DNA from: a virus
Length of the DNA: 42,410 bases
Virus genome (UHGV): UHGV-0161119
Direction: 5' to 3' (one strand)
Shown here: one piece after another, positions 1 through 42,410 of the stretch
How the letters are laid out: each line of letters opens with the position of its first letter
How positions within the stretch are numbered: position 1 is the stretch's first letter
Program-made: the position numbers and the translations under genes
Notes under the pieces: generated by a model
What the model was told of the DNA's origin: nothing
What the model saw: only the letters and a program-made list of their open reading frames with translations
Database searches by the model: none

Positions 1-317
1 TAAAAACAAGTGGTTCTGGTAATGATTTCTATATATCAATAGAAAACTATACTACAGTTCAAAAAACATGTGATAAGTTTGCTTTGCTTCTTTATGGAAA
101 CGGGAATGGAAGTCCAATATGCTCTCTAATTACAGTAAATGTAAGTGGTTCAAACGTTCAAATTGACGGCACATCAAACATTATATCTAGTAACGTGTAT
201 TGCCGTGCAAGCGGTACGTCTATACAAATTTGTAATCTCTCACAATGGGGATATTATACGGTAATTGCTCCACCTAGAGTATATATAGACCAAGGTGGAA
301 TCGTATTTGATAATTAA
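1..317 (+). CDS. Silent receptor-binding C-terminal cassette D (3' part; the frame begins at 42368 and crosses the circular junction)
   Basis: Frame 3 is open from 3 to the stop at 317 (KTSGSGNDFY...FALLLYGNG...IVFDN) and is in frame with TLNSDLTNRSRNIV at 42368-42409. No RBS before the TTG at 84. Confidence 0.8.
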   Translation, partial: KTSGSGNDFYISIENYTTVQKTCDKFALLLYGNGNGSPICSLITVNVSGSNVQIDGTSNIISSNVYCRASGTSIQICNLSQWGYYTVIAPPRVYIDQGGIVFDN

Positions 318-318
318 C

Positions 319-630
319 TTACCTTGCATAAACATCATAAGTAACTGTACCTGTTGGAGACACTACTTGCCAATTTGAAGCAAAGTAAACAACATTTCCA
401 TCGTTGCATGCCATAAAGCTTGCGTGATAAGTGTTGTCATACCAGTAACCATCAGATATACGATTTGTTTCTGTTAAATTTGGAAACATGAACGTGAATT
501 GCGGACTTATTGCATTAGGATAATTAATTGTTGCAACAAGAATTGCCATTTTATATTCACTTGGAATTGTATATTTTGTTGAACTTGGAATATTTGACGC
601 AATCTTTTTATAAGTTAAATCACTAATTAG
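319..630 (-). CDS. Silent receptor-binding C-terminal cassette C (103 aa, begins LISDL)
   Basis: Starts at a degenerate crossover site (614-634); its stop lies tail-to-tail with the cassette D stop; size similar to cassettes A and D. Confidence 0.7.
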   Translation of the reverse strand, partial: LISDLTYKKIASNIPSSTKYTIPSEYKMAILVATINYPNAISPQFTFMFPNLTETNRISDGYWYDNTYHASFMACNDGNVVYFASNWQVVSPTGTVTYDVYAR

Positions 631-634
631 TGTA
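614..634 (-). repeat. Putative shufflon crossover site C (ATACACTAATTAGTGATTTAAC)
   Basis: Matches site D (ATACGTTAAATAGTGATTTAAC) with 3 mismatches, in the same codon phase. Confidence 0.65.
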
Positions 635-900
635 TGCATTAAATCTCGATTGCCACCTTTAGGAATGTTTAACAATGTGATTTCCTGTCCACTCGCTTGA
701 ACATGTACTAACATACAGCTTTCAGATTTTACGGCAGTCAATCCGTTTATTGTCAAAAAAGAATATGTTTTTTCCCATCGAAACGGAACGTCAATGCCAC
801 CAATTATAATAAGCTTATTTTTGACTTTAAAGACATTCAAATAGGTTTTTAAGTTGCCGTTTGGAACTAATGTAAAATCGAAAGAAAAATCATTATTTAG
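631..900 (-). CDS. Silent receptor-binding C-terminal cassette B (90 aa, begins LNNDF; reads through into cassette C)
   Basis: The frame of ORF 319..840 is open up to 900, where it begins CTA AAT AAT GAT TTT right after an in-frame TAA. No start codon with RBS. Confidence 0.7.
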
Positions 901-901
901 T
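884..901 (-). repeat. Putative shufflon crossover site B (ACTAAATAATGATTTTTC)
   Basis: Matches site A core TAAATAGTGATTTTTC with one mismatch; lies about 10 nt after the stop of the expressed gene; same codon phase. Confidence 0.65.
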
Positions 902-909
902 TAATAGAA

Positions 910-1449
910 CTATGAAATATTAATGTATGATGCAGGAACAATCACATTTGCTATTACGACACCGTAAGATGTTGTATCTTTGCATCTTATGTCCACTGTA
1001 TTGTTATGTATAGTTATGTACCCAGTATTTCCACGTGGAGTCCAACTTCCGTCAATGATTTCACAAGGAGCGAAAACTTCATTGTTAAATGTAATACCGT
1101 TGGGCAATGTTAATAAAGTTTGATTTGTATTACCGCCTGTCAAACTTTTGCCATACCATATATAAATCATTGCTAACTGACTATTTTTTTTAATAGCAAA
1201 TCCATCAATGCCATAGGTTTTATACTGTAAACTTGAAAAATCACTATTTAACGTAGAAATATCTGATTGTATTTTACTTATACTATCTTCTATATTTCCA
1301 ATCCCTAATTTAGTTTTTATCAGAGACACGATCGTTGACCACTTAACCTTACTGGCGGTACTCCCACCAGTAAGCATGTAATCATCATCTGATATTGTCT
1401 TTTTCTCTGTTAAATCCGATATATGTACTAAAGGTATATTGATTGCCAT
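910..1449 (-). CDS. Tail fibre/receptor-binding protein: constant N-terminus (~66 aa) plus cassette A (~113 aa)
   Basis: RBS AGGAGTG before ATG; last tail-module gene; coiled segment IEDSISKIQSDISTLNSD followed by a beta-rich head-like domain. Confidence 0.75.
   Translation of the reverse strand: MAINIPLVHISDLTEKKTISDDDYMLTGGSTASKVKWSTIVSLIKTKLGIGNIEDSISKIQSDISTLNSDFSSLQYKTYGIDGFAIKKNSQLAMIYIWYGKSLTGGNTNQTLLTLPNGITFNNEVFAPCEIIDGSWTPRGNTGYITIHNNTVDIRCKDTTSYGVVIANVIVPASYINIS
1238..1261 (-). repeat. Putative shufflon crossover site A (TATTTCTACGTTAAATAGTGATTT)
   Basis: 23/24 identity to site D at 42361-42384, in inverted orientation. Confidence 0.85.
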
Positions 1450-1460
1450 AACATCACTCC

Positions 1461-1658
1461 TTAATTCAACTTGTTTTCTCTGACGTAGCTTCTGATAGCA
1501 TCAATGTGCTTTTTAAGTTCTTTATCTACTACCCAGAAATTTTCTTTTTTATTCTGTGACAATGGTTCTCCTGTGTTATCGTCAATCTCATTGTATGTGT
1601 ATGATACTCTGTCTCCACCGTCAATATTTAATACCATAAAGCTACTCAACTGTTTCAT
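1461..1658 (-). CDS. Small hypothetical tail-module protein
   Basis: RBS AGGAGG; overlaps the end of the upstream tail gene. Confidence 0.7.
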   Translation of the reverse strand: MKQLSSFMVLNIDGGDRVSYTYNEIDDNTGEPLSQNKKENFWVVDKELKKHIDAIRSYVRENKLN

Positions 1659-4600
1659 TTAACATTTCCTCCTGTTCTTTAATCAAATCGTTGATTTCTT
1701 CCATATATTCTTTCTCATAGTCAATCACTTCTTCTTTTTCTGAGTTATCGAATTTTTCAAGTCGTTCAAATTCGTAATCTTTCTGAATTGCTTTGATTTC
1801 CCACGAGAACTTAAGATTTTCAGTACCTTTTACAACAAAGTAACTATCGGTCTTTTCTTCTACCCATATATCGCCTTGCCCCTCTTTCTGCAAGAATACT
1901 TGGTACTCAACACCTGTGTTTACTGTCTCTGAAAATATATCGTTAATGTCTATGTAACATTTTCCTGTATTATCAGTACATCCAGAACCTATATCCCCAA
2001 AATATGGGGTTGCTGTTTCATAACAATACTGCTTTCTTGTATCGTAATTTTCTGTATCTATGATTCTGTTTTTTGTTCCTGCAACAGACAAACTTCCGCC
2101 AATAGTAACTGGCTGATAAAAACTTGATTTTTCTTTTCCAAAATGAAATTTATAATTACTTACCGACCCAAGATAAAGTGATTCATCCGTCATATGCATT
2201 GTTATGTCTGTTTGTACTGTAATTGGTCCACTGCTGTTATTTTTTAATACAATCTCATCTGGGGACAAAATCGCACATGCACCAGTTCCATCCTTGTTTT
2301 CAGATAAATATATACCACCGAACACGTCTGGTGTTATACACACATATGATATTGGCTTTTCTCCCATGCCTGATATATAATGCGTTACGACTATCCCTTT
2401 CGTGTTTATGTCAACAATTTCATTGTCATTTGCATCATAAACGTGCATTTGTCCATTACCGTACGTGTTTGCTTTTCCACCAAGATTTAATGTTCCACCT
2501 CTAGCATAAGTAAAGTTGATATACAACTTACCGTCAGACCCACGATAAATACCTTGCCATGCTCCGTCGTTGGTCAGCAGATTGAATATATCTTCGTGAG
2601 TCAGTGCATCTACGTCAATGGCTACTGGAATTGTCTCAATATCCAACACCTGTGAAAATCCACCTGCGGCATACATCGTACACCTTAACGCTGTAAGATT
2701 TCTTGAGATACCGATACCACTTGAACCGCTTGCAGTAACACCGCTTGAACCACTTGCTAGCACAGAGTACAGTGCATGGGTAATGTCAGTTTCATCTGAG
2801 GATGAAGTATAAACGGTCGTGTATGTATCTCCGTCCGTTGTTTCCTCAATCTTGAATCGACACTTATAAGCTGTACGTGCTGTTGCTGTACCGTCACGGT
2901 AGTAACCAGATAATGTAATGTAGTTCGGCACAATCGTGTTGTCCGCAGACATTTTCACGATACTTGACGATGTTTCCATGAAGTACGTTCTTCCTGCACT
3001 TCCTTGAGGTCCAGTGGCACCCTTTTCCCCTTGCGGTCCAGTAGCACCAGTTTCTCCCTTTGCACCCTGTTCTCCTTTAGCTCCCATCTTACCGATGGAA
3101 TATGTTGTGCTTGTGGTTTTATCAGAGTAAGTATATATGGTCCTCGTCCACAGATATTGATTTTCTGCAACGTTTGGCGGTGTTTTGCTCCATGTTCCTG
3201 TTGGTGCTACCGTTCCGCTGTTGGATGCTTGATAAGTCGTTTCAGAACTTGTGATACTTCTACCGCTTGCACCTGTCTCTCCAGGGATACCGCCTTTTAA
3301 TTTAGCAATGTCAAATCTTTTCGTAACAGAATATGTATTTAGGTAATTTGCTGTAATATCCACCCATCCCACGTCTGTTGTTAATGCTGTCACAGTGTAT
3401 GTGTGAGTTGAATTGTTCCAAGAACCTACGACACCGCTTGACTTCTGCACATTATAAGTACAGTCGTTAGATATGTCGGTATGACCGTACAAAACCTGTG
3501 CTGTCGTGCGGCACTCTGGAAACGTTGTGTACTCTCCCTTATAATCTGTCGTGATTGCTTGATAATCGTTGTCCAGATTGATAATCATTGCACGAGATTT
3601 TCTGGCTTCTTCCAGTGCCTTATTGGCTGTCTCATCGTCCGTGTACTTGTTAAGCTTCTGCCAGTCGGTTTCCACATAGCTTGCACCCTCTCCCCTTGCT
3701 ACCACGCAAGTAAGGATGTCTCCGTTCTGTCCTTGATTCCACATATCTCCTGTGTCATAAGGTGGTGTAGGCTGTGTTAGGAATACACGGCACTTACTGT
3801 TAGCTGTAGACTGTGCAAAAGATGCTGTCTGCAATGCTTTTGTGACGTCCGTATCTTGTACTAACTGCCACTTCCATGTATCGCCGTCTTTGAAAAATCT
3901 GTAAGCATAACCTTTAGATTTCCAGTAAAACAAATCTCCCTCATGCTTCTTTTTATCATCTTCTGTTGTCCAGTCAGAAGCAGGGATGTTTTTTAGAGTT
4001 GGCTCATAGTCGTAGTAGAACGTCTCGATCTGTCCGTCAATCTGGTTCTGTAGATCAGCTACACTTTTTGTAACTGTTTCTGCAAAGTCTGATACTTTAC
4101 CGTCTGCATAGTTCTTAGATTCTTTCACTGCATCACTGATCGCATCGGGTGCTGATTTACCACCGATTGTGACGTTATCCCCAGAAATCTTTACAGTACC
4201 AGTCTCCATGTCTGCATAGAAGATGATATTTCCAGATTTATCTTTGACAGTTAATGCACCAGTGTTGATATAATCTGCATTAATACCCTCTGTATAAAGC
4301 AATCTTGCTACCATTTCCCCAGTGATCGTAAATCCGTAAGGATATGTCTTACCACCATCAATAGAGAATCCGATAACTTCCGATGTCAATTTAATAACAT
4401 TCTTTGATTCTACTAATGTTGGTTTGTCATGCAAGTAATATATAGTCGAACCATCTAACAGTATTTCCTGCGTTGCATACATTCCATTACTGTTTTTTAA
4501 TGCTTCTTGCATCTTATCTAAAGCATTTTGACGGTTATTTCTTTCCTGCTCAACTAACTGTTTACCTTGTATGATCGCTTTTTGATTACTTGATGTGTAG

Positions 4601-5661
4601 TTGCTCTGGTTACGCAATGGAGATTCTGCACTATTCTTTAATGTTGTATATCCGAAGAATACAAAGTTTACATCTGTTAATACTGAATAGAAGCTATTTT
4701 CTCTCCAATCTGTAACTTTAATCTTATCCATAAACTCTGCTATTGGATAAGATATATAGTCCATCGTAAAAGCTCTAAAAGTCACATTTTCAAACTTTTC
4801 ATAAATCCACGAAATAAGTGTCTCTTCATGCCCTGTTACAAGTGGGTTCTCTACAGATAAAACATAACCATCTTTACCAACTTGTACCGTTTTTTCTGTG
4901 TCACTTGTATTGCCATCATCGGTTGTAGTAACCTTTTGTGTCGTTCGAACGCCTGTTACCTGCACATCGTTCGTATCACTTGTCAGATTATTGTAATCAA
5001 CCAATTTATGAATATTCTCATTATCATAATCAAAATCATAGGTCATTATCTGCAATCGCCCTGTGCGGTCAATTCTTGCATTTCCGCAGGCAATCATTGC
5101 AATAAATCCTATAATCTGTCTGTGCGTGTACTCGCTAGATGGCATGGTTGGTATTTGGAAATCGTTATGTAAAAAGTTACTGTCTCCAATCAAGATACCA
5201 CAGGTATCACAACTATCTATCAATACACTCTTTGCTGTCGCAGGAAACGTCAATGCTGTGCTGTATGCCTTATCTGCTTTATACATATCATCGTATCCAA
5301 CAATTGTTACAACACTTCCATAGGTTTCTGGTTGAGTGACAGTAAATGTACCGTATTCAATTTTTTCTGTTGTCTCTGATAATTCAAATGTTAGATACAG
5401 TCTGATTTTTGCTCCGAAGAAGTCATAATTGGATAAGTGATCATCGTCATTCATGATTTCTAACTGTACATTACGGCTGAGTGCAACACCTAAAGGAATG
5501 GTGTTAGCACCTGCCGCATCGACCAGACTATTATTATCTATTGAAAAATCATCTTCTCCTAATGGCAGTACAGTTCCATTCGCAAGCGTTACTTCTGCAT
5601 TGCATTTAAAATCTTGTCGTTCTGTCATTAGCTGTTTAAATTCATCACTTACATTTATCAT
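1642..5661 (-). CDS. Large tail tip/baseplate (Tal-like) protein with collagen-like Gly-X-Y segments and a probable C-terminal chaperone-like domain
   Basis: 1339 aa, after TMP and a Dit-like gene; GAKGEQGAKGETGATGPQGEKGATGPQG repeats; C-terminal YCYETATPYFGDIGSG motif common in Firmicute siphophage tail proteins. Confidence 0.8.
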   Translation of the reverse strand: MINVSDEFKQLMTERQDFKCNAEVTLANGTVLPLGEDDFSIDNNSLVDAAGANTIPLGVALSRNVQLEIMNDDDHLSNYDFFGAKIRLYLTFELSETTEKIEYGTFTVTQPETYGSVVTIVGYDDMYKADKAYSTALTFPATAKSVLIDSCDTCGILIGDSNFLHNDFQIPTMPSSEYTHRQIIGFIAMIACGNARIDRTGRLQIMTYDFDYDNENIHKLVDYNNLTSDTNDVQVTGVRTTQKVTTTDDGNTSDTEKTVQVGKDGYVLSVENPLVTGHEETLISWIYEKFENVTFRAFTMDYISYPIAEFMDKIKVTDWRENSFYSVLTDVNFVFFGYTTLKNSAESPLRNQSNYTSSNQKAIIQGKQLVEQERNNRQNALDKMQEALKNSNGMYATQEILLDGSTIYYLHDKPTLVESKNVIKLTSEVIGFSIDGGKTYPYGFTITGEMVARLLYTEGINADYINTGALTVKDKSGNIIFYADMETGTVKISGDNVTIGGKSAPDAISDAVKESKNYADGKVSDFAETVTKSVADLQNQIDGQIETFYYDYEPTLKNIPASDWTTEDDKKKHEGDLFYWKSKGYAYRFFKDGDTWKWQLVQDTDVTKALQTASFAQSTANSKCRVFLTQPTPPYDTGDMWNQGQNGDILTCVVARGEGASYVETDWQKLNKYTDDETANKALEEARKSRAMIINLDNDYQAITTDYKGEYTTFPECRTTAQVLYGHTDISNDCTYNVQKSSGVVGSWNNSTHTYTVTALTTDVGWVDITANYLNTYSVTKRFDIAKLKGGIPGETGASGRSITSSETTYQASNSGTVAPTGTWSKTPPNVAENQYLWTRTIYTYSDKTTSTTYSIGKMGAKGEQGAKGETGATGPQGEKGATGPQGSAGRTYFMETSSSIVKMSADNTIVPNYITLSGYYRDGTATARTAYKCRFKIEETTDGDTYTTVYTSSSDETDITHALYSVLASGSSGVTASGSSGIGISRNLTALRCTMYAAGGFSQVLDIETIPVAIDVDALTHEDIFNLLTNDGAWQGIYRGSDGKLYINFTYARGGTLNLGGKANTYGNGQMHVYDANDNEIVDINTKGIVVTHYISGMGEKPISYVCITPDVFGGIYLSENKDGTGACAILSPDEIVLKNNSSGPITVQTDITMHMTDESLYLGSVSNYKFHFGKEKSSFYQPVTIGGSLSVAGTKNRIIDTENYDTRKQYCYETATPYFGDIGSGCTDNTGKCYIDINDIFSETVNTGVEYQVFLQKEGQGDIWVEEKTDSYFVVKGTENLKFSWEIKAIQKDYEFERLEKFDNSEKEEVIDYEKEYMEEINDLIKEQEEMLNETVE

Positions 5662-6038
5662 ATCGGGTTAACCCCCTGCATATTGAAAGATATACTTGAT
5701 ACTTTTTCATGGTTATTTTTAAGTGTTTTTATCTTAATGTCCGATACCTGTCCGACATAAAACTTTGCTGTTCTCCACTCTCCGTAAAATACAGAAAAAT
5801 AATGTAAATCAAAAGATTTACCACGTGCCACCATTTCTAATATTTCCGTAACCTTAGACATTGGCACATCCGATGCACTGTATGTAAATCGCTCTACTGT
5901 GAACATCGGGGTAAACTTTCCTTTACCAGACTGTGCCCTCGTGCTACCTTGCGTATAGGTAGTTTCAAAAGCTACGGCTGTGTCTGAATCTGGTTGCCAG
6001 ACTTTTTTATTATTGATTTTTATATAATCCTGTGCCAT
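5658..6038 (-). CDS. Putative distal tail protein
   Basis: Position between TMP and the Tal-like gene; 126 aa; RBS AAGGAG. Confidence 0.6.
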   Translation of the reverse strand: MAQDYIKINNKKVWQPDSDTAVAFETTYTQGSTRAQSGKGKFTPMFTVERFTYSASDVPMSKVTEILEMVARGKSFDLHYFSVFYGEWRTAKFYVGQVSDIKIKTLKNNHEKVSSISFNMQGVNPI

Positions 6039-6051
6039 TTTTTACTCCTTT

Positions 6052-9000
6052 CTACGCAAGGCTGAATGGATTTCTACCATTACTCATTTGTCTTAGTTTT
6101 GCTTCTTCGATAAATTCATCAAACAACGTCCTGCGGTTAATCTGTGCTGTGAAATGATAATCCCCACCATTGTTACCGCTGTTGTCTGATTCTAAGGACT
6201 TCGTAACAGATAATAGCTGTTCAAGTAAATTAAGTACGTCATTATTGTTACTGTTTGTGCTGTTCTGCTTTTGTGCGATCACTGCGGATGCTTTCGCAGG
6301 TATTATCTTACCTGTAGCAATCTCTGGTGTTCTGAACGGTACATTTGCCAACTGTTCAGACTGATTCATAAGGGTTTTGAGTGTATCTGGAAAAGCTTTT
6401 TCCAAACCTACTGTAATACCGGCAGGAATCATCTTACCTACCGTATCTCTCATAAGTCTTGATGGAGAATGGATTCCAAAGAAATCTTTCACACCCTCCC
6501 ACGCCTTTTGTGCAAGACCTGTCATTTTATCAACCAAAATCCATGCAAAATCTCCAACACCTTTTGCAATACCTTTTACTACATTCATTCCAACGCTGCC
6601 CCAATCGACATTTTTAAATGTAGTTTTCATATCTCTTATCGCAGATGTAGCTTTTTTTGATAATTCTTTAGGAAGATTTTTAACCGCTTCTATGATATTG
6701 GTCAATATTTTCCCTGCCGTTGTTTTAAGTCCAGACAATTTCCCAGTAATTCCATTGCCTATCCCTTTAATTCCGTTTTCTCCAAGTCCTTTGAGTTTAG
6801 ACGGTAAATTCTTTATCGCATCAATCAAGCCATTGTATGTATTCTTCATAGCATCAACCGCAGTATTTTTTGCATTCATAATTCCGTTTTTAATACCTGT
6901 GATGAGGCTTTTTCCAAGTGATAGCCAATTATAAGCTGTAAATACACTGACGATTGCCTGCACAATCTTTGGCACGTTTGCGATCAATGTCGGTATTGAC
7001 TGGATGAGACCTTTGAGCAAGATTGCGATAAGCTGTACTCCTGCAAGTAATATCTTAGGGGCATTATCGTTAATAACGCCTGCAATATTAATCACAATCT
7101 GTGGTACATTTTTGATGATGTCTGGCATTGCTTTTGCTATACCTTTTGCAAGATTTAACATAAGCTTTAAACCAGAATCTACTAATTTTCCTGCATTGCT
7201 TCTTAAGTTTGCAGTAAAACTCGTCAATGCTGATAATCCCTTACTAATAAACTGCTGTGTCCCATTTGTAATACCTTTTGCCAAGTTATCCATAAAAGAC
7301 ACACCAAGCTGTGTTAATGCCGTGATTGCTTTTCCTGCAACAGATATTGCACTAACAAATATTCCAACCCAATCAATAGATGTTAATAATGTTGCTAATT
7401 TTGTGCCAAGCTGTGACCAGTTTGTTGTAGTAAGTGCATTATCTAATGTTGTTAATATTCCTAATGCTAATCCAGATAAGCTTGTACCAATAGACTTAAC
7501 ATCTATCTGGTTGATCGCACCATTCAAAAATCCACTTATTGACGTTCCTATCTTTGCCCAGTTAAGAGTATTTACAGCTCCCTCTAACATTTGAAACGGA
7601 ACATTTATTTTATTCGCAAACAACCGCCCTACATTATTCCAATTCACTTCATTGAATAAACCGTTGATACCTGTTGCAATTTTTAAACCAAGATTTTTCC
7701 AATTGATTCCCTCTATCAACAGATTCAGTGTGTTGACAATTGTATTAATACCTGCACCCACAGTACGTCCCATTAAATCCCAGTCTATGTGATCAACAAG
7801 ACTATTGAATGTCCGTGTAAATGCGTTCACAAAATATGTAATCTTCGGGCCTACATTATCCCAATTGATGGCATCATAGATTTTTTGCAATCCTTTATTG
7901 ATACCAGATGCAATGTAAGTCCCAAGTCCCTCCCAGTCCTCTTTTTTTATGAGGTTCTTAATTTTCTTAGCAATGTCCGCAATAGAAGATTCAATAGGAA
8001 CTTTCTCAAACATATCTCCAATGGATGGACCAGTGTAACCACCGCCACCACCTCCACCGCCTGCGGATGGGGTAGAAGAACTAGGGGTATCGTTATCTTT
8101 TTCTTTTTGGTACTGTCGGATTTCATCCAGTCCAGAAAGATATGTCTGTATCTCTTTATTTGCTTTTTTTGTGGCATTTGCGTTATTCTTTGTGGCTTTT
8201 GCCGCCTTATTAGCACCACTGGATGTTTTATTCAATGATGCCGCATAATCTTCTTGTACGGCTTTCGCTTTCGTAAAAGATTTCTGCCCTGTCAGTGCTG
8301 CTATAAACATTCCAACATACGTGATCGCTTTCGATAACATATTCATGAATGCTGTCAAAATCGGTGCTACAACTGACAGAATCGGTGCAAATGCCGTTGC
8401 TAAACTATTCTGTAGCTGTGTCAGTGCTGACATCATAGAACTTATAGAAGCATTGGTTGATGATGAATACTGGGCAAGATTATTGATACCTGTCATGATT
8501 CCACTGTTAACTTTCGAGATCAAACCGAATACAGAAGAATATAAGATACTCATTCCAACCATTCTACCGATTGAAAATCTCGCATTATTGGCATTATTTG
8601 ATGTATTCGTGAAGTTCTGTGCAAGTCCACCAAGTTTCTTTCCAAGACCAGAAACCGCACTGCCTAACTTACTAAAGATAGAAGATGCACCGCTTGTCTT
8701 GTTTTTTGTATTATCAACATTCTGACTTACATTTTTATAAGAAGAACCAAGCTTATTGTTGGTACCGACAAGACTCATTTCTTTTGAATTTGTCTTAGAA
8801 ATTTCCTTATTTAATGCATCTAAGGCTTTTTGGCTTTCTTTCGATGCTGTAGCTGTATAATTTCCTGTTATCGGTGCAGATTGTGGTAATGATACCTGCT
8901 GTTTCGGTTGTACGACCGCACCACTGCTTTCTAACTGTTTCTTCTTCGCTAACAATTCGTCATACTGTCTGCCTAAGCTCTCTGCGGCACTTTCTAATGC

Positions 9001-9804
9001 CATAAATGCAGGAGAAGAAGTTGCACTTTGGTTTCTTGTAAAGATTTCTTGCTGTGCTGTTGCTACCTGCTCAAACTGTGTATCAAGGCGTTGCAAGGAA
9101 TCTTCAAGAATCTGATATGCTGTTGTCTTGATATTTGAATTGCTGATTTCATCCTGCAATTGTGTTGTTTGTCCTAAATCGGTGTTTAAGGATTCAACAC
9201 TCGTTTCTGTACCTGTGATTTCTGCATTTAATTTTTGTAATGCTTTTGCACTCTCTTCGCTTGCAAGACCTGTTCCACCAGTAAGCTTTGCACTTTTAGG
9301 TAGACCACTGTCTGTACTCGCTGTCGGTGCTTCTAACTGCTTTTTCTTTGCAAGAAGTTCTTCGTATTGCTGATCTAGTTTAGCCGCTGCACTTTCCATA
9401 GCTTGAAACGCAGGAGAAGATGTTGCACTCTGATTTCTGTTGAATACATCCATCTGTGCTTTTTCCAACTCTGCAAGTTTCTGTCCTGTGGTTTCTATTG
9501 CTTTATCTAACGTATCAAGTGCAGTCGTCTTAATGTCTATGTTATCAAGTTTCTTTTCTGCCTGTGCGGTCTTTTCCAGTTCCTCAGCCACGGTCTTTGC
9601 TTTTTCTTCGACAACATCCATACCTTTTGTATCTGGTGCTTTTATACCGCCACTCATGGCTTTTTCCATTGATTTTCCAATGGTTTTTACTTGATTGGAT
9701 AAACGTTTTAAAAGGGATGCGATTTCTTTCACACTTGCTTTTGCTTCGGTTGTATCAATCTCTGTTTTGATATAAATACTTCCATCCGCTTTTTGTGTAG
9801 CCAT
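6052..9804 (-). CDS. Tape measure protein
   Basis: 1250 aa, Ala/Gly/Ile-rich, periodic Trp repeats (INWxxxG), follows the tail chaperones. Confidence 0.92.
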   Translation of the reverse strand: MATQKADGSIYIKTEIDTTEAKASVKEIASLLKRLSNQVKTIGKSMEKAMSGGIKAPDTKGMDVVEEKAKTVAEELEKTAQAEKKLDNIDIKTTALDTLDKAIETTGQKLAELEKAQMDVFNRNQSATSSPAFQAMESAAAKLDQQYEELLAKKKQLEAPTASTDSGLPKSAKLTGGTGLASEESAKALQKLNAEITGTETSVESLNTDLGQTTQLQDEISNSNIKTTAYQILEDSLQRLDTQFEQVATAQQEIFTRNQSATSSPAFMALESAAESLGRQYDELLAKKKQLESSGAVVQPKQQVSLPQSAPITGNYTATASKESQKALDALNKEISKTNSKEMSLVGTNNKLGSSYKNVSQNVDNTKNKTSGASSIFSKLGSAVSGLGKKLGGLAQNFTNTSNNANNARFSIGRMVGMSILYSSVFGLISKVNSGIMTGINNLAQYSSSTNASISSMMSALTQLQNSLATAFAPILSVVAPILTAFMNMLSKAITYVGMFIAALTGQKSFTKAKAVQEDYAASLNKTSSGANKAAKATKNNANATKKANKEIQTYLSGLDEIRQYQKEKDNDTPSSSTPSAGGGGGGGGYTGPSIGDMFEKVPIESSIADIAKKIKNLIKKEDWEGLGTYIASGINKGLQKIYDAINWDNVGPKITYFVNAFTRTFNSLVDHIDWDLMGRTVGAGINTIVNTLNLLIEGINWKNLGLKIATGINGLFNEVNWNNVGRLFANKINVPFQMLEGAVNTLNWAKIGTSISGFLNGAINQIDVKSIGTSLSGLALGILTTLDNALTTTNWSQLGTKLATLLTSIDWVGIFVSAISVAGKAITALTQLGVSFMDNLAKGITNGTQQFISKGLSALTSFTANLRSNAGKLVDSGLKLMLNLAKGIAKAMPDIIKNVPQIVINIAGVINDNAPKILLAGVQLIAILLKGLIQSIPTLIANVPKIVQAIVSVFTAYNWLSLGKSLITGIKNGIMNAKNTAVDAMKNTYNGLIDAIKNLPSKLKGLGENGIKGIGNGITGKLSGLKTTAGKILTNIIEAVKNLPKELSKKATSAIRDMKTTFKNVDWGSVGMNVVKGIAKGVGDFAWILVDKMTGLAQKAWEGVKDFFGIHSPSRLMRDTVGKMIPAGITVGLEKAFPDTLKTLMNQSEQLANVPFRTPEIATGKIIPAKASAVIAQKQNSTNSNNNDVLNLLEQLLSVTKSLESDNSGNNGGDYHFTAQINRRTLFDEFIEEAKLRQMSNGRNPFSLA

Positions 9805-9808
9805 TCAA

Positions 9809-10381
9809 TCACGCCCCTTTCCCATTCAGTAAATCGTTCAAACGTTTCTGTTCTTCTAATTCCTCTTCGGAATATTTAACATCTAGGTCAATAAGCGTTT
9901 TATTTTCTTTGTAGAACTCTCTTTCCCAATCTTCCAGTTTCTTTCCTTTGGCTTTCTTCATGCGAACACTAAGAATCTGCGAAAACAAAGACTCTCCAAT
10001 TTCCATGTAAGCTCCTAAAAAAGTCCACCAGTGTAAATACTGCATAGCTCGTATTTCTTTTCCAAGTACACGGTTAACAGATGGGATGATAACTGGTGCA
10101 TCATGTTCCCAATCCATCACATGAGGTTGTTTCTTCCCATCGTCTTTGATACCCATGTCAATAAATTCGATGGCTTTTTCAATAGCTTCTTCATAGTCTT
10201 GTGGTGGCATATTTCCAAAATCAACGTATAAAATGGTAAGGCAAACAATCCACTTTTCATCGTTTTCAAACTCTGGATCATTAAAAGTCTTTAATATATC
10301 CAGAATTGCTCGAAAATCTGTACGAATATCGTACTTAATGCCACCAACTACTATGGATGTAGGAAGTTCCCAAACTTCCAT
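9809..10381 (-). CDS. Tail assembly chaperone, A118 Gp15-like
   Basis: Motifs IRTDFR and YLHWWTF; directly upstream of TMP. Confidence 0.8.
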   Translation of the reverse strand: MEVWELPTSIVVGGIKYDIRTDFRAILDILKTFNDPEFENDEKWIVCLTILYVDFGNMPPQDYEEAIEKAIEFIDMGIKDDGKKQPHVMDWEHDAPVIIPSVNRVLGKEIRAMQYLHWWTFLGAYMEIGESLFSQILSVRMKKAKGKKLEDWEREFYKENKTLIDLDVKYSEEELEEQKRLNDLLNGKGA

Positions 10382-10384
10382 TAT

Positions 10385-10798
10385 TTATTTGTGATATTTA
10401 GACGTTGCCCTTTTAATTTTCGCCTGTTTCTTTTTGATTCTCTGGTCTGTTACCTGCTCAATAACGTCCGCAATCTCAACGATGATATTCTCAATAAAGA
10501 AATCTCCGCTTTCTGTTAACGTCAGCGGATTGCAGATAGCGAATACAGATTTAGAAGCTTTAGAGTTGAGTAAGTAATCAATCTGTTCTTCTAATCTGTC
10601 GGATAATTCCAGAATGTCTTTTTCTGTTGCATCTTCTGGTACTTCCATCTTTTCAAGATTAGCAACTACCTCTTCATATCTTCTAATGATATTTAAATCA
10701 ACAGGATTGAAAGAAAATCTTCCAATCTCTGCATCATCTTCATTGGTCAGTACCACATTTAAGGCACCAGTTTTGACTTTTCTTCTTAATTCTTCCAT
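10385..10798 (-). CDS. Putative tail assembly chaperone
   Basis: Position between the major tail gene and the Gp15-like gene. Confidence 0.6.
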   Translation of the reverse strand: MEELRRKVKTGALNVVLTNEDDAEIGRFSFNPVDLNIIRRYEEVVANLEKMEVPEDATEKDILELSDRLEEQIDYLLNSKASKSVFAICNPLTLTESGDFFIENIIVEIADVIEQVTDQRIKKKQAKIKRATSKYHK

Positions 10799-10808
10799 TG
10801 TTTAACCC

Positions 10809-11339
10809 CTATTTCCCTGTGCTTGATGTATTTACTGAACTTGTAGCTGCTGTAAATTTACCTGTTTCAACGTTGTAAGTACCTTTTGTACGTTCTCCAA
10901 CATAATTGACAGTAAATGGAATCTGATAACCAGATGTATCTCCACCGTATGATGTAGGTGTTACATAACATTCCTGCTGATATGCTTCATAAGCTCCGCT
11001 TGTAGCTTCTTTCCACATATGCACTTCTACGGCGTTTGTCTTTAAGTTGTCGTCTGTGTAACGATTATCAACAATTTCCTGCAATTTCTGTGATAATACA
11101 GAGTCAGCTTCTGCATAATAAGGGTCAGCTTCAGAAGATACTTCATATCCGTTATGCTTAAATGTTGATTCTCCGATGATGTTTTTAGATGTTTCTGTGT
11201 CTGGGTTCAGTTCGACATTGTACTCTTCTAAATCTTTTCCCAGACGTTCATAACCAGATGTTCCGCCACAAAGTGAACCAGAATCTAAGAAATGAGCCAT
11301 ATATTTACGTGCAATTTTACCTGTTGTAACTGCTGCCAT
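10809..11339 (-). CDS. Major tail (tube) protein
   Basis: 176 aa; motifs ELNPDTE and PTSYGGDTSGYQIPF; position. Confidence 0.75.
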   Translation of the reverse strand: MAAVTTGKIARKYMAHFLDSGSLCGGTSGYERLGKDLEEYNVELNPDTETSKNIIGESTFKHNGYEVSSEADPYYAEADSVLSQKLQEIVDNRYTDDNLKTNAVEVHMWKEATSGAYEAYQQECYVTPTSYGGDTSGYQIPFTVNYVGERTKGTYNVETGKFTAATSSVNTSSTGK

Positions 11340-11406
11340 TTTGATTCTCCTTTATCTTTTCAAGGTTAGTGATCTACATCCTGTCGTAGACCAGTTAATG
11401 TGTTAT

Positions 11407-11913
11407 CTATCTATCAAAGTCATTTTGGTATCGGGCAGAAATGTTGATTGCCCAATTCTCAGACTTGTTTTCGTTTGTGCTGTCCAAATATGCAGGTGTC
11501 TGTCTGTCAATCGTTAAAAACTTTCGATTACCTGTCAGAACTGGATATTCTTCTAGCTTATATGTATTGTCTTTAATCGTGATTGTTTGTTTTTCTAACC
11601 ATTTGCCAAGGTTATCCAACCACTCCTTAATATCTGCTTTCCTCTTTGGTTTTGTACCGCTTGCACGACATATCACGCAAAACGGATACAGACATACCTG
11701 TGTGACGTGTCCTGTGATACTCTCTTTTTCTGATTCAATCACTGCACCGCTTACTGGGAACATTGCTTTTCCGCTTGCATCATCAAGTGTAGAAAATGCA
11801 ATTTCGTCTCCCTCTCTTAAATCTGGGAACTGATTTACAAGTTCTTGTAGTGCTGTCGTGACTACGTCAAAGCCATCAATGTCGTACTTGACTGGTTTCT
11901 TTTCTTCTTCCAT
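11407..11913 (-). CDS. Putative tail terminator/completion protein
   Basis: Position directly upstream of the tail tube gene. Confidence 0.55.
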   Translation of the reverse strand: MEEEKKPVKYDIDGFDVVTTALQELVNQFPDLREGDEIAFSTLDDASGKAMFPVSGAVIESEKESITGHVTQVCLYPFCVICRASGTKPKRKADIKEWLDNLGKWLEKQTITIKDNTYKLEEYPVLTGNRKFLTIDRQTPAYLDSTNENKSENWAINISARYQNDFDR

Positions 11914-12380
11914 TAACATCCTCCTGCCTGCTTCTTAACATGAGTAACCCATGCTTTACCGTGATTCTTCTTTGCTGTTTCAAACCATTTTGGAGTAGCT
12001 TTAGGATTGGAATAGGACAGGTCTTCTTTTGCATTGGTTTGTCCTGCAAATTCAGAAACAAGAACCTTTCTTGCCCCTTTTCTTGCCCATGGAGAACCTG
12101 TTAGTTCATCAACCATACCTTTACCGTAGTATAAGAAACGTCCCATCGGTCCAGTACCTGCACATACCATCCCAGTACCTGCAAGAGAAGCACTTTTTGC
12201 TCTCGTTACGTTAATGAATGTACCTGTTTCATGTGGCATATAAGGGACCATATCGGTCATAATTTGACTATCTAGCCAAAACTGAGCATGCTGTATCTGG
12301 TCGTCAAATCTTTCAAGGCTGATATTCGCAATCATGTTAGATGTATTTATATTGACATTTCCTAATTTCTTTTTAGCCAT
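11913..12380 (-). CDS. Head-tail joining / 'minor capsid' protein
   Basis: Motifs MVPYMP, GRFLYYG, PKWFETAK typical of A118-like neck proteins. Confidence 0.7.
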   Translation of the reverse strand: MAKKKLGNVNINTSNMIANISLERFDDQIQHAQFWLDSQIMTDMVPYMPHETGTFINVTRAKSASLAGTGMVCAGTGPMGRFLYYGKGMVDELTGSPWARKGARKVLVSEFAGQTNAKEDLSYSNPKATPKWFETAKKNHGKAWVTHVKKQAGGC

Positions 12381-12388
12381 GTAACCAC

Positions 12389-12841
12389 CTACTTCGCCAT
12401 AACTTCAAAATGCTGAATAATATCATAAAAAGCACTTCCAGTGATCGCAAAGACATAATCATACTTAAGTTTCATCTCTTCGTAAAAACCGTCAATATAA
12501 TCATCGTCTGCAATCGGTTCTTCATTTTCCCATTCTCTAACAATAAAGAAGTCAAAACCATTAGCCTTAGAACTAAATGTAAGTGCCTGTGGTAACTTAT
12601 CATTTGCCTGTTTAGACCATTCTTTAGGCGGTAGCCATAATTTACTTCCTACCATCTTTTGACCGTCTTTTAGGCTATACTGCACGTTTAATACAGCATT
12701 GTCCTGTGAGTCAGAGCCATATTTTGCAATTATGCTTGCTTTATCCATGTTAAGATTGCAATTATGCAAAACGGAGGGATACCATGTATCGCCCTGCTTA
12801 CTCTCATATCTATTGAAAAGTGTAATTGTGTCGTTATACAT
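12389..12841 (-). CDS. Putative head closure protein
   Basis: Start moved to ATG 12841 (RBS GGAGGG); C-terminal IQHFEV motif; position. Confidence 0.6.
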   Translation of the reverse strand: MYNDTITLFNRYESKQGDTWYPSVLHNCNLNMDKASIIAKYGSDSQDNAVLNVQYSLKDGQKMVGSKLWLPPKEWSKQANDKLPQALTFSSKANGFDFFIVREWENEEPIADDDYIDGFYEEMKLKYDYVFAITGSAFYDIIQHFEVMAK

Positions 12842-12854
12842 CGTATCCCTCCGC

Positions 12855-13199
12855 TTATAATGCACCTGCTCTTTTAAAAACTTTAAAAATCTTTTTAGAC
12901 TGTAAAGCAAACCAGTCAATCATCTCTTCGTTATTTGCCCAACAATCTGTGTTGCAGGACTGTCCATCTAAACCACTTTCGTATAAGAAAGCGTGCATAA
13001 TCTCATGCCTAAGCACACTTTTTTGAACCGATTCAATGTTATCCACAGAATCAACACTTTTTTCAAGAATTGCAACGACTATTGTTTTATTTGAATAATC
13101 GCAATAACCAGACAATTCTTGTAGTTTTTCATCTTCATTCTCGTGTCTGAATCTGATTTTATATGTAGTTCCTAAAACATTTACTTTACAATCTTTCAT
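12855..13199 (-). CDS. Small HExxH zincin-like metallopeptidase
   Basis: Motif LRHEIMHAFLYESGL followed by NEE. Confidence 0.6.
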   Translation of the reverse strand: MKDCKVNVLGTTYKIRFRHENEDEKLQELSGYCDYSNKTIVVAILEKSVDSVDNIESVQKSVLRHEIMHAFLYESGLDGQSCNTDCWANNEEMIDWFALQSKKIFKVFKRAGAL

Positions 13200-13705
13200 A
13201 AATACTCCGTTGGGTACATTCCCATATACAATAAATTTACTCCGTTGGCATCTGCGACACCCGATAAGTAGTCTCTTATTGTGTCAGAGTATAACTGCTT
13301 TTGTGCTTCTTTATCCGCTAGACACTTATCTATCAACGTAGCCGTGCCTGTATTACTGGAAGTCACATAGCTTATACTCTCGTTTCCTGCACTCTTAGAT
13401 GCTACCTGCTTACTCATCACAGTTCCATCTTCTAATGTGATATAACCCTGTGATGCTTCAACTCTCGTTTCTGCCTGTTCAATCTTATATGTGATTGACA
13501 GAAGTTCGCAAACACATCTTTTAACTGCTTCTGCATCATCTTCATCTGTTGGAAAAGCAATCTTAAGCTTTTTAACATTATCCACGCCTGTTGTGGCATT
13601 ATCTATCTTCTTGCAAGAATCCCAGACCAGACGATTAAAGTCTGCTTCTGGGATTGTTTTCTCTCCAAAAAGGCTTTTGTAATATTCATAGTCAATGTAT
13701 GCCAT
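13196..13705 (-). CDS. Head-tail connector/adaptor
   Basis: Starts MAYIDYEYY; SKSAGNESISY and NLLYMG motifs; first gene after the capsid gene. Confidence 0.7.
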   Translation of the reverse strand: MAYIDYEYYKSLFGEKTIPEADFNRLVWDSCKKIDNATTGVDNVKKLKIAFPTDEDDAEAVKRCVCELLSITYKIEQAETRVEASQGYITLEDGTVMSKQVASKSAGNESISYVTSSNTGTATLIDKCLADKEAQKQLYSDTIRDYLSGVADANGVNLLYMGMYPTEYL

Positions 13706-13721
13706 GAAATCATACTCCTTT

Positions 13722-14741
13722 TTATCCGTTGGATTTAATAACACCCATGCGGATATTCTTCTGGTTAAATGCTAAGGACCAGTTTGCTTTAGCTCCTAAC
13801 TCTGCATTTGTAGGAGACTCTTTTGCAATCTTGTTAGAATTAATAGAAAATCCGTTAGGATGTAATACATAACCCTGTTTTGTATACAGCTTTTCGATAC
13901 CGGCAGATGTTTCTGGATCATAGTCTGTATAATAAGGATTTTCATAGTTTGTCTTATCACAAGTCAATACTGAGCCTGTACCAAGCATATAAGTTTTGTA
14001 TACTGGGTTTGTTCCTGTTGTATCAACTGTAAATCTATCTGTTACCAGTGGGATAAATCCACCGATTGTAGGAAGATTTACTTCTCTTTCTACTGCGTTA
14101 GCAATAGTGTATTTGTTGTAGTCAACAAGTCCCATTGCTTTGTACTTTGCATAAATGTAAGAGTTTAATACAAGTAATCCCATCTTGTCAGCGGAATCTC
14201 CTAAAGCTTTCTGCTGTGCAAAGATAAGTGTTGTATCGTCAATTTTGTTTGCATCTCCAACAGTACCCTCGCCAGTTAAAGATAAGTCTGTAATATGGTT
14301 TTCCATACCAGACAGACTTAAAACTGCATCAACTGTAGTCATTAAGTCACGTGTTCTTACCTGCTTATAAAAGCTTGCAACAGAGTTTGCAACATGAGTC
14401 ATAGGGTCGGCACCTGTTAACTCTTTTGTAAAGTCTTTTGTTTTCCAAGCTTTCATTCTCTGAATTAACATGCAAGTCTGTTTCTTTCCTGTAATTTCAA
14501 CAGGCGTATTATCTGTTTCTCCATCGTTGTTTAAAGCCTGTGAGTCCTGTTCATCAATCGGTGTATAGAATGGAATTGTTGCGATATTTCCTTTTTCTCC
14601 GATTAAATCCATGATTGTATTGTCCTGTGCTAACACACCAGATGCAATAATTGCATCGTTCCATGTTGGGTTTTCTGACATAAACTCAGAAAAAACCTCT
14701 GGGTCAAAATCAAAACCGCCAAATCTTCCTGTTCTTGGCAT
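13722..14741 (-). CDS. Major capsid protein
   Basis: 339 aa after the scaffold gene; FDPEVF, YVLHPNGFS and ELGAKANW motifs. Confidence 0.85.
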   Translation of the reverse strand: MPRTGRFGGFDFDPEVFSEFMSENPTWNDAIIASGVLAQDNTIMDLIGEKGNIATIPFYTPIDEQDSQALNNDGETDNTPVEITGKKQTCMLIQRMKAWKTKDFTKELTGADPMTHVANSVASFYKQVRTRDLMTTVDAVLSLSGMENHITDLSLTGEGTVGDANKIDDTTLIFAQQKALGDSADKMGLLVLNSYIYAKYKAMGLVDYNKYTIANAVEREVNLPTIGGFIPLVTDRFTVDTTGTNPVYKTYMLGTGSVLTCDKTNYENPYYTDYDPETSAGIEKLYTKQGYVLHPNGFSINSNKIAKESPTNAELGAKANWSLAFNQKNIRMGVIKSNG

Positions 14742-14861
14742 AAAAAAAGTCCTTTCTACCCTAAATAAGAATAGATAAGGACTTATCTTTGTCCCATCTA
14801 CCTACAACTATTAAGGGATTTTAGGTTAGCGGCTCACTTCCATATTGTGAGTCGGTATTAT

Positions 14862-15491
14862 CTATCTGTCATTTAATAAGGTTGCATAGTAGTCTGGGTC
14901 CTCTGCCTTAAGCTTCATTCTGTCGTCTAAAGACATTTCCCTTAACTTCTGTGTTCCCTTTTTCTGCTCTCCGCTGTTGAACTTAGTTGTAAAGCTTGGG
15001 ATCTTAACATCTGGTACTTTCTTTTCATCAACCAAGATGTTCTCAATTGGTTTCCCATCTTTAGTAGTAAGTTCTTTAAATACATCTTCTGCATTTTTCC
15101 CATTCTCTTCTTCTAATTTTTGAATCATCTGGGAGCGGATAGAGTCTTCTGTGATTGCATTTACAAATTTTTTATCAGATAAGAAATCTTTTACCTTGTC
15201 TCTTAACTCTGTCTGCTTAGCTTCTTTTGCTCTTGCTTCTTTTTCGTCTGCAAGCTCCTGTGTTAATGTTGTAATCTTAGCCTTAAGGCCGTCAACATCT
15301 TCTTTCTCTAATTCGGCTAATCTGGTCTGTACATCGTCTAAAGATATTTTGTAGTCATCTTTTTTCTTTACCTGTTTATCGTAGTCAGCTACAGTCTTGT
15401 AATTTTCAGACATCTTCTTTTTCAGATCGGACTTTTTGTCCTCTGGTACTTCGATTCCTAATTCTGCTAAAATCTGTTCGTAATTCTGCAT
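14862..15491 (-). CDS. Capsid scaffolding protein
   Basis: Charged coiled-coil protein ending MSLDDRMKLKAEDPDYY; upstream of the capsid gene. Confidence 0.75.
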   Translation of the reverse strand: MQNYEQILAELGIEVPEDKKSDLKKKMSENYKTVADYDKQVKKKDDYKISLDDVQTRLAELEKEDVDGLKAKITTLTQELADEKEARAKEAKQTELRDKVKDFLSDKKFVNAITEDSIRSQMIQKLEEENGKNAEDVFKELTTKDGKPIENILVDEKKVPDVKIPSFTTKFNSGEQKKGTQKLREMSLDDRMKLKAEDPDYYATLLNDR

Positions 15492-15732
15492 TGTATATCC
15501 TCCTATACGATATTTGTATACCGCTCGTATGCGGTAATGGATTAAGACTTATAAACCTAAGCCAAGGTAAAAGAGAAGAGTGGACTTGAACCGCTCTTGA
15601 GCCTTTAACTCTCTCTTAAAACTTACGGGAGGAGGTTAGTTGATTGAATCACATGAGCATCAAACAATCTACTCTTTTATTGTAAGATATGGAGACTCTT
15701 TTTTTCTACTCATTTTTCTAATTTTTTTCACG

Positions 15733-15762
15733 AAAAAAGCACCATGCGGCAACATGATGCTT
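15733..15762 (-). terminator. Intrinsic terminator downstream of the tRNA
   Basis: AAGCATCATG-loop-CATGGTGCTT followed by TTTT on the minus strand. Confidence 0.65.
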
Positions 15763-15852
15763 CAACGTTTTTTGGAGGAGTATGAAAAAATTACAGCTCT
15801 ACCAATAAAGGGTCAGAAAATAAATGCTATTGATTGCCACTTTTGTGGCTAA

Positions 15853-15926
15853 TGGAAACAACAGGATTCGAACCTGTGACTGTCCACTTATGAGGTGGAT
15901 GCTCTAACCAACTGAACTATGTTTCC
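15853..15926 (-). tRNA. tRNA with CAU anticodon (probably Ile2, lysidine-type; elongator Met is the alternative)
   Basis: Full cloverleaf: GGAAACA/TGTTTCC acceptor, D loop AGTTGGTTA, TCCAC-CTCATAA-GTGGA anticodon arm, ACAGG-TTCGAAT-CCTGT T arm. No encoded CCA. Confidence 0.93.
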
Positions 15927-16073
15927 ACGGACCTCGTGTGAAGTCCTGCCGTATTATACTTTATAAAATCAATAAGAAAAAGGGTTGTAACATGAAAAAT
16001 CTTCGAAACAAATCACATACTAGCAAGTAAAAAATGATTTATTCAACAACAACTATTATTTGTTACAAGTATT

Positions 16074-16103
16074 ATTGTAAATGCTATACTATGGATTTTT
16101 CAA
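16074..16103 (-). promoter_or_regulatory. Putative sigma-A promoter for the tRNA transcript
   Basis: TTGAAA-N18-TACAAT. Confidence 0.45.
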
Positions 16104-16383
16104 TACACTTTTCATAAGTTTTTTCAAAAATTTCTTTCTTACATGGATAGATTTCTCCATTTACGCCAGTGATAAGCATATCATCTTTTGTCATGAGAAA
16201 ATCTCCCTCTAGTGTTGGGATAGTGTAAGAATTGCTGTCATATTGTCTAATGACGTAACCATTGTACATAAACTTAACAGGCATACCGTTAACCACAGTA
16301 TCAGCGTTCTCTGCTCCGATTCTCATAAGCTCATCAAACGTGATTGCTTCTATCTCAACAGGCTTCTTTACATATTTAGCCAT
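16084..16383 (-). CDS. PGDYG-like small phage protein (candidate nucleotide-signal sponge)
   Basis: Motifs KYVKKPVEIEA, IPTLEG, DMLITGVNGEIYPCKKEIFEKTY; start at ATG 16383 with RBS AAGGAG. Confidence 0.6.
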   Translation of the reverse strand: MAKYVKKPVEIEAITFDELMRIGAENADTVVNGMPVKFMYNGYVIRQYDSNSYTIPTLEGDFLMTKDDMLITGVNGEIYPCKKEIFEKTYEKCIEKSIV

Positions 16384-16394
16384 ACTTTCACTCC

Positions 16395-16757
16395 TTATTC
16401 TGCAATTAGCCATTCGTTAGATAAGATATTGTTAAGTGTGTATTCAACCATCTGTGTATCCCTAATATCTAATAAGTCTCCTTTTTCTCCGTTGTCCTTG
16501 TCTCTGCACTGCATCATAATAGTTTCTTTTTCTGTATCCCAATACCAGTACCCACCCCACGATGGAAGTTTTACTTTACGCCCTGCTTTCATTCTTTTAA
16601 ATGCTTCTGCAAACGACATGCCGACATCTTCCACTACAAGTTGCACTCTATAGCCGTCCTTGTGTACGATTCCATCTTTTCCATCTGTAATTGATGCAAT
16701 CAGTTCTCCATCTTTTGTGATATTTAACTCTTTAAAATTTATACCGTCAATTATCAT
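16395..16757 (-). CDS. DUF2829/Tad2-like domain protein with an N-terminal extension
   Basis: MSFAEAFKRMKAGRKVKLPSW...ILSNEWLIAE fits the DUF2829 pattern (MxFxEAxxxxKxGxKVxxxxW...xDWxxxE). Confidence 0.65.
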   Translation of the reverse strand: MIIDGINFKELNITKDGELIASITDGKDGIVHKDGYRVQLVVEDVGMSFAEAFKRMKAGRKVKLPSWGGYWYWDTEKETIMMQCRDKDNGEKGDLLDIRDTQMVEYTLNNILSNEWLIAE

Positions 16758-16769
16758 TCTTATTCTCCT

Positions 16770-17033
16770 TTACATCTCAAACTTGACATTTTCCCACTTC
16801 TTGTAAGCGTCCATGTACAGCTCGCTTTCATCTCCGTTGAATGTCATTTCATAATACATGCCATCAGATAATGTCGTGCTTAACAGTGCTTTGTGGTTCT
16901 GTAATGTTTTGGAATACCAAACAACATACACGTCATTCATTGTAATATGATTGTTGTCTGTCTTGTCCATATGTCCGTTCACATAATCAACAATCTTTGC
17001 TTTGCATACCGCTAAATATTCTCTACTTCCCAT
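16770..17033 (-). CDS. DUF6275-like protein
   Basis: Motif VYVVWYSKTLQNHKALLST...YYEMTFNGD...YMDAYKKWEN. Confidence 0.7.
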   Translation of the reverse strand: MGSREYLAVCKAKIVDYVNGHMDKTDNNHITMNDVYVVWYSKTLQNHKALLSTTLSDGMYYEMTFNGDESELYMDAYKKWENVKFEM

Positions 17034-17045
17034 TTTTATTCTCCT

Positions 17046-17375
17046 TTATTTCTCGTGTGTTGTCAGTGCGTTTATTAACTCGTCTCGGGTTTTTTTTAGG
17101 CCCTCGATGTTGTTCCCTGTGATTTTGTTCTCAATCAGATTAAACATACTTTTCATGACTAAATTAACATCGTCCTGTTGGCTGTTAATTGCGTTGTAGT
17201 CACTGTTAAGCTTCTGCTTAATGTCTTTGATGTCTGTCTCTATTGACGTTATACGTTGTTCTAAATCGTCCGTAGGCTTCTTGTAATGCTTATAGGCTTT
17301 ATACAATACGCCTACAGCTCCACCAATGGTTATAATCCACCCACACGCAACCATGAATTGATTAATAGTTTCCAA
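17046..17375 (-). CDS. Membrane-anchored coiled-coil hypothetical protein
   Basis: TTG start with RBS GAGGT; N-terminal hydrophobic helix followed by a coiled coil. Confidence 0.6.
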   Translation of the reverse strand: METINQFMVACGWIITIGGAVGVLYKAYKHYKKPTDDLEQRITSIETDIKDIKQKLNSDYNAINSQQDDVNLVMKSMFNLIENKITGNNIEGLKKTRDELINALTTHEK

Positions 17376-17376
17376 A

Positions 17377-18594
17377 TTATTTACCTCGTGCGTTATTATA
17401 CCTAGTCGCTGCACCTCTAGCGGATGATGCTTGACTTCTGTCCCATCCTGCGGTGTTGAGTCTTTCGTTTTGGGTTTTCAAATTGTTCTGTCTGCAATAG
17501 TCTTTATAGGCTTGATTCTGTTTCTGCAACAGTGCAGCTTTTTTCTGATATTCCATATCAAGCTCATGCTTTAAGGCTTCGTCCTTTGCGTTGTCTACTG
17601 CTGCTTTCATGCCAATTAACTGTCGTTTCGTCTTTCTGATACGTCTTTCAAGTTCTCGCTGTCGTTTCCGTTTCTCGTATTCTTTGCGATTCTCTTCGCT
17701 GTCGTAGTCCTCGAACGGATTGTTTATTCCATCCCCCGGGCCGTGGGAGTGTCGGCAGTTTGCCCCATGGATTCCCTGCACGTTTCCCATACCGCAGACC
17801 GAAAAAGGCGGAAATCTTGGGTCATTACCGCTTTTGCTGTAAAACTTGCCTTGCCACCAGAAATGATTGGTTAAATTATCCCCACCGTTACCGATTCTGG
17901 CTCCCAGATGGGCAGATGTTAGGATAATATCCCAATCCATCTCGTCCATACGTGCGTCTGTAATATCTGCTGCCATCTGGCTTACACCAGTACGGACCGC
18001 TCTCGCTGTAGCTGTCTCTATGCTGTCTCTACGTCCACTAGGGTATGTTACATCTGCACCCTTGTCTATAATGTCGTTAACAGCTTCTTTGACCGCTTCT
18101 GTGTAGCTTGTTGTACCGCTTGCAGTTTGGTTGTATGCCTTGTCCACTGCATCTATGTAGTTATTGTGGCAGGCGTTTGGCATCGTACCAGTGTAGTTAT
18201 GCATCTCTCCCTTGGTCTTTTCATAATTCCTCTGCAACAATCGTTGTAGATAAGGACTTTCCCCGAGTGGTTTTGGTTCAAGACCTGCTTTTTTATACAC
18301 TGCATCATCCCATTCTAAGGCTTTTATACATGCTTCTTTCATGGTTTGTGCGATTGTATCAATTCCTATCTTTGTTGTTTGTGCAATCTCTTTTTGTACC
18401 GCTTGCAAGATATACCCTGCATCCTGCAATACATCCATTTGCCACTTGTCAATAGGGGTAAAAAGGTAATCTTCCCCACGTCCTAGCCTTATCATCATTC
18501 GTTCAATCATGACAGATACAATCTTATTATGCAGTTCTTCCGCCTGCTTCTCTGCCTTTTCTGGCACGTACCATAAGTAATCTGGCGTTAGCAT
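17377..18594 (-). CDS. Minor capsid (head morphogenesis) protein
   Basis: Motifs SAHLGAR, WQGK and GANCRH; follows the portal gene. Confidence 0.85.
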   Translation of the reverse strand: MLTPDYLWYVPEKAEKQAEELHNKIVSVMIERMMIRLGRGEDYLFTPIDKWQMDVLQDAGYILQAVQKEIAQTTKIGIDTIAQTMKEACIKALEWDDAVYKKAGLEPKPLGESPYLQRLLQRNYEKTKGEMHNYTGTMPNACHNNYIDAVDKAYNQTASGTTSYTEAVKEAVNDIIDKGADVTYPSGRRDSIETATARAVRTGVSQMAADITDARMDEMDWDIILTSAHLGARIGNGGDNLTNHFWWQGKFYSKSGNDPRFPPFSVCGMGNVQGIHGANCRHSHGPGDGINNPFEDYDSEENRKEYEKRKRQRELERRIRKTKRQLIGMKAAVDNAKDEALKHELDMEYQKKAALLQKQNQAYKDYCRQNNLKTQNERLNTAGWDRSQASSARGAATRYNNARGK

Positions 18595-20012
18595 TATTCT
18601 TCATCTCCTGCACCGAATAAGTCTGGCTCTTTCGGTTGTGCTTCTTCTTCAAGTGCTTTTGCTTCTTCTTCACTGAATCCCTCAAATTTTGTTAAATAGT
18701 ACCAGAAAGGAATCTTGCCGCTTACAACATAGCTATACCAACGAGAACGGTCCTCGTCCTCATTGTATGTTATGTCTCCAAAGTCATAGTAAGTCTCATA
18801 CGGTCCACTTGGTGCTAATTGGTACAGATCAGCAAAGATATTAAGTGCTGCAATCAAATCATCCATGCAGAACTGTAGCTTGTCCCTAACGTCCTTGATA
18901 AACTGTATCGTTCTCTGCTGCTCTGCTTCTACGCCTGTAGCTGTCTGAATCCCTGTCGTTTCGTTAAATACAAAGTATCCATTGGAGAATCCGCATTTAT
19001 ACCCAATCTGTGACAGCAGGGCATTGATTCCTGTCAATCGTGTATCCGTGTTGAGACTTGGGTTTACCTCTTGATAGAATCCTTTAATGTCTGTGCTGTT
19101 CACATTCTTAACAAACTCTGGTAATCTCAACCGCTTCTTGCTTCTCTCAAATCCATCTTGAGTATTGTTTACCCTTGTACCAGTCTCCATTAACTTGTCG
19201 GAGTCTAGCAGCAACATTCTTCGGCTGTCGAATATCTCTGTTGCGTTCCTGCTGTATGCAGTGTCTAAATCTTTTAGCTCTTCTATTGCTTCGTAAAAAA
19301 TAGGCAATCCTAAACTACAATGCAAGTCTACATTGTTCGCCTGCGGAGTCCTAAGAACTGCATACAGGCGTTGTCCGTTCAGATTTGCAAGTCCTACATC
19401 TTCTAGTTCTCCACGCCAAGGTGTCTCGTCTATGTCAATTGGCTTTCCTGTATCGTTGGCATCCTTAGAAGCATAGCAACGATTTGTAATCTGATACACG
19501 TCCTCGATGTACCTATGATATTCTAGTTTGGTGTAGTATGTCCTGCCATCACTAGAAATTTCTCTATGCACAAACACAATGCCTTGAATCTCTCCATTGC
19601 TTTCGTCTGTAACAATAAAGTTCTCTGGTGTAATCAAGTCCACACTTGCACCGTTAGGTTTTAATACAACTGTACCGTATGCACAGCCATATTCTACGTG
19701 ATGTCGTACCTGCTCTAGTTCTTTGTCTATCTGCTCCTGCAACCAATTAGCTCTTGCACTGCCATCTATCTCTATGCCTATTGCAAGTGTAGCAAGGCGT
19801 GCTGTCTCACTGCATACAGCTTTTGCGAAGTTGATAGTCTTTATATGCTCGTCCTTGTCTAACCAGTGCGGACTGCCCTTATAGATGTATGCACATTTTT
19901 CTATAGCTCTCTGCATCTCTGGACTGGTAACAGTATCAATCTTAAATTCGTCTCTTGCCTTTTGTCTAAAAAGGGCACTTAATATCTCTTTCATTTTGCT
20001 TATTATACCCAT
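18594..20012 (-). CDS. Portal protein (A118-like)
   Basis: 472 aa after terminase; IQTATGVE and FGDI motifs. Confidence 0.85.
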   Translation of the reverse strand: MGIISKMKEILSALFRQKARDEFKIDTVTSPEMQRAIEKCAYIYKGSPHWLDKDEHIKTINFAKAVCSETARLATLAIGIEIDGSARANWLQEQIDKELEQVRHHVEYGCAYGTVVLKPNGASVDLITPENFIVTDESNGEIQGIVFVHREISSDGRTYYTKLEYHRYIEDVYQITNRCYASKDANDTGKPIDIDETPWRGELEDVGLANLNGQRLYAVLRTPQANNVDLHCSLGLPIFYEAIEELKDLDTAYSRNATEIFDSRRMLLLDSDKLMETGTRVNNTQDGFERSKKRLRLPEFVKNVNSTDIKGFYQEVNPSLNTDTRLTGINALLSQIGYKCGFSNGYFVFNETTGIQTATGVEAEQQRTIQFIKDVRDKLQFCMDDLIAALNIFADLYQLAPSGPYETYYDFGDITYNEDEDRSRWYSYVVSGKIPFWYYLTKFEGFSEEEAKALEEEAQPKEPDLFGAGDEE

Positions 20013-20192
20013 CTATTCCACCGTCACAAACTCGACATTTTTTATATTTGTTTTTATGTCTGCTTGCATTAGATCACTGTTTACGTTTATCTCTACAATT
20101 CCGTTGTGCCATGCTACCTCTGTAATGTTATCTACATGTAACAGTACATTCCCGATTTTTATGCATCTTACATCTTTTAGATTTATCATCAT
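20013..20192 (-). CDS. Small hypothetical protein (59 aa; not in the ORF track)
   Basis: RBS AAGGAG; MMINLKDVRC...FVTVE; fills the terL-portal gap. Confidence 0.6.
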   Translation of the reverse strand: MMINLKDVRCIKIGNVLLHVDNITEVAWHNGIVEINVNSDLMQADIKTNIKNVEFVTVE

Positions 20193-20206
20193 TGTTTTTG
20201 TCTCCT

Positions 20207-21451
20207 TTACGCACTCTCTCCACGTCTCATGCTCATTGGACTTGTCGCATACCTTAATGCATCAATAAAATGGTCGTTGCCGTCTGGATAATCTGCCTTG
20301 ATTTCTCCGTTTTCATCTACCTCATGCTCGTAGCTTATTACCTCTTCATACAGCCGTGGAGTTCTCGCAGGGTCTATGACTAATGTCCTGCACTGCAACC
20401 ATTCATAAGAGTATTTACGACTACCCGGATATACGTTTGTTTTGTTTGCCACAAGTCCTGCATCTCTAAAGTCTAAGATGCTTTCTATCTCGTCAGCTCC
20501 ACAACTAATACTATAGTCGTTGTATCCCTTACCTATAATCATCTGTGACATTGCAGTGTTGCGGATTTTTTGACCGCCCAACTCGTCTATGCACAAGATT
20601 TTTTGTGATGCAGGCATATATGCACATCTGACAAATGCTTTCGGGTCTGGATAGTATCCCCAGTCCTGCCCTTGATATATTTTTTCCTGCCTTGCTATTT
20701 CTTCGTCCGTGATCGTGCGGATTTCCAGAAGCTCAAAGATATTTGTTCCCAGTCCTACAGGGATTCCCAAATACTCATGCTTGTATGCACGTTCATTCGT
20801 TTCTTTTAAGTAGTCTGCATCGACATAGAACTGAGGTCCTAACCACTCCGCAGGAACCGTTGTATAATTGCTCTTATGCCTATAGCTGTCCTCTCTTGCT
20901 TCTGCTACATACTTATTTGCCCAATTATTTACACTGATTGGTGGGTTAAATGTCTTAAATACAACAAACTTAGGACCACCACGCAATATAGATTGCTGTA
21001 CTGTTCGGATTTCTTCAATGCCTGCGAACTCGTCTAATTCCTCGAACCATAAATATTTTATATATCCTTTAGACACCTTTACAGACTTTGACTTTTTAGC
21101 TTTGTCAAGACCTCTGTACAGTATCTTTTGTCCTGTCGGCTTGTATGTGTGTTGCATAGGGCTTACAGACGATTCCCACAGATCAGAAACGCCTAACGCA
21201 TCTATTGCCCATTCTATCTGTTCAAACACTGATGATCTGCAAGTATCTTTTACCTTTCGATAGACCGCGGCATTTGTAAATTCTCCGTTGGTTTCATCTT
21301 GCATCATGCCCAACACAATCTCCACGGACACAAACGAGGACTTACAAGAACCACGACCACCGTACAAATCATAATAGGTATGCTTGCCGTCTTGAATGTC
21401 CCAATGTACCCTATAAAAAGATGGGGCGATCACATCCGTCAAATTAACCAT
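20207..21451 (-). CDS. terL: Terminase large subunit (PBSX-like)
   Basis: Walker A GGRGSCKS, Walker B WFEE, TFNPP, DWG and DHFIDALRYA. Confidence 0.95.
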   Translation of the reverse strand: MVNLTDVIAPSFYRVHWDIQDGKHTYYDLYGGRGSCKSSFVSVEIVLGMMQDETNGEFTNAAVYRKVKDTCRSSVFEQIEWAIDALGVSDLWESSVSPMQHTYKPTGQKILYRGLDKAKKSKSVKVSKGYIKYLWFEELDEFAGIEEIRTVQQSILRGGPKFVVFKTFNPPISVNNWANKYVAEAREDSYRHKSNYTTVPAEWLGPQFYVDADYLKETNERAYKHEYLGIPVGLGTNIFELLEIRTITDEEIARQEKIYQGQDWGYYPDPKAFVRCAYMPASQKILCIDELGGQKIRNTAMSQMIIGKGYNDYSISCGADEIESILDFRDAGLVANKTNVYPGSRKYSYEWLQCRTLVIDPARTPRLYEEVISYEHEVDENGEIKADYPDGNDHFIDALRYATSPMSMRRGESA

Positions 21452-21462
21452 GCAACCGCTCC

Positions 21463-21903
21463 TTACTCTCTAGGAATATTATTTACTATTGTAATTCCCT
21501 CTGTCTTATTCTCTTCCTGCTTCTTGTCTGCATCCCAGTCTTTAAAATTATTTCTTAGTGCAAATTGTGCACCGTTCGAGCTGTCCTTGTGGAACAAACT
21601 TTCTTCCATTTGTTCTTCAACTCTGCTCTTCGCACGCGTGATGGTGTCGTAAAACTTATCACTGTCTTTTTTATGCTTTTGATAGTACAACAGATCACTT
21701 CTGCCACTAAATCCTAATGCAAGTGCTAATCCTGTTATCGTAGGATGCTTTCTGTCTAAGATAATTGGATACCCTTGTTTGTTGTACTGCTGTTCCCCAT
21801 TAATGACTAATGGTTTTCCCTCACAGCTTTCAAAGTATTCATCTATCTTCTTTTGCATTTCTTTTACACTTTTATATTTAGGCGGTCTACCACCTGCTCC
21901 CAT
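21463..21903 (-). CDS. terS: Terminase small subunit
   Basis: GRPPKY, IDEYF, PTITGLALALG and GAQFALRN motifs; upstream of terL; start placed at ATG 21903. Confidence 0.8.
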   Translation of the reverse strand: MGAGGRPPKYKSVKEMQKKIDEYFESCEGKPLVINGEQQYNKQGYPIILDRKHPTITGLALALGFSGRSDLLYYQKHKKDSDKFYDTITRAKSRVEEQMEESLFHKDSSNGAQFALRNNFKDWDADKKQEENKTEGITIVNNIPRE

Positions 21904-21907
21904 TGTC

Positions 21908-22084
21908 TCACGTCCTTTCGTTTGTATACATTTTTGTTGTCGGTCCTGCTGTCTTGTAATCATCACATACAGTCAAATACCTGTCTCTTATCAATCTCTT
22001 GCCGTTATCCTTAGTGCAGTACATAATACCTCTGTCGGATAATGTATTCTTACAACCTGCACAGCACAGGCTTCTATCTTCCAT
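21908..22084 (-). CDS. Small Cys-rich hypothetical protein
   Basis: RBS AGAGGTG before ATG 22084. Confidence 0.5.
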   Translation of the reverse strand: MEDRSLCCAGCKNTLSDRGIMYCTKDNGKRLIRDRYLTVCDDYKTAGPTTKMYTNERT

Positions 22085-22250
22085 CCTGCACCTCTTTCTG
22101 GTATCTACTGCATACACACATGTGACTACACTTTATATTTACAAGTACCACTTCCGTCTTATCCTCTGGGATAGCTCTTCTCTTTGTCTCCGTCACGATC
22201 TCGCAATGTACGCAATCGTTACAGCAATTCTTTAGTTTGTTATTAATCAA
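22074..22250 (-). CDS. Small Cys-rich hypothetical protein
   Basis: TTG at 22250 with RBS GGGAGGTG; CCNDCVHC motif. Confidence 0.45.
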   Translation of the reverse strand: MINNKLKNCCNDCVHCEIVTETKRRAIPEDKTEVVLVNIKCSHMCVCSRYQKEVQDGR

Positions 22251-22313
22251 AAAAGACACCTCCCAACTATGGTTATTATCTAATATAATTATACCATAGT
22301 AGGAAGTGCCTTT
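22249..22313 (-). promoter_or_regulatory. Terminator-like hairpin with an embedded extended -10 (probable late promoter)
   Basis: Arms GGCACTTCCTACTATGGT / ACCATAGTTGGGAGGTGTC plus a U-tract; TGGTATAAT lies inside (-10 at 22288-22293). Confidence 0.55.
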
Positions 22314-22329
22314 GTTTACACTCTTTTTA

Positions 22330-22587
22330 TTAATGCCTTTGTAGTACAAGATTGTACATGCTATCAACATCTCCTGCTTCTTCGTCAACTCCTGCAACGT
22401 AAGAAACATGCCCCTTGCTTCCTCGGATTTCAAAGTATGCTTCATGCAGTCCGATAATTTTCTTTTCTGCTTCTTCTTTTGTAATTTCGCTGTCTGTTTT
22501 CAAAGACACGTCATACCAGAAGTTCATTTCTCTTGCGATTGCTGATAAAACTAATTTTTTATTTTTTAATTCTTTCATTTTCAACAC
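22330..22587 (-). CDS. Hypothetical protein
   Basis: ORF with RBS AAGGAG, downstream of the AP2 gene. Confidence 0.55.
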   Translation of the reverse strand: MLKMKELKNKKLVLSAIAREMNFWYDVSLKTDSEITKEEAEKKIIGLHEAYFEIRGSKGHVSYVAGVDEEAGDVDSMYNLVLQRH

Positions 22588-23248
22588 TCCTTTTATCCTT
22601 TACATACTCTTTATGCTCTTCCAGAAATTTTCCGAACATTTCTTTTTCAGCTTTCTCTCTTGCTTCTCTTGCATCTTCCTTATTGGCGTATCTGCCCAAG
22701 TAATAATTCTTACCCTTAAATTGTATCTGTGCCACCCATTTATTTCTGCTTTTATCCCAAGACACCCCTTTTATTCCAGAAGTGTTCGTCTTTGGTTTCT
22801 TCATCGTCAGACTTCTTATACTCGTTCCGTCAATGCACTGTTTCTTTGTTTCTGCTGCCATTCTTTTGCCTTGCTCTATTTCATGCGGCTTTCTCAGGCA
22901 TCCGCAGCTTTGCACTCTTCCTTTTGTAAGGCTTCCGCTGTCAACAAAATTTACGTTCCCACAATCACAAATGCACTTCCAAATAATAGCACCATTCGAT
23001 GCTTTTCTATTCGTTGGTTCTATCGCTGTTAGCCTGCCAAATTTTTTACCAGTTAGGTCATTCATCTTTATTCTGGTAGTGCATCCACAGTTTTTCCCAT
23101 TTTTTATGTGTTCTGCTCGTGTTATGAATGTTTTCCCGCATGCAGGGCATACAACTTTTGCCATTGTTCTTTTGTTTTCTCTGTAAACTTCTAGTATTTT
23201 GAATCCGTTTACTGTCTTTCCCTGCATTTCCAACCATTTTGTTCTCAT
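22559..23248 (-). CDS. AP2-domain DNA-binding protein with Cys-rich repeats (paralogue 1)
   Basis: CPACG, CICDCG and SCGC motifs; C-terminal NTSGIKGVSWDKSRNKWVAQI...YLGRY. Confidence 0.75.
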   Translation of the reverse strand: MRTKWLEMQGKTVNGFKILEVYRENKRTMAKVVCPACGKTFITRAEHIKNGKNCGCTTRIKMNDLTGKKFGRLTAIEPTNRKASNGAIIWKCICDCGNVNFVDSGSLTKGRVQSCGCLRKPHEIEQGKRMAAETKKQCIDGTSIRSLTMKKPKTNTSGIKGVSWDKSRNKWVAQIQFKGKNYYLGRYANKEDAREAREKAEKEMFGKFLEEHKEYVKDKRSVENERIKK

Positions 23249-23249
23249 A

Positions 23250-23525
23250 TTAGAACTCCTGCACATCTTTAACGACTAAACAGAAAGCTTCTTCTGCTTC
23301 GTCCTCTCCATTATCTGTTGTGATCTCGAAGAAAATCTGTATTTCGCACTCGTTAGAGTCTGTAGCTGTATATACCACATTTCCATCCTGTTTGATGTCT
23401 GCTGTTACTCCATCATCAAATACGCTGTAATATCCAGACTCCATCATGAAGTTGTCAAAATCTGTGAAGCTCATTTCCTCGTTTAATAATTCTTTTTTGA
23501 TTTCTTCTGCGTTTAATTTTTTCAT
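23250..23525 (-). CDS. Acidic hypothetical protein
   Basis: Strong RBS; first gene after a consensus promoter. Confidence 0.7.
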   Translation of the reverse strand: MKKLNAEEIKKELLNEEMSFTDFDNFMMESGYYSVFDDGVTADIKQDGNVVYTATDSNECEIQIFFEITTDNGEDEAEEAFCLVVKDVQEF

Positions 23526-23573
23526 AACTCATATCTCCTTTTCTTTCTTTGCTTATCTCCTTTAACTGTCTTT

Positions 23574-23602
23574 ATTATACATAATATTTATGTATAAGTC
23601 AA
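23574..23602 (-). promoter_or_regulatory. Consensus sigma-A promoter overlapped by a palindromic operator
   Basis: TTGACT-N17-TATAAT; palindrome TTATACATAA-TAT-TTATGTATAA at 23575-23597. Confidence 0.85.
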
Positions 23603-23610
23603 CACTTTTT

Positions 23611-23841
23611 TCAAATAAAATATTTTATTTTTTCATCATCTGTTATTTCTACTTCTATTACATCATTTACATTTTTTCTAAGCATACAGCAAATAGCATT
23701 AAGGCTTTTCATATTTATTGGTTCGCCTCGCTTTATCTTTGCAAGTGTTCCCTCGCTTAAATACTTGTTTTTTCTTATTATATAAGAAGTGTATCCTTTT
23801 TTCTTTAATTCTTCTTGTACATCTAATTTGTATTTTATCAT
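23611..23841 (-). CDS. Cro/C1-type (XRE) HTH regulator
   Basis: LSEGTLAKIKRGEPINMKSLNAIC...VNDVIE pattern. Confidence 0.8.
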   Translation of the reverse strand: MIKYKLDVQEELKKKGYTSYIIRKNKYLSEGTLAKIKRGEPINMKSLNAICCMLRKNVNDVIEVEITDDEKIKYFI

Positions 23842-23862
23842 TCTTTTCCCTCCTTTTTAATT

Positions 23863-23891
23863 ATTATATCATACTCATAATTTTACATCAA
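23863..23891 (-). promoter_or_regulatory. Promoter of the HTH gene
   Basis: TTGATG-N17-TATAAT. Confidence 0.7.
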
Positions 23892-23898
23892 GAATTTT

Positions 23899-23953
23899 AT
23901 GCATAAATTTTATGCATTTTTCTATTGACGTATGCATAGATTTTATGTATAAT
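23899..23953 (+). promoter_or_regulatory. Consensus promoter with two operators
   Basis: TTGACG(23925)-N17-TATAAT(23948); ATGCATA-N5-TATGYAT at 23899-23917 and 23932-23950. Confidence 0.85.
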
Positions 23954-23999
23954 AAAAGTAAGTTAAGAGAACAAAGCAATCAGAAAAGGAGATAATAAG

Positions 24000-24212
24000 A
24001 TGAAAGAGTTAAGAAAAGAAATTGAAAAGTTAGTTGAAAATGAGGACTTCGTTTCTTATGAAGAGTTCATTTTCGAACTGGAAGAAGAAAAAGAAGAAGT
24101 TAAAAAATATCTTAACTGGAGAGCGAGCGGTGGGAAGATGAACACTGAAACACTTCCAGACAGATATGTAGAAGCTTGTAAGAAGATTTTAGGAGGGATT
24201 GAAAATGAATAA
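24000..24212 (+). CDS. Hypothetical protein
   Basis: RBS AAGGAG; first gene after the promoter. Confidence 0.7.
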   Translation: MKELRKEIEKLVENEDFVSYEEFIFELEEEKEEVKKYLNWRASGGKMNTETLPDRYVEACKKILGGIENE

Positions 24213-24420
24213 AGTAATCGCAATGCTAAGCAGATTATCAACCGAGCAACTTATAAAGGAATTTGACATGACTGAAGATATACCAATTAGTCTTGAATTG
24301 TCCATGGTCCGTGGTTGGATTATGGATGAACTGGAAAAGAGAAATCCAGAAGCTGACAAATGGCTTGATCTTGATTATCCAGATAATGAATCATTAAAAA
24401 AATTATATTTAAACGCATAG
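24205..24420 (+). CDS. Hypothetical protein
   Basis: RBS AGGAGG; overlaps the previous gene. Confidence 0.7.
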   Translation: MNKVIAMLSRLSTEQLIKEFDMTEDIPISLELSMVRGWIMDELEKRNPEADKWLDLDYPDNESLKKLYLNA

Positions 24421-24431
24421 GAGAATGTATC

Positions 24432-24578
24432 ATGAAAAAAATATTATTATCTATCATCTTAACAGCAATCATTACCGCAGGTATCACAGCTAACTACATC
24501 ATCACGCATCAGCAGGTAAGCGGTACAACCGGAAACTACAACATAGAAATTTTAGATCACAACTTTTCATATAGATAA
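24432..24578 (+). CDS. Small membrane/secreted protein (48 aa; not in the ORF track)
   Basis: RBS AGGAG; MKKILLSIILTAIITAGITANYII... signal/TM-like N-terminus. Confidence 0.65.
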   Translation: MKKILLSIILTAIITAGITANYIITHQQVSGTTGNYNIEILDHNFSYR

Positions 24579-24582
24579 CATT

Positions 24583-24607
24583 AAGGACCAGAAAAGTTCT
24601 GGTCCTT
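24583..24607. terminator. Hairpin after the small operon
   Basis: AAGGACCAGAA-AAG-TTCTGGTCCTT perfect stem; weak U-tract. Confidence 0.5.
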
Positions 24608-24620
24608 CGCTGAAATTTTC

Positions 24621-24649
24621 TTGTACATTAGTAATATAATATGTATAAT
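24621..24649 (+). promoter_or_regulatory. Promoter of AP2 paralogue 2
   Basis: TTGTAC-N17-TATAAT. Confidence 0.65.
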
Positions 24650-24674
24650 TCATTACAGAAAGAGGTGTTTATTT

Positions 24675-25466
24675 ATGGCTTTAAGAGAATGCGTTGTCTG
24701 TGGAAAGACTTTTGATGGTGCACCAAGTGCAAAATATTGCTCCGAAGAATGTAAAAACGCACCACGATATACAAATGAATTTAATGGAGAAAAGTGGGGA
24801 AAATTAACTATCATAGATGCTTATAGAAAAAAAGGAAGAGTTTATGCCATTTGCAAATGTGAATGTGGAAATACAAAAACTGTAAGATACGATGCTCTAA
24901 CATCTGGTCGAACTCAATCTTGCGGATGTTTTGCCGAAGCTAATTACTATAAACCATTTGACCTCACTGGTAAAATTAACGATTATGGTTGTAAAGCAAT
25001 TAAGCAAATAAGAGTTGGAAATCGGTATAAATGGGAGTGTGAATGTTCTTGCGGAAAGCACTACCTAGTTCCTGCCGGACTGTTTTACAAACAAATGTCT
25101 TGTGGTTGCTCACATCAAAAAAGTGCCAGAGAAAACCTCAAAAAGGCAGCGAAGACATGTGAACAAGGATATATAGAAAATACATCCATTATATCAATCA
25201 AACCTAGAAAAATGCTACGGAATAACACATCTGGAGTCCGTGGTGTTAGTTGGGACAAAAATCGGCGAAAATGGGCTGCTACAATAGTATTTAAAGGCAA
25301 AACATACCATTTAGGAAGATACTATAATATAGAAGATGCAGCCACGGTTAGAAAAGAAGCAGAAAACGCTCTGTTTGGAGATTTTCTTAAATGGTTTCAA
25401 GAAGTGTATCCAGAACGATGGGAAAAATTCAATAAAAAGGCAAAAAAAGAAGAAACAGAGGATTAA
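24675..25466 (+). CDS. AP2-domain DNA-binding protein with Cys-rich repeats (paralogue 2)
   Basis: CVVCG/YCSEEC finger, CKCECG and SCGC repeats, NTSGVRGVSWDKNRRKWAATI...HLGRY; RBS AGAGGTG. Confidence 0.75.
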   Translation: MALRECVVCGKTFDGAPSAKYCSEECKNAPRYTNEFNGEKWGKLTIIDAYRKKGRVYAICKCECGNTKTVRYDALTSGRTQSCGCFAEANYYKPFDLTGKINDYGCKAIKQIRVGNRYKWECECSCGKHYLVPAGLFYKQMSCGCSHQKSARENLKKAAKTCEQGYIENTSIISIKPRKMLRNNTSGVRGVSWDKNRRKWAATIVFKGKTYHLGRYYNIEDAATVRKEAENALFGDFLKWFQEVYPERWEKFNKKAKKEETED

Positions 25467-25648
25467 CCCCCTGCTTCTTCTTTTATATTCTTCAGATTTT
25501 CTTTTAACATCTTCACACACTCATTAAATCCGTCACGTTTACCGCATAGATACATATTGTGACCGCTGTAATCGTCCATAGGCGGTATTAATGTACATAA
25601 TGCATATAAATCTTGCTTATTCATTTTAAACTCCTTTAAATCCTGCAA
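25463..25648 (-). CDS. Hypothetical protein
   Basis: Last ORF of the leftward early operon; GKRDGFNEC motif; start is probably the internal ATG. Confidence 0.5.
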   Translation of the reverse strand: MQDLKEFKMNKQDLYALCTLIPPMDDYSGHNMYLCGKRDGFNECVKMLKENLKNIKEEAGG

Positions 25649-25868
25649 TTATCGCACAAAATACAGTTGATAACACACATACATAAGATGATAACATTGC
25701 AATTTTTAAAACTTTTTGTATATTTTTATCATTTTTAAATTCCTGTAATGTACGATTTACTACCAGATCAACACAAAAAATTAATAAATATACAGTCGTT
25801 GTTGCTCCACATAGTCCCAGTGATGTTTCTGCAATACCATACATCACTATAAATAATATATTGCTCAC
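25626..25868 (-). CDS. Small two-TM membrane protein
   Basis: Two hydrophobic stretches; overlapping stop/start with the neighbouring gene. Confidence 0.55.
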   Translation of the reverse strand: MSNILFIVMYGIAETSLGLCGATTTVYLLIFCVDLVVNRTLQEFKNDKNIQKVLKIAMLSSYVCVLSTVFCAIIAGFKGV

Positions 25869-26320
25869 TTTTTAGCCATCCTTTCATACATTTCGCAAGT
25901 ACACGTCAATTTATTAACCTGTTGGCACTTTTCTAAATACATATTGTCCATTTCTTTTATGTCCTGCGGTGTCAATCCTGTTTCTTTGTACTCAAGAAGT
26001 TCTTTCAATGCCGCTACTGTCACTTTGTCCAATGGAGTTTCTGCAATGGCTTCATGGGAATGCAGTGCGTTTTTGATAATGTTAATATCTAAGTTTACTC
26101 CTGTTGGTTGATAATATTCAGCACCTATTTTTAAGATGTCATACATAGAAACTTCTAACGCTATTGCAAGCTTTTTTATTGTTTGTAGTTTGGGGTTTCT
26201 TTTTCCATTTTCATATTGTCCTATTTGTTGGTATGACATACCTATTTTCTTTCCCAGTTCGGCTTGTGTCATTCCTTTTAATTTCCTTATTTCTCGGATA
26301 TTTTCGCCTATATCAATCAC
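25865..26320 (-). CDS. XRE-family HTH protein with a C-terminal phage domain
   Basis: MTQAELGKKIGMSYQQIGQYENGKRNP; C-terminal EYKETGLTPQDI. Confidence 0.8.
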   Translation of the reverse strand: MIDIGENIREIRKLKGMTQAELGKKIGMSYQQIGQYENGKRNPKLQTIKKLAIALEVSMYDILKIGAEYYQPTGVNLDINIIKNALHSHEAIAETPLDKVTVAALKELLEYKETGLTPQDIKEMDNMYLEKCQQVNKLTCTCEMYERMAKK

Positions 26321-26523
26321 TTTCTTCCCCTCCTGTTCCTGTTTAAAGCATTTCTTTTCATAAATTTTTCTTTTGATAACGACTTATAATAAGGATTTTT
26401 CTTTTTGATAACGTTCTTCTCTTCCTCGTTTTTGGCTTGGAACTCTTTGTAACCATCACATCTTGTGTGGCAATCCCAACTCCTACCGGTTGCTTCTGTG
26501 CATCCCATACAAGCACATTTCAT
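26317..26523 (-). CDS. Small Cys-rich basic protein
   Basis: CxxC...CHxxCxxY pattern; RBS AGGAG. Confidence 0.6.
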   Translation of the reverse strand: MKCACMGCTEATGRSWDCHTRCDGYKEFQAKNEEEKNVIKKKNPYYKSLSKEKFMKRNALNRNRRGRK

Positions 26524-26533
26524 ATAATCACTC

Positions 26534-26812
26534 CTAAAACTTTATCTCGATTCCTGTTTCATTCTTAATCATGGATTGCAGGTCCTGCACAGTGACAAGA
26601 CCTTTTTCGTAACATTCCTTTAGTTCGTTCATTTTATCAATCCATTTCCCAAGTCTGGCACCACCAAATCCAAATTGGTCGTGTAGTGCCATCGTGCCCA
26701 ATAAAAGAAATGCTGTGTAACTGCTATGTATTAGTTTATCTGCATCCCTGCGATTCTTAACCCTACGTTGTTGTGCGGGTAACTGTCTGTTGTTAAAGAA
26801 ATTGCTTCCCAT
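26534..26812 (-). CDS. Hypothetical phage protein
   Basis: LHDQFGFGGARL...ETGIEI motif; start MGSNF with RBS AAGGCGG. Confidence 0.6.
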   Translation of the reverse strand: MGSNFFNNRQLPAQQRRVKNRRDADKLIHSSYTAFLLLGTMALHDQFGFGGARLGKWIDKMNELKECYEKGLVTVQDLQSMIKNETGIEIKF

Positions 26813-27066
26813 TATAACACCGCCTTTTCTTGTCTGATAAAATATATATCTTGCTTGTGTTTCCAACAATTCAGCATCAATTTGAGTTCTTCCATTGCTT
26901 TTTTCTTTGTTTCATAATATGCAATAGCGACTTTTTCTTGGTCCGAAGCCATAATGCAATATAAACCATATTTTTCTTTTTTCTCTATTATTTCTTTTCC
27001 AATAAACATGCAATCTACATATTCAACATTAATAGCCATCTGTTGGCTTTGTGTAAGCACTAACAT
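26812..27066 (-). CDS. Hypothetical protein (paralogue of 27080 ORF)
   Basis: RBS AAGGAG; similar N-terminus and YxTxxxA motif. Confidence 0.6.
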   Translation of the reverse strand: MLVLTQSQQMAINVEYVDCMFIGKEIIEKKEKYGLYCIMASDQEKVAIAYYETKKKAMEELKLMLNCWKHKQDIYFIRQEKAVL

Positions 27067-27079
27067 TTATAACGCTCCT

Positions 27080-27295
27080 TTATAACTTGATAACACTTTG
27101 TCCTCTGTCATATTGATTAAGTATCTTATCTAATGCATCTTCTGCTTTTTTATGTGTTTTGAATGATTGTATTGTGTAAATATATCCATTCATTAGCTCA
27201 CATTCTACATTCTCTTCGATTGCCCGAATTTCAAGAACATTATCAAGATTCAGAATCTCTCTATCTTTTGTCATTATTAACATGTAAGTCCTCAC
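27080..27295 (-). CDS. Hypothetical protein
   Basis: Operon context; probable start MLIMTKD. Confidence 0.55.
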   Translation of the reverse strand: MRTYMLIMTKDREILNLDNVLEIRAIEENVECELMNGYIYTIQSFKTHKKAEDALDKILNQYDRGQSVIKL

Positions 27296-27569
27296 TTTCT
27301 CCCCAGTCTAACCGATTCCCACACTCACAAACTTCTGTCCATTCCTTTATGTAGTTACCGCACTTAGGGCATCTATATAACACCACATCCTGCTTTTTTA
27401 AGTTCTTATGTCGTTCTCTTATCGGCAGGCTGTTAAATACAGCACCGATGTGTTCATAATCTTCTAACGTCATTGTGATCGTATCTCTTGCTTTAGCGGA
27501 CTGGCAAAAGCCACTGCCTACCAGTCCTAAGAAAACACCAATGATAACAAGTAAGATTTTTAGTATCAT
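27261..27569 (-). CDS. Membrane-anchored zinc-ribbon protein
   Basis: N-terminal TM; CPKCG...CECGNRLDW. Confidence 0.6.
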   Translation of the reverse strand: MILKILLVIIGVFLGLVGSGFCQSAKARDTITMTLEDYEHIGAVFNSLPIRERHKNLKKQDVVLYRCPKCGNYIKEWTEVCECGNRLDWGESEDLHVNNDKR

Positions 27570-27958
27570 TCTTTTATCTCCACTTCTTTATAGATATTCA
27601 CTACGGTATCACTGACAACATTATCTTTTGTTAATTCAACCTTATATCCTTTATCTGTAATGTTTTTCACAAACTCTTTAAGCGGTAACACATCTTTCAT
27701 TTCATCTGGATAATATATTTTTGTTGCTTTTTTTAAAACTTTTACCTGCTCCATTTTCTTTTCCTCCAATTCACACTCATTTTGTGACTCTTTATCTGTA
27801 TTTTTTTCATCAATTCTGCTTACATAATCTTTCAGTTTTTCGTCAACTATTTCAGAAAAAACCATTTCTTTTTCACAGTCATTACAAAATTCACATGAAT
27901 CACAGATATTTCCGTTGCAGTAATCTTCTAACGTATCTATCATCTGTTCTCTTGTCAT
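27566..27958 (-). CDS. Cys-motif hypothetical protein
   Basis: YCNGNICDSCEFC; operon context. Confidence 0.6.
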   Translation of the reverse strand: MTREQMIDTLEDYCNGNICDSCEFCNDCEKEMVFSEIVDEKLKDYVSRIDEKNTDKESQNECELEEKKMEQVKVLKKATKIYYPDEMKDVLPLKEFVKNITDKGYKVELTKDNVVSDTVVNIYKEVEIKE

Positions 27959-28323
27959 TCTTTATCATCTCCCATCTTTCTACAACACTCATTTATCTGT
28001 TCGTCCGTAGCTTCTTCAATTTCAATCAACCCCATTATGCAAGGATTCATTTTTGTAAATATACAGTTAAAACATCCGTGGTCGCAGCAGTAATCTTCTA
28101 TCATCTGTTTTTTTATTTCTTTTTTTATCCTACTTGTGTCAAAATTACATTTCATTGTTGCAATAACAACTCCTGTTTTTTTGTCAGCTACTTCCATTTT
28201 TACTTCATCCTTAGATTGATAATAAGTATTCGTTTCTAATGATTTAATGTCCAATTTATTTGCAACAATGTTTTTTTCTACGCTGTCTAAAAAGTCGTGT
28301 GCCACCTGCTCCGCTATTGTCAT
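27955..28323 (-). CDS. Cys-motif hypothetical protein
   Basis: YCCDHGCFNC; operon context. Confidence 0.6.
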   Translation of the reverse strand: MTIAEQVAHDFLDSVEKNIVANKLDIKSLETNTYYQSKDEVKMEVADKKTGVVIATMKCNFDTSRIKKEIKKQMIEDYCCDHGCFNCIFTKMNPCIMGLIEIEEATDEQINECCRKMGDDKE

Positions 28324-28715
28324 TCCTTTACCTCCACTTTGATTCCATACAAAAATTCATAGTATTCTTGCAATCCCTCGTTACTTAACCATTCAAACGG
28401 CATCCTTTTTACACACTTTTTATAACATTTGCGTTCTTTGCATGGTGTGCTAACAGGGTGGCAGTAAGCTAATATAGCTTTTTCCACTTCACTTCTTGTC
28501 ATTTTTTTAGGTTCATATCGTTCCATAGTAATCTTCATATCAACTTCTCCAACGATACGTCCTGCTTTTTCGTCTTTTATATATGCCTTTTCTCTGTCGA
28601 AACTTACGCTTAATTGCATAGCAGGAATATTTGACTCTTTTATGCAATTATATAAGTGGCTTTGAAATCTCTGTGTTATTATTTCATTTATTGTTATTGT
28701 TTCATTTTTAGTCAT
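28320..28715 (-). CDS. Cys-motif hypothetical protein
   Basis: YCHPVSTPCKERKC; operon context. Confidence 0.6.
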   Translation of the reverse strand: MTKNETITINEIITQRFQSHLYNCIKESNIPAMQLSVSFDREKAYIKDEKAGRIVGEVDMKITMERYEPKKMTRSEVEKAILAYCHPVSTPCKERKCYKKCVKRMPFEWLSNEGLQEYYEFLYGIKVEVKE

Positions 28716-28939
28716 TCTCCCACCTCTAAATCTTTCGCAAGCTTGAATCCTGTTCTTCCAACATTTCTAAGATTTTCTTTGATAAGTGCATTGTTTGGTG
28801 TCCTGTGTATCTTATACCAGTTCCAGTCGTTATCCTCTCTCATTTTTATTTTCATTTCCCATCTTTTTTTGTAATTGATTTCTTCTTTTACCATCTCTAG
28901 GCAAGCGATCATGTAATCTATTTGTTTGATAACGTCCAT
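28712..28939 (-). CDS. Hypothetical protein
   Basis: RBS AAGGAG; operon context. Confidence 0.6.
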   Translation of the reverse strand: MDVIKQIDYMIACLEMVKEEINYKKRWEMKIKMREDNDWNWYKIHRTPNNALIKENLRNVGRTGFKLAKDLEVGE

Positions 28940-28951
28940 ATTCTTTCTCCT

Positions 28952-29857
28952 TTACCACATAAGTTGTCCGTTTTCTGCTACCTTAAATTCTCTTTGCCCT
29001 GCAACATTCTTATCTTCTATCCACCACAGGAATACTTCTTCTCCAGATTCCCACTGTGTAGGGAGATTCTTTGCTTTTCTTACTTCTAACATCCTGTCAA
29101 ATGCTCTGATATAATTTAGCTTGAATGTTGGAAAATCGTAAAATTCCTTTAATTTTCCTTTTCTGCCTGCCATCGGACAACCGATGCATCCAACTCTTTT
29201 ATATCCGCATTGGTACAATTTATTAACACATATATTCTCTTGGTCTATGTAGTTCCATATATCTTCCTCTTTCCAATCAACAATGGGATTTACAACCATC
29301 TTGTGCTTCTGCATGCACAATTCAGTGATTCTTCTTTTAGAATTGTTGTCATTGTTGAGCATTACAGAATCATCAAACAATTCCTTTGTTTTAACTGATG
29401 CTCCTATCTTTTCAAATTCTGATCGTGTGTGTTTCCTTTTTGTGCTTTCATCCCATCTAACACCTGTTGCCACGTATCTTCCCATGCCTGCTGTTTCTTT
29501 TAATTCTTTACAACAATATCTTACAAGTCGTGTAGGTGGCATAAGTTTTCTAGGAATGAGATTCCACATCGTGATTCTGGTTCCGTCTGGCTTCCTTGGA
29601 TAGTTAATACTGCACTTTATCCCCCCCTCTTCCAATTTCTTGAAATTGTCACGGACGTGCCACACTGTTTGTGGTGCATCCGCTGTGGTGTGACTGTGCT
29701 GTACTTCAAAAGGAACTCCAGAACGTTTGAATAGCTCTAATAATACATCTGAATCCTTACCACCGCTGTATGTACAGATAAGTGGTTGTTTGTAATACTC
29801 AAGACTCATTTCTGATGCTGTTTTGATTCTTTCTATTGCTTTTTGTTCTAAGTCCAT
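28952..29857 (-). CDS. PAPS reductase-family (PP-loop) protein
   Basis: SGGKDS PP-loop, RYCCKELKE, TGVRWDES and YKRVGCIGCP. Confidence 0.85.
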   Translation of the reverse strand: MDLEQKAIERIKTASEMSLEYYKQPLICTYSGGKDSDVLLELFKRSGVPFEVQHSHTTADAPQTVWHVRDNFKKLEEGGIKCSINYPRKPDGTRITMWNLIPRKLMPPTRLVRYCCKELKETAGMGRYVATGVRWDESTKRKHTRSEFEKIGASVKTKELFDDSVMLNNDNNSKRRITELCMQKHKMVVNPIVDWKEEDIWNYIDQENICVNKLYQCGYKRVGCIGCPMAGRKGKLKEFYDFPTFKLNYIRAFDRMLEVRKAKNLPTQWESGEEVFLWWIEDKNVAGQREFKVAENGQLMW

Positions 29858-29867
29858 TGATACTCCT

Positions 29868-30065
29868 TTACTTCATCATACTTCTGTACGGCTCAAAGAA
29901 ATCTTCTTTTCTTAACTCACATTCGCACTTAAGACAAATAAATTTGCTTTGTATTTTCATGTCAGAATTTATCTGAATATACTCTCTTCCGATGTCCTCA
30001 TTGAATAACCAACTATTACACCATTTGCACCTTGCTGTTGGCATTTTAAATCTCCTCATTTTCAA
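29868..30065 (-). CDS. Small zinc-finger protein
   Basis: CKWC...CLKC; true start is probably MPTAR. Confidence 0.5.
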   Translation of the reverse strand: MKMRRFKMPTARCKWCNSWLFNEDIGREYIQINSDMKIQSKFICLKCECELRKEDFFEPYRSMMK

Positions 30066-30426
30066 ATTCCTTTATTTCTTTCCATGCAATAACCCTATCG
30101 TTACTATAGTACCTTGCCTTTTTGGCTGTTGCATTTCTCCATCCGCAGGAATCATGCCATGTTCTGTTTACGCAACCGCCTTTTATAGTTACTAAAACAT
30201 CTTTGTTATCTTCTGGCAGATCAGCAGGATTCTTTCTTAAGTCGTGCCATCTGTATTTGTTTTGCTCGTCAAATAGGTAAGACACTACATCTAACACCTG
30301 TCTTTTTGTGATACTGTTTATTGTCGCTGCATCTAACACCTGCTGTATTGCTTCATATTTTTCATCTTCCGTAAACTCCTTTGAATCAATTTGCATAAAT
30401 ACTGCGAACGCTTTTGTAAAATTCAT
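30046..30426 (-). CDS. DUF551-like protein
   Basis: WHDLRKNPADLPE...VLVT...VIAWKEI. Confidence 0.6.
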   Translation of the reverse strand: MNFTKAFAVFMQIDSKEFTEDEKYEAIQQVLDAATINSITKRQVLDVVSYLFDEQNKYRWHDLRKNPADLPEDNKDVLVTIKGGCVNRTWHDSCGWRNATAKKARYYSNDRVIAWKEIKEFENEEI

Positions 30427-30923
30427 TCCTCTCCCTCACTTTCTACCCCAAAGATGTATTTAATGATTCTGTCTCTTCCTATTGACTCGATCGCATCAAA
30501 TACAAGTTGTTTTGATGTGAATACCACCGCTCCCTGTGGTCTGTAATCGGCCCACACATCATAATCAAGTTCTTCATTGTATTCATCATGCAAAATGAAA
30601 TAACTATCTTCGAGTGTTGGGTCATTGTGTTCCTTTGCATATCGTTCAAGTTCAACTTCTACTTTTCTTTTTTCTCTGGCAAGCCACGCTGACTCTTCTG
30701 TGAAAAAGACGTTTCCTAATTCCCATCTTCCTTCATCTAAAGAATCATTCGTCCACCTGCTTTGTATAACAGCTCCATCATTACTAATACAAAAATATTC
30801 TTCTGATTGTCGTGGTTTCCTTACCTTTACACCCTGTTCCTTGTCTGGTTTTTCTCCATTCATCTTCCCAACGAGTCTGTAAAACTCTTTTTCTTCTGCT
30901 TCTGTTAGATTTTTAATTCCCAT
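30423..30923 (-). CDS. Hypothetical phage protein
   Basis: GNVFFTEESA motif; RBS GGAGG. Confidence 0.65.
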   Translation of the reverse strand: MGIKNLTEAEEKEFYRLVGKMNGEKPDKEQGVKVRKPRQSEEYFCISNDGAVIQSRWTNDSLDEGRWELGNVFFTEESAWLAREKRKVEVELERYAKEHNDPTLEDSYFILHDEYNEELDYDVWADYRPQGAVVFTSKQLVFDAIESIGRDRIIKYIFGVESEGEE

Positions 30924-30925
30924 AT

Positions 30926-31327
30926 TTAATCCTCCTTATTTGTTAAATAATCTTCTATGGCTTGATCTAAAAATCTACTACTGATAAACCAACAATCAAT
31001 GTATGTTGTTTTATTTTGTTTGTTATATATCAATAGACTTTTGTTTTTAACATTTTTCAATGTTATTCTCATCATGAGTGTATCTGTATTATTGCTTAAC
31101 TCATCAACTCCTAAAACCGTGTTTTGTGTAAGTTGATTTAGCTGACTTGTAATACGCTGTAAACACGTTTCTTTACAAATTACTTTGTTCCACGTTGGTT
31201 TCAAGCATCTGATCGTTGTCTGCATATCATTTCTCTCGTCAGTATTTGTCAAAATAAAGCAATCATCTAATTCTTTTATTTCTTCTCCACTTATAATTGC
31301 TTTCGTTTCTATATTATAAATTTGCAT
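30926..31327 (-). CDS. Hypothetical protein
   Basis: RBS AAGGAG. Confidence 0.6.
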   Translation of the reverse strand: MQIYNIETKAIISGEEIKELDDCFILTNTDERNDMQTTIRCLKPTWNKVICKETCLQRITSQLNQLTQNTVLGVDELSNNTDTLMMRITLKNVKNKSLLIYNKQNKTTYIDCWFISSRFLDQAIEDYLTNKED

Positions 31328-31353
31328 TTCTTACTCCTTTACTCTTCATTCTC

Positions 31354-31580
31354 TCCCCTGCCGTTAATAGCAGGGGAAATCATGACTTATACAATAGCTA
31401 TATTGTACTTATGCGTTGCGAGGATTCTTTTATTTAGTTGTCGTGTGGTATACAAAAATCCTGCTGTGCAACAAGCCTTTTCTGGCTTGAGTCTCTGCCT
31501 AATAAAGATGAAAACGGAAGAATCTGAAAATACAAAAAACATTATTTACAGTTACTTAGGCAGAGAATCAAACCAGAAAA
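31354..31580 (-). ncRNA. Candidate multi-hairpin structured RNA
   Basis: Four consecutive inverted repeats fill the intergenic gap; the largest has a 25-bp stem; some mismatches become G-U pairs on the minus strand. Confidence 0.5.
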
Positions 31581-31594
31581 GTATTATTTAGTTT

Positions 31595-31975
31595 TTATTT
31601 CCAATAACCAGAATGTGAAGTAACATGAATAAATCTTCGTTCATGTTGCTTTTTTTTGAATCGGCTTTGTCGAATCTCTTCTTTGACTTCTTCCACCAAT
31701 TCATCTTCCCAGAATCTAACAAGATAACCAGGTACTCCATAAATTGCTCCACATTCCTGTACATGTAGCTTTTTAACTACTTTTTCTTTGACCACTTGTT
31801 TTCGGAACTCTTTTGTGTACTCTCTCCGCTTCGCTTCGATTCCGTATTTTTTCCACTTAAAGATGCTTGATGGGTCTACTCCGTATTTTTTCGCAACAGA
31901 AGTAACCTCTTTCGTTTCTTCTACTTCTTTAAGGATTTTTCTCTTAAGATCTTTGCTTATTTTTTTATACCCCAT
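31595..31975 (-). CDS. Tandem HTH (transposase-HTH-like) DNA-binding protein
   Basis: VTSVAKKYGVDPSSIFKWKK and YTKEFRKQVV...YGVPGYLVRFW. Confidence 0.6.
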   Translation of the reverse strand: MGYKKISKDLKRKILKEVEETKEVTSVAKKYGVDPSSIFKWKKYGIEAKRREYTKEFRKQVVKEKVVKKLHVQECGAIYGVPGYLVRFWEDELVEEVKEEIRQSRFKKKQHERRFIHVTSHSGYWK

Positions 31976-32297
31976 CTTTAGCCACCTTTCTGTAGATTGC
32001 TACATTTCTGTCTGTTAGGCTGTCGTGTCGTTTACCGCATACCTCAATACGTCCGTCCTGTACTAACTCTGTTAGCCGTGGTTGTACCTGCTGCCTTGTC
32101 GGTTCTAACACTTTTTTGTGCTTATACAACACTGTTGCGATCTCTCGTGCTGTCATTGCTCCGTATTCGAGCTGTTCTAAAATCAAGATATGTATTGCTT
32201 CTTTATTAATCTTTTTGTGGGATTCTCTTCTGGTTTGCTTGGTAATGGAATGGCTTCTAAGTGCTGTTTCATTACCAAAAAAACTCATTTGATACAT
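31965..32297 (-). CDS. Winged-HTH protein
   Basis: MTAREIA...PRLTELVQDGRIEVCG. Confidence 0.65.
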   Translation of the reverse strand: MYQMSFFGNETALRSHSITKQTRRESHKKINKEAIHILILEQLEYGAMTAREIATVLYKHKKVLEPTRQQVQPRLTELVQDGRIEVCGKRHDSLTDRNVAIYRKVAKDGV

Positions 32298-32317
32298 TTT
32301 CCATCACTCCTTTTTCC

Positions 32318-33100
32318 TTACTCTAATTGCTTATGTAGTAACTGCATTTCTAAATCATCAAAGTCATAGTCTCTCTCGCATTCTAAGACACTTGCAGGAT
32401 TCCGCTGTGGCTTCGGTTCTGGTGGTTTCTCGTAGTTCTCGTCCAGATAATCCACGTAACCAGAATTAAAGAATGTACTTCCGTTCTGTGGTTTTCTCCA
32501 ACTACTGTCCTTAGATAAATCATCCAGATACCTTTTCAAGGCTCTTTCTATTTTTTCTTCTCCTATCTCATACAGAGTCTTTTTCTTTGCATCGGATACC
32601 TGCCCCTTACCACGTTTATTCGGGTACTGTTTCCAGAGCTTTTCAAAACATTCATTGATTGCTTTTTTGTTTGACTTCTCGCAATTTTCTTTTGATTTCT
32701 CGCAATTTTTCTTTGCGTTTTTGTCTGTTTGTTCCATTTTTCGTTCCACTGGTTGTTCCATTTTTGTTCCATTTTCAACCTTGGCAGTTGCTTCTACAAC
32801 TTGTCCACAATCTATGTACTTTTCGTAGTCGAAAACTGTGTATATCGTGTATTTATTTGTGCTTTTTGTGGATAAATACCCAGTGTCCTTTAGTTTCTTT
32901 AGTGCTGTTCGGACCTGCGATTCTGTTAATCCTGTCTCTGCACTGATTCTTGTTATCGAAGATACAAATTGTCCTGCCTTTATCTCTTTTCCGCAGTACC
33001 GCTTGTCCTCTAAATTTGTATGTAGTAGGCAGTGGTAAAACAATCTAAATACATTTGTGTTTTCATACCATTCCCAGTCTGTATTTATATTTATGTTCAT
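32318..33100 (-). CDS. Replication initiator (replisome organiser)
   Basis: N-terminal wHTH (GQFVSSITRISAETGLTESQVRTAL), repeat-rich linker, C-terminal FEKLWKQYP...STFFN. Confidence 0.85.
   Translation of the reverse strand: MNININTDWEWYENTNVFRLFYHCLLHTNLEDKRYCGKEIKAGQFVSSITRISAETGLTESQVRTALKKLKDTGYLSTKSTNKYTIYTVFDYEKYIDCGQVVEATAKVENGTKMEQPVERKMEQTDKNAKKNCEKSKENCEKSNKKAINECFEKLWKQYPNKRGKGQVSDAKKKTLYEIGEEKIERALKRYLDDLSKDSSWRKPQNGSTFFNSGYVDYLDENYEKPPEPKPQRNPASVLECERDYDFDDLEMQLLHKQLE
32671..32771 (-). repeat. Iteron-like repeats inside the initiator gene (candidate origin)
   Basis: Two copies of TTGAYTTCTCGCAATTTT with 21-bp period (32671, 32692) and four TGGAAC units (32730-32771). Confidence 0.65.
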
Positions 33101-33117
33101 TCACTGCCCTCCTACAT

Positions 33118-33495
33118 TTATTTATCGTTATCCTCATGAATAGTAATTTCTATCCTTGGATTTTTCGAATCTACTCTAAAGTGGTCTATAAATCCTAGTA
33201 CATACCTCTGTCCGTCTCCGGGGAATGTTCCAGATTCTACTAGACTGTCTAAGACAAATTTCTTAGCAAATGCAACATTGTCTGGATCACGTCTTTTATT
33301 TTTTTCATACCATGTAATCTCAACGATCACTGGGAAATTCAATTTCTTTTTGCGTAACCATAACGGTATGCTGTATTTACAGATTCTTTGATTCTTTTTC
33401 TTGCAGTCAGCACCTTTATATGCGTTAGTCCTGCATGATCGTGTATAATCGTTTAATCCGTCCAGTCTGCCTTGAATCGTATATGTTACAGCCAT
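33118..33495 (-). CDS. RusA-like Holliday junction resolvase
   Basis: RRDPDNV...KFVLDSL...NPRIEITI. Confidence 0.8.
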   Translation of the reverse strand: MAVTYTIQGRLDGLNDYTRSCRTNAYKGADCKKKNQRICKYSIPLWLRKKKLNFPVIVEITWYEKNKRRDPDNVAFAKKFVLDSLVESGTFPGDGQRYVLGFIDHFRVDSKNPRIEITIHEDNDK

Positions 33496-33776
33496 GACTT
33501 GCCAAACTCCTTTATAAACTCTTCTCTCGTGCCTATCTTTTCTTCAAATGCCTTTTGTGCCATCTTCTTATACATAAGGTCATATCTGGCATTTAAATGT
33601 GCGGATTGTTTACCGCCTGTATGGTGTTCGTGGCACAACGGAATCACTAAGTTATACTTATCAGCTTTCTTCCTGTTTGCTGTCCCATGTAAACAGTGGT
33701 GTATCTCTACATAAGGACTTCCACATAATTTACAATGTTCCATATCATCAACGATGATTGACTTTTTCTTTCTCAA
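33486..33776 (-). CDS. Small HNH-like/zinc-binding protein
   Basis: CKLCG...EIHH...PLCHEHH. Confidence 0.65.
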   Translation of the reverse strand: MRKKKSIIVDDMEHCKLCGSPYVEIHHCLHGTANRKKADKYNLVIPLCHEHHTGGKQSAHLNARYDLMYKKMAQKAFEEKIGTREEFIKEFGKSWL

Positions 33777-34323
33777 TCTTAAGTCCCCACCTTTCTTCCA
33801 TTTCTTTTATCTCCTGCGGTGTTGCTGTCTCAATTCCAAGCTCTTTTGCTTCTGCAACAGTTCCTTTTATCAGTTCAGACATTTCCTTTGTGTTGTAGGT
33901 ATGACTCCCACGCATTACCAGATTGATTCTGAACAACTTACCTGCCTTATTGGTAGTTGTACTGGCTGTCGGTTGTAGGTGGCAAAATTCAAGGTCGTAC
34001 ACTTCTATATCGTTATCCAACGGAAGTGATACAAGAGAACCATTTATAATCTCATGCTGTCCGTACTCTGCTATGAGTTTGTTCTTTATATATACCTTGC
34101 TGTTATCCGTTACTTCTGCAATCTTCCCAACCAGTACATGAAAGTATGCATTGGCATCTAAACTCCTGCCCTCACGGTACTGAACAACCTTAAGCCTACA
34201 TTCCTTATCTTTCAGTCGGTCATATTCCCCTCGTATGTCTTTTTCACACACGAGAGAAATGACCTGTTTCCCTGTTTCAAAATCAATTGAGATGTCATGA
34301 ATTTTAGCTTTCGTTTCCATCAA
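33748..34323 (-). CDS. Hypothetical recombination-region protein (NinB-like)
   Basis: RSLDANAYFH...GSHTYNTKEMSELI...ELGIET. Confidence 0.55.
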   Translation of the reverse strand: MMETKAKIHDISIDFETGKQVISLVCEKDIRGEYDRLKDKECRLKVVQYREGRSLDANAYFHVLVGKIAEVTDNSKVYIKNKLIAEYGQHEIINGSLVSLPLDNDIEVYDLEFCHLQPTASTTTNKAGKLFRINLVMRGSHTYNTKEMSELIKGTVAEAKELGIETATPQEIKEMEERWGLKIEKEKVNHR

Positions 34324-34957
34324 CTGCCCACAGCTTTCTTACACTCTCTTTGTCTTTATTGGCTACAATGTACTTGTACTGCCCCTCTGTAATATCTTTG
34401 ATAGATTCATGTTTGTAAGATTTCAAAATCTTATTGATGTCAAACTTTTCATCTTCGCACAAATCCAATAATGTTTTCTGTTTTACAAGAGAAATCTTCA
34501 TCTGATCAAGTTTTTCTTTATTCTTTTCCTGTTCCTGCTTATTAGCTCTTGCAGTACGTTCTTTCTGGTTTTCGTCTGTGTCTGCATCTTTTGTATCATC
34601 TAATAAGAAGATTCCATTTAAGGCATACTTACGTGCATAAGATGATGCTGTTCCTGTTATCTGTGAATCGTCCATACCTTTTTTATTGAGTGCTTCTCTT
34701 GCTGATGCCGTAGCCATAACACTTTCGCCTGTCTCAATATCAAAAATAGATACTGTAGCTTTTACATACACACGATCATTTACCGCTTGCACATCATCAG
34801 ATATGTACATAGATAATTTGTTTTCTGCCAATAATGGTTTCACAGCTTCTAAGATTCCCTCTGCGTTTCTGTATTTGTAATTGCCAAATGAATTAAACAG
34901 ATTCTTAGGTGCTTTCAATGTTGTCTGAATCTTCATCATTTTTTCATGTATCGTCAT
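34304..34957 (-). CDS. ERF-family single-strand annealing protein
   Basis: FGNYKYRNAEGIL and SQITGTASSYARKYALNGIFLLDD. Confidence 0.9.
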   Translation of the reverse strand: MTIHEKMMKIQTTLKAPKNLFNSFGNYKYRNAEGILEAVKPLLAENKLSMYISDDVQAVNDRVYVKATVSIFDIETGESVMATASAREALNKKGMDDSQITGTASSYARKYALNGIFLLDDTKDADTDENQKERTARANKQEQEKNKEKLDQMKISLVKQKTLLDLCEDEKFDINKILKSYKHESIKDITEGQYKYIVANKDKESVRKLWAVDGNES

Positions 34958-34968
34958 ATTCTTATCTC

Positions 34969-35463
34969 CTATCTGATTCTTAAACTTTCTGTCTGTACCA
35001 GTCTCATATTTTCATTTTCTTCAAGCACTCCTGCTTTCAAATCATCAATAAGCTGTTTCCTGTTAACCTTGTCTGGCTGTTTAATCAGATACTTTTTAGG
35101 TAACAATTCCTCAACTTCTACCTTTACAGTTTTAGGATTTTTCTGGATATTGAAGCTAAACAGTGTTGTTTTAAACTTCTTCTTTTTTACTTCAAGCATC
35201 ATTGTTTCAAGATACTTCTTTAAGTTGTCCGCACTGTTTCTCAATGCTGTCTCTCTTTTTGCTAACCTGTCTTTCTCTGCTTTTACTGAATCCGCATCAG
35301 CGATCAGTGTTTTAATCATCTTTGCGGTAGAATCAGCCTTTTCTTCAAACTCAAATTCGATTCCGTCCATAGTGTCTTTAATATCATCAAGGGATAACCC
35401 TTGCTCATCTGCCATTAAAAGCAGTTCGTTAAATTCGTTTTTAATCTCATATAATTTAGCCAT
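34969..35463 (-). CDS. Siphovirus Gp157-family protein
   Basis: KLYEI...EKDRL...FSFNIQKNP...ESLRIR. Confidence 0.85.
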   Translation of the reverse strand: MAKLYEIKNEFNELLLMADEQGLSLDDIKDTMDGIEFEFEEKADSTAKMIKTLIADADSVKAEKDRLAKRETALRNSADNLKKYLETMMLEVKKKKFKTTLFSFNIQKNPKTVKVEVEELLPKKYLIKQPDKVNRKQLIDDLKAGVLEENENMRLVQTESLRIR

Positions 35464-35473
35464 GTTTTACCTC

Positions 35474-35728
35474 TCATTCTTCAATACATTCTTTAATATT
35501 TCCCTGTTCATTGACTTCTTTCACACTGCATACATCATCAAAACGAGCTTCTTTTAGTTCCTCTAATTCCTTTTTGAATTTTGGATTTCCTGTAAACACG
35601 TCCCACATATACTCTAATAGCCATGTTTTATCCTCTTCGTTGTTTCTTGCCTGCTTCCAGATATATTCTGTTGCATCTTCTTCTGGGATTACTGTCCCAT
35701 TTTCGTCTGTATAGCCTGTCACAATCAT
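35474..35728 (-). CDS. Hypothetical protein
   Basis: Operon context. Confidence 0.6.
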   Translation of the reverse strand: MIVTGYTDENGTVIPEEDATEYIWKQARNNEEDKTWLLEYMWDVFTGNPKFKKELEELKEARFDDVCSVKEVNEQGNIKECIEE

Positions 35729-35730
35729 GA

Positions 35731-36141
35731 CTACTCACACTCCTTTGCTTCTTTAAGAATCTCTTCTACATCAAATTCTTTTGGTACTGTTTCTTCCTGC
35801 TCATTTTCTTTAAGCATTGCAAAAAGTCTAAGCACACTTGCTGTATATGCTAAATTTTCAAAAATGGTTTCAATAGCATCGTTATTCGCCATTCTTTCAT
35901 TTAAGATTGTATTTGCGTTATCAAATGCTTCTTCTTTGTTGTATATCCATTCTTCATTATCTTGTCCGTAAAGTTTTACAATAAGTTTGCTATAAAACTC
36001 TGTCATGCCTGTTGCAATTTTTTTATCTGCTACCTTATTTTCCTCTTCTGTAAAGTTTGGGTCTCTAGTTTCTTTCACTGCTTCAATAATTACTTTCTTA
36101 ACTGCATCTTTGAACTCTTTTTTTGTAATAATCATTGTCAT
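35731..36141 (-). CDS. Hypothetical protein
   Basis: RBS AAGGAG. Confidence 0.65.
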   Translation of the reverse strand: MTMIITKKEFKDAVKKVIIEAVKETRDPNFTEEENKVADKKIATGMTEFYSKLIVKLYGQDNEEWIYNKEEAFDNANTILNERMANNDAIETIFENLAYTASVLRLFAMLKENEQEETVPKEFDVEEILKEAKECE

Positions 36142-36218
36142 AATCTCCTTTTCTTGCTATACTGTTGTTATGCATTTTTTGTTAAGCACTTTAGACCTGC
36201 ACGTCTGGGTGCTTTTTT

Positions 36219-36353
36219 TCATTTCCATCCATCACGCTCTTGTGCGATTAATGCCAGTCCTGCGGCTACGCAAGTACCCATAAACCAGAATGGCATTAAA
36301 TCTAATCCGCAGACTAACAGTCCACACCCCATCATGAATGCTCCCATTTTCAT
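36219..36353 (-). CDS. Small hydrophobic protein (44 aa; not in the ORF track)
   Basis: RBS GAGGAGG; MKMGAFMMGCGLLVCGLDLMPFW... Confidence 0.5.
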   Translation of the reverse strand: MKMGAFMMGCGLLVCGLDLMPFWFMGTCVAAGLALIAQERDGWK

Positions 36354-36572
36354 TTAGAATCCTCCTCTCTGCATTGATTGGTTTTCATTTGCTAGTTTCC
36401 TTAATCTCCATTTTTCAAATCTTTCTGTATCGAAAAATACGGGAGAATTGGACTTAGGACCTTTTTGTGCAAAGTCCTGTCCTCTTTCTCGATAGGCTTC
36501 ATCAAGGAATGACCTTGGAAATCCCATCTTGACGAGTTCTGACATTCTCATGATTGGCTTATCGTATTTCAT
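36354..36572 (-). CDS. Probable excisionase-like DNA-binding protein
   Basis: 72 aa, early operon near cro; ...VFFDTERFEKW wing motif. Confidence 0.55.
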   Translation of the reverse strand: MKYDKPIMRMSELVKMGFPRSFLDEAYRERGQDFAQKGPKSNSPVFFDTERFEKWRLRKLANENQSMQRGGF

Positions 36573-36585
36573 ACTCGCTCCTTTC

Positions 36586-36729
36586 TTACTCTTCTTCCTT
36601 GAATCTCTCCTGCATCTTCTGTTTGCGTTTCTTGTCTCTGTAGTTGCTAATCAGTACAATTGCAATTTCTGCTGCAACAGTTCCAAATGTTCCTAGAAAC
36701 AAACCAATGTAATATGGTGGTATATACAT
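36586..36729 (-). CDS. Small membrane protein (47 aa; not in the ORF track)
   Basis: MYIPPYYIGLFLGTFGTVAAEIAIVLIS followed by a basic tail. Confidence 0.55.
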   Translation of the reverse strand: MYIPPYYIGLFLGTFGTVAAEIAIVLISNYRDKKRKQKMQERFKEEE

Positions 36730-36733
36730 CTAC

Positions 36734-36868
36734 TCACTCTCCTATCTTGTCAATAAGTTCTTTTAACTCTTTAACCTCTTCATCCTGTTTGGTTAATCCA
36801 AACTTATCGCAATTCTTGTAAAGCATTTCTGCTATTTTCTTCAAAAGTTTCTTAGTTCTTTTTAACAC
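36734..36868 (-). CDS. Small basic protein (44 aa; not in the ORF track)
   Basis: GTG directly after the cro stop; fills the gap. Confidence 0.45.
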   Translation of the reverse strand: MLKRTKKLLKKIAEMLYKNCDKFGLTKQDEEVKELKELIDKIGE

Positions 36869-37066
36869 CTATTCACTCTCCTCTCCTATCAACTCATCAA
36901 CGGTAACCTCTAAGATATTTGCTACCTTTTTCAAATTTGCAACACTCGGTACACTGTCATTCCATTTAGAAATTAAACCATTCCCAAGTTCTGCTTTTTT
37001 CTCAACGTAGGTAATTGACATACCTTTTTCTTCGCAAATCTTTTTAATTTTGTCATAAATATACAA
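36869..37066 (-). CDS. Cro-like HTH repressor
   Basis: XRE HTH (SITYVEKKAELGNGLISKW); divergent from cI. Confidence 0.85.
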   Translation of the reverse strand: MYIYDKIKKICEEKGMSITYVEKKAELGNGLISKWNDSVPSVANLKKVANILEVTVDELIGEESE

Positions 37067-37092
37067 TTCCTTGCTCTCCTTTCTTTATTTCT

Positions 37093-37273
37093 TAGAAAAT
37101 ATTCAGTATTTCCATTGACTTTTTGCAGAAAATATTCTAATATTAAATTACCACATAAAATACAGATTTTTTTCTGTGATCGCTTTCTGTTTTTACTGAA
37201 AGTTTTCTGTGCTATGCTTTTACTATACAGAAAACTTTCTAGTTTGTCAAGCATTTTTACAGAAAAAGTTCTG
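37093..37273. promoter_or_regulatory. Lysis/lysogeny switch: six 14-bp operators and two face-to-face promoters
   Basis: Operators resembling CAGAA-N4-TTCTG at 37093, 37126, 37163, 37196, 37228 and 37260; TTGACT-N17-TAATAT (+, 37115-37143); TTGACA-N17-TATAGT (-, 37250-37222). Confidence 0.8.
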
Positions 37274-37296
37274 TAATTTCTTAGAAAGGAGATTCT

Positions 37297-37665
37297 ATGA
37301 CTATTTATGAGCGAATTGAAAGCCTTAGGAAGTCAAAAGGATTATCACAAGGAAAGCTTGAAAAACAACTAGGTTTTTCTAATGGTTCAATTTCAAAATG
37401 GAAAAACAGTACCCCAAAAGTTGAGAGATTGCAAAAGCTCGCTGACTTCTTCGGTGTGTCTGTTGAGTACCTCATGACAGGAAAGGAGGATGAACAAAAA
37501 GAGAAAGATAACACCGATCTCAAACAAAAATACAGGGAGCTTGAAGAACTTTTAAGAAGTGACTCAATGAAACCTGTTCGTTATGATGGTAAACCTGTCA
37601 ATAACGATACGATAGATTTATTACTAAAACAGATTGAGATTTCACTTGCAATGCTAAAAAAATAA
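37297..37665 (+). CDS. CI/ImmR-like repressor
   Basis: N-terminal XRE HTH, no S24 peptidase domain; followed by an ImmA-like gene. Confidence 0.88.
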   Translation: MTIYERIESLRKSKGLSQGKLEKQLGFSNGSISKWKNSTPKVERLQKLADFFGVSVEYLMTGKEDEQKEKDNTDLKQKYRELEELLRSDSMKPVRYDGKPVNNDTIDLLLKQIEISLAMLKK

Positions 37666-37680
37666 ACAGGAGGGTTATGT

Positions 37681-38112
37681 ATGAGAAAAAATCAAATCAA
37701 AAATACAGTAAATGATTTGATTGAAACATACGGTACGAGAAATCCATATTTACTTGCTAGTTACCTTGACGTAACAATCCAGTATGGAGACTTAGGAGAA
37801 CTGCAAGGATGCTACATGAAAATATGGGATAAGAAATTTATTTATATCAACGATAGAATCGAGGATGATAAGCTAAAAGATACTGTTGTCGCTCATGAAT
37901 TGGCACATAGTATTATGCACAATGAAGATTATTATTTTTTCAGTTATGGTAAACAGTTTCAATCAAACAAAACTGAAATTGAAGCTCACACATTCGCAGC
38001 GGAGCTTTTGATACCAGATGAAACGATTATCGAACATCCGGGATATACGCTCGATCAATTATCATCGTTAACCGGATATGCTGAAAGATTAGTCAGCTTC
38101 AAAAGACTTTAA
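37681..38112 (+). CDS. ImmA/IrrE-family metallopeptidase (antirepressor)
   Basis: AHELAH...EIEAHTFAAELL. Confidence 0.88.
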   Translation: MRKNQIKNTVNDLIETYGTRNPYLLASYLDVTIQYGDLGELQGCYMKIWDKKFIYINDRIEDDKLKDTVVAHELAHSIMHNEDYYFFSYGKQFQSNKTEIEAHTFAAELLIPDETIIEHPGYTLDQLSSLTGYAERLVSFKRL

Positions 38113-38359
38113 TTTTTTTCTTTTTTGTTTTATTTTTTCTTTTTAATTAAATATAAATATTAATTATTATAATACTATATAGGTTATATATAACTATAGT
38201 CTTTAGATACTATATATTTATATAAAAGAAAATAAAAATACACTAAAAACGTTGAATTTGTCAATCACAAATTCAAAAAACTTTTTGCATGGTGCTGAAA
38301 ACCGTATAAAACCGTTGTTTCTTGGACTTTTAAAAAAGAAAATGCATAATTAATTGATG

Positions 38360-38459
38360 TTTGCCTGTCATTTGCCTGCGATTTGCCTGTGATGCTACTA
38401 TGCAAAAAGTCCTACAAACCTCATAAAACCGTGGGTTCTAGCCTGCGATTTGCCTGCGA
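38360..38459 (+). repeat. Five 11-bp direct repeats (TTTGCCTGYSA)
   Basis: Copies at 38360, 38371, 38382, 38438 (degenerate) and 38449. Confidence 0.85.
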
Positions 38460-38508
38460 TTGTGGTTGTCACGTTGCTTGTTATACATTATAAAAGGAGG
38501 GATGTTAC

Positions 38509-39324
38509 ATGGCATTAATAACTTGTACTGAATGTGGGAAAGAGTTCTCTGAAAAAGCTTCTGCTTGTCCAAATTGTGGATGCCCAACAGAGGAAATCTT
38601 AAAGGAATTAGCTACTGTTTCTACTGCTGATAATGAAGTTCCGCAGTATGAAATTGATGAAAAAACGATTGAGATTGCTATAGAAAAAGGTATTGTTAAT
38701 GAGCCTAGTGATTTAATTATCACAGCAGGTAAATATACAGATAGTGGTTTTCTTTCTACACTAACACATATACTTTATGTAGCAAAAGACAGCTTCTATT
38801 TATGCCGTTTTGATAAGGCAGAAGAGAATCCAAAAGAAGATATTATTGTCAAACTGGATTATACAAATGATGCTATTAATCAGTTAACTTATGATTATGA
38901 AATGCGTAAATTTAACGGTAATTTTGGTTTTAATGCAAGCAAAATCAAAGCGGATAAAGACAGGTCTAGGGATGCTTACTATGAGATTTTGAAAAAGGTA
39001 GACAGCAAAAAAGCCGAAGATTTTTATAAGATTTTTTATCTGGATGCACCATACTGTCCTAAGTGTCACAGCTTGAATATAGGATATGAGTTTGTGCAGG
39101 ACTCAGCTAAAACAAAGGGGAAATCTGAGGTCCGTAAAAAGAGTGTTGTGACTCGTGCAGGTAACAGTCTGGGACGTGCAGGTATGATCGCAGCGACTGG
39201 CGGTCTGTGGGCATTAACACCTAAAAAGTCTAAATACAAAGAAAAGAAATCATCCAAGACAGATATTAACAGTAAACAAATGGCAATTTGCCAAGACTGC
39301 GGTAAATCTTGGGAAGTTAAATAA
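38509..39324 (+). CDS. Zinc-ribbon domain moron protein
   Basis: N-terminal CTECG...CPNCG; split C-terminal CPKC...CQDCG around a Gly-rich hydrophobic segment; RBS AAGGAGG. Confidence 0.75.
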   Translation: MALITCTECGKEFSEKASACPNCGCPTEEILKELATVSTADNEVPQYEIDEKTIEIAIEKGIVNEPSDLIITAGKYTDSGFLSTLTHILYVAKDSFYLCRFDKAEENPKEDIIVKLDYTNDAINQLTYDYEMRKFNGNFGFNASKIKADKDRSRDAYYEILKKVDSKKAEDFYKIFYLDAPYCPKCHSLNIGYEFVQDSAKTKGKSEVRKKSVVTRAGNSLGRAGMIAATGGLWALTPKKSKYKEKKSSKTDINSKQMAICQDCGKSWEVK

Positions 39325-39328
39325 CAAT

Positions 39329-39422
39329 AAAAAAGGACCGTACCACGCCAAAATAGGTACAGTCCAAAGCACTATCTAATATAAATACAAGGTAGTTATC
39401 ATACAAGATAGTACAGCCAAAC
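39329..39422 (-). ncRNA. Candidate small RNA 1
   Basis: TTGCAT-N17-TACAAT (39457-39429), internal ACTATCT/AGATAGT stem, terminator GGACTGTACC/GGTACGGTCC plus T6. Confidence 0.5.
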
Positions 39423-39463
39423 ACCTATATTGTATCATGACTACATCAGTTATGCAAGAACGC

Positions 39464-39543
39464 AAAAAGAGCCACCGTTAGAAGACTAAAAAGAACGGTA
39501 ACCCTTTTCCATAACATCGTAAAATTTTAATATAGAAAATTCC
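39464..39543 (-). ncRNA. Candidate small RNA 2
   Basis: TTGCAA-N16-TACAAT (39577-39550); terminator GGGTTACCGTT/AACGGTGGCTC plus T5. Confidence 0.45.
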
Positions 39544-39655
39544 GTATCTATTGTAACACATTCATATTATTTTGCAATGTTATAAAATCCACTCTTGCAT
39601 GGCTGTTATTTTTGTACCCATTTTGTGATTTTGATTATTAAAAAGGAGTGATACA

Positions 39656-40909
39656 ATGGCAACAGCTAAATTTAGAAAAGGAAAAGATGGTTACTATTCT
39701 ACCAACGTGTGGGATGGCACATACAAGGATAACGGTAAAAAGAAATACAAACACCTGCGATCTCCAAAAAGCTCTAAGGACCTTGAAAAGAAAGTAAAAG
39801 AATTTGAACGATTAAGGGATGAACGTCGTGGAATCATTGAAACTGACATATTATTTATTGAATATGCTGTACAATGGAGACATTTATACAAAGAATTTAG
39901 TCGTGCTAATAATACAAACAAAATGTATGAAAACATTATCAACGTACATTTTATTCCGATAGCTTATACCAAATTGCAAGACATTGAGCGAAAACATTTC
40001 CAATTGCTATTAAACCATGCTACAGGGCATCCACGAACTCAACAGCAGATTGCTATGACATTCAAGCAAATATTGCGTAGTGCTGTACGTGATCGTATTT
40101 TCTCCGCTCAAACATTCGCAGACGTTTTTGACGATTTTGAGGGAATCAAATACAAAGCAGAAGAACAACGTGCTTTGACACCAGACGAACAGAGAGCCGT
40201 TTTTACGGCAGATTTTAAACCAATGGATAAATTGTATGCCTACATCCTTTACGGCTGTGGATTAAGGCGTGGAGAAGCTCTAGCACTAACAGAAAGTGAC
40301 TTCGACTTAGAAGCCCATACAGTATCTATCACTAAATCTCACGACATATCAGATAATATTCCTTTTGTAAAAACGGTAAAAAATATAACTAACGGAGAAA
40401 GAATACTTCCAATTCCTAACAGTGTATTTGATTATATAGCCGACTATATAGCTATGCTGAGGAAAGACAAAAGAAAATATCTTTTTGTAAACCAAAACCA
40501 CAAACCCATGACAAAATCTGGTTTTAGGAGAATGTTCGACAGAATATTAAAAGCTATGCAGGCAGTCAGCCCAAGTGTTATCGAGGGATTGACAAGCCAT
40601 GTTTTCAGACATAATTATTGTTCTTGCTTATGCTACCAGATTCCAATTATCAGTATTAAGATGGTGGCTAAGTTAGTTGGAGATTCAGAAGAAGTTGTAA
40701 TGAAAGTATACAACCATATCATGATGGAAAAAGAAGATAAAGTGTCAGCTGTAAATAATGCATTAAGTTTCGTAGATTTGGAACAAAAAATGGAACAACC
40801 AGTGGAACAAAAAATGGAACAGCTACAAGATTTATTATCATGGCTTTTTAAGAATGTTTCTGGAACAAAAATGGAACATGGAACACGTATGGAACAAATA
40901 CTTCCTTAA
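39656..40909 (+). CDS. int: Tyrosine integrase
   Basis: GLRRGEALAL, KTVK, HVFRHNY and VYNH catalytic motifs; N-terminal arm-binding-like domain; adjacent to attP. Confidence 0.95.
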   Translation: MATAKFRKGKDGYYSTNVWDGTYKDNGKKKYKHLRSPKSSKDLEKKVKEFERLRDERRGIIETDILFIEYAVQWRHLYKEFSRANNTNKMYENIINVHFIPIAYTKLQDIERKHFQLLLNHATGHPRTQQQIAMTFKQILRSAVRDRIFSAQTFADVFDDFEGIKYKAEEQRALTPDEQRAVFTADFKPMDKLYAYILYGCGLRRGEALALTESDFDLEAHTVSITKSHDISDNIPFVKTVKNITNGERILPIPNSVFDYIADYIAMLRKDKRKYLFVNQNHKPMTKSGFRRMFDRILKAMQAVSPSVIEGLTSHVFRHNYCSCLCYQIPIISIKMVAKLVGDSEEVVMKVYNHIMMEKEDKVSAVNNALSFVDLEQKMEQPVEQKMEQLQDLLSWLFKNVSGTKMEHGTRMEQILP

Positions 40910-40931
40910 ACTTTTAAATACTTTCGGTTAC

Positions 40932-40969
40932 TTTAAGGGTATGATTTTTAGACAGGTCATACCCTTAAA
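40932..40969. terminator. Perfect 13-bp inverted repeat after int
   Basis: TTTAAGGGTATGA-N12-TCATACCCTTAAA. Confidence 0.55.
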
Positions 40970-40984
40970 AACTGTATAAATACA

Positions 40985-41024
40985 AGAAAAGCACGGTATT
41001 TAGCCATTTGGCAACCGTGCTTCT
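40985..41024 (-). terminator. Terminator downstream of the tRNA half
   Basis: AAGCACGGT...ACCGTGCTT followed by TTCTT on the minus strand. Confidence 0.6.
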
Positions 41025-41029
41025 TAAAG

Positions 41030-41076
41030 TGAGCGTGCGGGGATTCGAACCCCGGACAACTTGATTAAAAGTCAAG
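41030..41076 (-). other. attP core: 3' half of tRNA-Lys(UUU)
   Basis: CTTGA-CTTTTAA-TCAAG anticodon arm, CGGGG-TTCGAAT-CCCCG T arm and 3' acceptor strand; the 5' half is absent; lies between int and the lysin. Confidence 0.9.
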
Positions 41077-41164
41077 GAATCAAATCTATGTTAAACCGCA
41101 TAAACTCTATTGTTCTCAATTTTGGTTGGAACGAAAATGGAACATTCTCGCTTCAACGTTGTTT

Positions 41165-41193
41165 ATAATATCACATCATTTTCGACAATGCAA
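41165..41193 (-). promoter_or_regulatory. Promoter facing the att core
   Basis: TTGCAT-N17-TATTAT with extended TG. Confidence 0.5.
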
Positions 41194-41202
41194 GCATTAT
41201 TT

Positions 41203-41925
41203 TTAAATTTTTATGTAAGTTGCTGAACAGTACCCTGTCTTACCGTTATATTTAACTTTATGCCACGCACTACCTTTTTTGACAACCTCTACTGTTGCGC
41301 CCTTAGGGATTCTATAAACAATATCGGATTTTGTGTTCGCACTCTTTCTCATAATCAGTGGGTCATGTTTCGTGATAACTGTTCCATGGACTTTTGCTTT
41401 CTTTGCTTCTTTCACTGTTGTTCCTGCAATGTCAGCCTTGAACTTCTTCCACCCCTTATTATTCTTTCCAATCCATGGGTCTGGACAATCCTTGCCGTTT
41501 ACATCCCAGTGGCGAATAACGTGGTCTGCATCAATGTTGTACTTTTTCATGTAGTATGTAACCAACCACACGAGATCGTTGTATACGTCCGCAGGTACGC
41601 CGCCAACACAATTGCACATTTCGATGCTTAAGGTGTTTGCATTTGTAGCAACTTTGTATTTGCTACCTGCACCATTTTTTAAAGTGTAGCATCCACCTAC
41701 TGCCCATGCTACCCTCTTAAGAGATACAGACTTATATACCACTCCACTACCATCAATAAAACAGTGGGCAGAAGCGTGTCTGTTTTCTCCTTGGAAATAT
41801 TTGCAGTTATTCAAAGCTGTATCGCCTTTGTTTCCTGTGAAATGCACTACAATAAATTTAATATCACTTAATTTTCTTTTGCCGCCATAATTTGACTCAT
41901 CGGCAAATTTGTTAATAAATTTCAT
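41203..41925 (-). CDS. Endolysin: Amidase_2 domain plus C-terminal SH3b
   Basis: IVVHFTG, ASAH, SIEMC, RHWDVNGKDCP; ...WHKVKYNGKTGYC. Confidence 0.93.
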   Translation of the reverse strand: MKFINKFADESNYGGKRKLSDIKFIVVHFTGNKGDTALNNCKYFQGENRHASAHCFIDGSGVVYKSVSLKRVAWAVGGCYTLKNGAGSKYKVATNANTLSIEMCNCVGGVPADVYNDLVWLVTYYMKKYNIDADHVIRHWDVNGKDCPDPWIGKNNKGWKKFKADIAGTTVKEAKKAKVHGTVITKHDPLIMRKSANTKSDIVYRIPKGATVEVVKKGSAWHKVKYNGKTGYCSATYIKI

Positions 41926-41926
41926 T

Positions 41927-42247
41927 TTACACTTCCTCTTTGTGGGTAATGTTGATAGGTTCTTCTGTTAAGTCCGCAGGTCCTTGATAGTCTGGGTCTA
42001 CTGCCTGTCCTAATTCTTCATAAGACATTGCATTAACACTATCCCCGATTCCCTTTGTTGTTGGGTCCACCAATACCCCGACAGCCACTAAGATATTAAG
42101 GATGATACCTACAAGCTGTGATACTACATCCTGTGCGATTGGTGCTGTGATACCTAAGATTCCTAGAATCTGATAGATAAATGCAATTAAGGCAGAAGCC
42201 AATGCTACTAATGTTGCTTTATTTTTGAAACGTAATTTAAGATTCAT
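41927..42247 (-). CDS. Holin (phiLC3-like)
   Basis: MNLKLRFKNK, two TM helices, GVLVDPTTKGIGDS; RBS AAGGAG before ATG 42247. Confidence 0.88.
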   Translation of the reverse strand: MNLKLRFKNKATLVALASALIAFIYQILGILGITAPIAQDVVSQLVGIILNILVAVGVLVDPTTKGIGDSVNAMSYEELGQAVDPDYQGPADLTEEPINITHKEEV

Positions 42248-42332
42248 AGTTTCTCCTTTCATTTATTAAGTGTTTGTGTTAATATGTGAATGGAGATTTT
42301 CTTCTTTCTTAATCTCCATTTGTAATTTATTT

Positions 42333-42365
42333 ACACCTTGCTTCATGCAGGGTGTTTTTTTATTT
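42333..42365 (+). terminator. Plus-strand intrinsic terminator immediately before site D
   Basis: ACACCTTGC-TTCAT-GCAGGGTGT followed by a T-run. Confidence 0.7.
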
Positions 42366-42387
42366 ATACGTTAAATAGTGATTTAAC
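42361..42387 (+). repeat. Putative shufflon crossover site D
   Basis: TATTTATACGTTAAATAGTGATTT is an inverted 23/24 match to site A; contains the dyad GTTAAAT-AGTG-ATTTAAC. Confidence 0.85.
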
Positions 42388-42410
42388 AAATAGATCAAGG
42401 AACATTGTGC
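42368..42410 (+). CDS. 5' part of silent cassette D (continues at base 1)
   Basis: ACG TTA AAT AGT GAT TTA... = TLNSDLTNRSRNIV, then C|TA across the junction. Confidence 0.8.

Follow-up and report, generated by a model that had tools for sequence, protein, structure and literature searches.

The locus described here raises the question of how a phage can maintain a switchable set of tail tips while encoding no enzyme dedicated to switching them. Throughout, the window refers to the whole stretch of DNA analyzed, the 42,410-nt viral genome UHGV-0161119. Judged from its sequence, the 42.4-kb window phage is a temperate siphophage, with genes for terminase, portal, capsid, tape measure, tail protein, holin, amidase and repressor, and a single integrase. 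Anaerostipes hadrus is the likely host, because members of the cluster to which the shufflon protein belongs carry A. hadrus names and a form in which the constant part is joined to cassette d comes from "Lachnospiraceae bacterium OM02-26". A preliminary description of the same DNA proposed that a small gene near the start of the window is the expressed member of a four-cassette tail-fibre shufflon, in which inversion exchanges the C-terminus of the protein.

Organization of the module

The reading frame of the expressed gene was found as proposed at 1449-910 and encodes 179 aa. It is placed between the large tail protein and the holin, at the boundary of the tail and lysis genes. Sites A, B, C and D do share one codon phase, all reading L-[NI]-[SN]-D, and sites A and D are identical at 23 of 24 positions. 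The junction across the circular ends, 42410 to 1, is also real: the d frame is open for 118 aa, and relatives L004 and L007 carry a contiguous d at 100%. Two details of the preliminary description required amendment. The downstream cassettes were taken to be separate frames lacking starts, which does not strictly hold for c, as an in-frame ATG (639-637) precedes site C by three codons. Cassette b, described as a frame of its own, does span 90 aa, but no stop codon closes it, and the reading frame continues across site C into c, so that 193 aa are open. The features are listed in Table 1.

Table 1. Coordinates of the shufflon module and associated features in the window
Feature	Position	Strand	Remarks
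Cassette d, main part	1..317	+	118 aa counted from site D, spanning the circular join
Cassette c	319..616	-	103 aa from the site; joined to the constant part in L020, L048 and L062
Site C, active	617..630	-	CTAAT-TAGTGA-TTT; C-left joined to d in 5/25
Cassette b	631..886	-	No stop, reads into site C; expression never seen
Site B	887..900	-	CTAAA-TAATGA-TTT; core mismatch
Cassette a, expressed in window	910..1237	-	Predicted lactococcal-type receptor-binding protein head
Site A, expression site	1238..1251	-	TTAAA-TAGTGA-TTT; inferred 6-bp exchange core 1246-1241
Constant N-terminal part	1252..1449	-	66 codons; attachment segment and predicted trimeric coiled coil, which ends at Leu67 of the site
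Upstream large tail protein	1642..5661	-	Context for shufflon gene
Integrase	39656..40909	+	Only detectable tyrosine recombinase of the phage
Probable attP core	41029..41076	+	Common to all group integrases
Holin	41927..42262	-	Directly after the module; no recombinase gene between
Terminator-like hairpin and T-run	42333..42365	+	Just upstream of site D; detected on L002, then located in the window
Site D, inverted	42371..42384	+	GTTAAA-TAGTGA-TTTAAC, perfect 6-6-6 inverted repeat
Cassette d, first 26 nt	42385..42410	+	Continues at position 1

The short repeated crossover sites, at least one of which is inverted, are rare outside the module: five matches of at least 12/14 to the site motif occur in the window, and four of them lie within the 1600 nt of the module. 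None of 1000 Markov simulations reached three such matches, with the qualification that the motif was derived from A and D, so that only B and C count as independent matches. By BLASTP, cassettes a, b, c and d are mutually unrelated. Each has relatives elsewhere: cassette a is 64% identical to a cassette of invertase-bearing A. hadrus phages, and the matches of b (67%), c (about 30%) and d (50%) are to myophage cassettes. In other phages, homologous cassettes form the ends of proteins annotated as tail fibres. The hairpin preceding site D could conceivably silence the inverted cassette, although 0.6 such structures are expected by chance.

Several further features of the window were recorded. 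A tRNA-Met is located at 15852-15927 (-), followed by a weak Tad2-like match at 16395-16757 (-) that is under the cut-off (E 0.002). Two AP2-domain genes are found at 22559-23266 (-) and 24621-25466 (+), one of which is an HNH endonuclease, and a PAPS-reductase-domain gene is located at 28952-29857 (-). The sequence TGGAAC[AG] is repeated four times within the replication-initiator gene (32730-32765, -) and ten times around the 3' end of the integrase and attP (40779-41145, +), and the two sets include a 36-nt inverted match at 97%. These repeats may be iterons of the origin that attP uses as well, or arm sites of the integrase that recur at the origin; such sharing, if true, could tie excision to replication.

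Predicted structure of the tip protein

Sequence comparison did not identify the shufflon gene. No match was obtained in INPHARED, GTDB contigs, Pfam, PHROGs, NCBIfam or PDB sequences, and in the ESM Atlas the tip led to viral clusters without names and the N-terminus to leads scoring below 0.9. A structural model of the constant part joined to a was built from a 19-row alignment (pLDDT 80.9; a single-sequence fold gave pLDDT 45 and was not used). In this model, a helix that finishes close to the site's Leu67 is followed by a beta-barrel. The best structural matches of tip a are the receptor-binding protein (RBP) heads of lactococcal phages bIL170, TP901-1 and p2, with Z 10.4 and rmsd 2.6 over 97 aligned residues for bIL170. 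Prediction as a homotrimer scored 0.88 compared to 0.00 for the best control, with contact agreement between runs of at least 91% and pLDDT of at least 90; the score mark, which was calibrated on dimers, is passed by 20 of 30 solved pairs and by 1 of 23 single chains, and resemblance to solved RBP trimers may account for the pass. We predict that tip a forms a trimeric receptor-binding head of the lactococcal type. The preliminary description called for structure predictions of every combination of constant part and cassette; the check covered tip a, for which the model gives such a head. From the fold, and by analogy to other phages, exchange of the tip would alter host range.

Cassette arrangements among relatives

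The relative set consisted of 72 returned loci plus the window, giving 73 sequences, of which the constant-side junction could be classified in 66. Of the remaining seven, L029 has no constant part and L066-L071 have other flanks. Among relatives the constant part occurs joined to a, c, d, e or f. The 66 classified junctions comprise 24 to a (11 of these from a fixed, non-shufflon lineage), 26 to d, 3 to c and 9 to a further cassette, e, with 4 sequences ending at the site and none joined to b. The A×D inversion that was predicted to place d in expression is therefore well represented. Cassette c also reaches expression as anticipated, via C×D plus A×D or by a direct A×C step. In contrast, the proposed B×D route found no counterpart, and b keeps its own left flank wherever this could be scored. 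Relatives thus show several cassette orders and not a single arrangement.

When inversion of the window module is replayed in silico, every one of the 18 complete four-cassette relatives (98.6-99.9% identical) is recovered, at 1-21 mismatches over 1500 nt. Three are arranged as in the window, 12 correspond to A×D, two to C×D and one to C×D plus A×D, with none corresponding to B×D. Several orientations were found within four different cassette sets, the other sets occurring in more than one orientation being L006/8/9 versus L033-35, L045/48/49, and L059/64 versus L062. A search with a b probe recovered 15 metagenome contigs, 12 of which have the constant part joined to d. Among eight runs examined, the A×D form was detected in X2, X3, X15, X16 and X18, and the form of the window in X1. 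In X6, a mixed wastewater sample, junctions of d with both the constant part and C-left are present; as these exclude each other on one molecule, mutually exclusive states coexist in this sample. Run X17 contains the constant part joined to d at depth 15.9, plus a 48-nt piece joining it to c at depth 5.3 that has 14 nt on one side, which is under the bridging threshold. One IMG/VR contig has the constant part joined to a at one end (L042) and to d at the other (L032), and L029 shows site C joined to both c and d. This evidence is at the level of contigs and assemblies, not of reads, and it leaves very little doubt that the module is a site-specific inversion system. The shufflon rearranges, and sites A, C and D recombine.

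Other changes are seen around the module. L006, L008, L009 and L032-L035 have a 208-nt deletion that takes out site C and joins b to c in a different frame; what remains is a two-state a/d switch. A sister lineage (L010-L019, L039 and L066-L071) has a fixed single-tip gene, then a separate gene of 440-800 aa with a similar N-terminus and variable bodies, including a GDSL esterase in L011. The fixed tips of this lineage (a, or "LKDAFVTQ") double as cassettes of invertase-bearing phages. In one relative, a transposase-like gene is inserted directly after the tip gene (L057:5757-6932).

Mapping of the crossover and the inert site B

In recombinants, the left flank of C retains its T at position +5, and A and D diverge after +14, which places the exchange within TAGTGATTT. 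The crossover interval in the window group is +6 to +14, and conservation stops at +11 in the myophage sites. Given this limit and the symmetry of site D and of the D-left/c-right site of L045, a 13-6-13 palindrome, we infer that the exchange core is the 6-bp TAGTGA. A dif-like register, with its center upstream of the TACGTTAAAT stretch, is ruled out by the mapping.

Site B behaves differently. The window allele, with its TAATGA core, was recombined in 0 of 32 cases. Cassette b is on its own left flank in 43 of 43, and in 11 of those the core is intact, indicating that the core mismatch is not a sufficient explanation; the idea that B is locked by its core alone was rejected. The recombined fraction is 0/21 for B compared to 5/25 for C (p=0.054). 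In L038 and L063, two relatives in which the core is intact and no b is visible, B-left adjoins c or d. Based on these sequences, site B is effectively dead, leaving a, c and d as the working tips. Of the four-cassette variant set put forward originally, the expression of a, c and d was borne out; b, which has no stop codon and has never moved, drops out, and so there are three expressed tips, not four.

Absence of an invertase from the phage

The stretch from the constant part to the holin contains no recombinase-like gene. In the window, the integrase was the only hit of Pfam scans over 71 ORFs and of a six-frame HMM search, and no serine recombinase or resolvase-family match was found among the 71 ORFs scanned. 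The six-frame search used a broad invertase HMM with a working control, as an earlier narrow HMM had missed even the integrase. When an invertase alignment was compared to 49 records, none of the 39 belonging to this phage group matched (23 of them at least 90% complete), whereas 8 of 10 records outside the group did. As far as these sequence searches extend, the whole phage group encodes no dedicated invertase.

Candidate sources of the recombinase

With no invertase encoded by the phage, the enzyme is likely supplied in trans, and we lean toward the view that the A, C and D flips are made by a Xer-like tyrosine recombinase of another prophage in the same A. hadrus cell. Inversions between these sites swap the C-terminal tip of the small tail protein, the predicted trimeric receptor-binding protein, and a co-resident A. 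hadrus prophage would supply the enzyme. The donor enzyme would come from a family of ~331 aa that is found inside same-frame "LNSD" shufflons of other Lachnospiraceae phages. This family emerged from a search with the sites, which led to unrelated phages with tail-fibre shufflons that have the same or similar cores and an embedded tyrosine recombinase of 331-340 aa. It is nearest to the XerA/C/D models, but below their cut-offs, and is present in 78 of 401 sampled Lachnospiraceae genomes. In Hungatella-type prophages the family gene is embedded among TTAAA-TAGTGA-TTT sites. In 37 A. hadrus-type viral contigs, a family member is located inside shufflons whose cassettes include homologues of a (64%), b (67%), c (30%) and d (50%); here the sites read CRCAR-YTAAA-TTCTGA, with the TTCTGA core in 121 of 122, and keep the Leu-Asn-Ser-Asp/Glu frame with the other Ser codon. 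However, their conserved left arm is not shared by the window sites, which have TACG/TACA. Contigs L381 and L456, which carry the invertase, and L008, which belongs to this phage group, share IMG id 2811995148, which we take to be one genome based on naming practice. Overall, one of eight non-pooled genome or sample ids with a shufflon relative recurs among the invertase contigs, IMG/VR being incomplete. Given this overlap and the differing arm, the case for the donor family is stronger than that for the donor member. Cores are uniform within 19 of 19 invertase loci, which is explainable by common descent and hence gives no independent support.

The search also brought up related arrangements. 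Hungatella hathewayi G053 has two invertase-bearing tail loci with TAGTGA cores. Its third tail-fibre gene (L615:2559-3241) has a head-to-head TAGTGA pair, a putative switch, with no recombinase in 7 kb and the nearest profile match more than 700 kb away. Site pairs in other phages were considered as further orphans and rejected, as five of seven records encode a distant family member elsewhere. In L445-L450 (G041-G047), which have head-to-head LNSD pairs, the distant family member is far from the tail genes and mostly just upstream of the terminase. Members of the recombinase family are also found within type I restriction-modification loci (L604 and L608-L613), adjoining hsdS where checked, which suggests traffic between restriction-modification and phage-tail switches. 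The gene flanking L029 was tried twice as a route to the host chromosome, and its best match peaked at 49% identity.

The main rival to supply in trans is that the phage's own integrase doubles as the invertase, with a part both in integration at a tRNA gene and in inversion of the cassettes. The window phage has no other tyrosine recombinase; the integrase lies ~1.5 kb from site D, and is present with the same attP in every relative that extends far enough. The attP contains TTAAAAGTCA, which is loosely like TTAAATAGTGA. The diversity of the group's integrases (65-98% aa identity) was tried as an argument against this idea and fails, since all keep one attP core. The reverse complement of that core is likely the 3' half of a tRNA-Lys, although ARAGORN made no such call, and attP appears to read as a 7-bp anticodon loop flanked by CTTGA/TCAAG, unlike a 6-bp core with TTAAA/TTT arms. 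Lambda-type integrases use a 7-bp overlap. Furthermore, the TGGAAC repeats, which are possible integrase arm sites, cluster at attP and not at the shufflon, the non-shufflon lineage carries the same integrases, and the same 14-mer is used by unrelated phages with an embedded Xer-like gene. Taken together, we judge a second role for the integrase unlikely.

Plausible, but slightly less probable, is that a host chromosomal recombinase flips the sites, be it an hsdS-locus family member, a RecV-like master recombinase or XerCD. Frequent inversion across many samples fits such an enzyme, the palindrome in L045 is as expected for a homodimer, and family members adjoin hsdS genes in Lachnospiraceae chromosomes (Pfam-verified in 3 of 11 loci fetched). 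RecV and Mpi act on distant sites, according to the accessible part of PMC5903667. The exclusion of a dif-like register by the crossover mapping argues against XerCD-type action at such a center. We regard it as very improbable that the switch is frozen, or flips by microhomology through ERF annealing or template switching, with the arrangements being relics or assembly artefacts. The phage does carry an ERF gene, cassettes have been lost in L059, L062, L063 and L064, and all evidence is assembled sequence. However, the stretch shared by recombining sequences is just 12-18 nt long, and the reciprocal products are formed exactly. Modules that are otherwise almost identical are found in four states, junctions that exclude one another turn up together in single data sets, and five contigs terminate exactly at a site. 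An enzyme supplied by another prophage remains the favored source.

Comparison to known inversion systems

The preliminary description pointed to Mu Gin, P1 Cin and p15B Min, which likewise swap tail tips by inversion at a site inside the reading frame. Gin, Cin and Min are serine invertases encoded in cis, whereas none was found in the window phage, and the tyrosine-type Rin system is a closer analogue. Rin shufflons are described in Bifidobacterium prophages (Mavrich et al. 2018, PMC6109161) and in Eggerthella lenta (PMC8778435), in the parts of these papers available, and a XerD-like tyrosine recombinase is inferred there as driver, with TP901-1-like heads (PMC6109161). Both systems have a constant RBP N-terminus followed by several dissimilar C-terminal cassettes with RBP-like heads (here predicted for cassette a only), short repeated crossover sites, and multiple inversion states with breakpoints inside the sites (here at contig level). 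They differ in that Rin has an adjacent arm-less tyrosine invertase, and here there is no invertase gene beside the cassettes or elsewhere in the phage; in the site, TTAAA-TAGTGA-TTT compared to TTCCCTAACCC; and in the Firmicute host. Judged by sequence features, the system works like Rin but lacks the adjacent invertase by which Rin is defined.

Supply in trans is, as an idea, already proposed in the available text of PMC6109161 for a recombinase-less inverted locus of the tRNA-Met bifidophages 689b-1 and Bb423phi2. That locus is also a phage inversion without a flanking recombinase, but it is two-state and known from two genomes, with no gene function or donor named, whereas the present case has several cassettes, dozens of genomes and mixed states, together with a predicted RBP fold and a candidate donor family. 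The R64 shufflon is alike in being a tyrosine-type multi-cassette inversion with one conserved arm and a core, and the A. hadrus myophage sites are similarly asymmetric. R64 has sfx sites with a 7-bp core and one conserved 12-bp arm, as well as an adjacent rci, whose product has an extra C-terminal domain (PMC11852207, as far as available). Here there is no adjacent rci gene, the core is probably 6 bp, symmetry is nearly complete in sites C and D, and some relatives show deletions. A BV01-like Phocaeicola phage is also a gut temperate phage with an active multi-cassette tail-fibre shufflon (PMC13596623, accessible portion), but its motif and host phylum are different and the module is flanked by its own recombinase. 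Our literature search, with most subscription papers outside its scope, returned no description of this system and no named donor for an orphan phage shufflon; it included the available parts of PMC9881135, PMC5903667, PMC9998913 and 10.1101/2024.10.15.618418. One supplementary file of PMC9881135 has no mention of Anaerostipes or Hungatella, and the large tables of that paper may list such loci.

Implications

Phage tail shufflons are normally self-contained, whereas here a whole group of phages keeps a rearranged multi-tip switch without an invertase of its own, in the setting of a common butyrate-producing gut bacterium. A widespread recombinase family can now be named, with defined sites and naturally different cores. 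If supply in trans is true, searches that require a neighboring recombinase would miss such systems, and shufflons without an invertase should not be presumed frozen. A broader reading, which we offer tentatively, is that Lachnospiraceae phages share the Xer-like invertase family as a common good, with orphan shufflons freeloading on the enzyme of a co-resident prophage and taking their RBP tips from a joint pool. Every site must encode Leu-Asn-Ser-Asp, and the choice of Ser codon, AGT or TCT, would create orthogonal cores, TAGTGA and TTCTGA, such that one enzyme could flip the cassettes of both phages without recombining their genomes. If other prophages do supply the enzyme, receptor switching would be a phage-phage interaction and, on the common-good reading, the ability of a phage to switch host range would depend on which other prophages its host carries.
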